Below are positions 1-64,000 of a stretch of DNA of 64,000 bases, piece after piece. A program made the translations under genes and the position numbers. Under the pieces are notes generated by a model. It did not search any database. It worked only from the letters and a program-made list of their open reading frames with translations, and was not told the DNA's origin. Source of the DNA: a virus (lineage: Duplodnaviria; Caudoviricetes); IMG/VR virus record IMGVR_UViG_3300032330_002145, positions 8,928-72,927 of that record; one strand, written 5' to 3'. Each line of letters begins with the position of its first letter. Position 1 is the first letter of the stretch.

Positions 1-65
1 ATTTAAAAGTAATTTTTCAATTGCCAATATATTTATATATAAAATAATTTTTTAAATTAAAAAAA

Positions 66-1331
66 ATGGGAAAACTAAGACCAATTGGTAGTGAAAAACT
101 ACAAGGTATGGATAAAATTAAACGTATGATTGAAATCTCTACGTATAAAGAGAATATTCCTAACCCTTTAAATGAAACTTCATCACACGAATATGATATT
201 AAATTAGCTGATGGTAATAGATATCATATCGTTAAAGAAAAATCAGGATATGTTATTAAAAAAGGATTAACTGAATCTACTTCGGATTATGTTGAACCTA
301 TGAAAGGAAGAAAATATTATTCTTCATATTCACAAGCATTTAAACGTTTAAATTTAATTGCTAAAGAAGTTAATATTAATGAAGGTTTTGAAAAAAACAT
401 TTCATTATTTAACGAAGGTGATAACGATGAAGTTAAATATTATTTGAAAACTTCAACTAACGAACAAGATGTTCCGGCAGAAAATCCAACTCCTGCTCCC
501 GCACCTGCTCCCGCACCTGCTCCCTCACCTGCACCCGCACCTGCACCCGCACCTGCACCTGAAACGGATGATATGGGTGGTGAAGAATCTTCTGAAATGG
601 ATGACATGGCTGATGAACCAATTGGTGGAGAAGAAGACAACGAAGAGGAAGTATCTTTTAAGTCAATTCAAAAGTTAACAGGTAAGTTAGCTCAAAAATT
701 AAGAGAATTGATGGGTAATGAAGATGAAGAAGAAATTTCTTCTAAAGATAAAAAATATGTAATTAATTCAATACTTTCAGCCATTGATTTAGAATCTATG
801 GAAGAAGATGATAAAGAAGATATTATCGACAAATTAGAAGGTGAAGAAGATATGGAAGGTTCTGAAGAATCTTCTCAAGGCGAAGAGGAAATGGATTTTT
901 CTGATGATATGGCTGACCAAGAAATTGGTGGTGAAGAAGAGATGGGTCAAGAACCAACACCTCCAGCTGCACCAATGGAAATGGGTGAAATGTTTGATGA
1001 AGAAGATGAATTTACACCTCACAGACCAAGATTTAGAAATAAAGTTGGACACAGAGGTATGAATACCGATGACGTATTCGAGGGAATGTTTAACGAGTCA
1101 AAAATAGACAAAGTATTAGAAAAATATTTTGAACCAAAAATTAAAAACCAAGTAGATTTAACTTCAAAGATTGAAAGAATTTCTGAAACAACACTACAAG
1201 AATCATCAGCTAAGAGTTTTATTAATAAATTCCCTTCAGCTAAATTGATTGGTAAAAATAAATTAGGTAATATTATTTTTGAAACTAATAAAGGTAGAAA
1301 AGGTATAACACCAAAAGGAACTATCCTATAA
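66..1331 (+). CDS. Acidic, PA-repeat hypothetical protein, probably head-associated
   Basis: 421-aa ORF with (PA)n linker and E/D/M-rich middle. Many L/I-x-E sites; ATATTTAT motif at 29-36 upstream. Confidence 0.55.
   Translation: MGKLRPIGSEKLQGMDKIKRMIEISTYKENIPNPLNETSSHEYDIKLADGNRYHIVKEKSGYVIKKGLTESTSDYVEPMKGRKYYSSYSQAFKRLNLIAKEVNINEGFEKNISLFNEGDNDEVKYYLKTSTNEQDVPAENPTPAPAPAPAPAPSPAPAPAPAPAPETDDMGGEESSEMDDMADEPIGGEEDNEEEVSFKSIQKLTGKLAQKLRELMGNEDEEEISSKDKKYVINSILSAIDLESMEEDDKEDIIDKLEGEEDMEGSEESSQGEEEMDFSDDMADQEIGGEEEMGQEPTPPAAPMEMGEMFDEEDEFTPHRPRFRNKVGHRGMNTDDVFEGMFNESKIDKVLEKYFEPKIKNQVDLTSKIERISETTLQESSAKSFINKFPSAKLIGKNKLGNIIFETNKGRKGITPKGTIL
490..560 (+). repeat. Pro-Ala tandem coding repeat (cctgctcccgca-like units)
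   Basis: Directly visible; encodes PTPAPAPAPAPAPSPAPAPAPAPAP. Confidence 0.9.
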
Positions 1332-1738
1332 TGTATTTAATTTATGTCAATGAATTAGGACCAAACTACAAAGGAGATAATATTTACGAATTTATTTTCT
1401 CCAAAAGTTTGGAAGATGTGTGGGGTGATTCATGGGAATCAAAACCGGCAAACGGATACCCCTCACCACCTGATTTAGAACATATAGATAAAGTTGGAGT
1501 TTTGAAGAATGACACAATTTCGTTGTCAGTAATTCAAAACTCTGATTATTTTTCAATGACTGATGCACAGGATGGTGTTATTGCATTGGGTTGGGAAAAT
1601 GAGTCAGAAAATATTAATTTTGACTTAAAACAAAGATTAGTTTTCAGATTTGGAGAACCCGAAGAATCTGTAAAAAATAAACTTTATGAACGAGATATCG
1701 TTCTTGAATTTGAAAAAAAAGTTATTTATGAACACTAA
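1331..1738 (+). CDS. Hypothetical protein
   Basis: 135-aa ORF coupled by TAATG overlap to the previous gene. Confidence 0.65.
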   Translation: MYLIYVNELGPNYKGDNIYEFIFSKSLEDVWGDSWESKPANGYPSPPDLEHIDKVGVLKNDTISLSVIQNSDYFSMTDAQDGVIALGWENESENINFDLKQRLVFRFGEPEESVKNKLYERDIVLEFEKKVIYEH

Positions 1739-2687
1739 CAGAAAAATATTAGATTTGGTAAATCACGGATTTAGTGGTACACTTATTTCAGAATTAAATG
1801 ATAATCAGATAAATTCATTACACAAAAGATTAACTGAATCAAAAAAAGAAAGTAAGGAAGAAACCCAAATTGTGACGACACAGTTGGATTCAAAAAATCC
1901 ACAAGACATGGCTAAATTAAATGGTATGTTAAAAAACCCTACATCATTACAAAATAAGAATGTGCAAGTTAAAGAAACTGAGATGACTGAAGATGATGAT
2001 ATTAATATTTCTTCAGACCCTGACCGTAGTGCTGATGGAATGGGTATGTTTGAAAAAAAAGATATGACTGAAAAATTTGAGTCAAAAGCACAACAAAAAT
2101 TATTTTGGGCGAAATGTGGAGAAGGAAAAACTAAAGAACAAAAAAAATGGTGTAAATTAGCGAGAGAATTTTCTGATAGTACATCAAAAAAACAGTTCAA
2201 AAACATGCCTGAAAAAAAAGAAAATAAAGAAAGTTATTTAGATATGGTCGGAAAAACTATGAATAAAAATATGTCAAATAAAATTTCAGATATTAAACCG
2301 GGTTTAAAATTTGAAAGTAGATTACAAAGTAAGATTGAAAATTTGGTTGAAAGACATGTTTCACCAAAGATTTCAAAAAGAGATTTATTGGAAACAATTA
2401 AAAATATGTCAATAAATGAAGCGGGTAAGGAGGTTGAAACACCTGTTAAACCTGGTGTTGATACACCGTCAAAACCTAAACCCGGTACTCCTTATCAACC
2501 AAAACATCAGCCGGCACCTAAAGCGGGTAAAGAAGTTGAGACACCTGTTAAACCAGGTGTTGATACTCCATCTAAACCTAAACCTGGTACACCGTATCAA
2601 CCAAAACATCAACCAGCTCCAAAGGCGAAAAAAGAAAAATTCCCTTCATGGTTGTCATTTAAATCAATCGGTATTAATTTAAAATAA
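1728..2687 (+). CDS. Hypothetical head-associated protein with a duplicated 34-aa Pro/Lys repeat
   Basis: Start probably ATG 1728 (MNTNRKI) rather than 1686; GKEVETPVKPGVDTPSKPKPGTPYQPKHQPAPKA occurs twice. Confidence 0.6.
   Translation: MNTNRKILDLVNHGFSGTLISELNDNQINSLHKRLTESKKESKEETQIVTTQLDSKNPQDMAKLNGMLKNPTSLQNKNVQVKETEMTEDDDINISSDPDRSADGMGMFEKKDMTEKFESKAQQKLFWAKCGEGKTKEQKKWCKLAREFSDSTSKKQFKNMPEKKENKESYLDMVGKTMNKNMSNKISDIKPGLKFESRLQSKIENLVERHVSPKISKRDLLETIKNMSINEAGKEVETPVKPGVDTPSKPKPGTPYQPKHQPAPKAGKEVETPVKPGVDTPSKPKPGTPYQPKHQPAPKAKKEKFPSWLSFKSIGINLK
2421..2624 (+). repeat. 102-nt tandem direct repeat, 2 copies (2421-2522, 2523-2624)
   Basis: Identical peptide; synonymous differences at the DNA level. 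Confidence 0.9.
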
Positions 2688-2688
2688 T

Positions 2689-3987
2689 ATGAGTGCAAAT
2701 TACAATTACGAGACAGTTTTTAAAATAAAAAACAAATTGGAAAAAAAATCTTTAACTGAAAAATTAAGTAGAAACGAAAGAGTTCTTTTGGAATCGGTGT
2801 ATGAGGCTTTGAATGAAGCACCAATTGACTACGAAGGACCTGAAAGAATGGACTCTGGTATTGAGAGAAAAATCACTCAAAAACAAACACCTTATAAAGA
2901 ACACCCAAGTTTACCTGTAGGTGATAGAGATTTTATTGAATTAATTTCGTCTAAAAGATTTAAAGATTCTGTTGACAAGGTTAGAAGAGTTATGGGTAAC
3001 ACCGCAGCAATTCAAGGACCAAACCCATTGATGGGATTGATGATGACCGTTATGCAATCTTTACAACAGATTGTTAGTATTCAAATGAACAACAAGGAGG
3101 TGTTAGAAAAATTAGCAGTTGATTTAGTTGTGAAAGAATTAGGTATACCTGAAGGAAGTTTACAATTTGACGCTCAACTTGTAATGCAACCTATGAGTTC
3201 TGCAGAAGGAATGAAACCTCAACCTAAAATACCATCGGAAGAAGAGATTGAAGAATTCATGGGTGATGTTGAAACTTTTAATTTAGAGAGAGCTAAAAGA
3301 AGATTTATTAATTCTTTAATTCAAGGAGCGGCGTTTAAAGGTGGTCATATGTTTAATTTGGTTTCAAGTGAACTTGATGAAATTAATCCAAGATTAATGA
3401 ATTTATATACTGTTTCACAATCATTGATGGAACACGCATATTGGTTATTTCCTGACATGGAAGGGATGGCTGGAAGTGGTGAAGGACAAATGGGTCAAGA
3501 AGAAGTTGACACTGAAACTGACCCACCAACTGTTAGAGCAAAGGCGTTAACTTTTCCATTGTTAGTCCATGAATTAGTTAAAGGTGTTTACGAAGTATTT
3601 GGTACACACGGTTTACCTGATGACCCAAAGGCTGCGGAATTGGTTATGGGAGCAGAAGATACACTTCCTTCTGAAATTTGGGATTCAAGATTAGGACCTG
3701 TATTTTGGGAAAAGTTCCAAGAAGCATATCCGTTAGAACTTTTTGAAGATGATATGAAACACATACAACATCATTTGTTTTTCAGATTCTCTAAATTAGA
3801 CGCAAAACAATTCTTTAAAGTAAGTAAGGCTATTCTATCAGGTAATCCTGAAGGTATGACGTTCATTCAAAGATTGGTAGATGAAATTGTTTCTGATTTG
3901 AAAAAACAAGAATATGATGATGCAATGAATCAATACGATTCTGATGATGATGTTGATGATATAGACATTTCAAGTTTAGGATTCTAA
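2689..3987 (+). CDS. Conserved hypothetical protein upstream of TerL
   Basis: 432-aa globular-looking ORF with an acidic tail. Confidence 0.65.
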   Translation: MSANYNYETVFKIKNKLEKKSLTEKLSRNERVLLESVYEALNEAPIDYEGPERMDSGIERKITQKQTPYKEHPSLPVGDRDFIELISSKRFKDSVDKVRRVMGNTAAIQGPNPLMGLMMTVMQSLQQIVSIQMNNKEVLEKLAVDLVVKELGIPEGSLQFDAQLVMQPMSSAEGMKPQPKIPSEEEIEEFMGDVETFNLERAKRRFINSLIQGAAFKGGHMFNLVSSELDEINPRLMNLYTVSQSLMEHAYWLFPDMEGMAGSGEGQMGQEEVDTETDPPTVRAKALTFPLLVHELVKGVYEVFGTHGLPDDPKAAELVMGAEDTLPSEIWDSRLGPVFWEKFQEAYPLELFEDDMKHIQHHLFFRFSKLDAKQFFKVSKAILSGNPEGMTFIQRLVDEIVSDLKKQEYDDAMNQYDSDDDVDDIDISSLGF

Positions 3988-3993
3988 AATAAC

Positions 3994-4019
3994 AAACCCC
4001 TCTATTGAGGGGTTTCTTA
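3994..4019 (+). terminator. Intrinsic terminator
   Basis: aaacccctc-tatt-gaggggttt-cttat. Confidence 0.75.
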
Positions 4020-4053
4020 TTAATGAACCATTATTATATTTATTAATAAAGGT

Positions 4054-5814
4054 ATGACTAAAGAACAAGTAATGATTGAGTATGTAAGATGTATGAAAGA
4101 TACACCTTATGCTCTTAAAACGTATTTACAAACTTACGATAATACTGTGTCAAGATATGTTCCATTGGAACTATTTCCTGACCAAATTAGTTTGTTAAAA
4201 GACTATGAAGAACACAATGAAAATATTGCTTTAAAATATAGACAGGCGGGTGTGTCTACAGTGACCGCAGCTTGGGTTTCAAAGAAATTAGCATTTGCTA
4301 AAAAAATAAAACCTGAAAAGATTTTGATTATTGCCAATAAACTTGATACATCACAAGAAATGGCAAACAAAATCAGAGCATTTATTGGTCAATGGCCCGA
4401 TTGGGTTGGTATTGATTTTGCAGCTGAAAAAAATTCACAAAAACATTATAAATTAAATAATGGATGTGAAGTTAAGGCGGTTGCAACATCTAAAGATGCC
4501 TTGAGAGGTTTCACTCCGACCATATTGATTTTTGACGAGGCTGCCTTTATTGAGGCTGATAGTGATTTTTGGGCGGCTTGTATGGCGTCCCTATCTACGG
4601 GTGGTAAAGTAATAGTTGTATCAACACCAAATGGGTATGACCCAATTTATTATGAAATCTATGACCAAGCAAACAGAAATATGAATGACTTCAAAATTTC
4701 TGAAATGTATTGGTATCGTGACCCAAGATATACAAGAGATTTATATTTGGTAAAAACAAAAGATATAATTCATTATCTTTTAAACAAAGAAGAATATCCT
4801 CTTAATGATATTATTAGTTGGGAACCAATACAATTTTCCGATAGAAACTATGATGATTTAAAAAAAATTATTGAGGACGGTTACAAACCATGTTCGGCTT
4901 GGTTTGAAAGTATGGTTAAAAAACTTAAGTACGACAAACGTAAGGTTTCTCAGGAGTTGGAGTGTAATTTCTTAGGTTCGGGTGATAACGTGTTTGATTC
5001 TAATATGATGCAAAATATTAGAGAAAATATGATTCGTGAACCACAAAACAAGATGATGGGAAATTCATTATGGATATGGAAGGAACCTGTATTAGGTCAC
5101 AAGTATGTTATGGGAGTTGACGTTTCAAGGGGAGATAGTGAGGACTTTAGTTCTTTTCAAATAATTGATTTTGATGAAAGAGAACAGGTTGCGGAATTTG
5201 TTGGAAAACTACCTCCTGACACTATGGCTGAGATATGTTATAAATGGGCTAATATGTATTCTTGTTTTATTGTGATAGATATCACAGGTGGTATGGGTGT
5301 TTCCACGTCAAGGAAATTACAAGAAATGGGTTATAAAGATTTATACGTTGATGGTGTTGACACAGCAAATAAATGGAAATACGACCCAAAGGCAACTGAA
5401 AAAATTCCTGGAATCAATTTTAATAATAAACGTGTTCAAATAATTGCGTCGTTTGAAGAGGCATTGAGACATGAATTTAAAATTTATAGTTCAAGATTGT
5501 TCAATGAAATGAATACATTTATTTATGTTAATGGACGACCTGACCACCAAAAAGGACAACATGATGACTTGATTATGTCACTAGCAATGGCTTGTTATGT
5601 TGCGGAATCTTCATTTACAAGTTTAAAAAGAGTTACAGAACAAACAAAGGCGATGTTGGATTCATGGAGTGTTGCCAATAATGATAATGTTAGTAAACAA
5701 ATTGAATTCAATCCAGTTATACCAACTCTTACTGATAATATGAATCAATCTAGCAGGAATAGCTACTCAAAAGAGGATTATATGAAATACGGTTGGTTAT
5801 TTGGAGTTAGGTAA
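4054..5814 (+). CDS. terL: Terminase large subunit (T4 gp17-like)
   Basis: Walker A region ALKYRQAGVST, Walker B ILIFDEAAF, VSTPNG coupling motif, nuclease motifs YVMGVDVSRG and HDDLIMS. Confidence 0.95.
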   Translation: MTKEQVMIEYVRCMKDTPYALKTYLQTYDNTVSRYVPLELFPDQISLLKDYEEHNENIALKYRQAGVSTVTAAWVSKKLAFAKKIKPEKILIIANKLDTSQEMANKIRAFIGQWPDWVGIDFAAEKNSQKHYKLNNGCEVKAVATSKDALRGFTPTILIFDEAAFIEADSDFWAACMASLSTGGKVIVVSTPNGYDPIYYEIYDQANRNMNDFKISEMYWYRDPRYTRDLYLVKTKDIIHYLLNKEEYPLNDIISWEPIQFSDRNYDDLKKIIEDGYKPCSAWFESMVKKLKYDKRKVSQELECNFLGSGDNVFDSNMMQNIRENMIREPQNKMMGNSLWIWKEPVLGHKYVMGVDVSRGDSEDFSSFQIIDFDEREQVAEFVGKLPPDTMAEICYKWANMYSCFIVIDITGGMGVSTSRKLQEMGYKDLYVDGVDTANKWKYDPKATEKIPGINFNNKRVQIIASFEEALRHEFKIYSSRLFNEMNTFIYVNGRPDHQKGQHDDLIMSLAMACYVAESSFTSLKRVTEQTKAMLDSWSVANNDNVSKQIEFNPVIPTLTDNMNQSSRNSYSKEDYMKYGWLFGVR

Positions 5815-5826
5815 TATTTATGACTA

Positions 5827-6858
5827 ATGGGATTTTCATCAAGAAAAAGAACAAAAAGTATTTACATGGGGTCAAAGTTAAGTGTCCCTGGTCAAGGTAT
5901 ATACACGGCTAAATTAAGTCCGTCTGAAAAGATTCAAGTTAACATACAAACTAATAGAGAACCAAGACCTTCATCAACACCAAAACCGGTATTAAGTTCG
6001 ACTCCTACACCGACACCATTACCGTCAACAAGTGTTACTCCGACCCCTACGATAACCCCAACAATAACTGTAACACCGACAATAACACCTACGGCAACTG
6101 TAACACCTACAGTAACACCAACTGAAACACCTACACCTACACCAACACCTTCGTCAACACCTATACCGATACCATTTATTAGTATTTGGGATACTACTAA
6201 AACTTCAGCAGGGTCATCAAGTTCTAATCAAGTATCTTTACCTTTAGATAGTTTTGGACTTTATAATGGTACAATTGATTGGGGTGACGGTAATATTAGT
6301 GCTAATACTTTTGCAAATAAAACTCATACGTATTCATCACCAGGTGTTTATACAATAACTATATTAGGGACAAATGTCGGATTTGGTTCAATTAATAATG
6401 TTGGGGATAAACTTAAATTAACTGAAATAATTCAATGGGGGAGTTTTGCTCTTCAAGGAGCGTCTTTACAAGGTTATTGGTTTTCAGGATGTCAAAATTT
6501 AAAATTATCTGGAGTTACTGATACTCTTATTTTAGGTAATACAACTGATTTAACTTCAATGTTTAATGGTTGTACTTCATTAACAACAATAAATAACTCA
6601 AGTAGTTGGGATGTTTCAAACGTCCAATATATGGGTAATATGTTTTTAAATTGTAATAATTTTAATGATTCAGGTATTGCATCTTGGAATGTATCAGGAG
6701 TTACCAATATGAATGGTATGTTTTTTCTTAACACATTATTTAACCAAGATTTAAGTGGGTGGTGTGTAACATTAATACCTTCATTACCATCAAATTTTGC
6801 GACAAGTACGCCAGCATGGGTTTTACCTAAACCAGTTTGGGGAACATGTCCACCTTAA
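5827..6858 (+). CDS. Thr/Pro-stalk protein with PKD-like (IDWGDG) and BspA/DUF285-like repeats
   Basis: PT repeats; WDVSNVQYMGNMF, WNVSGVTNMNGMF and FNQDLSGWCV motifs; C-terminal KPVWGTCP. Confidence 0.75.
   Translation: MGFSSRKRTKSIYMGSKLSVPGQGIYTAKLSPSEKIQVNIQTNREPRPSSTPKPVLSSTPTPTPLPSTSVTPTPTITPTITVTPTITPTATVTPTVTPTETPTPTPTPSSTPIPIPFISIWDTTKTSAGSSSSNQVSLPLDSFGLYNGTIDWGDGNISANTFANKTHTYSSPGVYTITILGTNVGFGSINNVGDKLKLTEIIQWGSFALQGASLQGYWFSGCQNLKLSGVTDTLILGNTTDLTSMFNGCTSLTTINNSSSWDVSNVQYMGNMFLNCNNFNDSGIASWNVSGVTNMNGMFFLNTLFNQDLSGWCVTLIPSLPSNFATSTPAWVLPKPVWGTCPP
5968..6174 (+). repeat. Thr/Pro-rich (TPT/TVT) coding repeat
   Basis: Visible low-complexity acNccN codon repeats. Confidence 0.85.
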
Positions 6859-6907
6859 AATATTATTTAAATATTTAAATATAAAGATTTAGAATTAAAA
6901 TTATAAT

Positions 6908-8710
6908 ATGGAAAACAATCAAAATAATCAATTAACGGTTTGGCAAAAATTATCCCAAGCATTTGGGCCTAATTCTTTACTGAATCAAGATTATCCGACT
7001 TACAAATACGATAAAGAGGAATTATTAAAAACCACTTCTAAACAAGAATACGATACAGAACTTTTACAAGCTCAACAAACGTATTATTTAGCAAACCAGT
7101 GGACTAAAATTGAAAGTAATTTATATACTCAAGCAGTATATTATGAACCAACAAGATTGGCATCGTTCTATGACTATGAGTCAATGGAATATACTCCTGA
7201 GATATCTGCTGCTTTAGATATCTATGGTGAAGAATCAACAACTGTTGACCAAAATGGTTATATGTTACAGATTTATTCTGAATCTAAACGTATCAAATCA
7301 ATCTTGGCAGATTTATTTAACAACGCATTAGATTTAAATACCAACTTACCTATGTGGACAAGAAACACATGTAAGTATGGTGACAACTTTGTTTACTTGA
7401 AATTGGATGCCGATAAAGGAGTTGTTGGATGTATGCAATTACCAAATATTGAGATTGAACGTCTTGAAAGAGGTATGGCAGCAAAATCTCAAAATGTTGA
7501 TGAACCAAAAGAACAAAAAGGTTTGAGATTTAAGTGGAAAGCTAAAGACATGGAATTTAATTCATGGGAAATGGCTCACTTCAGATTGTTAGGTGATGAT
7601 AGAAAACTTCCTTACGGTACTTCAATGTTAGAGAAAGCTCGTCGTATTTGGAAACAATTATTGTTATCTGAAGATGCTATGTTGATTTACAGAACATCAA
7701 GAGCACCTGAAAGAAGGGTGTTTAAAGTGTTTGTTGGTAACATGGATGATAAAGACGTTGAACCGTATGTACAAAGAGTTGCAAACAAGTTTAAGAGGTC
7801 TCAAGTTGTTGATAATAACACAGGTAATGTAGATATGAGATTCAACCAAATGGCGGTTGACCAAGATTACTTTATTCCTGTTCGTGACGCGGCTGCGGCA
7901 AATCCTATTGATACTTTACCTGGAGCTCAGAACCTTTCTGAGATTGCCGATATCGAATATATTCAAAAGAAATTATTAACGGCTCTTCGTGTTCCTAAAG
8001 CATTTTTAGGATTTGAAGAAGTAGTTGGTGATGGTAAAAACTTATCATTACAAGATATTCGTTTTGCTAGAACAATTAACAGAATTCAAAAATGTATGAT
8101 TGCAGAATTAAATAAAATTGCAATTGTTCATTTATTTATTTTAGGATTTGAAGATGAGTTAAATAACTTTACTTTAGGTCTTACAAATCCATCCACACAA
8201 GCCGACTTACTTAAAATTGATGTTTGGAAAGAAAAAATACTTCTATATAAAGACGCTGTTACCGCAATTGAGGGTATTGCACCTGTATCTGTTTCTTGGG
8301 CTAAGAAACATGTTTTAGGATTCTCAGATGATGAAATTAAACTTGATTTACAACAACAACGTATTGAAAAGGCAGTTGGAGCTGAATTAACTAATACCCC
8401 AACAATCATTGTTCATACAGGTATATTTGATAATGTTGACAAACTTTATGGAAGTAAATCAGGTAGTACCGCATCTGCAGGAGCTGCTGCACCACCACCA
8501 CCTGGAGGTGAATTAGGTGGAGGAGCACCAACACCACCACCGGCGGGAGGACCTGAAGGAGGATTACCTGAAAGTGAGAAAAAAGATAATTACAATATTC
8601 TTTTAGAATCCGAAGGTTTTATTGACGATGATTCTTTCATTGATTTATCAAGAGGAAAAAATTATTTAGGTGAGATTGAAGAACAATTGAGTAAAATATT
8701 AAGAGATTGA
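6908..8710 (+). CDS. Portal protein (T4 gp20-like)
   Basis: MLIYRTSRAPERRVFKVFVGNM, DYFIPVR, IDTLPGAQNL, LRVPKAFL and DIRFARTINRIQ motifs; position next to terL. Confidence 0.93.
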   Translation: MENNQNNQLTVWQKLSQAFGPNSLLNQDYPTYKYDKEELLKTTSKQEYDTELLQAQQTYYLANQWTKIESNLYTQAVYYEPTRLASFYDYESMEYTPEISAALDIYGEESTTVDQNGYMLQIYSESKRIKSILADLFNNALDLNTNLPMWTRNTCKYGDNFVYLKLDADKGVVGCMQLPNIEIERLERGMAAKSQNVDEPKEQKGLRFKWKAKDMEFNSWEMAHFRLLGDDRKLPYGTSMLEKARRIWKQLLLSEDAMLIYRTSRAPERRVFKVFVGNMDDKDVEPYVQRVANKFKRSQVVDNNTGNVDMRFNQMAVDQDYFIPVRDAAAANPIDTLPGAQNLSEIADIEYIQKKLLTALRVPKAFLGFEEVVGDGKNLSLQDIRFARTINRIQKCMIAELNKIAIVHLFILGFEDELNNFTLGLTNPSTQADLLKIDVWKEKILLYKDAVTAIEGIAPVSVSWAKKHVLGFSDDEIKLDLQQQRIEKAVGAELTNTPTIIVHTGIFDNVDKLYGSKSGSTASAGAAAPPPPGGELGGGAPTPPPAGGPEGGLPESEKKDNYNILLESEGFIDDDSFIDLSRGKNYLGEIEEQLSKILRD

Positions 8711-8729
8711 TATTTATAAATAAAAAGAA

Positions 8730-9446
8730 ATGAAATTCGGTATTTTAAAATCAAAAGTTGATAGAAGATTATTAGAATCTTACTCTAATCAAACTTTCCA
8801 AAAAGAATTGAAAACATTCAAAAAATTAGTTTTGGAAAATTCAAACATAAGTAAATTGTTTTACTTGTATGATGAATTAAAAACTAATCAAGGTTTGAAT
8901 GAATCAGTTCTTGAAGAATATATTAATGAGTGTACTAAAATTTATGAGAACACCATTAGTAAAATTAAACCGCAATCGATTGAAAAAATCAAAGGTTGGG
9001 TTAAGAATATCAATTCAAAAAATGATTACGAAGATATTGATAATTTATTTTCAAAAAATGTTCTTACTATTGAAAATAAAATCAAAAGTAAAAATCTTAT
9101 TAAAGAATCTTTAAGTAAAAAACCTATTGGTAGAAAAGAACCTATTAAGATTCCAATTTCTTCAATGATTAATGTTGCAAACAATACAATCAAAAATTAT
9201 ATTGAAAATTTAAATGAGACTGAACAAAAAGAACTTATTAAATTTTTGAATATTGATGAGAAAGAATTGGAAGTAAAATTTGATAGTTTAAAAGAGAATG
9301 TTGTAAAAAAATTAAACGTAATTAAAGAATCTGAAAAAGATTCAGAAGTTATCACCAAAATTGATGAAACGATTAAGACGGTTAGTTCAGAAAAATACGA
9401 CAAACTTAATTACTTTAAATTGTCAGATTTAAACGATAATCTTTAA
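8730..9446 (+). CDS. Conserved hypothetical helical protein downstream of portal
   Basis: 238-aa ORF with ATATTTAT motif at 8710-8717. Confidence 0.65.
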   Translation: MKFGILKSKVDRRLLESYSNQTFQKELKTFKKLVLENSNISKLFYLYDELKTNQGLNESVLEEYINECTKIYENTISKIKPQSIEKIKGWVKNINSKNDYEDIDNLFSKNVLTIENKIKSKNLIKESLSKKPIGRKEPIKIPISSMINVANNTIKNYIENLNETEQKELIKFLNIDEKELEVKFDSLKENVVKKLNVIKESEKDSEVITKIDETIKTVSSEKYDKLNYFKLSDLNDNL

Positions 9447-9631
9447 TTCTCGTTTTTCATTTTCTGAGCGTAAATTGCCTTGTTGATTTGATTTCTACGA
9501 TTACTAGATTTTTTAACAAAAGTTTTACGGTTAATTAATTCCTGACTTTGACGAGTCTTAATTACCTTATTTTTCAATTGTTTTAAGGCTTTCTCTAATG
9601 GTGTGTTTTTATCTATTTTAACTATTAACAT
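9443..9631 (-). CDS. rpsU: Phage-encoded 30S ribosomal protein bS21
   Basis: 62 aa; MLIVKI...LEKALKQLKNKV...FVKKS..RRNQINKAIY resembles Bacteroidota bS21. Location between portal and prohead protease matches described bS21 phages. Confidence 0.88.
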   Translation of the reverse strand: MLIVKIDKNTPLEKALKQLKNKVIKTRQSQELINRKTFVKKSSNRRNQINKAIYAQKMKNEN

Positions 9632-9647
9632 ATTTTAGAAATATCTG

Positions 9648-9655
9648 CAAATATA
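9648..9655 (-). promoter_or_regulatory. Bacteroidota -7 promoter element (TAnnTTTG) upstream of bS21
   Basis: TATATTTG on the minus strand, 16 nt before the bS21 ATG. Confidence 0.55.
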
Positions 9656-9726
9656 AAAAAATTTTGACTTGCACCACATTTATACCTATTTTTTTTAAAA
9701 ATAAACTTTAGGAAAAATGAAAATTA

Positions 9727-10188
9727 ATGAAAAAAGGCAAAACCTCAAAAATACATGGTTTTAAAACAGCTAAAACAATTTACGGAACAGTAGATTCATT
9801 CGAATTAAAATCAATGTATTTAAACATTCAAACATGGGTTGAACCAAAAGAAGAGTTGGAGAATTGGACAAGAGTAGTGTCAAACTTAAGTAGAGCCATA
9901 AGACATTCAGTATACGAGTCGGTAAACACGGAAATATATGACAATAAATTTATTGTTGATTTAGATTTAAGGTCATCAGGATTATCAAAAGGAAAAAAAT
10001 CATTTTTAAATTTAGAAGTAAATTTATATTTGTTAGACTCAACTTTAGATTTTAAATCAAAAGAAATTAAAGATTCTCTTAAAGAAATTTGTAAAAGTAT
10101 CTTCAAAAATAATTTTTCAAGTAACAAATATTTTTCATTTCACTATTCAAAAACAAATAAAACAAAACCAATAACGACACAAAGTTAA
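9727..10188 (+). CDS. Conserved hypothetical protein
   Basis: 153-aa ORF between bS21 and the protease. Confidence 0.65.
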   Translation: MKKGKTSKIHGFKTAKTIYGTVDSFELKSMYLNIQTWVEPKEELENWTRVVSNLSRAIRHSVYESVNTEIYDNKFIVDLDLRSSGLSKGKKSFLNLEVNLYLLDSTLDFKSKEIKDSLKEICKSIFKNNFSSNKYFSFHYSKTNKTKPITTQS

Positions 10189-10220
10189 TCTTTTCAATAT
10201 TTATTATATAAACCATTGAA

Positions 10221-10955
10221 ATGAACTTAGAAATAATAAAACCTGGTCAAGTTGGGAAAGGAATTCTTATCGAGTACGATGCGGGATATATCAATCCAAA
10301 AGAGAACGGTAATGATAAAATAATTAAAGAATCTAAAAATTTTTTAGACCACTCAAAACCATTTGAATTTTACGCAGTTTTACAAAAGTATGACACTCCG
10401 AATAGAAACGGTAGACTATACCCTGAAAAAATATTAAAAAGAGAAGCTGACAATTATAAAAAATTGATTGAGAAGGGAACATCCCTATCTGAATTAAATC
10501 ACCCTGAATCGTCATTAATTGACTTAGATAGAGTTTCACACATCATCACTGAAGTATGGTGGGACGGAAAAGTATTAATGGGTAAATTGAAATTGTTAAC
10601 ATCACCAGGATTCCACGAAAGAGGAATCTGTTCAACAAAAGGTGATTTGGCGGCTAACTACTTAAGACAAGGAGTTACTCTTGGTATATCTTCTCGTGGT
10701 GTAGGGTCATTGAAAAAAGTTGGTGAACAGAATGAAGTACAAGATGACTTTGAACTTATTTGTTTTGACCTTGTTTCTTCACCATCAACACCTGGAGCGT
10801 ATTTGTTCTCAGAACCTAATGAAAGATTCAACTTTGAAGAAAACTTAGAAGAAGAAAACAAAATGAGAGCAGAAAGAACAACAGGTATGAGTGGAGATTC
10901 TATTGACAAACAAAAAGAACTGATGAAAAAATTGTCCGCATACCTTGATAGATAA
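10221..10955 (+). CDS. Prohead core protein protease (T4 gp21-like)
   Basis: NRNGRLYP, ELNHP, GISSRGVGSL and FDLVSSPSTPGA motifs. Confidence 0.93.
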   Translation: MNLEIIKPGQVGKGILIEYDAGYINPKENGNDKIIKESKNFLDHSKPFEFYAVLQKYDTPNRNGRLYPEKILKREADNYKKLIEKGTSLSELNHPESSLIDLDRVSHIITEVWWDGKVLMGKLKLLTSPGFHERGICSTKGDLAANYLRQGVTLGISSRGVGSLKKVGEQNEVQDDFELICFDLVSSPSTPGAYLFSEPNERFNFEENLEEENKMRAERTTGMSGDSIDKQKELMKKLSAYLDR

Positions 10956-10987
10956 GTTTTATTTATTATATTTTTAAAAAAAAACTT

Positions 10988-11203
10988 ATGGAAATGGATG
11001 AAAAATATTTCGTAGCAAGAATTACAACTGATATTGTAGATTCAGAATCAGGTAAAGTAAAAAAACAAAAAGAAGAGAAGTTGGTTAGAGGTTACAACCC
11101 AACTGATGTGGAAGCAAAAGTAACCAAAATTTATGAGAGTTATTCACAAGATTGGAGAATAACATGCATTGTTGAAAGTAAAATTGATGAGGTGATAGAA
11201 TAA
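10988..11203 (+). CDS. Small hypothetical protein
   Basis: 71-aa ORF followed by a terminator. Confidence 0.65.
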   Translation: MEMDEKYFVARITTDIVDSESGKVKKQKEEKLVRGYNPTDVEAKVTKIYESYSQDWRITCIVESKIDEVIE

Positions 11204-11227
11204 TACAACAATTTTCAATAATACATC

Positions 11228-11252
11228 AAAGGAGGGTTTTCCCTCCTTTTTT
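11228..11252 (+). terminator. Intrinsic terminator
   Basis: aaaggaggg-tttt-ccctccttt-ttt. Confidence 0.85.
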
Positions 11253-11275
11253 GTTTTACCGAGTATTTATTTGAT

Positions 11276-12226
11276 ATGAAAATTTCAGTTTCAGAAACAC
11301 AATACCAAGTAATATTAGAATATTTCAAGAAAAAAACTGACCCTGTTGCAGAACACATCCGTCAGATGTTACGTGCGATATATAAACCATTATCAAAATA
11401 TGGTAAACTACCAAATCCTGATGGTAACTGTGACACTAACGAAGGTGTTATATATGTGTGGGAACATATTCCTGGTGTAGACCACTGGTCGGTCTTAAAT
11501 CGTTTTGACACCAACACAAAAGTAAGAGATAAAATTAAAGAACTTTTTACATTACAAAATCCCGGAACAGAAATAACAAATAATAATCTGATAGATTTTA
11601 TTACAGATAATAAAGATGATTTGTTTAATGGGAAATATACCGAAGAACTTGTAAATCTTAATAGAGCAACAATTGATAAAGGTAATCAGAATGAATTGTT
11701 TGGAATCAAAATCCTAACTGATTTTTTTGGTTCAGGTACAAACATTATGAGATTTTGTTCAGGTGATGTTAGAGATACAAAAAAAGGTATGGACCTTATG
11801 GTTGAAACAAATGGACAACAAATATTTGTTCAAGTTAAACCTTTCACAAAAGCAACAAGTTTTGTTGATAGAGATGGTGACACTTTCTTTGAAATATCAT
11901 CATACGGTTTTGACCACACAAAATATTCGGAAAAAAATGTTCAGGTATTTCTTTACGTGAACACAGAAACAAATGAATATGTTGCCTTCTCAAACAAGAA
12001 AAGTAGAATCAAAAAAGAACAATCAAACATGACAAGATTCTACGAACCGTTCCTCATGACCAACATTCAATTCGAAGGAAAAACAAAAACAAAACAATAT
12101 AGAAATAAACCATTAGAAGATGATTTATTTAAAATGGGTGAAAGAAGACTTCAAAATTTAGAATTTAGAAAGTCAGAAATTGATAAACTAATTGAATTAG
12201 AAAGACAAAAATTATCAAAAAAATAA
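11276..12226 (+). CDS. Hypothetical protein with a PD-(D/E)xK-like nuclease motif
   Basis: DTKKGMDLMVE...IFVQVKPF (D...QxK); N-terminal leader MKISVSETQYQVILE. Confidence 0.5.
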   Translation: MKISVSETQYQVILEYFKKKTDPVAEHIRQMLRAIYKPLSKYGKLPNPDGNCDTNEGVIYVWEHIPGVDHWSVLNRFDTNTKVRDKIKELFTLQNPGTEITNNNLIDFITDNKDDLFNGKYTEELVNLNRATIDKGNQNELFGIKILTDFFGSGTNIMRFCSGDVRDTKKGMDLMVETNGQQIFVQVKPFTKATSFVDRDGDTFFEISSYGFDHTKYSEKNVQVFLYVNTETNEYVAFSNKKSRIKKEQSNMTRFYEPFLMTNIQFEGKTKTKQYRNKPLEDDLFKMGERRLQNLEFRKSEIDKLIELERQKLSKK

Positions 12227-12277
12227 AAATTATTTTACCTCAATTACGTAAGAATTAATTTTTTTTTAAAATTAACA

Positions 12278-12285
12278 ATATTTAT
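12278..12285 (+). promoter_or_regulatory. Putative late promoter ATATTTAT for scaffold and MCP
   Basis: Recurrent motif upstream of structural genes; here it overlaps TATAAATA (12285-12292). Confidence 0.55.
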
Positions 12286-12308
12286 ATAAATAAAAATAAC
12301 AACTAAAA

Positions 12309-13817
12309 ATGGCAAAAGAAAAATCTTTAGTAGAAGAAGCTATCCTTTCGATGAAAAATCTTGAGGAAGCGGTTGCTAACAACGCAAAAGAAATACTTGC
12401 TTCAACCATGAAGGAAGAAATTAAAGAATTAGTAAAAGAATCTCTATCTGAACAAGAAGAAGAAGAGATTGACACAGATGTTGATATGTCTGGCGATGAA
12501 GATGAAATGTCTATGGATATGGACATGGAAGATTCTGAAGAAGATATGGATACAGATAACGAAGTTGAAGACATGGCGTCTCCAATTGACTTAAGAGGAA
12601 AATCTAACGACGAAATCATTCGTGTATTTCAGTTAATGGGTCCTGATGATAACATCATTGTTACAAAAGACGATGCTGGTAATATCAACCTAAAAACTAA
12701 TGAAGACGAATATATGATTGTTGGAGAATCTGAAGAAGATGAATGGAACAAAGAAGAAGATATGATGGAAACTTGGGATATGGATGAAGAAGAAATGGAC
12801 ATGGACTCAGAAGAGAATATGGATATGGATGATTCTGACGATTCTATTGAAGATATCATCAATTCTGTTTTCAACGATGAAGAACCATCTGAAGAAGAAG
12901 ATGATTATTTAGGTATCCCTGATGATATGCCGTCATACAAAACTAAATGGAGTATGCCATCTGAACCTAAAGATGAAAAAAATGGTGAAATGTTCTATGA
13001 AATTGAAATGGACGAAGAAGATATGGAAGAGGGTGACGAAGTTATGTATGAAATCACTTTAGGTGACGATTCTGAACAATTTGAAGAAGAAGACCCTTAT
13101 ATGATGGAATCTAAAAAGGCTAAAACCCCTAAGACAGGTAAAGCGTCAAGTTTCAAATATAGTACAAAACCAAATATGGACGGTGGATTCGAAGTACCAA
13201 AAAGAAAGAAAGCAAACACAACTATGGGTACAGGTTCAGCTAAAAAAGTTGACGTATACAAAGATGATGAGACTCTTGATGGTAAGATGAAAATCGTTAA
13301 AGGTAAAAAAGCGGAAACAAAAGAAGCGTCACGTAGTTATGGTAACGGTTCTAAATCAGGTCGTGGTTTAAGAAAAGGAATCACTCCTAACAGAAATTTA
13401 GAATTCCCAATCAAAGAAAGCGTGTACGGTGAAGAAGTACAAGTACTTAGAGAGAAAAATGAAGAGTACAGAAAAGCACTTAACGTATTCAGAAACAAAC
13501 TAAACGAAGTAGCTGTGTTTAATTCAAACCTAGCTTACGCAACTCGTTTGTTTACTGAACACTCAACATCTAAACAAGAAAAAATTAACATCTTGAAAAG
13601 ATTTGACGGTGTAGAGTCTCTTAAAGAATCTAAAAACTTGTACAAGACAATCAAAGATGAACTTTCAGTTAAAACAAGTCAACCAATGAACGAATCAATT
13701 GAACGTAAAATTGAAAACGTTCAAAACACAGGTTCAGCAGTTAACTTGATTGAGTCTAAAACTTACGAGAATCCTCAATTTATGAGAATGAAAGATTTGA
13801 TGTCAAAATTAAAATAA
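12309..13817 (+). CDS. Prohead core/scaffolding protein (gp22-like)
   Basis: Very acidic and coiled-coil; C-terminal LNEVAVFNSNLAY...KRFD; located between protease and MCP. Confidence 0.8.
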   Translation: MAKEKSLVEEAILSMKNLEEAVANNAKEILASTMKEEIKELVKESLSEQEEEEIDTDVDMSGDEDEMSMDMDMEDSEEDMDTDNEVEDMASPIDLRGKSNDEIIRVFQLMGPDDNIIVTKDDAGNINLKTNEDEYMIVGESEEDEWNKEEDMMETWDMDEEEMDMDSEENMDMDDSDDSIEDIINSVFNDEEPSEEEDDYLGIPDDMPSYKTKWSMPSEPKDEKNGEMFYEIEMDEEDMEEGDEVMYEITLGDDSEQFEEEDPYMMESKKAKTPKTGKASSFKYSTKPNMDGGFEVPKRKKANTTMGTGSAKKVDVYKDDETLDGKMKIVKGKKAETKEASRSYGNGSKSGRGLRKGITPNRNLEFPIKESVYGEEVQVLREKNEEYRKALNVFRNKLNEVAVFNSNLAYATRLFTEHSTSKQEKINILKRFDGVESLKESKNLYKTIKDELSVKTSQPMNESIERKIENVQNTGSAVNLIESKTYENPQFMRMKDLMSKLK

Positions 13818-13851
13818 AAAATAAACTAAAAAATAAAACAACCAAAAAAAA

Positions 13852-15696
13852 ATGGGAGCATTATTAGAATCAGGTCTTGTTGGTAACATCGGGTTAAAAC
13901 ACCTTAAAGTTATCAAAGAAGATACTATCAGCAAATGGGACAAATTAGGGTTCCTTGAAGGTCTTAAAGGCCACCTAAAAGAAAATGTTGCACAATTGTA
14001 TGAAAACCAAGCGTCACATTTGATTAACGAAGCTACGTCTGACGGGTCTTCAGGTTCTTTCGAAACTGTTGTATTCCCAATCGTTAGACGTGTATTCTCT
14101 AAATTGTTAGCAAACGAAATCGTTTCTGTACAAGCTATGAACTTACCAATCGGTAAATTGTTCTACTTCGTACCTAAGATTCAAGGATATTCAGGAGCTA
14201 CTTATAACTCTTCAACTTTCCAAGGTGGTTCAGGTGAGCACTACGCTCCAATCGGTTCTCCAGGAAACTACAAGAGTGACCCACAAGCAGGTTACACAGG
14301 TGCTGGAGCATACGCTAAAAACCTTTACGATTTATTCTACGAAGGAAACGAAGCAGCTCTTGACCCTCCTGGATTGTTTGACTACTCTAAAGGTCGTTGG
14401 GAAGCTATCACAGCTCAAACTACTGTTGTTAAATGGGTTAACGGTTTGTTATTACCCGCAGCTGCAAGTGATGACGCTGATTACATCGGTAACAAGAGAA
14501 AAGTATTGTTGAGAATGTGTGGTTTTGCTAACACAGGTGTTGGTAAAATGATTGGTCCTGACGGTAACGAGTATGACACAGAATCTTTCTTGTCTGACCT
14601 TATCGTTTACGCACAATCAGGATTGAAAGTTTCTGCAACATCTCCATGTTCAGTTTCTTCTGGTCCTCTATTGTTCAGAGTTGTAACTCAAAAATATGGT
14701 CAAGGAATTGTTACTCCTAACTACAACCAATCTCAAGCAGCTTTCGCTGGTTCAGGTAACGGTGGTTATTATAACAACGTTTGTGACGTGAATGGTTGTA
14801 TCTATCTTGAAGTAGACCTTTCTTGTCCAGCTTGTCCTACTTGTGGAGCTGACACTATCGACGGTTACACAGGAACTACTATCACTGGTATCACTTCAGG
14901 TACTTCTTTCGGAGCAGCGTTCAGACGTTACGAAGAATTAGAATTCGAAGACAAAATTGGTGAAGTTTCTTTCGACCTTCAATCTGTAACTGTTACTGTT
15001 ACTGAAAGAAAGTTAAGAGCACAATGGTCTCCTGAATTAGCTCAAGACGTTGCGGCATTCCACAACATCGACGCTGAAGCTGAATTAACAGCATTATTGT
15101 CTGAACAAGTTGCAGCTGAAATTGACCGTGAAATCCTTCGTGATTTACGTAAAGGTGCGGCTTGGAACTTACGTTGGGACTACAACGGATGGAGAAGACT
15201 GTCAAACACAACTTCTTACACTCAGAAAGACTGGAACCAAACTTTGATTACAGCAATCAACCAATTATCTGCACAAATCCACAAGTCAACTCTTCGTGGT
15301 GGAGCTAACTGGATTGTTGTTTCTTCTGAAGTTTCAGCTATCTTTGATGACTTAGAATACTTCCACGTATCTAACGCATCTCCTGAGCAAGACCAATATA
15401 ACATGGGTATTGAAAGAGTAGGTACTTTAGCTGGTCGTTACCAAGTTTATCGTGACCCATACTTCCCACCAAACACTGTATTGGTTGGTCATAAAGGTAC
15501 ATCGTTACTTGACACTGGTTACATCTACGCACCGTATGTACCACTTCAATTAACTCCAACTATGTACAATCCGTTCAACTTCACACCTATCAAAGGTATC
15601 ATGACACGTTACGCGAAGAAGATGGTGAACAATCGCTTCTACGGACGTATCACTGTTGATGGTGTTCGTACATTCGATTTAAGAGAGTTGAGATAA
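13852..15696 (+). CDS. Major capsid protein (T4 gp23-like) with a Cys-containing insertion
   Basis: VQAMNLPIGKLFY, RKLRAQWSPELAQDVAAFHNIDAEAEL, YIYAPYVPL and GIMTRY motifs; LINE/A cleavage-like site. Confidence 0.95.
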   Translation: MGALLESGLVGNIGLKHLKVIKEDTISKWDKLGFLEGLKGHLKENVAQLYENQASHLINEATSDGSSGSFETVVFPIVRRVFSKLLANEIVSVQAMNLPIGKLFYFVPKIQGYSGATYNSSTFQGGSGEHYAPIGSPGNYKSDPQAGYTGAGAYAKNLYDLFYEGNEAALDPPGLFDYSKGRWEAITAQTTVVKWVNGLLLPAAASDDADYIGNKRKVLLRMCGFANTGVGKMIGPDGNEYDTESFLSDLIVYAQSGLKVSATSPCSVSSGPLLFRVVTQKYGQGIVTPNYNQSQAAFAGSGNGGYYNNVCDVNGCIYLEVDLSCPACPTCGADTIDGYTGTTITGITSGTSFGAAFRRYEELEFEDKIGEVSFDLQSVTVTVTERKLRAQWSPELAQDVAAFHNIDAEAELTALLSEQVAAEIDREILRDLRKGAAWNLRWDYNGWRRLSNTTSYTQKDWNQTLITAINQLSAQIHKSTLRGGANWIVVSSEVSAIFDDLEYFHVSNASPEQDQYNMGIERVGTLAGRYQVYRDPYFPPNTVLVGHKGTSLLDTGYIYAPYVPLQLTPTMYNPFNFTPIKGIMTRYAKKMVNNRFYGRITVDGVRTFDLRELR

Positions 15697-15717
15697 TCTA
15701 AATCTTAGATAATACAT

Positions 15718-15748
15718 AAAAAAGGTCAGAGAAATCTGACCTTTTTTT
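15718..15748. terminator. Bidirectional intrinsic terminator after MCP
   Basis: aaaaaaggtcaga-gaaa-tctgacctttttt. Confidence 0.9.
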
Positions 15749-15759
15749 ATTTTAATTAT

Positions 15760-15767
15760 TATATTTG
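15760..15767 (+). promoter_or_regulatory. TAnnTTTG (-7) element before the HNH gene
   Basis: TATATTTG 6 nt before ATG 15774. Confidence 0.45.
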
Positions 15768-15773
15768 TATATT

Positions 15774-16454
15774 ATGAAGAAGTATATTCCAACTGATGAA
15801 GAACTATCTAATATATTAAGAATGTATAATGAGGAACTATTAGGTTCTCATACTATTTCATTAAAAACTGGTTTAAGTAAACCAACTATTTTAAGAATAC
15901 TGAAAGAGAATAATGTGGTTATGTCCCAATCAGGGAGAAGATTTACAGGGGGTAAAAAGGTTGCTGATAAAAAATGGAGAGATAGTAATAAAGATTATCT
16001 GTCTGACAAACATAAAACTTGGTCAGAAAAAAATCGTGAACATTTAAATACCTACCACAAGGAATGGAGGGAAAAAAACATAGACAAACATAGGGAGAAT
16101 AAAAGAAACTACGAAAGAACTCGTAAGGATAATGACCCCATCTATAAGTTAATTTCAAATTTCAGGACTGCGATATATCAGGTGTTGAAGGAGAATAATG
16201 TGGATAAGAACGGTCATTACTTTGAGGTTCTTAAGTACACACCTGAGGAATTAATCAATCATTTGGAGAAACAATTTACTGATGGTATGACGTGGGATAA
16301 CTATGGTCAATGGCATGTTGACCATGTGATACCTATTTCTGTTCATGATATACATGAGATTGGTGATGATGAGTTTATGAGATGTTGGTCATTGAGTAAT
16401 TTACAACCTATGTGGGGTGATGAAAATATTCGTAAATCAAACAAAATTTTGTGA
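15774..16454 (+). CDS. Free-standing HNH homing endonuclease with N-terminal HTH
   Basis: WHVDHVIP...NLQPMW...NIRKSNK; GLSKPTILRIL HTH; start likely ATG 15774. Confidence 0.8.
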   Translation: MKKYIPTDEELSNILRMYNEELLGSHTISLKTGLSKPTILRILKENNVVMSQSGRRFTGGKKVADKKWRDSNKDYLSDKHKTWSEKNREHLNTYHKEWREKNIDKHRENKRNYERTRKDNDPIYKLISNFRTAIYQVLKENNVDKNGHYFEVLKYTPEELINHLEKQFTDGMTWDNYGQWHVDHVIPISVHDIHEIGDDEFMRCWSLSNLQPMWGDENIRKSNKIL

Positions 16455-16474
16455 TATTTATATGGATATAGATA

Positions 16475-16903
16475 TTGCTTGTGAAAAGATTAATTGTTAC
16501 TGAATCGGAAAAGAAAACTATTAAATCATTATATCTTAATGAGGAGGATACACCTGAAGAAAAATTAGGTAGAGCACAAGCTTGTGGTCATCAGTCGTGG
16601 GATGAGTATGTTAGTAAAAGTTTTTCTTGTGATACATCTAAGTTTGACCCGGCTAAGGGTGGATGGACATTCGTAGATAATAAGTTAGTTTATTTGCAAC
16701 CTGAAGTAAAAGTTGATTCAAATAAAACTTCTGTAACACCTTCAACTACTACAAAGGGTTCGTTTTCTTATACTAAAGAGGGTGAGGAGCTTCAGGATAT
16801 TTTGATTAATACGTATAAGAAGAATATCAAGAAGGACGGTATGGTTGGTCCTGAAACTATAAATGCTTTATTGCAGATATTTGACCAATATAGAAAAAAA
16901 TGA
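16475..16903 (+). CDS. Hypothetical protein with a C-terminal peptidoglycan-binding-like motif
   Basis: ELQDIL...KDGMVGPETINAL; leader LIVTESEKKTI..LYLNE. Confidence 0.55.
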   Translation: MLVKRLIVTESEKKTIKSLYLNEEDTPEEKLGRAQACGHQSWDEYVSKSFSCDTSKFDPAKGGWTFVDNKLVYLQPEVKVDSNKTSVTPSTTTKGSFSYTKEGEELQDILINTYKKNIKKDGMVGPETINALLQIFDQYRKK

Positions 16904-17376
16904 AAGATAAATCACATTTAGAAAACGTATCTGACAGGATTATTATTTTAATCTGTAAAGAAATTCTTAAGAAGACTGAAGAACATGATTTAGATGATAG
17001 AAAATTTATTAGGGTGTGTGATGAAGTTTCTGTTAAGTTATTTGGTGATACTATGAAACACATTGACATTGATTACATGTCAAAAATTTTGGAAATAAAT
17101 CCTGATATTTTGAGTAATGATAAGGATGTAAAACTTTTAAGACCTGAGTTTAATCTTTTTAAATTTGACTATATTGAGAAACGAACAGAATGGAGGTTGA
17201 ATACGTATACTCATGAGATGGGTACTTATCATGACGATATTGAACCTGTTGTTGATTTCATGTCAAGGGAGGGTGAATTTGACTATTGGGATTCAATAAG
17301 TAGGGATACTGATATTTTAGATGATGATGTTGATGATACGTATATTAATCGAAAAAGTATTGTAAAAATTAATTAA
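16900..17376 (+). CDS. Hypothetical protein
   Basis: 158-aa ORF with ATGA overlap. Confidence 0.55.
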   Translation: MKDKSHLENVSDRIIILICKEILKKTEEHDLDDRKFIRVCDEVSVKLFGDTMKHIDIDYMSKILEINPDILSNDKDVKLLRPEFNLFKFDYIEKRTEWRLNTYTHEMGTYHDDIEPVVDFMSREGEFDYWDSISRDTDILDDDVDDTYINRKSIVKIN

Positions 17377-17433
17377 TATATTTAAAAACATTTAATTTTT
17401 ACCATATTTATCAATGATAAATCCCTCTTCTTT

Positions 17434-17604
17434 ATGGTAAAAAAAGTTAAATTTCGCTTCTCTAATGATAAAAATGTTTATGATTTGAACATGTCTGTTC
17501 CTGATTTTAAAAAGATTGATGAAAATGTTTCTGAGGTTCACGGTGAATATAGGGGGACTTACATTATTTTAAGTAAAAATGAGTATGAAAAAATTCTTAA
17601 TTAA
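17434..17604 (+). CDS. 56-aa ORF absent from the ORF track (MVKKVKFRFSNDKNV...KILN)
   Basis: Translated by hand; flanked by ATATTTAT (17404-17411) and a terminator. Confidence 0.55.
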   Translation: MVKKVKFRFSNDKNVYDLNMSVPDFKKIDENVSEVHGEYRGTYIILSKNEYEKILN

Positions 17605-17611
17605 ATAAATT

Positions 17612-17638
17612 TTGGGGTTAATGACCTCAATTTTTTTT
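17612..17638 (+). terminator. Intrinsic terminator
   Basis: ttggggtta-a-tgacctcaa stem with G-U pairs, followed by T8. Confidence 0.65.
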
Positions 17639-17672
17639 GATATGGGAGATATTTATTTAAAAACATAATTAA

Positions 17673-18518
17673 ATGGAAAATGTTAATGATTTATTAAAAC
17701 GTCAACTTTTGTTGATGAAATTTGATTCGGGTGTTACCCTTAAAGAAAACTATGAAAAGGTTTCAGGAAAAAATATTTTGACTGAGGGAGCTTTGGCCGA
17801 TAAAGTTAAAAATATTGTGTCGGGTTGTTATACTAGAGACAATAATTTAGATAGAAAAAACGTCGACTCAAATATGCATAGAATAGTTGCTGACCTGTAT
17901 AATGACGCAATTGAATATGAAATTGCTTATGTTCCGTCAACAGATTGTGATAAAATTAAACAGGCAAATGCGTATATAAGAGAACAATTTACATATGCTG
18001 ATTTATGTCAGATGATATTTACATATGATTCAGTACATCCAGGTGATGGTTTTTATGAAGATATTGATAATGACACTCAAATGGATGATGAAGAGTGTGG
18101 ATGGGGTGGAATTGCTAAAGCGTTTCAAGCGGCGGTAGATAAATCAGATAAAATATCAAAAGAAGCGACGGCTCCTGCACCCGCACCTGCTCCGGCACCT
18201 GTTGTAACAACTCCTGAAGAAGCTCCTAATGTTGATTCAGGTGATAAGTATATGATTCCTGGTGGTTTGGCTCACACTCTTGAGTTTTTCAAAGAAACTT
18301 TCCCTTGTGTTTTTGCACAAAATAGAGTTAATACTAGACAAGTTTATAACAATGGAAAATATGATTATATTTTACTTAACGCTCCGGATGGTGTGGTTAT
18401 TCAAATGTATTTCGATGGATATTTAAGAGAACAAAAAACATTGGCCGATGTGACAAATAATGGTACTCCAGCTAAAATTGTTTGTAACGGAAATAAAATA
18501 ACAATATCTAATAGATAA
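17673..18518 (+). CDS. Hypothetical head-associated protein with PA linker
   Basis: 281 aa; leader DLLKRQLLLMKF...LKE...LTE; ATATTTAT at 17649-17656. Confidence 0.55.
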   Translation: MENVNDLLKRQLLLMKFDSGVTLKENYEKVSGKNILTEGALADKVKNIVSGCYTRDNNLDRKNVDSNMHRIVADLYNDAIEYEIAYVPSTDCDKIKQANAYIREQFTYADLCQMIFTYDSVHPGDGFYEDIDNDTQMDDEECGWGGIAKAFQAAVDKSDKISKEATAPAPAPAPAPVVTTPEEAPNVDSGDKYMIPGGLAHTLEFFKETFPCVFAQNRVNTRQVYNNGKYDYILLNAPDGVVIQMYFDGYLREQKTLADVTNNGTPAKIVCNGNKITISNR

Positions 18519-18519
18519 T

Positions 18520-18891
18520 ATGAAAAATAGATTACATGAATATGATTTAAGTGGAGGAGAATGGAATTCCGGAGATGGTAATAATGGAAATAATGGTGGT
18601 AATGATTGGAACACCGGAGATGGTAATAATGGGGGAGACAAACCTCAAAACCCAAAACCAAAACCAAGACGAAAAGGAAGTAATAATACTGTTTGTATAA
18701 ATAAAGTACAAAATTTATTAAAAGAGTTAAACCCGTCATTTAATGTGAGTGGGTCAATGGACGCAAATACTTTAATTGAAATAATGAATCAACTTAATGA
18801 GTTGGAAAAATCTTTAACAGTTACAAAAGACGAAGTTGCGGTAATTGAAAAACCTAAATTTTTACCATCTATTGATATTACTGAACTTTAA
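18520..18891 (+). CDS. Hypothetical protein with a WNxGDGNNG repeat and a possible PG-binding-like helix pair
   Basis: EWNSGDGNNG and DWNTGDGNNG repeats; KVQNLL...VSGSMDANT. Confidence 0.5.
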   Translation: MKNRLHEYDLSGGEWNSGDGNNGNNGGNDWNTGDGNNGGDKPQNPKPKPRRKGSNNTVCINKVQNLLKELNPSFNVSGSMDANTLIEIMNQLNELEKSLTVTKDEVAVIEKPKFLPSIDITEL

Positions 18892-18903
18892 AAATTTAAA
18901 AAA

Positions 18904-19689
18904 ATGGGATATAACTTTATATTATCGGAAAGTGAAAAAAGAGAAATTCTTAACAAACATAATTCATATAAGAATTTTTTGAATGAACAAGTGGTAACTC
19001 CAAGTATTATGGATATACAACTTAAACTCATAAAACTTGGATTTGCTGAATTATTAGGTCCGACTAAGGCTGATGGTAAATTTGGTAAGTATACTTGTGG
19101 AGCTATTTTAAGTGCATTAACATCGTTAAAACAAAAACGAGGTGTTGTTACAGGTGGTAATACAAATAATAATATGGAAAATATGCCAACAATTATTAGA
19201 GATTGTATTTCACCTACGGATACGTCTGTATCTCTTGATACTTTTGGTACTAGTTTCATATTAAAAACCAATGGTACTGTTTCACCTGAAAATAGACAAC
19301 TTTTATTTTTACCTGGTCAAACTCAGTTAAAAAATGGTCAAAGGACACTACTTTCACCATTTTGTAAGATTGATATTGTTGACACAGATTGTACATCAAA
19401 GATGAGACAAGAAGACCCTTCAAATGTTGGGGGAGGTACTTCTGTAAGTTTGGAAGGTAATATTAAATTAATTAATCTCGGAGAGATAAAATCAACAATT
19501 AAAACTGGACATTCAATAAATATTGAAGTAGGTGGGTCAGTTTTTTGTACCGCAACAATGAAAAAGTCGGGTAATATGGAAAATATGCCAAAAATAAAAT
19601 CAGGAAATGATGGAACCCCTAAAGAAGGTGACGGTAGAATCCCTGGAAAAATTTATCCGATGGGTAACGATGGTCTTGATGTTTCTTAA
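18904..19689 (+). CDS. Hypothetical protein with a peptidoglycan-binding-like motif
   Basis: DIQLKLIKLGF...ADGKFGKYT; leader ILSESEKREIL...FLNE. Confidence 0.55.
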   Translation: MGYNFILSESEKREILNKHNSYKNFLNEQVVTPSIMDIQLKLIKLGFAELLGPTKADGKFGKYTCGAILSALTSLKQKRGVVTGGNTNNNMENMPTIIRDCISPTDTSVSLDTFGTSFILKTNGTVSPENRQLLFLPGQTQLKNGQRTLLSPFCKIDIVDTDCTSKMRQEDPSNVGGGTSVSLEGNIKLINLGEIKSTIKTGHSINIEVGGSVFCTATMKKSGNMENMPKIKSGNDGTPKEGDGRIPGKIYPMGNDGLDVS

Positions 19690-20070
19690 TTATAACAAGG
19701 ATTCGATTAACTTACTTGCGGTAGAATAATTTGTTGCAAGTGGTATATCATGAACGTTACAAATTCTTAATAACATACTAACATCCACTTGATGTGGATG
19801 AACTTCTAAAGGGTCGATAAAGAAAATAACCATATCGACCCTTTTTTCTGTTATTAAAGATGCTATTTGGGCATCACCACCCATTGGACCACTTAACATC
19901 CTTTGAACCTTCTGTAATCCCGCATGTATCAGGTGTTTACCTGTTGTACCTGTTGCAATTACTTCAACGTTCTCTGATGTAAAGAAATCAAGTCGTTTCA
20001 TGACGAATGAGACCATATCGGCCTTCTTTCCATCATGAGATATCAGAGCTATCTTTATCTTGTCCTGCAT
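19690..20070 (-). CDS. mgsA: Methylglyoxal synthase
   Basis: IALISHDGKK, ATGTTG, SGPMGGDAQI, FFIDP, PHQVDV, LLRICNVHDIPLATN. Confidence 0.93.
   Translation of the reverse strand: MQDKIKIALISHDGKKADMVSFVMKRLDFFTSENVEVIATGTTGKHLIHAGLQKVQRMLSGPMGGDAQIASLITEKRVDMVIFFIDPLEVHPHQVDVSMLLRICNVHDIPLATNYSTASKLIESLL
19808..19847 (+). terminator. Terminator-like hairpin embedded antisense in mgsA
   Basis: Perfect 12-bp stem aaagggtcgata/tatcgacccttt, 13-nt loop, T-run. Confidence 0.5.
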
Positions 20071-20275
20071 GGTCCTTTTCTGTTAAAATTCTTATTGATT
20101 TTGATATTACCTCAGCTTCGATTAATGAATATGCTCCAGCTCTATATGCGTGGGATACCGCTTCGAGTAATAGGTATTGTGCGTTTGGTTTATCTAATGA
20201 TAGTAACATCACCTCAAATTGTTCAGGTGTGTGTAGGTTAATTGTTCCAAAAAGTTTTGCGAATGTATTTTCCAT
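20033..20275 (-). CDS. Small hypothetical protein
   Basis: 80-aa ORF upstream of and overlapping mgsA. Confidence 0.55.
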   Translation of the reverse strand: MENTFAKLFGTINLHTPEQFEVMLLSLDKPNAQYLLLEAVSHAYRAGAYSLIEAEVISKSIRILTEKDHAGQDKDSSDIS

Positions 20276-20315
20276 GAAATGAAATATTTATATAATAATA
20301 ACTTATCCAAGTATA

Positions 20316-21032
20316 ATGATAAAGAATTTAGACAAGATAATCAAACGAGTTTTAAAAGAGGCGACGGGAACAAGTGGTGGAGGAAGAGGTTCGTATGTAT
20401 TACCTGTTCAACCAGGTGTTAAACTCTTTGATAAATCACAACTTGCTCCATTCACAGATGAGGTGTCTAAGTATATTGATGCTGAATTGGAATACGATAG
20501 TTATGACGGTACAATGAGTACTCCAAAAAAAGAAATTAAAAAATTGGAAGATAAGGCAGAAAAAATATCAAAATATAAAAAGAAACATCCTATTCAAAAC
20601 GATGATGATGGGGATAATATAAATCCTAAATTTAATAATAAAAAAATTAAAACAGATATTTCTAAACCTTTTATTAGTGAAGATTTGGCGGTATGGTTTG
20701 GAACTAAAAAGAAACCAAAAGGAAGTAGTCAACCAAAAGGTCCTTGGGTTAATATTTGTCGTAAAGATGAAAACGGTAAACATCCACCATGTGGAAGACC
20801 TGAAGCCTCTGACAAGGGATATCCTAAATGTCGTGCTGCGGGTGTTGCAAGCAAGATGTCTGATTCTGAAAAACGTTCAGCGTGTCAACAAAAAAGAAAG
20901 GCTGAAAAAACACATTCTAAATCAGGTACAGGAAATGCTCCAAAAATGGTTTCTTATAAACCTAAAAAGAAAAATGTTACTATTACCGAATCTCAACTTG
21001 AGATGATTGTCAACTTAATTAAGAATTCTTAA
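20316..21032 (+). CDS. Basic hypothetical protein with a Cys-containing C-terminal domain (WVNIC...CGR...GYPKC)
   Basis: Leader IIKRVLKE; ATATTTAT at 20284-20291. Confidence 0.6.
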   Translation: MIKNLDKIIKRVLKEATGTSGGGRGSYVLPVQPGVKLFDKSQLAPFTDEVSKYIDAELEYDSYDGTMSTPKKEIKKLEDKAEKISKYKKKHPIQNDDDGDNINPKFNNKKIKTDISKPFISEDLAVWFGTKKKPKGSSQPKGPWVNICRKDENGKHPPCGRPEASDKGYPKCRAAGVASKMSDSEKRSACQQKRKAEKTHSKSGTGNAPKMVSYKPKKKNVTITESQLEMIVNLIKNS

Positions 21033-21158
21033 TTATTTCATTTCACACTTTTTATCAGTTTTCTTACAACACTCTTTTTGTGTATTACAAGATGATACAA
21101 GAGCTGATAGAACAGCCAATGCTAACAAAACAATTAATTGGTATTTACGGATGTTCAT
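21033..21158 (-). CDS. 41-aa lipoprotein absent from the ORF track
   Basis: MNIRKYQLIVLLALAVLSALVSS-CNTQKECCKKTDKKCEMK: basic N-terminus, hydrophobic core, lipobox Cys. Confidence 0.7.
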   Translation of the reverse strand: MNIRKYQLIVLLALAVLSALVSSCNTQKECCKKTDKKCEMK

Positions 21159-21577
21159 GATAAAATTGTTGGTTGGTTAATCTTATTATAAATAGTGTCA
21201 AGTGAATGCTTGATATGAAACTCCAAATCGTTTTCCATTCTCATGGCTCTTGCTTCCATTTCCTTGAAGAAATATTTCTCGAGTTTAATCCACTGTTCGT
21301 TATTCAATTTAATGAAGTAACTGTATGTGTGGTTTGTGATTGTTACTTCTCCACCTTCCATAGTAATGAAGATACCGTGTTCTTCATTCTTGATGTAAAT
21401 CTTATATGAAATTGGTGCGAATAGTAATTCAGAGTTTTGGTCATGAATTAATTTTCTACAGATATATGAACACTGTTTTGCATTGAAACCATGTTTCTCT
21501 GTGTCATACGTGTTGCGACGATTTAACTTTCGTAAGTAAATCTTGTAACGTGCTACTAATCTTTTTATGAATCTCAT
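21155..21577 (-). CDS. Hypothetical protein
   Basis: 140-aa ORF downstream of a complete Bacteroidota-type promoter. Confidence 0.6.
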   Translation of the reverse strand: MRFIKRLVARYKIYLRKLNRRNTYDTEKHGFNAKQCSYICRKLIHDQNSELLFAPISYKIYIKNEEHGIFITMEGGEVTITNHTYSYFIKLNNEQWIKLEKYFFKEMEARAMRMENDLEFHIKHSLDTIYNKINQPTILS

Positions 21578-21594
21578 TTATTCTTTATTTGTCA

Positions 21595-21626
21595 CAAAGA
21601 TATATAAAAAAAGAAATAGTATCAAA
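21595..21626 (-). promoter_or_regulatory. Bacteroidota primary-sigma promoter (TTTG-N20-TAnnTTTG)
   Basis: Minus strand: TTTG at 21626-21623, 20-nt spacer, TATCTTTG at 21602-21595. Confidence 0.7.
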
Positions 21627-21635
21627 ATTTTTTTT

Positions 21636-21661
21636 AAAAAAAAAGGACTTAAAGTCCTTTT
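21636..21661 (-). terminator. Intrinsic terminator closing the minus-strand structural block
   Basis: aaaaggact-tta-agtcctttt followed by a T-run on the minus strand. Confidence 0.75.
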
Positions 21662-21665
21662 AATA

Positions 21666-22121
21666 TTAACAGTAAGGTGGAGAACACCTTTTCTTACCAT
21701 CTAAACCTTTCATTCTACCCTGACATACTTGAACGGCGAACCCATTTCCATAAGCTGAGGGCCAAACTTTAAATTTTGCCTTAGCAGCTGACTTACCACG
21801 AGCACATAATTTTGTTCCCGCTTTTTTTCTTCCTTCCATCATGACCATATCTTTATCATCAACATCCATTGATAATTCCATACCGTCTCTTTTGGTTTCA
21901 TTCATTAAGAAATCAAATACTTGGTCAAGATTATTTTTAGATTCAGCAACGTGGTCTTGTGCCCAATCGTGTCCGTTATCCAAGATGGAATCAACCATGT
22001 CTCTTTCTAAATCCAATAGAAGGTCACATTGTCTTCTCATCTGTTCAAGGTTTGAAAAGAACATATATCTGTCTGATTGTTCTTTAAGAATTTTTTTAAT
22101 TTTTAAATCTAAGTTGTTCAT
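21666..22121 (-). CDS. Hypothetical protein with a basic C-terminal LCARGK...WPSAYGNG...C domain
   Basis: Leader LDLKIKKILKE; PSAY motif recalled from phage proteins. Confidence 0.6.
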   Translation of the reverse strand: MNNLDLKIKKILKEQSDRYMFFSNLEQMRRQCDLLLDLERDMVDSILDNGHDWAQDHVAESKNNLDQVFDFLMNETKRDGMELSMDVDDKDMVMMEGRKKAGTKLCARGKSAAKAKFKVWPSAYGNGFAVQVCQGRMKGLDGKKRCSPPYC

Positions 22122-22126
22122 ATTTT

Positions 22127-24766
22127 TTAACTATTATATCCGTTATTACCTCCTAAGGCTATTGCGTCTTGTTGTATTACTGCTTGACCGTATAGGTTTG
22201 TCCAATAAGGGTGTTCAACACTTGTTGTTACTGTACCACCGCTACAATCTATGTCACATATAAATACTTCAGTTCCTGCACTTATTGGAATGTTGAATGG
22301 GTCGTATAACCAAAGTCTTGCTAAATAGTTAACATCATATCCTTGATACTGATTAAACCAACCTCCAACTAAAACTTTATAATGGTCTTGTTGAAGTATA
22401 TAGTTTACTTGACCATTAAATCCTCCCACAATATTCAAATCATCACTAATGCTTCCATCTGAGTTTAACATGTTAAAATTCACATAACCTGAGTCATAAT
22501 AACCACCAATTAAAATTTTTCCTGTGTCAAGTATTTCAATTGCTTGTATATAACCCCAATCTATATTATTATCTTGGAATGTTGTGTCAACGGTTCCGTC
22601 AGTGTTAAATCTTATAATATGGTTATATGAATTACCTGAATATTCACTAAACCATCCAACACATAGGAATTTACCATCAGGTTGTTGTATTATTCTTGAA
22701 ACACGGTTATTAAATCCTGGGTCACCCATTGTAAAATCATTTGAACCGTCAGGGTTTAATCTGACAATTCTTTCTGCGGTATTACCATTATATACTGTAA
22801 ACCATCCACCGACAACTATTTTACCATCGTCTTGTACTATTATAGAATAAACATTACCATTTTGGTTATTCTCAAAACCGGTACCAACATTAAAAGAAGT
22901 ATCTACTGTACCGTCAGAATTTAATCTAATTAAACCTCTTGAAGCAACATTTCCTGTACCATCATTGTATCCACTAAAATTTCCTCCTACTAATATCTTA
23001 CCATCAGGTTGTAATGTAATTACACGAACTTGACCATTAAAAGTATTTCCTGTTGGGAAAGTACCATCTAATGTTCCGTCAGAGTTAAGTCTTGCCATGT
23101 ATCTGGTTTGAATATTTGAATCCTGAGGGTCATAATATTGAAAAACACCACCCACCAATATTTTATCACCTTGTAATTCAATTGCTTGGACAACATCATC
23201 AAAAGTATAACCTGAAAAGAAAGTGTTATCTATTGTTCCATCAGGATTTAATCTCTTAATATAACCGGCATCTTCATTATTGTAATTTTCAAAACGACCT
23301 CCGATTAATATTTTTCCATCGGTTTGTTTTTTAATAATAAAAACCATATCATAAGGCCCATAATTTCCTTCATTAAACGTTGTATCAAGTTGTCCTGCGT
23401 ATGTTGGAAATGTATCAGGTGTATATAAGATTGTCCATCCTCTTGTATTTGTTAATAAGTTGATGAATGATAATGCATTTTGAGATGGATTAAAATTTGG
23501 CTCTTGTTCTTGAATATCAAGAAATACATTAACCGCACCTGACAAATAACCTGCTTCTAATAAACTTGTAAATACTGAAGAACCAATTGAATTGTTATTT
23601 AAATAAATGCGTTCAACTGTTGAAAAATTAATATAATTATAAGAACTAATATTATTATTTGGTATATTATATTCTAAGATGTTGTTATTTGGTAAATTTA
23701 AATAATTTAAATTAGAATTGTTTATGTTAATATAATTTCCACTATAGTTAGAAACGTCAAATGTTTCTAATAAGGTACAATTATAAATGTAGAATGGAGT
23801 GGACGAAGGAATTAAATCACCAATAATAGATTTTAAACTATAATTATCATAAGTATTACTTTGATAATTTATAAGTAGGTTGCTAAATGTTAGTGATTCT
23901 AAATTATTATTAGATTGTATATAAAAATAATCAGCATCTAATCCACTAACCATTATTGATTTTAAATTATTATTACTTTGACAAGTAAATTGATAGGTTT
24001 TAAAATTAGATATTAGTAAAGTTTCTAAGCCATTATTATTTGTTATATATAAACTAATTCCCCCCAAAGTATATGTTAACCCGTTTAAATTTAAATTTTT
24101 AATTTTGTCATTATTATAAATCTGAATATTATTATAACTACTTGGTGGAGGTGTCCAAGGATTTGGAAATGTGCATCCTGACAAACTTAATAAATTGCTT
24201 AAATTCAAACCATATACTAAACTTAATGTTGATAAATCTAAATCTTTTATGTTTGGACTACTATACAAACTTAAACTTCTTAAATTAGTACATCCAGTTA
24301 AAATTAAAGTATTAAAATAACCTTGAAGACTAATACCAGTAATATTAGAATTGGATATTTCAAGGTCAGTCATTAATCCTGTTAAACTCACACCATTTAA
24401 CGAGGTTGATGTTGATAAATCAAATGAAGGGCTAAGATAAAGATTTGTGGTACTAGTACTTTCTAAAATAAGTAAATTAACACAATTATTAATTGTTAAT
24501 CCTGTTAAAGTGTTACCAAAATTAACTATTCTTTTAACATTATTTGAAGTACATGTGATTTCAATAGTTGGATTAAAAAAATAAAAAATACCATTGTTAG
24601 GTGTGAGAGTAACTGTATAGATGTTTGAACTTACATAAGTATGGTAAAACATACCTGAACCACTTGAAAGTGGTGAACCATCACCCCAATCAACCGTAGT
24701 TGAGTTATCAGAAAATACTTGTGTAGATAAACCTAATGATGTATCAACCTTAAAATATAGAGCCAT
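22127..24766 (-). CDS. Fibre/adhesin-like protein: WGDG domain, LRR-like solenoid, Delta-60/DUF5122-like beta-propeller, shared C-terminal module
   Basis: Repeated QPDGKILVGG...RLNSDGTLD units; LxLxxxxxL repeats. Confidence 0.75.
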   Translation of the reverse strand: MALYFKVDTSLGLSTQVFSDNSTTVDWGDGSPLSSGSGMFYHTYVSSNIYTVTLTPNNGIFYFFNPTIEITCTSNNVKRIVNFGNTLTGLTINNCVNLLILESTSTTNLYLSPSFDLSTSTSLNGVSLTGLMTDLEISNSNITGISLQGYFNTLILTGCTNLRSLSLYSSPNIKDLDLSTLSLVYGLNLSNLLSLSGCTFPNPWTPPPSSYNNIQIYNNDKIKNLNLNGLTYTLGGISLYITNNNGLETLLISNFKTYQFTCQSNNNLKSIMVSGLDADYFYIQSNNNLESLTFSNLLINYQSNTYDNYSLKSIIGDLIPSSTPFYIYNCTLLETFDVSNYSGNYININNSNLNYLNLPNNNILEYNIPNNNISSYNYINFSTVERIYLNNNSIGSSVFTSLLEAGYLSGAVNVFLDIQEQEPNFNPSQNALSFINLLTNTRGWTILYTPDTFPTYAGQLDTTFNEGNYGPYDMVFIIKKQTDGKILIGGRFENYNNEDAGYIKRLNPDGTIDNTFFSGYTFDDVVQAIELQGDKILVGGVFQYYDPQDSNIQTRYMARLNSDGTLDGTFPTGNTFNGQVRVITLQPDGKILVGGNFSGYNDGTGNVASRGLIRLNSDGTVDTSFNVGTGFENNQNGNVYSIIVQDDGKIVVGGWFTVYNGNTAERIVRLNPDGSNDFTMGDPGFNNRVSRIIQQPDGKFLCVGWFSEYSGNSYNHIIRFNTDGTVDTTFQDNNIDWGYIQAIEILDTGKILIGGYYDSGYVNFNMLNSDGSISDDLNIVGGFNGQVNYILQQDHYKVLVGGWFNQYQGYDVNYLARLWLYDPFNIPISAGTEVFICDIDCSGGTVTTSVEHPYWTNLYGQAVIQQDAIALGGNNGYNS

Positions 24767-24801
24767 TTCTTTGTTTTATAATAAATATTACGATAAATAA
24801 A

Positions 24802-27174
24802 TTATGCGTAATATCCATCGGTTCCACCCAATTGAATTGAGTCTAATAAAGAAATTGCTTTACCAAATTGGTCGGTCCAAGTAGCGTGATTAACTGTTGA
24901 GGTATAAGTTGTACCACTACAATCTTCAAAACAAACAATCGTTTCATTTCCAACTTCGATAGGTAATGAACATAATGTACAGTTAAGATATCTATTACCA
25001 GGATTAACACGTAAATAGTTATTTTCTATTGGACATGACGTTAATAGTCTCCAACATGTTCCATCAATTAAAATAACAGGTGTATAGTTATACGTATTAA
25101 ATAATCCTGTCATTTCAATATATAATTCTAAATCAACATTAACATATTGTTGTTGTTTGTTATCACAAGTAATAATTGATATTGCTATTGTGCTATTTTC
25201 TTGACATGTTGTACAGTCAACGTAAGGTACTGTATCAGGAGTATAGTAAAAATCTATATCTGTTGGTTCAACACGACCTGTATCACCACTTAATCTGTAA
25301 CATAGATAATCTGTATTACCGTAATGGGCTTTAACAATGTCACCTTCATAGAATGTACTTCCAGTTGTTGCAATTTTTTCCCACTCTCCACCAATACATT
25401 CTTGACCCCACCATGTGTCAATGTTCGCTGATTGACAATCTTCACATGTCTCAAATGAGAAGAAACTGTATAATGCACTTGTGCTATATCCTGAACCTGG
25501 TTGAATATCTATTACAGTTGTACAACCATAAATAGGATGAAATATTACAGTACCAAAAGGGACATAACTATAAGATTGGACATACCACCTTTGTTCTGGT
25601 GGACATGATTCTAACAAGTAAATAACACCATTACATTGAATACAATCTTGACATGTTGGTGATGGTTCGTAATCTAAGAATTCATTGATGGTAACAGATT
25701 CTTCTGTTTCAGGACCCACTTGCCAACAACTATTGTTGAAGTTTAAGTTTGTAACATCTCCTTGTCCAAATAATACTGAACCCCACACTACTTCTTCTGA
25801 ACCGTCAAGACAGTTTATGATTTTTCTTTTAACTTGAGAGTTTGTTTGACACTCTGTACAATCATTAAATCCACCTTGTGATATTAATGTTGCGGTTGCA
25901 AATGGTACATTACTAACTTCAATTACTTGACCACAGAATAAGTCAACTTCACCAAAAGGTATAAATGTAATAATTTCACCATTATAAGTATCAATTATTG
26001 GAATATAATAATTTAATCCATCACAACCATAAACTAACCATATTGGTGTGTGTTCTGTTAAACAACTTGTACAACCATCTGTAAATTTAGTGTCTCCGTA
26101 ACTTGTTGATACTTCGTATGTTTGAACTTCTAAAGTTATAAGAAATGTTTCACTTAATTTGTAATAATCAGTTCTTACATCTTGAAAAATATAACATCCC
26201 TTATATATGTATTCTTTTCTGTCGGAAGTAAATACGATATTCAAGTAATAAACATTATTTTGAATTGGTACAAAATCAAATATTAACATTGGTACCCAAA
26301 ACCCTTCTCCTGTGATACAATCTCTTAATAAGTACGCTCCTGTACTATAACCTTGCATACAAGAAAGACAACTATCATATCCTGTATTTGCATTTATTCT
26401 AAATGCGGTACCTGATGTTCCTGAAAATGTTGATGAATAATTTAATGAAACAGGAGAACCAACACCACCTAATGGTCTTACCAAACCACCATGAGGATTA
26501 TATTGTATTACTAAGTCAACAATATTTTGATTACTGTTATGAAAAATATAACTATATACTAAATTTTCAGAACCAAATGGTAATGTAAAATCATTTAAAT
26601 AAGTACCTTGAAGTTGTATTACAAAATTTTGATTACTGTTTGTATAACCTGTATATATTGAATATATTAATGCGTCATTATCGTTATCAACATCACCATA
26701 TTCCGATATAAAAATACCTTTTTGACCAAATTCAGGAGAAAGAGAGTTACCAGGATAATTTTGGTAAAAACAACAACCATCATAATAACTATCAAAATTT
26801 AAAATACCATTTGATAAAACATATATTTGTGGAGTATTCTGTGTGAAAAAATAAAAATTACCAAAAGGATTTGGGAAATCCCATTCTATGTTATCAAACC
26901 CAATACTATTTTGGTCATATAATGTTAAATCACCTGTCGTTATTGATGAGTAAGGTATTGGAGTAACAGTACTACCATTAATTTTATCATTAGTTCCGAT
27001 ACCAAAACTACCAAATTTACCTTCACCAGTGTATAATCCTAAAACGGTAACGCAAGGAACTGTAGAATCATCTGTAGCATAAACACCACCAATGGTTAAT
27101 GGAATATCACTTCCAATTGTTCCTATTTGATTATTAAAACAACTTGTTCCACTATATATAAACGGGTATGCCAT
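24802..27174 (-). CDS. Cys-rich fibre-like structural protein
   Basis: Repeated CxxC modules; C-terminal module shared with both neighbours. Confidence 0.65.
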   Translation of the reverse strand: MAYPFIYSGTSCFNNQIGTIGSDIPLTIGGVYATDDSTVPCVTVLGLYTGEGKFGSFGIGTNDKINGSTVTPIPYSSITTGDLTLYDQNSIGFDNIEWDFPNPFGNFYFFTQNTPQIYVLSNGILNFDSYYDGCCFYQNYPGNSLSPEFGQKGIFISEYGDVDNDNDALIYSIYTGYTNSNQNFVIQLQGTYLNDFTLPFGSENLVYSYIFHNSNQNIVDLVIQYNPHGGLVRPLGGVGSPVSLNYSSTFSGTSGTAFRINANTGYDSCLSCMQGYSTGAYLLRDCITGEGFWVPMLIFDFVPIQNNVYYLNIVFTSDRKEYIYKGCYIFQDVRTDYYKLSETFLITLEVQTYEVSTSYGDTKFTDGCTSCLTEHTPIWLVYGCDGLNYYIPIIDTYNGEIITFIPFGEVDLFCGQVIEVSNVPFATATLISQGGFNDCTECQTNSQVKRKIINCLDGSEEVVWGSVLFGQGDVTNLNFNNSCWQVGPETEESVTINEFLDYEPSPTCQDCIQCNGVIYLLESCPPEQRWYVQSYSYVPFGTVIFHPIYGCTTVIDIQPGSGYSTSALYSFFSFETCEDCQSANIDTWWGQECIGGEWEKIATTGSTFYEGDIVKAHYGNTDYLCYRLSGDTGRVEPTDIDFYYTPDTVPYVDCTTCQENSTIAISIITCDNKQQQYVNVDLELYIEMTGLFNTYNYTPVILIDGTCWRLLTSCPIENNYLRVNPGNRYLNCTLCSLPIEVGNETIVCFEDCSGTTYTSTVNHATWTDQFGKAISLLDSIQLGGTDGYYA

Positions 27175-27198
27175 ATTTTTTATTTATAAATATATGTT

Positions 27199-30100
27199 TT
27201 ATCCATTATATCCAGTTTGTCCTCCCAAACCAACAGCATTATTTTGTATAACGGCTTGACCGTATTGATTTGTCCAATAAGGATGGTTAACGGATACTGT
27301 GTATGTACCTCCTGAACAATTTTGTAAACAAAGTACGGTCTCAGAATTTGCTTCCAATGGGTCACCACAACTTTCACAGTTATAATAAATGTAAGTTGGA
27401 TTAATTGGGTAATGGTCAGGACTAAATGGACATTCATTTAATACTCTATAACAAGTATCACCAAATAAGAAAACAGGTCTTGGAATGGTGTCGTTATAAC
27501 CAGTTAGGATAAACCATAATGATAAAGACACATTAACAAACATACTGTTTTGATTACCACAATCGATAATTGATATCGATACACTAACCCCGTCAGAACA
27601 GTTTTCACAACTTGGTTTAACTACAGAATCTGCGAAATAGAAATCTCTATTTAGATTGATATACTGATATTCTGATTGTGGTATTTTATAATTTAACGTA
27701 AAACAAACAAAATCAGTTTCACCCCATTTAACATTTACTAAATCACCTGAGTTGTAAACTCCTGAGTTTGTTACCACATATGAGAATTTATCTGTAACAC
27801 AGTTATACGATTCCCACACATCAAACCCCACATTTGTACAATCTTCGCACGTCTCAAAAGTTTCAAAACTATAGAAATTATGTGAGGTAATACCTGATGA
27901 TGGTAGGATGTCATATATTACACTACAACCATTTTTTGGATGGTAGAAGTATGAATTAAGAGATGCGTATTGATAAGAATCAATTTCACCCAATCTATAT
28001 ACGTCACCAAATGTTACACTTACAATACTACCACCCCACTGTGTTGAGAAATAATATTCATTTGTCACTGAATTATATTGAACAAATTGATAACTTCCAT
28101 TAGGTATTGGAGTTTGTACTTGAGATAGTGTTAGATATACTGGGTCAAAAATATAAATTCCACCATTAGGAACTATTAGTTTTCCAGAGATTGGGTCTTT
28201 TATAACATCATATTGTATGTTAGTATTAACATAAAATAATTGATTAATATTACAATCAATAAAACGACCATTTCCAAAAATTCTATTTGTTCCATTATCG
28301 TAGAACATTTTTTGAGAATAATTCATAGAACTATAATATGTACTTTCAATATTAAAAGTTGTTCTATTAATTATATAATACCAACCAGAATAATAGTCCG
28401 AAACATATATTTTATCACTACTTGTGTTAAGTACAATACCTGATGGATAAGGTGATGGAAGATTAATTGGTGAAACCAAAGTCTCTGTGGTTAAATTTAA
28501 AACTAATACCCATGAAGATAAGAAATTTGTTAACCATATGTAATTTGTTATACTATCATAAAAATAAGAATGAAAAGTACCAGCATAAGGTGATGAATAT
28601 ATTAAAGTATTTACTCCCGTTGTTGTATTAAATTTCCATAAGTTATTACTATTACAATAATAAATAAATCCATTTGATGGATGTAAAAAGAAAAAATTCT
28701 GAACTTGAAATACAACACCATAAACTGTTATGATTGTATTTGTAAGTACATTATATTTTACAATATTTGTATCATTATTAATGGTAAACCAAATTATATT
28801 ATTTGTTTGGTCAAATTGTAAAAATCTTGGACTACCATAACTAGTTTTAATAGATGTATTTATAATATCTAATGATGGTGTACATGCGGACCAGAAGTAA
28901 TGAACTCCATTACATTGAATACACTCCTGACATGATGGATAATTATCAAAATCCAAGAATTCATTAAGTGTTACCTCTTGGTCAGTTTCAGGACCAACTT
29001 CATAACAACCTTCACCCGTTTGAATGTGTGTAATGTTACCTTCAGCAAATAACAAAGAACCCCACACTACTTCTTGGTTTCCGTTAAGACAGTTTGTTAA
29101 TATTCTTTTCTTAGCCACAGCAGATAAACAATCCTCACACACAACGTTACCAAGTATGGTGATTAGTGATGAATCTATAGGGTCAGATTCGGTAATACCT
29201 CTAATATATCCACAATATTGGTCAACCTCACCAATTGGTGTGTAAGTTACCAAACCGTCAACACCTGATGATGACGGATAACCAACAACGTGTATATCTC
29301 CTGATACACAATCCTCAACTAAAAATCTTATCAAGTTGTTTGTGAAACATTCTGAACAATCAACATATGGTAATGATATTGAATTAAATGACATAGACTC
29401 ATCAGGTCGTTGAGGTTGTAAACCAATTACAGTAAAACAAGTTTGATGTAGTATTGGTTCTTTACCATATGTAAAATCTAAGAAATAGACTTCACCAAGT
29501 GTTGGTAAAAATCCTATGGAACTTAATGGAATAAAATATATTTCACCACTTAAACATTGTTGGAAAAATACTTGATAATTAGGGTCATCATTTAAATAAC
29601 ACTCATAACAAGAAGTTAATCCTGTTGTTGTAATTGTTCCTTCGGTATTTATTTCACTTGTCTCACCTGATATTGTTACACAAGTTCCACGATTAGTTAT
29701 TACAATGTCACCTGGTGTTAAAATATTTGTTTCATTATATCCGATAATAATTGTTTCTTGTGAAAAACATGTTGTTCCACTATATCTTGTAACATTTAAA
29801 TCTTCTGAACACTCAATACAGTTATTATATAAATTTGAAGTTACAAGTGGATATGTATTATCAATTGGACATTGATTTAATAATAAATGACATTTTCCAT
29901 CATATTGTAAAACTGGAGTTGCAGGATTACTATCGCCACCCGTTAATCTTAAGTAATCATATAATGACACTGTAATATAAGAAGCTGATGCATAATCACA
30001 GTCAATAATTGTTATACCTACGGTACTACCTGATGAACATTCTGCACAAGTATTGAACGGTGTTTGAGTTAGTGAGTAATAATAGTTAAGTGTATTTGGG

Positions 30101-31428
30101 AATACATTATCACTAGGACCAGTCCAAATAAATTGTAAAGTATAACAAGTAAATTCTGAACCGTTTCGTTGAACTTGGACAATTTGACCTGGAACATAAG
30201 AAGTTGTACCTGTTAGAGTTATAATATCCCAACGATTATTTTGATTACAAGATGTTGCCGCCCATCTTTGGAAACTTGCATCTATACAATCTTGACATAC
30301 ATCAAATGATGGAAAACTTATATATGTTGTATTACCTGAAAATGGGTCAACAGGTGAAACATCCATAACTTGATAACATTCATCTTCATAATAAATTACT
30401 GTCCCAAAAGGAACGTACTGGCTTGAAACAAATTCAGAAAAAATTTCTGTATAAAGACAACCAGCTAAAAGTTGTATAGATATTAAAACTTGTTCACAGT
30501 TAAGACAATCTGTACAAGTTGGTGAAGGTTCATAGTTTAATAATTCATTAATTGTTACGGGGTCAGTTGTTTCACTTAAAATTTCATAACACTGACCACC
30601 ACCCAAACTAATGTTTGATACATCACCAGGATTAAATAAGTTTGAACCCCATATTACCTCTTGAGAACCATCAAGACAGTTTGAGATTACAACTCTTGTT
30701 GCACCACTTGCTACACACTCCTCACAGAATATTTGTTGAGCTCCTGGAGAAACACCAGTAAATCCAATAACAGATACTATTGTTGCTGTAAGAGGTCTTG
30801 GTGTTGTACTTCTAAGTATACCACAATACAAATCAATACCCAAACTATCAATTGTAAATGTTACTCCATAAAAATCACCTCCAGTACCTGATGGTAAGGT
30901 TGCATAATATAATGTCCCACTTAAACATTCACTTATTTCGTAATAAGATGGTTGAGAATTTTGACAAAGTAAACAATTATTTACACTTCCTATCCCATAA
31001 CTACTTGGTGAGATATATGATAAATTATAATAAACTCCACATATTAGATTATTAGTATAAGAAACTGAAAAACAACCGTTTATATATTGGTCAAGGCTAA
31101 ATGGGCCTTGAAGAATTAAATAATAAATTTCATCTTGTGCTGGTAAAAATGGTAAACTTGTGATTTGTCTTATAGGTACACAAAAAAATCCTCCTCTAAC
31201 ACAATCAATAAATTGTACCGCATTATATATTTTGCTTATACAATCATCACAACTTTGATAGAAGTTTTGAATTGGTTGAGGTTGTGATGGTGTTGTTGTT
31301 TCTCCTGTTAAGGTAATACATCTTCCTTTAACATCTAATACTACTTGAGGTAATGATATTGGTGTGTCTGAAGAAACTACTATAGTATCAGAACTGATAC
31401 AATCTTTTCCTGAATAATAATATGTCAT
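27199..31428 (-). CDS. Cys-rich fibre-like structural protein, internally duplicated, with an inserted beta-propeller-like domain
   Basis: Two copies of NCLxGxxEVxWGSxLF...TxNExL; about 295-aa YVTN/propeller-like insert. Confidence 0.65.
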   Translation of the reverse strand: MTYYYSGKDCISSDTIVVSSDTPISLPQVVLDVKGRCITLTGETTTPSQPQPIQNFYQSCDDCISKIYNAVQFIDCVRGGFFCVPIRQITSLPFLPAQDEIYYLILQGPFSLDQYINGCFSVSYTNNLICGVYYNLSYISPSSYGIGSVNNCLLCQNSQPSYYEISECLSGTLYYATLPSGTGGDFYGVTFTIDSLGIDLYCGILRSTTPRPLTATIVSVIGFTGVSPGAQQIFCEECVASGATRVVISNCLDGSQEVIWGSNLFNPGDVSNISLGGGQCYEILSETTDPVTINELLNYEPSPTCTDCLNCEQVLISIQLLAGCLYTEIFSEFVSSQYVPFGTVIYYEDECYQVMDVSPVDPFSGNTTYISFPSFDVCQDCIDASFQRWAATSCNQNNRWDIITLTGTTSYVPGQIVQVQRNGSEFTCYTLQFIWTGPSDNVFPNTLNYYYSLTQTPFNTCAECSSGSTVGITIIDCDYASASYITVSLYDYLRLTGGDSNPATPVLQYDGKCHLLLNQCPIDNTYPLVTSNLYNNCIECSEDLNVTRYSGTTCFSQETIIIGYNETNILTPGDIVITNRGTCVTISGETSEINTEGTITTTGLTSCYECYLNDDPNYQVFFQQCLSGEIYFIPLSSIGFLPTLGEVYFLDFTYGKEPILHQTCFTVIGLQPQRPDESMSFNSISLPYVDCSECFTNNLIRFLVEDCVSGDIHVVGYPSSSGVDGLVTYTPIGEVDQYCGYIRGITESDPIDSSLITILGNVVCEDCLSAVAKKRILTNCLNGNQEVVWGSLLFAEGNITHIQTGEGCYEVGPETDQEVTLNEFLDFDNYPSCQECIQCNGVHYFWSACTPSLDIINTSIKTSYGSPRFLQFDQTNNIIWFTINNDTNIVKYNVLTNTIITVYGVVFQVQNFFFLHPSNGFIYYCNSNNLWKFNTTTGVNTLIYSSPYAGTFHSYFYDSITNYIWLTNFLSSWVLVLNLTTETLVSPINLPSPYPSGIVLNTSSDKIYVSDYYSGWYYIINRTTFNIESTYYSSMNYSQKMFYDNGTNRIFGNGRFIDCNINQLFYVNTNIQYDVIKDPISGKLIVPNGGIYIFDPVYLTLSQVQTPIPNGSYQFVQYNSVTNEYYFSTQWGGSIVSVTFGDVYRLGEIDSYQYASLNSYFYHPKNGCSVIYDILPSSGITSHNFYSFETFETCEDCTNVGFDVWESYNCVTDKFSYVVTNSGVYNSGDLVNVKWGETDFVCFTLNYKIPQSEYQYINLNRDFYFADSVVKPSCENCSDGVSVSISIIDCGNQNSMFVNVSLSLWFILTGYNDTIPRPVFLFGDTCYRVLNECPFSPDHYPINPTYIYYNCESCGDPLEANSETVLCLQNCSGGTYTVSVNHPYWTNQYGQAVIQNNAVGLGGQTGYNG

Positions 31429-31430
31429 AA

Positions 31431-32894
31431 TTATTTATAATTTACTATTTGAAATTTTAATGTTCTTTTATAAGTATTAACCTCACTTGAACTCTCAACT
31501 TTTATATCCACATAATATTCATTAGGAATTTTATCACGGGTATCAAAAATGAAATAATATTCATTAGGGGTTCTATTTATTTTTGTCCAGTCTTGAACCT
31601 GAACTTCTGTTTGTCCTTCTCTAACATATACTCTATAATATGCACTAACCTTTTGTAAAAGTTTTTGTGTTGTATATGCTTGTTTAATGATAACACCGAC
31701 TTTTCTAATATCAGTATTAAAAATTTTCTCATCTTGTTTGATACCATAGAAATCAAATCCATAAACTTTTGGGTCTTGAGAATTAGTACCAATCTGTAAA
31801 CTTTGACTTAAAGGAAATAGGTTAAACGAATTATATTGATTCGGTAAAGGGAAACCATTTAGTTCTAAACCATACCATAAATCTGTGAAAGTACAAGGTG
31901 TCTTAAATCCAATTAGTGGTGGTATTGTTACCTCATAAACTCCCTTGGCTCTTTGACATGAGGTAAGACCAGTAAGTGCTGGTACAAGATTTCCTGAGTT
32001 ATCTAAAATGTTAACAGATGGTGGAAAGTCCAAATTAACAGGATTACCATTGTCATATAAATAAAGATAAAGGTGATTAACCCTACCTAATGTGAATAAG
32101 TTTCTATCATCATCAATATAATCATTATATGATGTTTCAAGATATGGTTCATAAAATGTTTGAGTGTGACGTGTGAAAAACTGAACTTCATATGCGTCAG
32201 TCAAACCAGTTAAGTTCTCAAGTTGTGGTTTGTAAGCTATACCCCACCCTGAAGTAACAATAGTTCCGTCTAATATACCTTTAATTTCTTCAGTCATATC
32301 AAACTCAATATTCTCGTTACCGAACTCAAAATGTTGTGTATCAACAATGACAAGTGATGAATATGGATATGGACCTGTCTCTTCATTACTATAGATTCCT
32401 GGATAGTTCCAATCATCAATAGTTGTTCTTTCAATCCAATTGGATGGTCTTATAGAATAGTTTTTATCAATATCACTGTTCTGATAAATAAGGTCGGCGT
32501 AGTCATATCCCACACCTTCATCCCAAATTTGAACAGTCGGTTCTTCAGCAAATAGATTTGGTATTCTGAATAATATTAAATCAAATGATGTTGCTCTTTG
32601 TCTTAATTGTGACGTTAGAGTATTTAACGATTCTTCATCAAATGAAGAAGTGTTTGTCATTCTTAAAGTATGTTTAACTGAATCGTCACAAGAAGTTGTG
32701 ATAGTTCCATCAGCATATTTTTCACGAAGAAGTGTTAAATCTAAATCAAAAATAAAACGACTAAATCCATTTGGGTTTGTTAGACTTACAGTTGCCCCAT
32801 AAAATAGTTCAGTAACAGGATTTCTACCCGTGTTAACATAACTATTTAAAATGATTGTGTTATTTTTACTAAAATAGGAATTATTAATTGACAT
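31431..32894 (-). CDS. Conserved virion structural protein, function unknown
   Basis: 487 aa, beta-rich, ATATTTAT at 32916-32909, located between spike and fibre genes. Confidence 0.55.
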   Translation of the reverse strand: MSINNSYFSKNNTIILNSYVNTGRNPVTELFYGATVSLTNPNGFSRFIFDLDLTLLREKYADGTITTSCDDSVKHTLRMTNTSSFDEESLNTLTSQLRQRATSFDLILFRIPNLFAEEPTVQIWDEGVGYDYADLIYQNSDIDKNYSIRPSNWIERTTIDDWNYPGIYSNEETGPYPYSSLVIVDTQHFEFGNENIEFDMTEEIKGILDGTIVTSGWGIAYKPQLENLTGLTDAYEVQFFTRHTQTFYEPYLETSYNDYIDDDRNLFTLGRVNHLYLYLYDNGNPVNLDFPPSVNILDNSGNLVPALTGLTSCQRAKGVYEVTIPPLIGFKTPCTFTDLWYGLELNGFPLPNQYNSFNLFPLSQSLQIGTNSQDPKVYGFDFYGIKQDEKIFNTDIRKVGVIIKQAYTTQKLLQKVSAYYRVYVREGQTEVQVQDWTKINRTPNEYYFIFDTRDKIPNEYYVDIKVESSSEVNTYKRTLKFQIVNYK

Positions 32895-32915
32895 TAACTT
32901 TTTTAGTTATAAATA

Positions 32916-34484
32916 TCAATTAATTCGGATTTCGTTATTAAGAATGTTATTTTGAGCTTGAGCAATTAAGTCATCAATCTCTTCCACACTTTGTCCGTTA
33001 CCTGTAGCTCTCCTTGCCGGTCTCATTACAGACACAGGATGTACGTGACCTTTTAAGAATGACCAAATCTTTTCAACCAACTCAATCATCAAGTCACCAC
33101 GAACTGTTGGATATGTTTTACTAAAGATATCAACAAAATTTTCTTCAGGGATTCCGTATACCGTATTTTGTAAATTAATAGTTCCTTTTGGTCCGTTTGT
33201 ATCATGTGCCAAAAAATATAATCTTTGTCCACCCATCACACTGTAAGTGATTGACACTGGTTCAAAATCAATAGGTGTGAATTTCTCAAAAACACCCTCA
33301 TACGCCGGTCCTACTAATGGATTACTATTACCTTGAATACTTGAAATCAAAAAGAATCCACTTTCATCAGAAGCTGGATTCATCTTAATACCGTTCATTA
33401 AAGATTGATAATTATTAAATTCCGCAATTTCTGTTGTTGTTTGATTTGGAATTAACTTGTTCCCTTTTTCATAAGTTAAAGCATTTGGTGTTACAATAAA
33501 AGGTATTAAACTTGTTTTATTTTCACCAATTCTGAGATTACCACTAGTATCTGGTAATTGTATGTAACCTTCCCAAAGTTGATTTAAAAAATTATTAAAT
33601 AAATTAATAACTTCGGTCATTGTCTTATTTGAAAAATTTGTTTCCACTAACGGTCCGGTATAATCAGTACCTTGTGAAATAGTGGTTATAGTTTCTTTAT
33701 TAAATTTATCTGTCGTTAATTCAGTATTAAATTTAACGTCATAAATTCCAATAGAACCATTAAATACATTTTGTGTATTATCCAAGTTATCAACGTTCCA
33801 AATAATAATTTTTTTAACAACATTAACAATTTCTTTTAGTTTAAAACTTTTTTGTTCTTCACCAAGAACTGATTTGTTTGTGAAATTTGATAATTGTAAA
33901 AACGCTCTTTTAGTATTACTAACAGGGTATTTATTATCTTGATATGGAAATGCTTTACCCGCTCTAACTAATACCTCATTTTCTTTAACTACAACATCGG
34001 CAGAACCTCTACCAAGTAATGCGTTATCTCCAGGATTTGGGAATACTCCATAGTATGAATTATATGGGAATGTACCGTCTTGATTTTTAAGAGGTAAATT
34101 TTCTTTAATTCTTTCACCTGAAGCTAAAAACTTTTTAGCTCCCTGAAAATATTCAAAAGGAGTATTAAGTGGTGTTGAGAATGGTCCTTGAATGTAAAAT
34201 TGATTCTTAAAAGGAAACTCTTTGTTCATATAAAAGATATGAACATATTCGGTTACTTTAGGAGTTTGGTTAAAGAAATACGGTAATAAAGGAATAAAAA
34301 TAATCGGGTCTTTTGATGTCCAAGCATCTTTGGTTTCATCCCAATCAGGAATTGATTTAAGGATGTCTTGATAATTCATATCTTCAGGAATTACTCTTAA
34401 ACGACCTAACATCATTGGGTCGTTATTGTCATAGACAATACCTGGAAATATAATTTGGTGAAAATTTTGTTGAGTTATTTTCAT
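32916..34484 (-). CDS. Baseplate hub/central spike protein (gp5/VgrG-like OB-fold N-terminus)
   Basis: GIVYDNNDPMMLGRLRV, PLLP...PKV.EYV; C-terminal GHVHP (HxH). Confidence 0.65.
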   Translation of the reverse strand: MKITQQNFHQIIFPGIVYDNNDPMMLGRLRVIPEDMNYQDILKSIPDWDETKDAWTSKDPIIFIPLLPYFFNQTPKVTEYVHIFYMNKEFPFKNQFYIQGPFSTPLNTPFEYFQGAKKFLASGERIKENLPLKNQDGTFPYNSYYGVFPNPGDNALLGRGSADVVVKENEVLVRAGKAFPYQDNKYPVSNTKRAFLQLSNFTNKSVLGEEQKSFKLKEIVNVVKKIIIWNVDNLDNTQNVFNGSIGIYDVKFNTELTTDKFNKETITTISQGTDYTGPLVETNFSNKTMTEVINLFNNFLNQLWEGYIQLPDTSGNLRIGENKTSLIPFIVTPNALTYEKGNKLIPNQTTTEIAEFNNYQSLMNGIKMNPASDESGFFLISSIQGNSNPLVGPAYEGVFEKFTPIDFEPVSITYSVMGGQRLYFLAHDTNGPKGTINLQNTVYGIPEENFVDIFSKTYPTVRGDLMIELVEKIWSFLKGHVHPVSVMRPARRATGNGQSVEEIDDLIAQAQNNILNNEIRIN

Positions 34485-34723
34485 TTTTTCTTAGTTCTAT
34501 TTTCGTATTCTTTTAATATCGTATTGTAGATATTTTCAATCTTATCCAAATGGTGTGTTAATTTAAGTAAACTATCTTTAGTTACTTCAAAATCTTTTTG
34601 AATAAACTCCATAACAAAAATTAAATCTTTGTTAGATTTTGTTTTGTAATCTTTTACAATATCTAAAACTTTATTTGAATCTTCTTGATTAACCATATTC
34701 TTATAATTTTTTACCAAAAGCAC
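34481..34723 (-). CDS. Small coiled-coil hypothetical protein
   Basis: 80-aa ORF overlapping its neighbours; start may be the internal MVNQ. Confidence 0.55.
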   Translation of the reverse strand: MLLVKNYKNMVNQEDSNKVLDIVKDYKTKSNKDLIFVMEFIQKDFEVTKDSLLKLTHHLDKIENIYNTILKEYENRTKKK

Positions 34724-36593
34724 TTGTTGGAACAGTAAGACCTGCTGGTGTAATTGTCAATGCTCCAAGAGCGACTTGAACCTTACCATTTTCAGTTTCT
34801 TCAAATGACATACCTTTAATTTGTGCAAAACGACTCAACAATTCTAAATTAGGTGTACCATCAGGTAAATCTCCCGTAGGTATTCCTAGTTTTTGCATTT
34901 CTTCAATTACGTTAATAAATGCTCTCGTATCTGAAAATCCATCCAACAATCTTGATGCAAATAAAATTGGTAATGGTATATCCCCACCCCAACCTTGAGT
35001 TGCAATTTTTAAAAGACTTAATAACTCGTCAACTAAACTTTTACATTTCCTAAAATCTTGAATGAAGTTAGCAACAATTATTAATAAACTAACTAACTTT
35101 AAAATCATTGCAATTTTTTTCTTTAATTTTTCTTTTTGAATATCCGCAATAATTTGTTGAATTAAATTCAAAATATCTTTTTTAATTAATTGAAATAATT
35201 CTTGAACAAATAAAGCTCCGATTTTAGATATTATATTTTTAGCATATTCTTTAAAATTCTTTAAGAAAGAAACCATATCTTCAACTGCGTCAACAGCTGA
35301 TTGTCCAAGTGCCTTTAACATTATAAAGACAGGTAGTAAAATTTTTGGAGTTAATAATCCTGATACTACTCCCTGAGCGAATTTTTTAATAAAATCTAAA
35401 TCAATTGCAACATCTATGTTTGGTCTAATTCCAAATTCCCAAGCCGGATTGTTCGCTAATGTGTTTGATGCGGCAATTGCTGCATCAACTAACTCATCAT
35501 CGGGAACCTCAATTAAATTAATAATTGCATCATTAATTTGATTGGCATTTACTGGTAATTTTGCGGTGGTACATTCCAAATATTCGATAACTCCATTTTG
35601 GAAATTAGTAACTCTTTGGTCAATATTTCTTAAATCAATTTCAGTTAGTTCAAAAAAATTCTCATCGATATCACCAAGTTCAGCAATTTTTGCAACACCA
35701 CTAACGTCAATTTCTTGTCGATTGTCAAAACATAAACCTAAAATACGACTAACAAAAATATCAAATTTTGTTGCGTCCTCAACTTGTGTAACACCTAATC
35801 CCGCACTTATAGAAAATGAATTACACAAAGATTGCATAATTTGATTAATAACACCTTGAAACTCAATTGGTTTCATAGTTTTATAATAATCAATCATAAA
35901 TTCTCCAACACGGTTTACGTTGTTTACTCGGTTAGGTAATGTGACTTTGAAGTACGGGTCGGAACCAACTTCTACATATTGTATGTCAAATAAATCTTGT
36001 CCTGATACTCCTTTATATAATTGTCCGTTATCTACTGAATATGGTTGACCACTTTGTATTCTTTCAAACAATTCTTTATTCATTGGAAAAGGATTTGTTT
36101 GAATTGCGACTTGTTCTTTTTCGTAAATTAATTTACCAATCTTTGTAGTTGGGTCAATTTTAAGACTATTAATTATATCAATTGATTTAACTTTGATATA
36201 AATTACTTGAGAGTTAAAAACTTGTTGTTGGTCACAACCAACAGCAGTTAAAGATTCTTGAATTAATATTTCACTTATCTTTGGTTGGATATTCTTAAGA
36301 GCTGTTAACATCATTTTTTTGATGTATTTTGCAGAATTTGAACCCTGACCTGAAGTGATTTTATTAATGTCTAAAAGTTCTTCAAATTGATTTTTAATTT
36401 CTCTTTTATATTTTTCAACTTGAGCTTTTACACTTTCAATACTCTCAGTAACGTTTGATTTAAGTTCTTCTAAATTATCTCCCGCTCTTTTAGTGATATC
36501 ATCATACTTTGTTTTTAAATCATTGTATGATTGATTGGCGGTTACTTTATCTTTAACTTTTTTATAATCTACACTTAAATCTAATGACGGCAT
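34701..36593 (-). CDS. Large helical hypothetical protein, probably baseplate/tail-associated
   Basis: 630-aa ORF in the structural operon. Confidence 0.55.
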   Translation of the reverse strand: MPSLDLSVDYKKVKDKVTANQSYNDLKTKYDDITKRAGDNLEELKSNVTESIESVKAQVEKYKREIKNQFEELLDINKITSGQGSNSAKYIKKMMLTALKNIQPKISEILIQESLTAVGCDQQQVFNSQVIYIKVKSIDIINSLKIDPTTKIGKLIYEKEQVAIQTNPFPMNKELFERIQSGQPYSVDNGQLYKGVSGQDLFDIQYVEVGSDPYFKVTLPNRVNNVNRVGEFMIDYYKTMKPIEFQGVINQIMQSLCNSFSISAGLGVTQVEDATKFDIFVSRILGLCFDNRQEIDVSGVAKIAELGDIDENFFELTEIDLRNIDQRVTNFQNGVIEYLECTTAKLPVNANQINDAIINLIEVPDDELVDAAIAASNTLANNPAWEFGIRPNIDVAIDLDFIKKFAQGVVSGLLTPKILLPVFIMLKALGQSAVDAVEDMVSFLKNFKEYAKNIISKIGALFVQELFQLIKKDILNLIQQIIADIQKEKLKKKIAMILKLVSLLIIVANFIQDFRKCKSLVDELLSLLKIATQGWGGDIPLPILFASRLLDGFSDTRAFINVIEEMQKLGIPTGDLPDGTPNLELLSRFAQIKGMSFEETENGKVQVALGALTITPAGLTVPTSAFGKKL

Positions 36594-36601
36594 AAAATAA
36601 A

Positions 36602-36979
36602 TTATTTTTTCATTTTATATGAATCGTCTATATTAGAAATATCTTTTTCTAATAAACTTTTCATAATTTCATCATCAACATCTAAATCAGAAATTGAAAA
36701 TGATTCTTTAGTTGATGAATTACTTTTTTCCCAAATACTAGACTGTAGTTTTGATAATTGTAATTTTTTTTCAACACAATCATTTATTATCTTTTGTTGT
36801 TCTTTGATGACTGGACCTAACAAAGACATGTCTTCAGCCTCTTTCATCATTGTTAACATTTTATTTTGAATTCTAATAGCAGTATTTCTTTGTTCAACAA
36901 GTTCATTGTAGATTTCTTGCATCAGAGATAATATAGAATCCTGATTAAATTTAATTTCTTTTTTTGTTGGTCTTGGCAT
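36602..36979 (-). CDS. Coiled-coil hypothetical protein
   Basis: 125 aa; ATATTTAT at 36991-36984. Confidence 0.6.
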   Translation of the reverse strand: MPRPTKKEIKFNQDSILSLMQEIYNELVEQRNTAIRIQNKMLTMMKEAEDMSLLGPVIKEQQKIINDCVEKKLQLSKLQSSIWEKSNSSTKESFSISDLDVDDEIMKSLLEKDISNIDDSYKMKK

Positions 36980-37004
36980 AACAATAAATATTAAAGTTCA
37001 AATT

Positions 37005-37754
37005 TTATTTTATCATAGTCTGAATTAGATTATGATAAATATTTTTATATTTTTTCATTGAACTTCTAATTTCTTTAGTGTTTAAATTAGTCATTTCTCT
37101 TAGAGACAACAAAATAATATTTTTATTAAATTTATTATTTGAGCTACCAATGAATATATTTTCATAGTTATCAAAAATATCGTGGAGTGCTTTACCTAGT
37201 TTAATTTCATTATCATTTAAACTTTTATCGTTTAATAATAAATCAATTTCAACCAAAAATTTCTTAATTACTATTTCAGAATCTAGGATTTCTTTATCAA
37301 TACTGTATGAAAATTCACGTCTATTTTCTAAATCACTTGAAATGTCTTCATAGGATATTTTCCTATTCATTTCTTTTTGGTCTTTAATGATTTGTCCCAT
37401 TAGGTAATTTTTACAAATGGTACCAAAGTAAGAGTAAGCCTTCTTTTCTTTTGAAGGCTTAAACTTATCTATTTTGGTCATTAAAAACGAGTGAGTATCT
37501 ATATGGATTTCGTAAAAGTCCATATCTTTTCTGTATAATTTATATCTTCTAATGATTGAAGATATCATTTTGTCTAAAGGTTTCCTTAAAAACTCATTAT
37601 AAATTTTGTTCTTTTCTTCAGGACTTTCAGCTAGTAAAAAATTTACAACCGCCACCTCTTCTCGAACATCAAAATAATTTGTTTGTGTAGGTTTTCTACC
37701 TTTCTTCTTTAACTCAACAATTGTTTCTCCAGATATCGCTTGAGTAACATCCAT
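37005..37754 (-). CDS. Putative late-transcription sigma factor (gp55-like, sigma70 region 2)
   Basis: KIDKFKPSKEKKAYSYFGTICKNYL resembles the sigma region-2 motif (FDP.K..AFxYF..I). Confidence 0.7.
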   Translation of the reverse strand: MDVTQAISGETIVELKKKGRKPTQTNYFDVREEVAVVNFLLAESPEEKNKIYNEFLRKPLDKMISSIIRRYKLYRKDMDFYEIHIDTHSFLMTKIDKFKPSKEKKAYSYFGTICKNYLMGQIIKDQKEMNRKISYEDISSDLENRREFSYSIDKEILDSEIVIKKFLVEIDLLLNDKSLNDNEIKLGKALHDIFDNYENIFIGSSNNKFNKNIILLSLREMTNLNTKEIRSSMKKYKNIYHNLIQTMIK

Positions 37755-38572
37755 TAAGAAGCTTGTGGTTCAAATTTTATTGCTCTATCGTGAATAAAAA
37801 AATATTCTTTTTTAGCCGACTCAATCCAAAATCTAACCTCATTATCTGTTAACTTGTCCTCAGAATTTTTGTAATTCCAAAAAATTGAACCAGTTCTCAA
37901 ATTGGTGTGTTTATAACCAATTTTAGGGATTGACATAATTTTTACAGAATTGTGTGTCATTCTTAAAAAGAATTCATAACCGAATGTCAATTTAAATGAT
38001 GGTTTAAGTAATCCATAATCAAGGAATGATTGTTTTTTAATAACCATACCTGACAATTGGAAGTTTTGAAACTGTTGTAATGTTTCGTTATTTAAGTAAC
38101 CCATTTCCTCCGATACGTTCAATGCAAATACTGCTTCATTAGTGAAACCGGCAAACACACCTTTCTCGTCAATATCAACTACGATAGGTAAAAACGCTCC
38201 AACTTCAGGATAATACTTTACATAATTTTTAACATTTTTAAACCAAATAGTTGAATACTCATCATCAAATTCAAAAATAGAAATATATTCTGATTTAGAA
38301 GTTCTTACTCCATAGTTAACTTGTTCAGCAAAATTCGCTTCTTTAGTCCATTCATGTTTAATAACATTTAAATCACCAAAGTCATAACCATTAATGTATT
38401 CATTTAATTTAGTTTCATTTGTATGAATGATTATCAATTCATTTATTGTTACTTTTTGAGTCTTTAAAGAATTAATTGCTTTATCAAAAAATTCTTCAAA
38501 ATCAATTGCAAATGCTGATTTGATAGGTAAAATGACTGATACGTCAAATTTTTCAATTACATTATTTTCCAT
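37754..38572 (-). CDS. Glycosyltransferase, GT-A (GT2-like)
   Basis: VSVILPI, NYGV..SKSEYISIFEFDDEY. Confidence 0.8.
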   Translation of the reverse strand: MENNVIEKFDVSVILPIKSAFAIDFEEFFDKAINSLKTQKVTINELIIIHTNETKLNEYINGYDFGDLNVIKHEWTKEANFAEQVNYGVRTSKSEYISIFEFDDEYSTIWFKNVKNYVKYYPEVGAFLPIVVDIDEKGVFAGFTNEAVFALNVSEEMGYLNNETLQQFQNFQLSGMVIKKQSFLDYGLLKPSFKLTFGYEFFLRMTHNSVKIMSIPKIGYKHTNLRTGSIFWNYKNSEDKLTDNEVRFWIESAKKEYFFIHDRAIKFEPQAS

Positions 38573-38576
38573 AGTA

Positions 38577-39638
38577 TTATTCAGTTGTTTCTAATTTATT
38601 TAATTGTTCTTCAAAAGATTCTAAACGTTTAGCAATGTATGAATCAAATAATTCAATAACTTTTGTGTCAAACGTTTCTTTAGTTATTAAACTTTCTACT
38701 GTAGTTTTCATACCGTTATAGATAGATTCACTAACATTATCTTCTAACCAATTTTGTAAGAAATCTGCCACAAAATCAGCCATTTGAGTTTTATTGTTTA
38801 CCCATAATCCATTATCTTCATTCATCCACAAAGGAACCATGTTTGGAACTAATCCTAATACAGGAACTCCTGACTTCATACTCTCAAGTGGGAATGTACC
38901 ATAAGAACTTGTCTCATCAATCCATACTGATAAAAAACATTCTTGTAATGTATTTGAGAATTCAGTAGGAGTTAATCCTCTCATATCTCTAAATGTTACC
39001 CAACGATATTGAGGGAACTTCAGGTAGAATTGTTTAATCAAGTTAACACCATCTCTTTGTTCTCTTGAATGAACCGCAATAATTGGTTTTGGTGGTATTG
39101 ATTGTGGTCTGAAAGAATTTGAAATAAATGGTGGGATGATATCAAAAGATACTCCTCTCATAATATTTTCCAAATATTCTTTTTGTGATTCTGATGTTGT
39201 AATACACTTATAGAAACCAAGTTGGTTCCAGTTCTCACCTGGTTGTAATGTTTCTAAAATATGGTCATAAGCTTGTGATAACACAATTTTACCACATGGT
39301 AGTTTTGTAATTTGATTCATTACAAATCCATAAAGTTCAGGAATAACAATAAGGTCTTCAGGTGAAACCTCTAAATTTTGACCCTCAATTGATTTGTGAG
39401 GTAATTTATCTGAGTAATCCTGTCCTAACCAAGATGCAACACCTGTATAATCAGGTTTCTCGTGAAGGATAATGGGATTGTAACCCGAGTTCAATAAAGT
39501 CATTGCCATTTCATAGATGTTGGCAATTGAAGCCTTTGCATGCCCTTTAGTGTCTTGAACTATAAAATAAATTTTTGATTTTTTGTCTTTCAAAAGTTGG
39601 ATTGAATTTTCCAATTTTGAAACGTTTTCTTGATTCAT
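38577..39638 (-). CDS. Glycosyltransferase-like protein, GT-B
   Basis: IVIPE, C-terminal ETSSYGTFPLESMKSGVPV. Confidence 0.7.
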   Translation of the reverse strand: MNQENVSKLENSIQLLKDKKSKIYFIVQDTKGHAKASIANIYEMAMTLLNSGYNPIILHEKPDYTGVASWLGQDYSDKLPHKSIEGQNLEVSPEDLIVIPELYGFVMNQITKLPCGKIVLSQAYDHILETLQPGENWNQLGFYKCITTSESQKEYLENIMRGVSFDIIPPFISNSFRPQSIPPKPIIAVHSREQRDGVNLIKQFYLKFPQYRWVTFRDMRGLTPTEFSNTLQECFLSVWIDETSSYGTFPLESMKSGVPVLGLVPNMVPLWMNEDNGLWVNNKTQMADFVADFLQNWLEDNVSESIYNGMKTTVESLITKETFDTKVIELFDSYIAKRLESFEEQLNKLETTE

Positions 39639-39642
39639 AATT

Positions 39643-39903
39643 TTAATATTTAGTTAATAATTGTTTATTTTGTAAAGTGTTAAATGCGATTTTAAAAGGT
39701 ATTGAAATTTCTGAACTTTTTTCACCTAATGATTCGTCGATGTTTTCATGTTCTGTAATTAATATTTCTATCATCATTTTTACCATTTCATATTTTACAA
39801 CACTGATATGGTTTTCACCCCCACCTGATGGGTTAGGAATGTTTATGTACCCTTCGATTTCATCTAAATCCAAAAAGTATTCTTGTCCTAAAATTTTTAA
39901 CAT
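39643..39903 (-). CDS. Small hypothetical protein
   Basis: 86-aa ORF in the operon. Confidence 0.6.
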   Translation of the reverse strand: MLKILGQEYFLDLDEIEGYINIPNPSGGGENHISVVKYEMVKMMIEILITEHENIDESLGEKSSEISIPFKIAFNTLQNKQLLTKY

Positions 39904-40553
39904 TGAATAAAGTTGTTTAATATTTCTTCTAACTCTTTTAAGTTTTTAATTGAGTATAAAGAATTTATATTTTTATTATATTCCGTCTCGTATTTTATTA
40001 ATAATTTATCTGACGGATGTTGTAATAATAAATCAGGATTAGCCGTAAGTAAAACGTCTATTTCATTCCACATAGAATTAATTGTAGAATTACTATAAAA
40101 TTTTACATTTTCTACTAAACAACCAAATTTTGATAGAAAAAATAATGATGCTGGTTTTGATTTACCTATTTCATCAGATACAATAATTAAATCATGTTTG
40201 TCTCTAAAATTATGGTAAAGTCCATTTAAATCATTAAATGTCATATACTCAGTTGATTGTGCATGACCAAAAATTTCCATTGTAAATTCTTCAAATAAAA
40301 ATGAATATAATTCTTCGTCAGCTGAGAATTTAAAATGTTCTTTTAATTCTAAACTTGTAACAGGTAAATTCATTTCATATTTAAATGGTTTAGGTAAATT
40401 TATTGATTCAGTATTACCTGATAAATCAATATTGTATGTGTCAGTTGGTCCATACTCATCTTCATAACCATCTAAATAAAATTTTTGGTATGTTTGTTCA
40501 ATTTTACCAAGAGTATTTCTTAAAACACCGTTAATTTCTATACCAATTCTCAT
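39897..40553 (-). CDS. HAD-superfamily (5'-nucleotidase-like) protein with a degenerate DxD motif
   Basis: MRIGIEINGVLR in place of IGIDxDGVL. Confidence 0.6.
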   Translation of the reverse strand: MRIGIEINGVLRNTLGKIEQTYQKFYLDGYEDEYGPTDTYNIDLSGNTESINLPKPFKYEMNLPVTSLELKEHFKFSADEELYSFLFEEFTMEIFGHAQSTEYMTFNDLNGLYHNFRDKHDLIIVSDEIGKSKPASLFFLSKFGCLVENVKFYSNSTINSMWNEIDVLLTANPDLLLQHPSDKLLIKYETEYNKNINSLYSIKNLKELEEILNNFIQC

Positions 40554-41284
40554 TGCTCTTCGTATTTTTCTAATATTCTACTAATTAATGGATTTCTTAC
40601 TATATCGTTTTTATCTTTAAATTCAAAAATTGAAATACTTTCCGAATCTCTAAACTTTTCAATTGCATCCCATAAACCACTATGAGTTTTATTTTTGTAT
40701 TTATCTGATTGTTCGACATCACCTGAAATAAAGAATTTACTATTAAAACCAATTCTAGTTAACAATAATTTCATCTGACTTGGAGATGCGTTTTGACCTT
40801 CCTCAAAAATTAATATTGAATTATCGATATTCATACCTCTCATATATGCCAAAGCAAATACTTCAATAACCTCAATTTCTTTTAATTTTTCTCTTGTTTC
40901 TTTACCGATAATCTTATTTAATAAATAATAAGATGGGAAGATGTACGGGTCTAATTTCTCTTCAACATTACCTGGTAATGAACCTAATTTCTCTTCGGCT
41001 TCAACCGCAGGTCTTACAATAATAATTTTCTCATAAGGTGTTTTAGGGTCTGAAATTAAATCAATTGCAGCTTTCATTGTAATATAACTTTTACCAACAC
41101 CTGCAGGTCCTGAACAAACGGTAATCTCACTTGAAATTAAAGTGTTGTAATATTTCTTTTGATTTTCAGATAAAAACTTTTCTCTGGTTTTACTTTTTAT
41201 AATTTGACCAATTTGTTCTTTTTTACTAATCTTTGGTTTAACATCATCACTTGATGTTTGAGTTGTTTTTTTCTTACTTGTCAT
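40550..41284 (-). CDS. phoH: PhoH-family ATPase
   Basis: GPAGVGKS, RPAVEAEEKLGSLPG, AYMRG, LLTRIG, GDVEQSD, DIVRNPLI. Confidence 0.93.
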   Translation of the reverse strand: MTSKKKTTQTSSDDVKPKISKKEQIGQIIKSKTREKFLSENQKKYYNTLISSEITVCSGPAGVGKSYITMKAAIDLISDPKTPYEKIIIVRPAVEAEEKLGSLPGNVEEKLDPYIFPSYYLLNKIIGKETREKLKEIEVIEVFALAYMRGMNIDNSILIFEEGQNASPSQMKLLLTRIGFNSKFFISGDVEQSDKYKNKTHSGLWDAIEKFRDSESISIFEFKDKNDIVRNPLISRILEKYEEQ

Positions 41285-41293
41285 AATTTAATT

Positions 41294-42049
41294 TTAAATA
41301 ATTATTTTGTCATAAAGTTTTTTCATTTGTTCTTCTTTATATTCGACAGCTCCATATCCTTTAACAAAATGCACTAAACTGCTACTATCTAATGTACATT
41401 TATTTCTCGACACATCTAAATCTAACCATAGGTATTCACTTAAACTTGGTAAACCCAATTCAAAATAATCTATATAAACATTAAAAATTGGTTGGTCACA
41501 AATTCCTCTATGTCTATTAACTTTTAAATAATCGTATAATTTTTGAATATGTGGGAAAATAGTTTTATGAAATCCAAAAGTTCCTGCATTATATCCCATA
41601 GAATTTTCTTTTGGGTCGTAGTCTCTTGTTCTAAACCATTTTGTAACATTAAATCCATCTTGAGCTTTAATTGTACCTTTTAAACTTTCTCTAGCTTTAA
41701 CTAAATGAAATTTTGATTTATCTGATTCTATTGTTTCAAAAAGACCGTCTAAATTTTTCTTACAAATTATATCGGTATCTAAAAATAAAAAATTATCATA
41801 TCTATGATAATCAGGGTATTGATAAAATATAAACTTACCTGAATGTCTCCAATCTATTTTAGTTGTCATAAAGACTAAACATCTTAATTCCAATATTTTT
41901 GGAACCATTGAGTCATCATCCGTGATTATTAGAATATCAACGTCATTAAATTTTCTTATTGATTTAACAAACATGTCTAATAATGCAACATATTTTCCTG
42001 AGCAAATTGTGTAAATTAAATTTTTATTTTTCATACCCAAAAGTTTCAA
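41294..42049 (-). CDS. Glycosyltransferase, GT-A (GT8-like)
   Basis: FLFLDTDI, NAGTFGF, DQPIFN, LVHF. Confidence 0.7.
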   Translation of the reverse strand: MKLLGMKNKNLIYTICSGKYVALLDMFVKSIRKFNDVDILIITDDDSMVPKILELRCLVFMTTKIDWRHSGKFIFYQYPDYHRYDNFLFLDTDIICKKNLDGLFETIESDKSKFHLVKARESLKGTIKAQDGFNVTKWFRTRDYDPKENSMGYNAGTFGFHKTIFPHIQKLYDYLKVNRHRGICDQPIFNVYIDYFELGLPSLSEYLWLDLDVSRNKCTLDSSSLVHFVKGYGAVEYKEEQMKKLYDKIII

Positions 42050-42623
42050 AATCTATCTTATATAAATTATAGATAAAATCTTTAATTTCTAAAGTTAGAT
42101 AACTTCTTTTATCTATTTGGTTATTTAGACTAATGTTACTTCTAAGTAATGGTTTTGTTTCAATACCTAAATTACTTTGTATTGTTTTAAAGTCTTCAAT
42201 AATATTCTCAACTTTCCCTAAATAATCAACAACTAAATTACCATTCTCATAAACATATTCATATTGAGTTAATTTATGGTCGATATCAATCTTTGAGTAA
42301 AAATTATAAATCCATTTTTTAAAGTGTTCATAATTCACAATTTTCTTTTCTCTCCAAAAAAATTCAGATAATACTCTGTCATATGGATTACGAACAAATG
42401 AAAATTTATAATATTCATTATAAAATTCTTGGATTTCAGGTCTTGTTTTTAATTGCGTAGATGTAAGATGTTGTGGACAATATTTAACATCATCAATTAT
42501 AATCTCACAACGTCTATTAAAAAAACATCTTTGATTTTCTAAACCGTACATTCGTTCAATAGATGTTCCAGCTGTTTTTGGTATGTGAACAAAAATGAAT
42601 TTATTTTTATGGTCTATTGGCAT
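42024..42623 (-). CDS. Carbohydrate sulfotransferase (Sulfotransfer_2-like)
   Basis: PAPS-binding motifs FVHIPKTAGTSIE and FSFVRNPYDRVLSEF. Confidence 0.88.
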   Translation of the reverse strand: MPIDHKNKFIFVHIPKTAGTSIERMYGLENQRCFFNRRCEIIIDDVKYCPQHLTSTQLKTRPEIQEFYNEYYKFSFVRNPYDRVLSEFFWREKKIVNYEHFKKWIYNFYSKIDIDHKLTQYEYVYENGNLVVDYLGKVENIIEDFKTIQSNLGIETKPLLRSNISLNNQIDKRSYLTLEIKDFIYNLYKIDFETFGYEK

Positions 42624-42627
42624 TTAA

Positions 42628-43611
42628 TTAATCAATATTTCCTCCACTAAAATAAACTAACCAATAATTAATCATTTCATCTAACATAGATTCAAATGTG
42701 TAATCATGTGTCCACCCAGTTGATTTTATTAGTTTTGACGAGTCCCCCTTTAAATCATGTAATTCTTCAGGTCTTAAGAACTTTTCATCTTGGGTAACAT
42801 ATTCTTTGTAATTCAATTTTAATGATGTAAAAACATAATCACAAAGTTCTCTAACTGAATGTGATATTCCTGTTGAACAAACAAAGTCATCTGAGGTTTC
42901 TAATTGTAGAATTTCCCACATTGCCCTAACATAATCTTTAGCATGACCCCAATCACGTGTTGCGTCAAGGTTACCCAATTTTAATTCATTAGATAGTCCT
43001 AATTTAATCTTAACCGCTTCTTTACATACTTTATTGGTTACGAAGTTTGTTCCTCTTCTTGGAGACTCGTGGTTGAATAAAATACCGTTAGAGATAAACA
43101 TACCATATGAGTTTCTGTAATTACGACAAATGTTGTAACTGAATACTTTGGCACAACCGTATGGTGAGACAGGGTTCATTGGTGTTGATTCTCTTTGATA
43201 ACCATCAGAATCAATTGAATTACCAAACATCTCAGATGATGACGCTTGGTATATTTTTGTATCAGGTTTGATTAATTTAACCGATTCAAGAAGATTTAAA
43301 GTTCCTAATCCTGTTACGTTGGAAGTATAAATTGGTTGGTCAAATGAAATTCTAACATGTGATTGTGCTGCCAAATTATATATCTCATCAGGCATCACTT
43401 TTTGTATTACATTGATTAATGATGACATATCTGTTAAATCACCATAATGTAATTTTATTTTATCATATACATTATCTAATCTAGCGGTTTGATTCTCAGC
43501 TACAGAATTTCTTTTTAATATCCCGTGAACTTCATACCCTTTTTCTAAAAGGAATTCTGACAAATATGAACCGTCTTGTCCATTAATGCCAGTTATTAAA
43601 GCTTTTTTCAT
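42628..43611 (-). CDS. gmd: GDP-mannose 4,6-dehydratase
   Basis: ALITGINGQDGSYL, YNLAAQSHV, YQASSSEMFG, PYGCAK, LFNHESPRRG, RDWGHAKDYV. Confidence 0.96.
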   Translation of the reverse strand: MKKALITGINGQDGSYLSEFLLEKGYEVHGILKRNSVAENQTARLDNVYDKIKLHYGDLTDMSSLINVIQKVMPDEIYNLAAQSHVRISFDQPIYTSNVTGLGTLNLLESVKLIKPDTKIYQASSSEMFGNSIDSDGYQRESTPMNPVSPYGCAKVFSYNICRNYRNSYGMFISNGILFNHESPRRGTNFVTNKVCKEAVKIKLGLSNELKLGNLDATRDWGHAKDYVRAMWEILQLETSDDFVCSTGISHSVRELCDYVFTSLKLNYKEYVTQDEKFLRPEELHDLKGDSSKLIKSTGWTHDYTFESMLDEMINYWLVYFSGGNID

Positions 43612-44228
43612 TTTAAATGTTTTTTTATAAAAAATCCGTCACCCCAAGTATTTCCAGCCCAATTGGTTTCAACTAATTCAAAACCAAAGTCTGATAAAAA
43701 ATTTTCAAGTTCATTAACTAAAGCATTTTTTTCATATAAAAAATCTCTATTAATTTCTGATATAATATAATCAATATTTTCTAAAGTTTTAACTGAACCT
43801 TTAAACACTTCTAATTCATACCCTTGAACGTCAATATTAATAAAGTTAAACTTTTTTCTGTCAAAATCAATTTCATCTAATCGTTTCATTTCGACAATTT
43901 CTTTATTATTAAAAACAATATTAGGATATTGTTGAGTATGTAATTGAGGTTTTAAAACAGAACAGGACTGTCCTTTATTCTCAGATTCAACATACATTTC
44001 AATAGTTGTGTTTTCATTACCTAAAGCATAATTGTATAATATTCTATTGTTTGGAACCGACCTTTCTAACATTATAAAATTTGATTTAATTGGTTCAAAA
44101 TATATTACATTATCTATATTTGATTCGGTATATAAACCATCTTCTTCGCCATAATGGGCCCCAATTTGAATAACTCCTTTAATATTCAAATTATATTTCT
44201 CGACTAATTGTTTAAATTCTAATAACAT
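43608..44228 (-). CDS. FkbM-family methyltransferase
   Basis: IQIGAHYG, FEP, NIDVQGYELEVFKG. Confidence 0.88.
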   Translation of the reverse strand: MLLEFKQLVEKYNLNIKGVIQIGAHYGEEDGLYTESNIDNVIYFEPIKSNFIMLERSVPNNRILYNYALGNENTTIEMYVESENKGQSCSVLKPQLHTQQYPNIVFNNKEIVEMKRLDEIDFDRKKFNFINIDVQGYELEVFKGSVKTLENIDYIISEINRDFLYEKNALVNELENFLSDFGFELVETNWAGNTWGDGFFIKKHLK

Positions 44229-44968
44229 TATATTTTATTTTTTTCTAAAAATTTTTCCATTTTAATTAATTTACCTTTACCCGCACCAGGTGAACCTGAG
44301 AAATGACAAACTACTTTATTAGGGGTATCATCATCTTTAACATGATGCATAATATAATTATTCAAAGTTCGGGCTATCAAATTATTTCGATGTAAATAAA
44401 CATTTAAATAAGGCTGTTCCCAACATACATTAATTTTAAAAATATTTTCATTCATGAAATTATCAATTTCATTAAATATATTTCCCATGTTTGAATAGAA
44501 TGAAAAGAATCCGGCATTTACACCTTTAACTGGTCTTTTTTTGTATTCAACAATTTCATCATGATTAAGTAATTTAAGTCCCCAATATTGGTCAGTGATA
44601 TAACCATTTTCTTCTGAAAAATTTATTTTATTAGGTTCTATTACATCAAAAATTTTATTAGGTGAATCAAACCATAAAATATCACAGTCACAAAAAATAA
44701 CTTTTTCATATTCATTTAATTTATCAAATCTATGAATTTTTAATTTGTTCTGAGATGAATCCCTTTTTTGAGGACAATCAACGGTTAAAAAATGTACAGG
44801 TATTTTAGAATCTAATTTTTTCTCGATACCTAATTTATTTGTTTCATTACAAATAACTAAAATTTCAAAATCATTATTATAAAATTTTTCTAAACTATTT
44901 AAACTCATTATGAATAAATCTTCATAAAAAGAAATAAACCCTACGGTATAATAAATTAAATTTTTCAT
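44228..44968 (-). CDS. Glycosyltransferase, GT-A (GT8-like)
   Basis: VIFCDCDI, VNAGFF, EQPYLN, VCHF. Confidence 0.7.
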   Translation of the reverse strand: MKNLIYYTVGFISFYEDLFIMSLNSLEKFYNNDFEILVICNETNKLGIEKKLDSKIPVHFLTVDCPQKRDSSQNKLKIHRFDKLNEYEKVIFCDCDILWFDSPNKIFDVIEPNKINFSEENGYITDQYWGLKLLNHDEIVEYKKRPVKGVNAGFFSFYSNMGNIFNEIDNFMNENIFKINVCWEQPYLNVYLHRNNLIARTLNNYIMHHVKDDDTPNKVVCHFSGSPGAGKGKLIKMEKFLEKNKI

Positions 44969-45747
44969 TTTAGATTACTTAATATTTCATTCTTCCAAAA
45001 ACTATAATCTAATATTTCACGATTATATTTTTTTTCTTTAGCCTCGTTTATTTTTGATTTTAATAACTCATAATTTGTTAATTCTTGTTCGTTATTTAAA
45101 ATAACAATAGGTAGTTTTTCATAAAGTTTATAAATTTTAAAATTACCTACTTTTATTGTTATTGGTATTCTATTTGAATATAAAACTTCCCATAATCTGT
45201 GAGTATCAACGCCATTACCAATTGGACAAATTACTGATTCGTATTCCAACACTTTATTAAAAAACTCTTCTAAGTGTAAATTGGAATCTTCCCAATCAAT
45301 ATGAGGGGTATTAATTGAGATTTCTTTTATTTTTCTACGATAATTTAAATTAGTATTAATATTAAAATTAGAATATATCTTTTTAGATGATGTGATATCT
45401 AAATTTCGGTTCAATAAATTTTCTTTTTCTGTAACTCTTTCTAAATAACCAATACCATGACCTTCTCTTAATGATGGTAATTTATTTTCTAACCCAATTG
45501 GTAATGATTCTAATACCTCATTATTACACAATGCGTTTTGAGCGTACCATTTTTTAACGTTTTTTGGACATAGATTAAAAATCCTTTCGTCAATACTATA
45601 ATCTGAATTACCCGAAATTAAAATTACCTCATTTTTTATTTGTTTAATTCTTTCAAATTCCTGTAATAAAAAATCTGTTTTACAAAAAATAATTTGATTA
45701 CCATCATGTAATTCAGAAAATTTATTTATTTCAATATAATCCATCAT
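44965..45747 (-). CDS. Exostosin-like (GT47-like) glycosyltransferase
   Basis: ICPIGNGVDTHRLWEVLY..RIPI. Confidence 0.7.
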   Translation of the reverse strand: MMDYIEINKFSELHDGNQIIFCKTDFLLQEFERIKQIKNEVILISGNSDYSIDERIFNLCPKNVKKWYAQNALCNNEVLESLPIGLENKLPSLREGHGIGYLERVTEKENLLNRNLDITSSKKIYSNFNINTNLNYRRKIKEISINTPHIDWEDSNLHLEEFFNKVLEYESVICPIGNGVDTHRLWEVLYSNRIPITIKVGNFKIYKLYEKLPIVILNNEQELTNYELLKSKINEAKEKKYNREILDYSFWKNEILSNLK

Positions 45748-46337
45748 TTTCTCTTAAAAACACTAAAACCATTTCCTTCATCTGTTTGAAATAATAATTC
45801 ATATTCTGAATTACCAATTAGCTCATCGTGTATTTTTTTAGTTTTTAATTGTGTAATATCATCTAAAGCAACAACTTTAGTTCTATCTTTTAATTTATTC
45901 CATTCAGAATAAGTTGAGAATTCTCCACCATCTAAAAGTAAAAAATCAATCTGACTTGGAAGAGATTCTAATAAATTTTCACATTGATTAATATTATCAA
46001 TATCTTCTTTTAACCAAGTTTCTTGTTGAGTATTAATTTCAACACTATTAACAAAATCCAAAACTTCAGATTCATTAACTATTGTACCAAGTAATAGTTT
46101 AAATTTACCTGAATAATCTTTTAGATTTTGCTCAGCGATTTTATAAAATGATTGATTACTTTCGATTGATACAAATTCACAATCATCATTTATAATTTCT
46201 AAAATACATTTAGTTGAACCTAATCCTTTCCACGTGCCTATTTCTACAATTTTTTTAGGATTGTATTTGTGAATTATTTGTTTTAATAATCTACCTCTTT
46301 CTGAGTCTAAAATTATTTGTCCTTGTGGGTCTATCAT
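45744..46337 (-). CDS. Class I SAM-dependent methyltransferase
   Basis: IVEIGTWKGLGST, IDFLLLDGGE. Confidence 0.75.
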   Translation of the reverse strand: MIDPQGQIILDSERGRLLKQIIHKYNPKKIVEIGTWKGLGSTKCILEIINDDCEFVSIESNQSFYKIAEQNLKDYSGKFKLLLGTIVNESEVLDFVNSVEINTQQETWLKEDIDNINQCENLLESLPSQIDFLLLDGGEFSTYSEWNKLKDRTKVVALDDITQLKTKKIHDELIGNSEYELLFQTDEGNGFSVFKRK

Positions 46338-47020
46338 ACTTTTTTAAAATTTAATATTGATTGTGAAACAGTTGAATCTTTAATAACATTATTTTTTAAT
46401 TTTACATGAAAAAATATATTATCATTTCTTAATTTTAATGAATCAAAAATTAACTTAAAAGAACTGTCAATGAAATGTGATTCAACACTATTTTCCATTA
46501 GATAACAATAATCAAAAATATTTTTTGTTAAACTTTGTTTGGGTCTAATTATTGGTAAATTTTTATTAATAATATAAGATTCGTCAATGTTAAAATTTCT
46601 TGATTCATCATCGTGAATAAAAACATATTCACCTTCTTTTATATCATATTGTTTAAACAACTCCTGTTCAGAATCTAAGTTTCTTTCAACATGAAAGTTT
46701 AACCATCGATTTGCAAATGGAATATTGTTTTGTAAGTAAAAACTATCATCAAATTCTATTGATTGAGGATGTCTCATAAAACCTGCCAAAATAATATCAT
46801 TTCTATCTACTTTATTTTCCGAAATGTATTTTCTAACAAAAGAATCGTCACCATCAATAAATGATAAATTTTTTAAATCTCGGTACATGAACTCAACAGA
46901 AATTCTGTTATGAGGTTTTACAAACATAACATACTGTTCATTTGAATTGATTAAACTTCTAACCAACCCATTACAGATAATATGGTCACCAAGACCTAGA
47001 TGATGATAGATATATTTCAT
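46334..47020 (-). CDS. Putative glycosyltransferase (GT-B-like N-terminus)
   Basis: HHLGLGDHIICNG, YVFIH, HFIDSSF. Confidence 0.55.
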   Translation of the reverse strand: MKYIYHHLGLGDHIICNGLVRSLINSNEQYVMFVKPHNRISVEFMYRDLKNLSFIDGDDSFVRKYISENKVDRNDIILAGFMRHPQSIEFDDSFYLQNNIPFANRWLNFHVERNLDSEQELFKQYDIKEGEYVFIHDDESRNFNIDESYIINKNLPIIRPKQSLTKNIFDYCYLMENSVESHFIDSSFKLIFDSLKLRNDNIFFHVKLKNNVIKDSTVSQSILNFKKV

Positions 47021-47649
47021 TTAATATAATGTGATAATTTATTCTCAATGTATGATATTGGAATGTTATTTGAAACTATTCTTTTTAGGATTTCACCATC
47101 TTCACCAGGAATCCATCCTATACTTTCATTGTATTTAAACTTATCAAATAACTCTTTAGTGAATGAAGCATGTCCACAAGCATAGTCTTTATGATTTATA
47201 TTCTTAGGGAATGGACAGTTAGGAAAAATACCGTTAATATAATCTTTATAGAAAATTATATCATTTATGTTATTCTTATAAAATAAACTATTTCTATCCT
47301 TATTCATTGTATAGTTGTGAACTACGGCATTTGAACCGTTCTCAAAAGAACTAATTAAAAATTCATTTCTTTTAATGTGAGAAATATCATCACCATCCAA
47401 AAATGAAATAATATCTGTATTTAATTTACTTGCAGCAATATTTCTATTTTGACATGGATTTTGTCTATCTTTTGTTTTTGAGATAATAATCTCAAATGAA
47501 TAATCTTTTAAATTGAGTTCACCATCAAAAGACGAAATACTAATACTAACCTGATTTGGTAATACAGTTGATTGTTCTAATGAATCTAATAATTGATTCA
47601 AAAAACCTAAATGATTAATGTATGTGGGTATTGCAATTCCTAATGTCAT
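47017..47649 (-). CDS. Glycosyltransferase family 2-like protein
   Basis: IAIPTY, RNIAA, ISFLDGDD, GED. Confidence 0.8.
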   Translation of the reverse strand: MTLGIAIPTYINHLGFLNQLLDSLEQSTVLPNQVSISISSFDGELNLKDYSFEIIISKTKDRQNPCQNRNIAASKLNTDIISFLDGDDISHIKRNEFLISSFENGSNAVVHNYTMNKDRNSLFYKNNINDIIFYKDYINGIFPNCPFPKNINHKDYACGHASFTKELFDKFKYNESIGWIPGEDGEILKRIVSNNIPISYIENKLSHYIK

Positions 47650-48536
47650 TTTATTGTATTTTCAAAAATTAAGTTATGTAATGATTCAATTACCTCAAAT
47701 TTAGAACCTTTCTGAATTTCTTCACTCCATCTGTTATGCCAATGCCATGCAAATGCACCATCAAATAGTTCAACTTTACCTGTGTTATTGAATGGGTTTA
47801 ATGGTGTGTTACCAAACCCCCATTCAGAATTAAACCAAACACATGGTAATACCAAAATTGGATTTTTATTTATTTTTGAATACATCATATAACCCCATGA
47901 AAATGTATTTTTTGATGGGGTAGTCGATTTTAATATTTCTAAAAATTCTAAAGACGTATCAGAATTTTTATTAAGCTTCATTACCGCTCCGTTCATTTTT
48001 AATGGTTCGTTTTTAAACCCTGAAGTACCCCATTGATATAAAAACTCAAAATCATTTAATGGTAAAAAACTACGAAGAACTAAAACATCCATATCGATGT
48101 AAAATCCTCCATATTTGTGAAGTATTAATAGTCTAAATAAATCACCTTCTAAATAACACTTATCATCATCAATTGAATTTTTATCTAATAATAATTCAAA
48201 ATCTTCCAGTATGGTATTTTTAATTTCTTCATGTAAATCCCATTTTCTAAAAGTAATAAATTTTTTAATTTCCTTTAGAAAAAGATTCTCAGTAAGGTCT
48301 ACATTTGACCATAAATTAATTTCAACAGTATCTAAAATATCTTTATGGTTTACAATAATTGACTTTAATACTGCAAGTTGTTTTCTTCCAAAATCTTGAG
48401 GTACCCTCCAAAAACAATGGAATACTAATTTATTGTTATCACTACATTTTAAATTTTTAGCGTAATTAAGTGAATTTATATAATCATCTTCAGATGGACT
48501 ATATAAGTCCATATTATTATCCAAATAAGTTATCAT
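47646..48536 (-). CDS. Glycosyltransferase (GT32-like, DxD)
   Basis: DLFRLLILHKYGGFYIDMDV. Confidence 0.85.
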   Translation of the reverse strand: MITYLDNNMDLYSPSEDDYINSLNYAKNLKCSDNNKLVFHCFWRVPQDFGRKQLAVLKSIIVNHKDILDTVEINLWSNVDLTENLFLKEIKKFITFRKWDLHEEIKNTILEDFELLLDKNSIDDDKCYLEGDLFRLLILHKYGGFYIDMDVLVLRSFLPLNDFEFLYQWGTSGFKNEPLKMNGAVMKLNKNSDTSLEFLEILKSTTPSKNTFSWGYMMYSKINKNPILVLPCVWFNSEWGFGNTPLNPFNNTGKVELFDGAFAWHWHNRWSEEIQKGSKFEVIESLHNLIFENTIK

Positions 48537-48538
48537 TA

Positions 48539-49198
48539 TTAAAATACATATTTATAATCATCCCCAACAGGTTTATCATTTTCATCCATTCTTTCACCTA
48601 CAAATCTTCCTGGTTCTCTCATGATAGGAAAAGGTTTTTTCTCAAAAAACTCATCGTGAGTACATCTATCATTTTCAAAGATAGAATAAACATTTGCAAG
48701 AAATGTTTGGTCTGAACCATAAGATAAGTTTTTACCTTTAATGAAATTATTAATCATTTCGGTAATTGGAACCATTCCTTTCTTGATTCCCCACATACCT
48801 CCTAAAATACCTAATCCACTGTTTCCGTATGGTATTCTATGAGCCGGATGGTCTCTCATTACGTGTAACGATTTACCACTTATAATCCATTCATCAACAG
48901 CTAACTTTTCTCTAACAGTTAATCTTGAATCGGTATCTCTGAAAATACAATATTCCGCCTCATCAAGGTCAAATGCAAAAAATCTCCAAAACATACCATA
49001 TACTTTTTTACCTGTCATATCAACAAGTAACACATTAAGTTCTTCTAATTTATCAATAATATCGGAAGGAACACTATCATCATAATAGACAACCATTTTC
49101 CATTCAGGGTAGATACTTTTCCATAATTCGGCGTTTTTAATTGCTCCGATATTATACATTGGGTTATCTCCCCATAAACTAAAACTTAAATAATTCAT
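48539..49198 (-). CDS. Putative glycosyltransferase-like protein
   Basis: SFSLWG, MFWRF, FRDTDSR, MRDH, GGMWG, DQTFL. Confidence 0.6.
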   Translation of the reverse strand: MNYLSFSLWGDNPMYNIGAIKNAELWKSIYPEWKMVVYYDDSVPSDIIDKLEELNVLLVDMTGKKVYGMFWRFFAFDLDEAEYCIFRDTDSRLTVREKLAVDEWIISGKSLHVMRDHPAHRIPYGNSGLGILGGMWGIKKGMVPITEMINNFIKGKNLSYGSDQTFLANVYSIFENDRCTHDEFFEKKPFPIMREPGRFVGERMDENDKPVGDDYKYVF

Positions 49199-50619
49199 GA
49201 CAATTTATTGGTAATTAATTCATTAATATTTTTATTATAATCAACAAAATGTCCTTGTGTACCATGAGAATCCATTTGATAATGTTTAATTAAATTTTGA
49301 GTTAAATAAACATCATGTTTGTACATTAAACTAAAGAATGTTGTTGACCTCTCATGTGCATGACCTGCGGTTTTAATTCCGTAAAGGTTCTCAGCAATTG
49401 GTTCAAACCACTTCATATATGAATTGAAAAAATCAACATTCATAGTACTGTTACTGGTTGAAGACCACATCATATTTGGTTTTTTTCTCATATAAGACCT
49501 AATGGTTTTTTCCAAGTCAATTTTACATACTTTTTTAATTGACTCAAATAAATCACCTGTCCATTCTTTATTGTCTATAAAATGAAAATTATTACATGGG
49601 AATGGAATATACCCAATCATTTTTTGCCCTTCGAACATTAATTTTGAAATTATACGTTGTAAATTTGGATTGATAATAATATCGTATTCAAATAAATTAA
49701 CGTATTTTTTAGTGATTAGATTATTCTTCCACAAACAGTACCAACCAGTGTAAGCGTTAAATGTTGGGTATTGTTCAATATTGAACGGTAAATTTCTAGC
49801 GATAATAACATTATCTTTTGAATCAATCTTATCAATAGATTTATTACCCAAGAAAACATATTTTAAGTTATTCAAGTTATTAAACTTACCACTTTGTTCA
49901 TATTCCAAAATAATATCTTGGTCATGACAAAAAATGAAAGTTTCACAAACATCTACGTTAGTGATATCAATAGGTAAGTTATCATTATATTTCTCAACAA
50001 ATTGTTTTCTCTTATCTTCCCATGATTGATTAGTTGCACCAATTGATAAGTGTGTTAAACGAATGTCAGTAGTTACACCAATTTTAACACCGTCCAAATA
50101 ATTTGGTGTACAAAAAGATAAATCATAAAAATGAAATCCTTCAAATTGTTCATCAAATTTATGTTTGATTTTTGTTTTATCAAAACACATAAAAAGACCG
50201 TCAATTAAAACAACTTCTTCAGGTTTATTTAATGCCTTTGAATAGGTGCTGGTCCATTTTTTACCTTCATGTTTATGATTAACAATACCATACATGGTTT
50301 GACTTACCTCCCACCATTTTGCGGATGATGGTAAAAATTTAGAACCGGCAACACCAATAATCCCAAACTCAGGATTTTTTGAAAAAACTTTTAATAGTTT
50401 ATTCCCCCAATTATTAGTTTCAAATTCGATATCATCGTGACAAAAAACACAAATATCATTTGAACTTTGGTTAATCAATTCATTATAAACTTGAGGTAAT
50501 GATTTCTCACCATTATTAACAACCTCAATAATTTCTACATTTTTTAAACCACATGTCTTTAAAACATATTCTTTAAATTGTGGTTTACTCTCTCTTGTGC
50601 TATATCCTATTGTAATCAT
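49195..50619 (-). CDS. Two-domain glycosyltransferase-like protein (GT2-like N-terminal domain plus a second GT-A-like domain)
   Basis: VFCHDD, GIIGVAG, IDGLF, FHFYD; second half contains LFEYD and HERS. Confidence 0.7.
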   Translation of the reverse strand: MITIGYSTRESKPQFKEYVLKTCGLKNVEIIEVVNNGEKSLPQVYNELINQSSNDICVFCHDDIEFETNNWGNKLLKVFSKNPEFGIIGVAGSKFLPSSAKWWEVSQTMYGIVNHKHEGKKWTSTYSKALNKPEEVVLIDGLFMCFDKTKIKHKFDEQFEGFHFYDLSFCTPNYLDGVKIGVTTDIRLTHLSIGATNQSWEDKRKQFVEKYNDNLPIDITNVDVCETFIFCHDQDIILEYEQSGKFNNLNNLKYVFLGNKSIDKIDSKDNVIIARNLPFNIEQYPTFNAYTGWYCLWKNNLITKKYVNLFEYDIIINPNLQRIISKLMFEGQKMIGYIPFPCNNFHFIDNKEWTGDLFESIKKVCKIDLEKTIRSYMRKKPNMMWSSTSNSTMNVDFFNSYMKWFEPIAENLYGIKTAGHAHERSTTFFSLMYKHDVYLTQNLIKHYQMDSHGTQGHFVDYNKNINELITNKLS

Positions 50620-51218
50620 ATTCCTGTACTCCCAAAACCGTTATTACCTCTATCTTTTTCTGTAACATCACCATTCTCAACTAACTCAACCCATTTCCCA
50701 TTAACTACAGGACATAAAACCGCTTGAGCCACTTTCATTCCTTTTGGTATCATTACTATATGATTGTTGGTATTAAAAAGAATAACTTGAATCTCTCCAT
50801 TATAACCATTATCAACAGTTCCTGGTGAATTAAGAACCATTAAACCTTGTTTGATTGCCAAACCACTTTTAGACCTAACCTGAATCTCATAACCGTCTTT
50901 GATATCAAAAGAAAGACCTGTTGGAACCAAGATTCTACCAAAAGGAGGGATTTCCAAATCCTCAACTGAATGTAAATCAAACCCAGAATCTGAAGGATAA
51001 TTATATTTTGGTGTGACCGCATCGGGATTTAACTTATGGTAACCCAAAGGTAGTTGAGTAACATCGTTAATCATTCTATCTTCCAAATCTTTAATATCAA
51101 CTCCGAACTCTCTCATGACTTCATCAACGTCAAAATTTTCACCTTCCCGTTCAATCATTTCTTTGAATTCACGTAATTGACCTGCTAAGTCATTTAATCC
51201 ATTTAATCCGTTACTCAT
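50616..51218 (-). CDS. dut: Trimeric dUTPase with an acidic N-terminal extension
   Basis: SGFDL, RSKSG, GTVDNGYNGE, VAQ, RGNNGFGSTG. Confidence 0.95.
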   Translation of the reverse strand: MSNGLNGLNDLAGQLREFKEMIEREGENFDVDEVMREFGVDIKDLEDRMINDVTQLPLGYHKLNPDAVTPKYNYPSDSGFDLHSVEDLEIPPFGRILVPTGLSFDIKDGYEIQVRSKSGLAIKQGLMVLNSPGTVDNGYNGEIQVILFNTNNHIVMIPKGMKVAQAVLCPVVNGKWVELVENGDVTEKDRGNNGFGSTGI

Positions 51219-51934
51219 GGTAATTGTAATTCTTTAAGTTTTTTTATTATTTCAATTAATACCTTAACATCTTCTTCACAGTATTTTGAAATTTCTTCTA
51301 ATTTATTTTCTTCCCAATATGCGTTGTGAACTTTATCTCCTGTAACCTCACCTTGTTTTGATGATTCAATTTCCATTGAAGCACATAGTAAATCTAATGA
51401 ACCAATTGATGAGTAGGCTCCATATTGCCAAATTTCTCTTGTATCTATGGCTTTAATCTCCCAAGGCTTTGTATCGTAAGATGGTAATATAGATGGTGGC
51501 ATCAACCCATTGATAATCATTCGTTTAGCTAACATTGGGATATCAAAATTCTTTAGATTATGACCACAAAGATGGAAATCCAATTTACCACAACGTTCAA
51601 GTAATTTCTGAACATCCTTTAATAAAGTGTATTCGTTTTCATTTGAAAATGTTTGTGTTTTAATATCACCATTATCCATAACAAAAGCAACACTCACACA
51701 AACAATCTTAGCAAATTCAGGAACAAGTCCAGCTCTTTTTTGAAAGACATAGTTCATCAAGTCTGGTTCAGAATCAATATTATCTTCAGGGAATCTTTTT
51801 AAAAACCAATCAAAATAGTTTTCAAATTGTTTTGCTAAAGAAGTGTTAAACTCAAGACATTGGTCGTAGTTATAACAACCACCAACAGTTTCAATGTCAA
51901 TAAATAAAATTTTACTAATGGGGACTCTAATCAT
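51215..51934 (-). CDS. DEDD 3'-5' exonuclease (PolB-exo-like)
   Basis: FIDIETV, GHNLKNFDIP, YCEEDV. Confidence 0.88.
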   Translation of the reverse strand: MIRVPISKILFIDIETVGGCYNYDQCLEFNTSLAKQFENYFDWFLKRFPEDNIDSEPDLMNYVFQKRAGLVPEFAKIVCVSVAFVMDNGDIKTQTFSNENEYTLLKDVQKLLERCGKLDFHLCGHNLKNFDIPMLAKRMIINGLMPPSILPSYDTKPWEIKAIDTREIWQYGAYSSIGSLDLLCASMEIESSKQGEVTGDKVHNAYWEENKLEEISKYCEEDVKVLIEIIKKLKELQLP

Positions 51935-51940
51935 GATTTT

Positions 51941-53194
51941 TTATTTTATAAGGGTTTTATACCATTCTGCTCTTTCTTTACTAACATTTTTTAAATCGTA
52001 AATGTCTTTAACTGTTTCATACAATCTCTCACCCATGTCGGTAATCATATTTGGGTTTTGAACTAACTTCTTAATATATTTTGCCCAATCGCTGTGATTT
52101 CTATTTTCATCAACCAATAATGCATTACCGTCAACAAAATTACCCTTATCTAATGAATGTTTCAAATCAATAGTGTACGGACCAACAGATGAAGCGATTA
52201 ACGCCTTTTTATAGAAACCTGCTTCAATGACTTTAAGTTGTGACTTAACTCTATTGAAAATATGATTTTTAATTGGTGCTAATGAAATATCCATCTTAGA
52301 ATAATTCATTGCGTATGATGTAACAGGTTTAGTCCAAACACGAGAATAAGGTAATGATAATGATGATTCATAATTATATTCCTTATATTCCATCAAATAT
52401 TTTTTATAGTTTTCATCAACAGTTCTATAGTTATCTGTGAAAATTGATTCGTAACTAGACCAAACTGTTTCTTCAGGTTTGATAGGTCTTTGTTTCTGTT
52501 CACCTGTCTGTTTGTTAATTTCGGTCATGGTACCACGAGTATCAAAACCACATAGAACATATTGAACTTTATCATTTAAATCACTGTTCTTATTAACAAA
52601 TCCTTCAAGTAACATTAAATCATGTAAGTGAGATGAACCTCCCAACCAACCAATACGAATTCTATCTGATTCTAAAGTAGGTTGTTTAAATTGTGGTTCA
52701 TTAGGGTCGATGGCATTTGGGAAAACAACGACATTTGAATTTATCTTTTTAATCTCATCAGCAAAAACTTTAGTTGTTGTGGTAACATAACTTGCTTCTT
52801 TTAAGTTTGCAACAATCTTTTCATGTATCTTATTTTGAACAATCAGTTGATGAATCGGATGTTCTTTTGTAGGTAACCAATAATCATCAATATCGACAAT
52901 TACTACGATACCAATAGACTTTAATAACTTAATGATATTAGGTGTATTGTCGTAGTTATTACCAATGTTTCTATGTACATGGACAATCTGATATTGTTTC
53001 CAATAGTTGATGTCATTTATTTTTGGTTCGTAATCAATATCCACATGAAAGTCATCAGGATATAAATTTTGTAACATTACATGGGGGTCAACGGAACGGA
53101 ATTTTCCTTAACCAACCCCTGTACGGTCAGATGGGAGTACGAGTACTCTAATCTTTTCACGACCATTCAGGGGCGAATCTGTTTTTTGAATCAT
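51941..53194 (-). CDS. GT-B glycosyltransferase interrupted by an in-frame TAA (53110-53108) near its N-terminus
   Basis: ATG 53194 gives MIQKTDSPLNGREKIRVLVLPSDRTGVG*GKFRSVDPHV, in frame with ORF 53077-51941 (IGWLGGSSH, DISLAP, KSQLKVIEAG). Confidence 0.75.
53078..53123 (-). other. Predicted RNA stem-loop enclosing the Gly-stop-Gly site (candidate bypass element)
   Basis: UACA/UGUA, GGGGUU/GACCCC, GG/CC, AA/UU and GGA-AAAU-UCC pairings, derived by hand. Confidence 0.5.
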
Positions 53195-54086
53195 ATTTAT
53201 TTAGTATTTCTAAAATTTTTTTATTATCGTGTTTTAGGTCACTTTCCCAAATCACTTCTAAATTATAACCAAAATTACGAATTAAATCAATCTTATCCTT
53301 ATCGTAATCCCAAATTTGTTTTGCGGTTTTACCCTTTTTCTGATTGAAATAATTTTCATCATATTTTTTCGGATTACAATGCCAATAATCACCAAAATAT
53401 TCTATAATTAAATTTAAGGATGATATGTAAATGTCACATATTTTAGTATCAACTCTATATGACTGGATAGACTGAATATTATGTTCTTTTAAAAACTGTA
53501 TTATTTCTTTTTCTTTTTTTGAGGTAATTCCGGATTTAATTTTACCCAGCCTTCTTGTTTTTTTCATATGTTCAGACATTAATTTTCTAGTTTCCTCCAA
53601 TTCCCCACTATTCCATTTCTTTTTTAAATTATCTGAAACTTTTTTTCTCCAAATAGGATTTGACATTGCATTATCATTCCCGGTTCCTTTACCTTTTCTT
53701 GTTTTAGATAATTTTATTAAAGTTTCTTTTGTATGTTTTTTTCCATAAAAAGGATTACCTTCACCTGTTTGAAGTTTTAATGAACATGGTTTACATAATG
53801 AACTTCCTTTTAATTTGTTTAAATGATTTCTACAACAAATTGTTTTGTCTTTTGATTTTGTTTGGATTGTTTGATTACAATTTGGACAAACCCTTTCTAC
53901 TGAATATTGTTTTCCATCAAATTGAAATTTTAGTTTTGAACACCTGTCTCTTTTCCTAATTAAATTATGTTTATTTAATACTTTTAGAATTGTAGGTTTT
54001 GACAGACCAACTATTTTTGAAATTTTTAAACTGCTTTTTCCTTTCTTATATTCGGAAATTATTTTGTTCTCGGTACTTTTATCCAT
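53157..54086 (-). CDS. Free-standing homing endonuclease (HTH, Cys cluster, NUMOD3 and Vsr/DUF559/EDxHD-type nuclease)
   Basis: GEGNPFYGKKHTKET (NUMOD3); DIY...IIEYFGDYWH...VIWESD; 3' end overlaps the GT start. Confidence 0.85.
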   Translation of the reverse strand: MDKSTENKIISEYKKGKSSLKISKIVGLSKPTILKVLNKHNLIRKRDRCSKLKFQFDGKQYSVERVCPNCNQTIQTKSKDKTICCRNHLNKLKGSSLCKPCSLKLQTGEGNPFYGKKHTKETLIKLSKTRKGKGTGNDNAMSNPIWRKKVSDNLKKKWNSGELEETRKLMSEHMKKTRRLGKIKSGITSKKEKEIIQFLKEHNIQSIQSYRVDTKICDIYISSLNLIIEYFGDYWHCNPKKYDENYFNQKKGKTAKQIWDYDKDKIDLIRNFGYNLEVIWESDLKHDNKKILEILNKYDSKNRFAPEWS

Positions 54087-54106
54087 AATAATTTAATTTA
54101 TAATAG

Positions 54107-54114
54107 ATAAATAT
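54107..54114 (-). promoter_or_regulatory. Putative late promoter ATATTTAT for the endonuclease/GT island
   Basis: Motif match 20 nt upstream of ATG 54086, just downstream of a terminator. Confidence 0.55.
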
Positions 54115-54146
54115 CCCGTATTATCAGAAGGTAACTTTTTTATAAT

Positions 54147-54170
54147 AAAAAACCCCACCGAAGTGGGGTT
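54147..54170 (-). terminator. Intrinsic terminator with UUCG loop
   Basis: aaccccac-ttcg-gtggggtt-tttt. Confidence 0.9.
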
Positions 54171-54178
54171 AATTTTTA

Positions 54179-54742
54179 TTATTTCAATTTTTTGATTTTT
54201 GTGACTTTTCCTTCAAAGACATGTTTACCAACTTTAAAGTTAAATTGTTCATCAGTTTTACTTGTTGATTCAACGAGTAACCCATTTTCAGATAATACTT
54301 CTCTAATAGTTTCTCTAATCATTTCTTTTAGACCCAACATCTCAAGTGATGATGGTTGTTGTTGTGGTTGTCTTGATGATTCTTGAACTTGTGTTTTTTG
54401 TGTATTACCCATTAATCTTGAAGCTTTCTCAACTAAATCATTTGATAACGTTGGACCTCCCATTGAGTTTGGTTGGTTAATTGGATGTTCAATCATTAAT
54501 CTTTTAATCTCTTCAGGTAATTTTGAAGACATGATTTTAGTTTCATTTAAATCCTGATTAACAGGTCCTTGTGATGGTAATTCACTTAAATATTCTTGAG
54601 GAATATTAACAGTTGCATCAACTGGCTCATATGATTCAAGCATTGGGGTTGAAGGTAAGCTACCTCTTGAGATGTTATTGTGACGGTCCATAATTTGTTT
54701 TGAAACCATCAATTTTTTTATTAAATCGTTTTCGTTTTGCAT
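54179..54742 (-). CDS. Hypothetical protein
   Basis: 187-aa ORF with IRETIREVLSE motif. Confidence 0.6.
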   Translation of the reverse strand: MQNENDLIKKLMVSKQIMDRHNNISRGSLPSTPMLESYEPVDATVNIPQEYLSELPSQGPVNQDLNETKIMSSKLPEEIKRLMIEHPINQPNSMGGPTLSNDLVEKASRLMGNTQKTQVQESSRQPQQQPSSLEMLGLKEMIRETIREVLSENGLLVESTSKTDEQFNFKVGKHVFEGKVTKIKKLK

Positions 54743-54745
54743 TTT

Positions 54746-55165
54746 TTAAGCTAAATTAATTTCTGGTGCTTGGTCAAAAGTTGCGTTAATAATAACTTCT
54801 GCCATTGTTTTATCGCCGTTTGGATTGTAGTTTGGTTTTGCTTCTGTAAAATTTTCACCTGTCGGTTTGAAAGATAAAATTTTATCAACTCTAAACATTC
54901 TCCATCCTGGTAATGGTTTTTTACCTAAATAACCTCTATGTGAAGCTCCTTCCATATCCCATGCTCTTAACACTGGATTACCCTTCCCAAACTTCGATTT
55001 ACTATAACCGTAACACACAGGCTCAATAGTTCTCAAACCACGACCACCTGGTTCATCACCATCGTAATAGATAACAATAACTTTTTTATTTTTTATTGCA
55101 TCTACAATGGAATCAACCGCGGCTATTTCTAAAATAAGAGATTTTGCTGTGTTGTAAAGTTTCAT
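54746..55165 (-). CDS. Stand-alone WYL-like domain protein
   Basis: IYYDG...RTIEPVCYG...LRAW...WRMFRVDKI. Confidence 0.7.
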   Translation of the reverse strand: MKLYNTAKSLILEIAAVDSIVDAIKNKKVIVIYYDGDEPGGRGLRTIEPVCYGYSKSKFGKGNPVLRAWDMEGASHRGYLGKKPLPGWRMFRVDKILSFKPTGENFTEAKPNYNPNGDKTMAEVIINATFDQAPEINLA

Positions 55166-55458
55166 TACGCAGTTGGAGTCGTGTAAGGTTTGTTTGGTTG
55201 ATATTCGTTAATAACTATCTCTTTCTTTCTTTCCGCAATGTCTTGAGCAGCACCTGCGTTTTGATTATAAACATCTAAAAATTCACCAGTACCTTTACCA
55301 AAAGCATCTCCATTAGCAAGTGCATCATTGTTAACTGATGAATAGTTATTTTGTAGATTATAATCGTTTTTAGTTAATAACTTTTTTCTCTCCATTTCCG
55401 CAATAGAAGATAAGTCATTCTTTGGTTGTTCGAAATTCAAAGGTTCTGATTGTGCCAT
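55165..55458 (-). CDS. Hypothetical protein
   Basis: 97-aa ORF with TAATG coupling. Confidence 0.6.
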   Translation of the reverse strand: MAQSEPLNFEQPKNDLSSIAEMERKKLLTKNDYNLQNNYSSVNNDALANGDAFGKGTGEFLDVYNQNAGAAQDIAERKKEIVINEYQPNKPYTTPTA

Positions 55459-55459
55459 A

Positions 55460-55930
55460 TTAAATTATTTTTTTCATTAATTCGTTTATTCTTTTTAAAC
55501 TTTCAGTTACTTGTAAGTCATAGTCTTCAATACTTGTACTATGACTCTTACTTGGTCTATTCATACTTCTCAAATCATCTTTCTGATGTGTTTGTATAAA
55601 CTGATTAGGTAATACTTCTGATTTAGTCTTCTTTCCAAGATAAATACCATCTCTCATAGAACGTAACGTATTATCAACCCAATTTTTTACATAATGCCCA
55701 CCATTAAGTATATAAGGTAAATCATTTTCATGACCATCAAAATTGTCAAAGAAGTTTTTCATTCTTTTAAGTTGTTGATAAGTAATTTCTTTACTGTCTC
55801 TTAATTCTTTGTTTCGTCTAAAACCTTCGGTATTATCATCAGCACCTTCGGCAGCGTTATAACAGTCATCTAAATAACCGACAACATCTTCAGGTAGAGG
55901 TATTTTATTTCCGTATAAATCTTTATTCAT
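55460..55930 (-). CDS. Hypothetical protein
   Basis: 156 aa; LKRMKNFF...LNGG...W; C-terminal VTESLKRINE. Confidence 0.6.
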   Translation of the reverse strand: MNKDLYGNKIPLPEDVVGYLDDCYNAAEGADDNTEGFRRNKELRDSKEITYQQLKRMKNFFDNFDGHENDLPYILNGGHYVKNWVDNTLRSMRDGIYLGKKTKSEVLPNQFIQTHQKDDLRSMNRPSKSHSTSIEDYDLQVTESLKRINELMKKII

Positions 55931-56777
55931 CTGTCTTTAAAACTTTGATTAATTGTGATACACTGATACCTTCCTTTTCTGCAATTTTTTTAATTGCTTT
56001 TAAATTTTTAAGTAATATTTTACTTACCCCTGAGTTTTCTTTTCTTGAAATTTCTTTATCATCAGTTTTTTTCTTTGTTAAGATATCCTCAACCATTTTA
56101 ACTGCTTTGTTCTTTCTTTCCTCTTCAATCTGTTCTTTTTCAGAAAGTCTTCTTTTAGTAAAACAATTTTTACATTTACCATGTTTTTTTTCTTGAGCTA
56201 AACTCTTATCCAATTTTTTAGAAAACCCTAATTTTTTCAATCTATCATCTCTTTCAATATCATCCTCAATACCCATCTTCTTAAGTATTTTTGACGCCTC
56301 ATCATAAGATTTTGCATTTTCTGTTTCAACATATCCAAATGCTTCTGAATAATCAATTTCATTCACTATGTTCTCTCCCTTTTCTTCTCCCTCACCCCAA
56401 TAAACACGATATCCTCTTGTAATAGGGTCATTTGTGATTCTGGACATACTAACAGTTTGGTCCATCGTTTTATGTGGAGTTAACGTCATATTCAAGAATG
56501 GTATGTTTGAACCTAAAAAACTTCCGTCATAATCAATTAGTTCTCCTAACTCACCATCAACCTCTTTTTTTGAAACTTTTTCTTTTGAATTTAAAACTTT
56601 ATTAATTGCTTTTTTAAGTTTTTCTTCAAACTTTTTATCTACGACTATTTTTTTGTCTTTTTTTCTTGATTCCGTAAGAGTGTTCGCCACTGAATAATAA
56701 ACGTCAATTTTATCTCCTTTATCTTTCAAGAAGAAATAACAATTATTTCTGAAGTATTCAGTATTATATTTAATCAT
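55923..56777 (-). CDS. Hypothetical Lys/Glu-rich protein
   Basis: 284-aa ORF, first gene of the leftward block. Confidence 0.6.
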   Translation of the reverse strand: MIKYNTEYFRNNCYFFLKDKGDKIDVYYSVANTLTESRKKDKKIVVDKKFEEKLKKAINKVLNSKEKVSKKEVDGELGELIDYDGSFLGSNIPFLNMTLTPHKTMDQTVSMSRITNDPITRGYRVYWGEGEEKGENIVNEIDYSEAFGYVETENAKSYDEASKILKKMGIEDDIERDDRLKKLGFSKKLDKSLAQEKKHGKCKNCFTKRRLSEKEQIEEERKNKAVKMVEDILTKKKTDDKEISRKENSGVSKILLKNLKAIKKIAEKEGISVSQLIKVLKTDE

Positions 56778-56779
56778 TG

Positions 56780-56827
56780 TTTTTTTATCAATAAATACTT
56801 CGTAACAATGTATTTATCAATAAAAAA
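56780..56827. promoter_or_regulatory. Divergent pair of GTATTTAT motifs in an imperfect inverted repeat
   Basis: Minus copy 56798-56791, plus copy 56810-56817; arms tttttttatcaataaatac and gtatttatcaataaaaaag. Confidence 0.6.
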
Positions 56828-56828
56828 G

Positions 56829-59648
56829 ATGGCGGGTCAGAATATAAATCAATATGTACGTCCAAATTATAATCTAAAGTTTGCATTGGAAACTAATGAT
56901 ATTTCATTAACATCTGATGAATTGGATTTTAATCAAGAGGTTGTTTTTTCCCCTTACATTATTGCATTGACAATAGGTGAGAAATTACCATTCAATTTTG
57001 ATGTTAATAATCCTAATTCCGCAGAACAGTTTGATTTATTTTACAAACAATATAATCCGTCAAGTATTTTAATTTCTGAAAATTATTACACACCTTCAGG
57101 TTTTGACATTAATTGTCAATTATCAGGAGAATCTTGTGACATTGGATTAACTGCTATTGATAATGGTTTAGTTGATGTGATGACAGGTGAAACATTATAT
57201 TATACCAATGGTTTATTTCCAAGTAGTGTTAAATTTGATAGGATGTACCGTGATAGAAGAATGAAATTACACCAAGTTACGGGATACACGTCTTCACCTA
57301 ATCTTAAATTTTCAGGGTTCAGTAAAGATATTTTATATGAAGTAGTTACTAAAATTAATCCTATTTTTGGTAGATACCGTGAATTATATGGTGGATTTTA
57401 TCAAGGATTTTATAAATTATTTGGATATGATTATGAAACTTTTCCTGAAAGAGTTGATAAAGGATGGACAGTTGAATTATTATTAAAACCTCGTTTATTT
57501 GACGAATATTTTCCTGGACCAAATGAAACCACGTTAAATGAAATTTATCCTAATAATAAAAATATATTCTTTTATTTAGGAACAAGAGCTGAAAATAAAT
57601 TCTACCATCATGCAAGTGGTACTACTAATTGTTATACAGGATATACAAGAGTTACTTCAGGTTTAACTTGTATTCAAACTTGTGCTTGTTGTAATAGAAC
57701 AGTTACAAACAGTAGATGTCTTTTTGTTTATCCTCCATATTCTTCAAATAATATTCATGACCCACATGTTAATTATGGTTGTGATAAATGTGGTGGTAAT
57801 ACTGAAAAACAAATAAGTTGTGGATGTGGTTGTAATGATTTAAAATGTGAAACTTGTGGATGGGAATGTCAAACTCACTATTGTGAAAGTGTAATTGAAC
57901 TAACTCCAACACCTACGCCTACACCGACTGCATTACCAAGTGGTTGTATAGTACCACCTGTATGTACTCAAACTTGTACCAAATGTGATGAATGTTTGGA
58001 TTGTAATTGTGCTTCAACAGGTTTTACATCTATTGAAAACACTTGTGAGTCAGACCCATTAATGGATGCATTATCAAATGCTATTGCTTTCAAACTATGT
58101 GGAGAACCTAATAATCCACAAATTGGTATTAGAGTTTTAAGATTTACAGGTGACTGTACCACAACTGGTGAGTGTTCAACAACTGGTATAACATTTCAAA
58201 CAGGATATACTATAACCGAATATTGTTCACCACCAATATATCCTTATTGTTTAGAAAACTATCCTCCATATCTATTACAAGAACATTGGTTCCAAGTTGA
58301 TATTGTTTGGGAGAGATATATGTATTTTGAAAAATGTGATTTATGGAGAAACGGAGGGTTAGGATTAATTTCAAAAGAATATTATTTAGAATCGTTAGCG
58401 GGTAATACTGTTGCGTTAATTGAACCACCATACACAAGACCAATACCTAAAAAAGCTGAAAAAGTTGATATTACCAAACTTAATAAGTTATGGTTAGATG
58501 AGTTGAACTTTAGAATGGGTAAACTTATGATTTTTGTTAATGGTGTGAAAATATATACTATTGAGAATTTTGAAGAGGTGATACCAAGAGGTTTAAATAC
58601 TGATAAAGAAAAACAAGTTGGCGTTCCATTTAACATTTCTTGGGGTGGTGGTACACAAGGATTAAGAGATAATTTAACATTTACATCTTGTTCTGGTTTA
58701 ACAGGACCATACCAACAAGACCCTGAATGTTTACCAAATAATGATTTAAGTGGTACTACATTAAGTGGGTTATCAACTAACATTATAATTGAACAAAATT
58801 TTGCAGGAACTTTTGAAGGGGGGATTTCTCAATTCAGAATGTATACCACACCATTGTCAGCACCTGAAGTTAAACATAACTTTAAGTTGTTACAACCGAT
58901 ATATCAGATGTTTAATCCTGATTGTCCAAATTGTCAAATTGAGGATTGTGTAGTTGTAGGTTACGATTACTATTTGGTAAATGGTAATACGGAACCGTTT
59001 GGATTAGGTAGACAACATATTCATGATGAAAGAGATAAAAAATATTTAATTGAAAATAAATTACAATTACCTAAAACCGCTGTTACATCTAAATTTTGGA
59101 GTGATGACGGATGGTGGGGTGACCAAGGCAATACACCAATGTGTGTTGGTTACGCTTGGGCTCATTGGATAGATGACGGTCCTATTACTCATAATTTACC
59201 ACATCCAAATATACCACCACAAACAATATATAGAGAGGCTCAAAAAGTTGACGATTGGCCTGGTGAAAATTATGATGGGACTTCTGTTAGAGGAGCGGCA
59301 AAATATTTAAAAACTACCAACAAAATAAGTTCATATCTATGGACATATGATGTTAACGTATTAATTAACACAGTCCTTACTCAAGGACCTGTAGTTGTTG
59401 GTACAAATTGGTACTACAATATGTTTTTCCCAAATAAATTAGGCGTTATCAGTGCAACTGGAAAATTATCTGGTGGACATGCATATGTTATAAATGGTGT
59501 TGATACAGTTAAAAAACAATTTAGAATAAAAAATAGTTGGGGAAGAAGTTGGGGTCAATTAGGACATGCTTACATTAGTTTTGATGACATGAAAAAGTTG
59601 ATATCTCAAAATGGTGAGGTTTGTTTAGCAATAGAAAATAATTTTTAA
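56829..59648 (+). CDS. Cys-rich virion structural protein (LamG-like C-part) fused to a C-terminal papain-like (C1A) cysteine peptidase
   Basis: Start likely ATG 56829 (MAGQN); ISQFRMY..PLS; peptidase motifs DQG..MCVG, GGHAY, KNSWG..WG..G. Confidence 0.75.
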
Positions 59649-59650
59649 AA

Positions 59651-61435
59651 ATGGCAGAAGGAATAGTAATATTTAGTTTACCTTTAAGTGGTCAGGTTGC
59701 AAATATCTTGTTTAACCCTATGGGTACTGAATTAGTTTTTGATTTGGGTTACCATGTTATACCATATTATTTTGACCCGTCAACACTTAATCCACCTCAG
59801 GAAGTTTACGGAACGTATAGTATTTTAGTTGAGGGGGTGTGTTTAGATTTTATTAAAGTTTTACCCGAAACCCCTACTCCAACACCGACACCTACTTTAA
59901 CAAGAACTCCGACAACTACACCAACACCTACAGTTACTCCTACACCAACATTTGACCCGTGTAAAGTACCTTCTCAAACTCCAACACCAACTCTTACATC
60001 AACCCCAACGGTAACACCGACTATCACTCCGACAGTTACACCAACATGGGATTTGTGTAAAACACCATTACCAAGTTTAACTCCAACAAATACTCCAACA
60101 ATTTCTGTTACACCAAGTATTACGCCGACTATATCTGTTACTCCAAGTGTTACTCCGACAATTTCAGTAACACCAACTGTAACACCAACAAATACTCCAA
60201 CTGTAACTCCGACAAATACTGTAACACCAACCAATACCCCTACGAATACTCCTACAGTTACTCCGACAACTACAACGACCCCAACACCAACTAGTACCGA
60301 ATTCTTAACCCCAACACCTACACCAACTAACACTCCGACTAATACTCCAACTGTAACTCCAACAAATACTGTAACGCCAACTAATACTCCTACTAATACA
60401 CCTACAAATACCCCAACTGTAACTCCGACAAATACTGTTACTCCTACAATAACTCCAACAATTTCAGTAACACCGACAATAACTCCGACAATTACACCAA
60501 CTAAAACTGTAACACCTACAATTACACCAACAATTACACCGACTAAAACCACAACACCTACAATAACCCCAACCGCGACTGTAACACCTACAATAACCCC
60601 AACCGCAACTGTAACACCGACCCCAACTGAACCATTTAATCCTATAGTATATTCATACTATTTAACAGGTTTCCAACCTGTTTTATCACAAATTAAAAAA
60701 GTTCAATTATATTCTTTGAATCTTTTAACTAATACTGTCACAAATATAAATAACAATAGTGAAATTTTATGGACGACTACAGCGTCAACAATTCCAAATT
60801 ATATTCAAACAGTATTAAACCCAAATTCAACACCATATCTAAATCAATTAATTAAATATTATGGTTTACCTTTAGATATTTATACTAACTCCAAACCATT
60901 TTATGAAGTAATAAATGATAATGGTTATACATCTACAAGTAATCTTGGAAGTCCTCCACCAAGAGGGTATTGTGAACCATTTTGTACTACAATGTCATAC
61001 AGGTCTTTAATAATGGCATCAAGTGCTATTACAACAGGATGTGAAATACGTGAAGTTTTCTTAAATAATCCTTGGACAGTAATACCAAAATTCACACTTC
61101 CTATAGGACGTATTGTTTCAGGTGGACTTATGAAAACAACTAACAATAAATTGATAGTTATAACATCTAACGGTACTAACACTCAAAGATGGTTATCTCA
61201 ATATTCTTACCCTGATGGAGTATTAGAAGTTGAGGTAGATATAACAAGTTATTTAACCAATCCAAGAGGTATTTTTGTATTAAATGGGGGATTATATCTT
61301 TGTGAAAAATCAGGTGTGGTTTATAACATTAGTTTAAACTCACCATATAATATCACTTTTCATTTTAATACTGGTTGGAGTATTAATGGTATTGGTCAAC
61401 AACCAAGTGCATGGAATGTTAGTTTAATTCCATAA
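59651..61435 (+). CDS. Fibre-like protein with a roughly 250-aa Thr/Pro mucin-like stalk and beta-rich C-terminal domain
   Basis: TPT(V/I/N)TPT repeats. Confidence 0.7.
59870..60627 (+). repeat. Thr/Pro coding repeat region
   Basis: Degenerate TPTxTPT units, including a near-exact acaataaccccaaccgcNactgtaacacc duplication. Confidence 0.9.
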
Positions 61436-61487
61436 ACTTATTTTGTATCTATTTATAATGTAAACAGAATAATTATTTTAGTTTTAC

Positions 61488-62696
61488 ATGCAAACGATTC
61501 AAATTTCAAGTGCTACAGGTACACCACCTTTTAATTTTAGTATCTGTGATTACACAAATACCTATTGTTACAGTGTTGCGACAGGTATTTCTGTTTTCCC
61601 AATAACTGTTGATATACCCGTACTTCTTGAAGGAGCGTCTACTATTTTAATAGTTATTACTGACTCAAACGCTTGTACTGAATTTATACCTTATTCTTGT
61701 CCTTCACAAACACCTACTAATACACCAACCCCAACACCTACACCATCATCGGTAATTACTAATTGTAGTTGTATTACGTTTGATAATGTAACTGGGAGTA
61801 CGACACATACATACTTTTATACCGATTGTGATGGTATTTCACAGTCTGGTGATATTGATGAGAAATTGATTTTATATTTTTGTGGTAAAGACCCAAGTAG
61901 TGATAGTTCCGAAGTTATTATTTCAATAAATTCATTATGTTTTGATGGTAAGTGTCCTGACCCGACACCAACCCCAACACCTACAATTACGGTAACACCG
62001 AGTGTCACTCCGACAATTACAGTTACCCCAAGTGTTACTCCGACAATTACGGTTACACCAACTGTTACACCAACGATAACTGTTACACCTACTATTACAC
62101 CAACGATTACTCCAACATCATCACCACTACCACCAACCAAAGCGTTCTTATTTATTGAACCTTATACTGGGTCAAGTAATATTGGTAGTTGGATGTATTC
62201 ATCATTGGGTTCAGGATTTTATGGATTTACAAACGGAACACAACCGACTCAATCACAGTCAACATTTAACATTGAACTTAATACATACGTTGATTTCTCA
62301 GGATGGACAACAGGTCTATTCCCTGCAATTATTAATCAAGATGTACCACAAATTACGGGAGGTGTTGACTCGTATGGTAATCCAATAATTGCATATAATT
62401 TTAAAACAACTATGGTACCTGCCAATACAGTTTCATCTGGAAAGGCATGGTTTACATGGATGATACCAACAGGACAAACTAATGGTTTGTATCAAAATAA
62501 AATTGATTATAGTACTTCGTCTCCGGCAATATTGACAACAGTTAGTACTGAATCAACAATATATTCTTATTATTTCACATATACAGGTAATACCATACCA
62601 AAAACAACATATAGGGTTTATACTACATACCCATCAACCAATTTTGAGTTATTAAACAGTACCGACATTTACTTTAGGGGAAATACTGTGTCCTGA
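61488..62696 (+). CDS. Structural protein with two Thr/Pro stalks and Cys-containing small domains
   Basis: CPSQTPTNTPTP, CPDPTPTPTP; TATTTAT at 61450-61456 upstream. Confidence 0.65.
   Translation: MQTIQISSATGTPPFNFSICDYTNTYCYSVATGISVFPITVDIPVLLEGASTILIVITDSNACTEFIPYSCPSQTPTNTPTPTPTPSSVITNCSCITFDNVTGSTTHTYFYTDCDGISQSGDIDEKLILYFCGKDPSSDSSEVIISINSLCFDGKCPDPTPTPTPTITVTPSVTPTITVTPSVTPTITVTPTVTPTITVTPTITPTITPTSSPLPPTKAFLFIEPYTGSSNIGSWMYSSLGSGFYGFTNGTQPTQSQSTFNIELNTYVDFSGWTTGLFPAIINQDVPQITGGVDSYGNPIIAYNFKTTMVPANTVSSGKAWFTWMIPTGQTNGLYQNKIDYSTSSPAILTTVSTESTIYSYYFTYTGNTIPKTTYRVYTTYPSTNFELLNSTDIYFRGNTVS
61962..62135 (+). repeat. Thr/Pro coding repeat (TITVTP units)
   Basis: Directly visible. Confidence 0.85.
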
Positions 62697-62710
62697 TAAT
62701 TATACTATAT

Positions 62711-64000
62711 ATGTCAACATTTCCGTATAAAAATCCAATTAGTTCTGAACAATTAAACGGTGTCCAATCAGTTCAACGAAGTGAAGTTTTTGGAACAAAT
62801 TTCTCGGTATTATCTGTTGGTGGATACATGGAGGTGTTCAATCTATCCGATTTAAATTACACTATAAATGGATTAGGACCTATTGAATATAGTGGAAACT
62901 CTATACCCATTGATTTTTTAAAAGGAACGGGAGCTCCATGGTCTCCTGATGTATTAACTCTTAATTCAGATAATATATCATCAGGTAGAAGACGACTTGG
63001 TATGTTGGTATATGTTTATGAGGTTGACCAAGTATATCAGTATAGGATTGATAATTATGAATCTTTATGGACCGCAGCAACTGCCAGTCCAGGAACGGTT
63101 GTAATATCTGATTTTGGAACAACCGTATATAATTCAAGTATTGCGGGACAAAATTTTATAAACGCTTGGACAGCTTCTACAATAGAAGATGTTAGTGGTT
63201 ATACTCACTCAACGGCTGTTTGGAAGAAGTATACTATAACAGGGTCAACAGGAACTTCAGGGGCGTATTTACCATTAAGTGGTGGAACAATGACAGGCGG
63301 TTTGGTTGCAAATAGTGGAGTTACTGCTAGTACCATATCACAGACAACATATATTGACTTTACAACAGGAACAACAAATCCATCACAATCAGGTGGAAGA
63401 GTTTTCTTTGATAGTACCTCAAAAGCATTATCTTATTACGATATTGCAAACAATTTGGTCCCAATTGCAATGGGACAACAACTTTATACAAGAGTATATA
63501 ATGGTACAGGAGTCCAAATTGATAAGGGTAAAGTAATTGCAATTACCGGTACAACAAATGGTTTACCAAGTGCGATATTAGCTCGTAATATCCACACAGT
63601 TACTTCAGCAAGACCTATTGGGCTTTCCGCTGAGAATATACCAAACGGAAGTGAAGGTCTTGTTTTAAATAATGGTATTTTAAGTGGAATAACACTTAAC
63701 ACATTTGCAAATGGTGACACCTTATATCTTTCAGATACAGTTCCTGGTGGATATGTTTCATCAACTTCATCATTAGCATTTACTGCAAGAACAAATGAAA
63801 TTGGATATGTTCTTCAAACAGGTACAACAACAGGTAAGATTTATGTTAATATCAATAATGAAGATAGTAATTTAACTTTAACGGATAAAGAAAGAAATAT
63901 TCTTGAGGGTAATGTTATTAATGGTGGTGTATATGAATACACTGGGATGACTCAGGGTACGGGTCAAACAATAAATGTTGCAATGGTCAGAGGATGGGTA
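62711..64000 (+). CDS. Tail-fibre-like protein, partial (runs off the window)
   Basis: Open frame translated by hand from ATG 62711; RRRLGMLVYV, YLPLSGGTMTG fibre motif, GDTLYLS..G...IG.V cement-like motif. Confidence 0.75.
   Translation, partial: MSTFPYKNPISSEQLNGVQSVQRSEVFGTNFSVLSVGGYMEVFNLSDLNYTINGLGPIEYSGNSIPIDFLKGTGAPWSPDVLTLNSDNISSGRRRLGMLVYVYEVDQVYQYRIDNYESLWTAATASPGTVVISDFGTTVYNSSIAGQNFINAWTASTIEDVSGYTHSTAVWKKYTITGSTGTSGAYLPLSGGTMTGGLVANSGVTASTISQTTYIDFTTGTTNPSQSGGRVFFDSTSKALSYYDIANNLVPIAMGQQLYTRVYNGTGVQIDKGKVIAITGTTNGLPSAILARNIHTVTSARPIGLSAENIPNGSEGLVLNNGILSGITLNTFANGDTLYLSDTVPGGYVSSTSSLAFTARTNEIGYVLQTGTTTGKIYVNINNEDSNLTLTDKERNILEGNVINGGVYEYTGMTQGTGQTINVAMVRGWV

Follow-up and report, generated by a model that had tools for sequence, protein, structure and literature searches.

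The question raised by this locus is whether a glycosyltransferase (GT) gene that meets a stop codon early in its reading frame, next to a homing endonuclease gene, can still give rise to a whole enzyme. The gene lies on the minus strand of the window, the 64,000-nt stretch of viral DNA that was analysed. The 28 codons from ATG 53194 encode MIQKTDSPLNGREKIRVLVLPSDRTGVG and end with GGT; TAA and GGA follow, and the sequence after GGA (AAA TTC...) is in the same frame as ATG 53194 and runs to a stop at 51943-51941. The original prediction had described this arrangement, and we found it to be correct, with 387 further codons in frame. It had also proposed that skipping 6 nt would yield the family consensus. 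Close intact homologues (405 aa, up to 98% identity) read KIKVLVLPSDKTGVGKFRSVDPHVMLQ, with TGVGKFRS at the junction, and the 6-nt gap is missing from all of them; the second coding piece of the window is 98% identical to one such intact protein, P0002. Thus, removal of the 6 nt gives exactly the GT family consensus, as had been proposed. As for GVGxGK as a natural form of the motif, the homologues have GVGKF instead, hence the insert is extra.

To describe the host gene, we used the AlphaFold model of the intact, 98%-identical homologue (pLDDT 88.5). A Foldseek comparison of this model with the PDB gave a probability of 1.00 to GlgM, PglA, MshA, BshA and PimB', which are GT-B/GT4 enzymes. The protein matches PHROG 7162, glycosyltransferase (E 1.6e-41), and its Pfam match to Glyco_trans_1_4 is sub-threshold only. 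Judging from the model, the host gene is a GT4-like glycosyltransferase of the GT-B fold with two Rossmann-like domains, and the gap site falls at the junction of strand beta1, loop and helix alpha1 in the first of them. A search of cultured phage records for near-identical DNA found none, and the cultured relatives of the GT are distant only (at most 33% identity). The features of the locus are collected in Table 1.

Table 1. Position of the features of the glycosyltransferase locus in the window
Feature	Position	Strand	Remarks
GT first coding piece, 28 codons	53111..53194	-	ATG 53194 to take-off GGT 53113-53111; beta1 and SDxxGxG loop
6-nt coding gap	53105..53110	-	stop TAA 53110-53108 and landing codon GGA 53107-53105
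GT second coding piece, 387 codons and stop	51941..53104	-	remaining GT-B fold; AAA 53104-53102 first
Conserved 60-nt RNA hairpin (predicted)	53115..53174	-	ends 1 nt before take-off codon
46-nt hairpin of the original prediction	53078..53123	-	take-off, stop and landing codons in 5' arm
Free-standing homing endonuclease gene, 309 aa	53157..54086	-	ORF; stop TGA 53159-53157
Mobile cassette	53105..54145	-	extent by comparison with empty-site relative L184
Intrinsic-terminator-like hairpin and T run	54147..54170	-	end of upstream gene; left cassette border

The interruption recurs in about 45 distinct related phage lineages, at the same codon junction, with gaps of 5, 6, 7, 8, 9, 10, 11, 12 or 13 nt. 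The first codon of the gap is a stop in every variant (TAA, TGA or TAG), and in gaps that are a multiple of three this stop is never swapped for a sense codon. The resume codon is directly preceded by GGN where the take-off is Gly (GGY to GGN), and where it is Ser (AGY) the landing codon is AGC in five lineages; the one exception to the matched pair is AGT to GGC (L054/L240). Written as take-off codon and then gap, the 5-nt variants are GGT/TAGGT, AGC/TGAGC and AGT/TGAGC, and the 6-nt variants are GGT/TAAGGA, found in the window, and GGC/TGAGGT. An AGC take-off precedes gaps of 7 nt (TGAAAGC), 8 nt (TGACAAGC) and 9 nt (TGACTAAGC), a GGC take-off those of 10 nt (TGAATTAGGT) and 13 nt (TGAATTTAAAGGA), and a GGT take-off those of 11 and 12 nt (TAA...GGT). 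No complete gap-bearing allele has a damaged downstream ORF. Some of these alleles have an intact intein further down the same GT; because excision of an intein requires that the full-length precursor has been translated, we counted this in favour of a hop over the gap.

The window contig was assembled from a metagenome, and six related contigs break within ~25 nt of the gap site, as might be expected if the insert were an artefact of assembly or sequencing. Against this, the identical GGT TAA GGA occurs in independent assemblies from several projects and variants of it in dozens more. Nine ENA contigs with a 93%-identical GT have the insert, as do dozens of IMG/VR contigs that come from different samples, which excludes an assembly error and leaves an artefact next to no probability. 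An alternative genetic code was also rejected: TAA and TGA end 61 of the 61 long ORFs in the window, all three stops are used in the gaps, and many gaps are out of frame. Stop-codon readthrough, whereby a near-cognate tRNA would decode TAA and add two residues (TGVG-x-G-KFR), suits the window insofar as its gap is in frame and a full-length protein is possible, and it could coexist with hopping. The gaps of 5, 7, 8, 10, 11 and 13 nt in relatives cannot be rescued in this way, so that these lengths, not being multiples of three, exclude readthrough. Besides, all three stop codons are in use, no allele has a sense codon at the stop, and no two-residue insertion was seen among the ~120 homologues listed, from which we argue that a longer loop is not tolerated. 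We therefore consider readthrough very improbable.

The original prediction had placed the stop within a 46-nt hairpin. This hairpin does fold (-15.6 kcal/mol, z -2.2), but it is not conserved across relatives, where ~72% of cells pair with almost no compensatory changes; an alternative pairing register of it, again with ~72% of cells paired and without compensatory changes, was rejected. The conserved RNA element is instead a predicted 60-nt hairpin 5' of the take-off codon, composed of an outer stem (GCCCCUG/CAGGGGU), a second stem (AUGGUC/GACCGU) and two inner stems, and enclosing the stop codon of the endonuclease gene. In the window it folds with -27.5 kcal/mol (z -3.6), and none of 200 shuffles was as good. 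It was found in all 35 gap-bearing alleles (mean -29.5 kcal/mol, z -4.7) and in none of 51 gap-free alleles, for which the means were -9.9 kcal/mol and z -0.2. The arms of one allele pair better with each other than mismatched arms do in 1046 of 1178 comparisons, and a structure-blind alignment has 24 cells changed on both sides, compared with 8.5 expected. Compensatory changes of this kind point to covariation between the two arms. RNAalifold gave no consensus structure on two alignments, the first of which began 50 nt before the take-off and so omitted the 5' arm of the 60-nt hairpin.

A GGGG run is common to the two hairpins, which are thus mutually exclusive. We considered this run as a Shine-Dalgarno-like stimulator, as in prfB, and rejected it: the phage does not use Shine-Dalgarno sequences (5 of 61 genes), and the hairpin pairing explains the preference for GGG. 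Mechanisms worked out in E. coli may for the same reason not transfer to the host. The gap-bearing alleles also share an N-terminal extension of ~10 residues with a conserved P-x-x-G-R. Its codons double as the hairpin's 5' arm, and in many cases the endonuclease gene ends within them, so that constraints on the RNA and on the peptide, as a possible nascent-chain signal in the exit tunnel, are inseparable.

Among gap-bearing alleles, the downstream ORF of the GT has a dN/dS of 0.04-0.16, and the 15 codons before the take-off have a dN/dS of 0.16. Counted back from the take-off, Leu-11, Ser-7, Asp-6, Gly-3 and Val-2 are invariant despite the use of 2-6 codons each; for Ser-7 six codons are in use, both TCN and AGY. 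By these substitution ratios, both pieces of the GT are under purifying selection. As the cassette described below moves horizontally, part of the low dN/dS in the GT body predates each invasion. Two lineages, L164 and L166, have lost the endonuclease and kept an identical 11-nt gap, at a GT dS of 0.89 and dN/dS of 0.075.

We also weighed a split or truncated enzyme, in which translation would end at TAA and restart at ATG 53077, 30 nt downstream, to give a product of 378 aa that lacks beta1 and the Gly loop and might be complemented by the free 28-residue peptide. Gene callers do report this 378-aa product, and there are precedents in phages for endonuclease-split 'genes in pieces' that still function (Dassa et al. 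2009, PMC2677866). Yet the Met is not conserved in gap-bearing alleles, several of which have IKLQ, IHLQ, IFLQ or VFLQ, and no other start codon is conserved there, so that a product from 53077, a possible outcome named in the original prediction, cannot be the general solution. Restart would also have to do without Shine-Dalgarno pairing. In the model, Met28 lies inside helix alpha1, so a core strand would be missing from the product, as would the invariant residues S12, D13 and G16. Moreover, restart leaves unexplained why a matched landing codon stands right before the resume codon at all gap lengths. We consider this reading unlikely. A 378-aa protein, P0017, that was examined as a further gap-bearing allele proved to be a contig-end artefact with no gap.

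The adjacent endonuclease ORF occurs once in the contig; it stops 47 nt short of the TAA and overlaps with the start of the GT, in agreement with the ~50 nt and the overlap given in the original prediction. It has an N-terminal HTH-like region, a Cys-rich region, a NUMOD3 motif and a putative C-terminal Vsr-like nuclease. The predicted NUMOD3 motif lies above the Pfam cut-off (PF07460, 26.8 bits against 20.4, residues 106-127). The putative Vsr-like core scores below threshold in Pfam (REase_MTES_1575, 19.6 against 38.2); a catalytic core of this kind consists of Asp, an invariant Glu, aromatic-Trp-His and Asp (PMC2677866), and the motifs CDIY...IIEYFGDYWH...DYDKDKID fit that description, though the Pfam match is sub-threshold. 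By tblastn the gene matches phage genes annotated 'VSR endonuclease', and its PHROG matches are 'homing endonuclease' and 'HNH endonuclease' families; a comparison with PDB sequences gave no significant match.

On both flanks, the empty-site relative L184, which is the locus of P0002, matches the window at 93-94.5% identity (window 55200-54146 to L184 1851-2907; window 53140-51001 to L184 3025-5158). Between these flanks L184 has 117 nt and the window ~1 kb, which comprises the endonuclease gene, a replacement GT 5' end whose N-terminal extension is 10 codons long, the hairpin and the 6-nt gap. The terminator-like hairpin at the left border is kept in L184 and in another relative, L002, and the sequences diverge right after its T run. 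Between the window and L002, 4 of 130 nt differ in the cassette flank (~97% identity), and the GT bodies are 85.5% identical. Further, six independent states of endonuclease decay, with remnants of 115, 53, 45, 44, ~10 and ~6 codons, keep the gap. The empty site, the mosaic flanks and the decayed copies clearly identify the endonuclease and the GT 5' end as one mobile cassette.

The original prediction expected the insert to co-occur with the endonuclease, and it does: only alleles with the endonuclease or a remnant of it, together with the cassette's N-terminal extension, have the insert, and none of 36 endonuclease-free alleles with a short N-terminus does. Endonuclease carriers without a gap are the L182/L183 lineage, inside the gap-bearing clade, and a 12-member sister clade, so that an endonuclease can be carried without the gap. 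In the endonuclease tree the gap-bearing state occupies deep branches, with three nested losses, and has thus persisted through endonuclease divergence to ~45% identity. The gap probably originated together with the endonuclease cassette and moves with it. By interrupting the conserved target sequence it may plausibly shield the carrier genome from cleavage, and it might also tune the amount of the GT enzyme.

Could the 6 nt be just a cassette scar or immunity insert that kills the GT, the gene looking intact as the invasions are recent and driven by the endonuclease? The cassette is mobile and mosaic, and homing can spread mildly harmful passengers. However, no second lesion is present in any gap-bearing allele of the ~45 lineages, both GT pieces bear the mark of purifying selection, and in L164 and L166 the gap has been kept, conserved in sequence, after the loss of the endonuclease. 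From a plain scar one would not expect an invariable stop at the start, a matching codon at the end that covaries between Gly and Ser, and a covarying hairpin in front; nor does it agree with a gap that spans deep branches of the endonuclease tree. Such a knock-out is improbable, slightly more so than restart.

We consider it likely that a hairpin-assisted stop-hop restores the normal GT protein. The gap series, the hairpin, selection and the link to the endonuclease support the 6-nt hop put forward in the original prediction. We propose that a cassette entering between the upstream terminator and the GT replaced the first 18 GT codons with its own 28-codon version. Ribosomes would start at ATG 53194 and translate through the 60-nt hairpin until peptidyl-tRNA-Gly sits on GGU in the P site with UAA in the A site. 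UAA would be slow to decode, and the 3' arm of the hairpin, unwound inside the ribosome, would tend to refold behind it. The peptidyl-tRNA would then release GGU, the mRNA would slide by 6 nt, the tRNA would re-pair with GGA, and decoding would resume at AAA to give the normal ...TGVGKFRS... enzyme with no extra residue. We infer the hop, its efficiency and the driving role of the hairpin from sequence comparison. In the window, the take-off GGU and the landing GGA are synonymous with a mismatch at the wobble position; tRNA-Gly(GCC) would re-pair two of three bases at GGA, so the efficiency of the hop may be low. We searched the window for a tRNA-Gly gene that could explain GGU to GGA and found no tRNA genes.

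The T4 gene 60 translational bypass (Manning & Atkins, bioRxiv 10.1101/2022.08.31.505936) resembles the present locus in several respects. In both, one mobile cassette comprises a free-standing endonuclease gene together with an untranslated insert in the gene next to it, a stop directly follows a Gly take-off codon, a matched landing codon stands immediately before the resume codon, and a conserved mRNA structure lies 5' of or at the take-off; the product is an uninterrupted protein, here by inference. The T4 bypass is said to have been described by Bonocora et al. in 2011 as carried by the MobA homing-endonuclease element. MobA is an endonuclease of HNH type, whereas the enzyme here combines NUMOD3 with a putative Vsr-like nuclease. 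Unlike the 50 nt of gene 60, the gap here is 5-13 nt (6 in the window); the host gene encodes a GT-B glycosyltransferase in place of a topoisomerase, the nascent chain at take-off has only 26-29 residues, Ser as well as Gly serves as take-off codon, and the hop is proposed from sequence comparison.

In the synthetic stop-hops of E. coli (Weiss et al. 1987, reviewed in Atkins et al. 2016, PMC5009743), a stop stands between two synonymous codons and the peptidyl-tRNA leaves the first and re-pairs at the second, so that nine bases give one amino acid. Those sites were engineered and of low efficiency, whereas here the site occurs in nature, is conserved and linked to a hairpin, and has many lengths. 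The stop-hops of Weiss et al. reportedly included a wobble-mismatched landing, CUU to CUA, which parallels GGU to GGA in the window. No natural in-frame stop hop was known to the 2016 review (PMC5009743), and in the literature we found no paper describing the hop proposed here.

The byps of Magnusiomyces capitatus mitochondria are likewise short mobile inserts in coding regions that are bypassed and so corrected at translation, with take-off and landing pairs that are sometimes imperfect (reviewed in PMC5009743). They differ in that the ribosomes are mitochondrial, the A site holds an unused codon in place of a stop and each genome has many sites; neither an endonuclease gene nor a flanking hairpin pattern accompanies them. 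The endonuclease resembles the Vsr-like (later EDxHD) homing endonucleases of 'fractured genes' (Dassa et al. 2009, PMC2677866), which are also free-standing phage enzymes at conserved enzyme genes, overlapping a gene start with control elements of their own, and have the Vsr-like core that is putative here; the GT intein of some relatives is a further likeness. Unlike in those genes, the endonuclease here lies upstream, and the host gene is interrupted by a few bases only.

The ~45 variants point to a hop of the ribosome that would be a very short natural counterpart of the T4 gene 60 bypass. To our knowledge, programmed translational bypassing in bacteria and phages consists of essentially one element, T4 gene 60 with its topoisomerase-gene homologues, and we know of short stop-hops in engineered constructs only. 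The present locus belongs to a large natural series in which the gap grows from 5 to 13 nt by single bases while the take-off codon (Gly or Ser), the stop and the hairpin sequence vary. In effect, this series is a mutational study, already at hand, of the distance over which a peptidyl-tRNA can slide and of the rules that it follows, and with it the part played by a refolding 5' hairpin can be tested directly. The chances seem evenly balanced that hairpin, take-off codon, stop, gap of 5-13 nt and matching landing codon make up a portable recoding module, carried by endonuclease cassettes so that translation mends the lesion they leave in an essential gene; as a family of stop-hops it would be the first in nature, would work on ribosomes without Shine-Dalgarno pairing, and may also exist elsewhere among the genes of uncultured phages. 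The locus would also be a second, independent case of a selfish endonuclease and a recoding signal forming one mobile unit, and it warns that genes annotated as 'truncated' next to homing endonucleases may be whole.

A search among 5.8 billion proteins returned thousands of homologues of the GT-B glycosyltransferase (GT) encoded on the minus strand of the window. The closest intact homologues, which are 405 aa long and share up to 98% identity, have the sequence KIKVLVLPSDKTGVGKFRSVDPHVMLQ and lack the six bases TAAGGA, which bears out the original prediction that these are a true insert. AlphaFold modelling of the intact protein with 98% identity (pLDDT 88.5) puts beta1 at residues 5-10 and the start of alpha1 at residue 17; therefore, the break falls in the first Rossmann domain, at its Gly-rich beta1-alpha1 junction. 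S12, D13, G16 and R21 are invariant in an alignment of 28 sequences, and the Foldseek matches of the model are the GT4 enzymes GlgM, PglA, MshA and BshA. The 309-aa ORF upstream carries a NUMOD3 motif above the Pfam cut-off, and its C-terminal Vsr-like nuclease is indicated only by a sub-threshold Pfam match, the motif IIEYFGDYWH, matches to PHROG endonuclease families and tblastn matches to phage genes called 'VSR endonuclease'.

Features at the interrupted GT gene (window positions)
Feature	Position	Strand	Remark
Endonuclease ORF, 309 aa	54086-53157	minus	after the upstream gene's terminator
GT start ATG	53194	minus	overlapped by last endonuclease codons; opens MIQKTDSPLNGREKIRVLVLPSDRTGVG
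Conserved hairpin	53174-53115	minus	-27.5 kcal/mol, z -3.6
Take-off GGT	53113-53111	minus	read directly
Stop TAA	53110-53108	minus	read directly
Landing GGA	53107-53105	minus	read directly
GT remainder AAA TTC...	to 51941	minus	387 codons, same frame

Relatives of the endonuclease occur on many IMG/VR contigs, each directly upstream of a GT homologue. We examined the Gly-loop junction of about 290 loci and found about 45 distinct alleles in which an insert (gap) immediately follows the GxG/GxS codon and immediately precedes the K/R/Y-F-R-S codons, hereafter hop alleles. The first codon of the gap is a stop in all of them, with TAA, TGA and TAG all represented, and the three bases that close the gap, ahead of the resume codon, agree with the take-off codon at least at its first two positions. 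Gly take-off codons pair with GGN landing codons and Ser take-off codons with AGC (five lineages, differing gap lengths), the sole exception being AGT to GGC in L054/L240; in the 5-nt gaps, stop and landing codon overlap. Stop-codon readthrough was rejected as the rescue, since the out-of-frame gaps among relatives cannot be read through. No sense codon replaced the stop in the in-frame gaps of the parsed alleles.

Take-off codons and gaps in hop alleles
Gap length	Take-off/gap	Remark
5 nt	GGT/TAGGT; AGC or AGT/TGAGC	
6 nt	GGT/TAAGGA	window and four other contexts
6 nt	GGC/TGAGGT	at least 10 contexts
6 nt	GGT/TAAGGC; GGT/TAAGGT; GGT/TGAGGA; AGT/TAAGGC	
7 nt	AGC/TGAAAGC	
8 nt	AGC/TGACAAGC	
9 nt	AGC/TGACTAAGC	
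10 nt	GGC/TGAATTAGGT	
11 nt	GGT/TAAATCAAGGT; GGT/TAACTAAAGGT	
12 nt	GGT/TAACCAACAGGT; GGT/TAACAAAACGGT	
13 nt	GGC/TGAATTTAAAGGA	

Wherever a contig end does not truncate the hop allele, the ORF past the landing codon is intact (377-423 codons), and between hop alleles the GT body shows a dN/dS of 0.04-0.16. For the 15 codons preceding take-off, dN/dS is 0.16, and the invariant Leu, Ser, Asp, Gly and Val of this upstream piece use two to six codons each, Ser both TCN and AGY; therefore, the short piece is selected as protein. Restart at Met 53077, the gene callers' start, was rejected as a common mechanism because several hop alleles have Lys, His or Phe at this position. Further, an intact in-frame intein with LAGLIDADG-like blocks lies at the invariant GWLGGS|SH motif (junctions C...N|S) in a GT subfamily of about 50% identity (L216:3382-5556; also L218, L221, L228 and L230). 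Since an intein needs a translated precursor, we counted the intein-bearing hop GT as a sign that the gene is alive; bearing both intein and endonuclease cassette, this GT is thus a target of two kinds of selfish element.

Our first alignments began 50 nt upstream of the take-off codon and gave no consensus structure, with almost no covariation for the 46-nt hairpin of the original prediction. Over a longer region of 80 nt, a long hairpin forms in each of the 35 distinct hop alleles (mean -29.5 kcal/mol, z -4.7, each z < -2), with a 3' arm that ends 0-4 nt before the take-off codon or inside it, whereas the equivalent 80 nt in 51 gap-free alleles average -9.9 kcal/mol (z -0.2), none below -16.9 kcal/mol. 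The arms covary, for example CCCCUG/CAGGGG, CCCCAG/CUGGGG, ACUCCGG/CCGGAGU, ACGCCC/GGGCGU, CUGACCCC/GGGGUCAG and CUCACCCC/GGGGUGAG, and a sequence's own arms pair better than those of other sequences in 1046 of 1178 comparisons. In a structure-blind MAFFT alignment, 71% of hairpin cells pair, against 36-48% in slid controls, and 24 cells carry both-side changes, against 8.5 +/- 3 in shuffles, which ignore relatedness. Hairpin pairing accounts for the use of GGG as the first Gly codon, which is found in the majority of hop alleles but in only 2 of 46 gap-free groups. It likewise accounts for the P-x-N-G-R codons of the N-terminal extension, which are kept even when they lie outside the endonuclease gene (L216). 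The hairpin predicted at first is weaker in the window (-15.6 kcal/mol, z -2.2) and shares a GGGG run with the conserved one, so the two cannot both form; the conserved hairpin takes its place as the relevant RNA element.

We then compared loci with and without the cassette (endonuclease gene, replacement GT 5' end, hairpin and gap). The intact GT with 98% identity comes from locus L184, which matches the window at 93-94.5% identity on either side and has 117 nt in place of the roughly 1-kb cassette; homology restarts about 30 nt ahead of the gap, with the differences concentrated as far as the gap. In L002-L007 (nine ENA contigs), only the last 45 endonuclease codons are left, while the N-terminal extension, hairpin and TAAGGA are kept. 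Over 130 nt of cassette flank, they and the window differ at 4 positions, and the 20 nt past the gap are identical, whereas the GT bodies are only 85.5% identical (dS 1.0). Therefore, the cassette was transferred from one GT background to another, and the conversion tract ends just past the gap. The left flank of L002 (2745-2800) follows the empty-site sequence (L184:2874-2950) to ...GATAATT and then enters the last 45 endonuclease codons, a junction left by an internal deletion or else by partial conversion.

The gap persists in lineages retaining 115, 53, 44, about 10 or about 6 endonuclease codons. L164 and L166 have lost nearly all of the endonuclease in the same way and have the same 11-nt gap, at a GT dS of 0.89 (dN/dS 0.075); by a rough estimate from this dS, which assumes equal base-change rates, the chance of eleven neutral sites all remaining identical is about 3 in 10,000. 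Among dereplicated alleles with enough upstream sequence, the gap is present in 26 and absent from 11 with a full endonuclease, present in 2 and absent from 1 with a remnant, and present in 3 and absent from 36 with no endonuclease detected, the last 3 gap alleles retaining the cassette's N-terminal extension. As originally predicted, gaps occur in alleles that carry the endonuclease or other parts of the cassette; the gap-free carriers show that the endonuclease can be carried without a gap. In the endonuclease tree, the deep branches are in the hop state and the gap-free state is nested (a 12-member clade, L182/L183 and L246/L247). The well-supported 12-member sister clade (an L042-L067 subset, L135, L173 and L258-L267; 43-54% identical) has the endonuclease directly upstream of the GT, overlapping its start, and a GT with a short N-terminus, no hairpin and no gap. 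L182 (1615-2584) and L183, inside the hop-associated clade, have a full endonuclease (65% identical) and a long extension with the conserved Pro and Gly altered (SLSNSRE), and lack gap and hairpin; this looks like secondary gap loss via recombination with an intact GT. The ends of six unrelated metagenome contigs lie no more than about 25 nt from the hop site (L007:1, L008:1, L009 end, L103:1, L163:1 and L174:1), and L163 has the resume codon as its very first bases. Assembly seems to break off at this place, which would be expected for samples that contain both endonuclease-plus and -minus alleles.

The source is a 72.9-kb IMG/VR viral contig, only about 22% of the genome by the CheckV estimate, and therefore from a jumbo phage. 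The 61 window ORFs (1-64000) of at least 120 aa end in TAA (44) or TGA (17), never TAG. The phage uses no Shine-Dalgarno motifs: a Shine-Dalgarno-like 4-mer precedes only 5 of the 61, against a 9.8% background, and G is depleted ahead of start codons. These features suggest a host with Shine-Dalgarno-independent initiation, e.g. Bacteroidota. No tRNA genes were found in the 64-kb window.

The gap pattern, selection, the conserved hairpin and mobility support the hop of the original prediction, and the hairpin named there had to be replaced. We consider it likely that ribosomes hop over the gap in the GT gene, and we infer that the hairpin drives the hop. When GGU occupies the P site and UAA the A site, the hairpin 3' arm would sit within the ribosome, and slow decoding of the stop would leave time for refolding. 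Refolding could pull the mRNA from the exit side and aid release of the peptidyl-tRNA from GGU, which would re-pair at the next matching codon. Gap lengths (13 nt at most) are of the same order as the 3' arm. This parallels the role proposed for the 5' stem-loop of T4 gene 60 (10.1101/2024.12.09.627546, PMC5462505; review PMC5009743). In the window, the GGA landing codon is a wobble mismatch for a GCC anticodon, so hop efficiency may be modest. By analogy with MobA/gene 60, it is plausible that the gap protects the endonuclease target. In the literature searched, the gene 60/MobA cassette and its homologues are described only in topoisomerase genes (10.1101/2022.08.31.505936), and synthetic stop-hops are described, with no natural in-frame stop hop known according to a review (PMC5009743). 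Our literature search found no paper on a short hop tied to an endonuclease in a GT gene. On the sequence evidence, the GT gap is probably a case of programmed translational bypassing.
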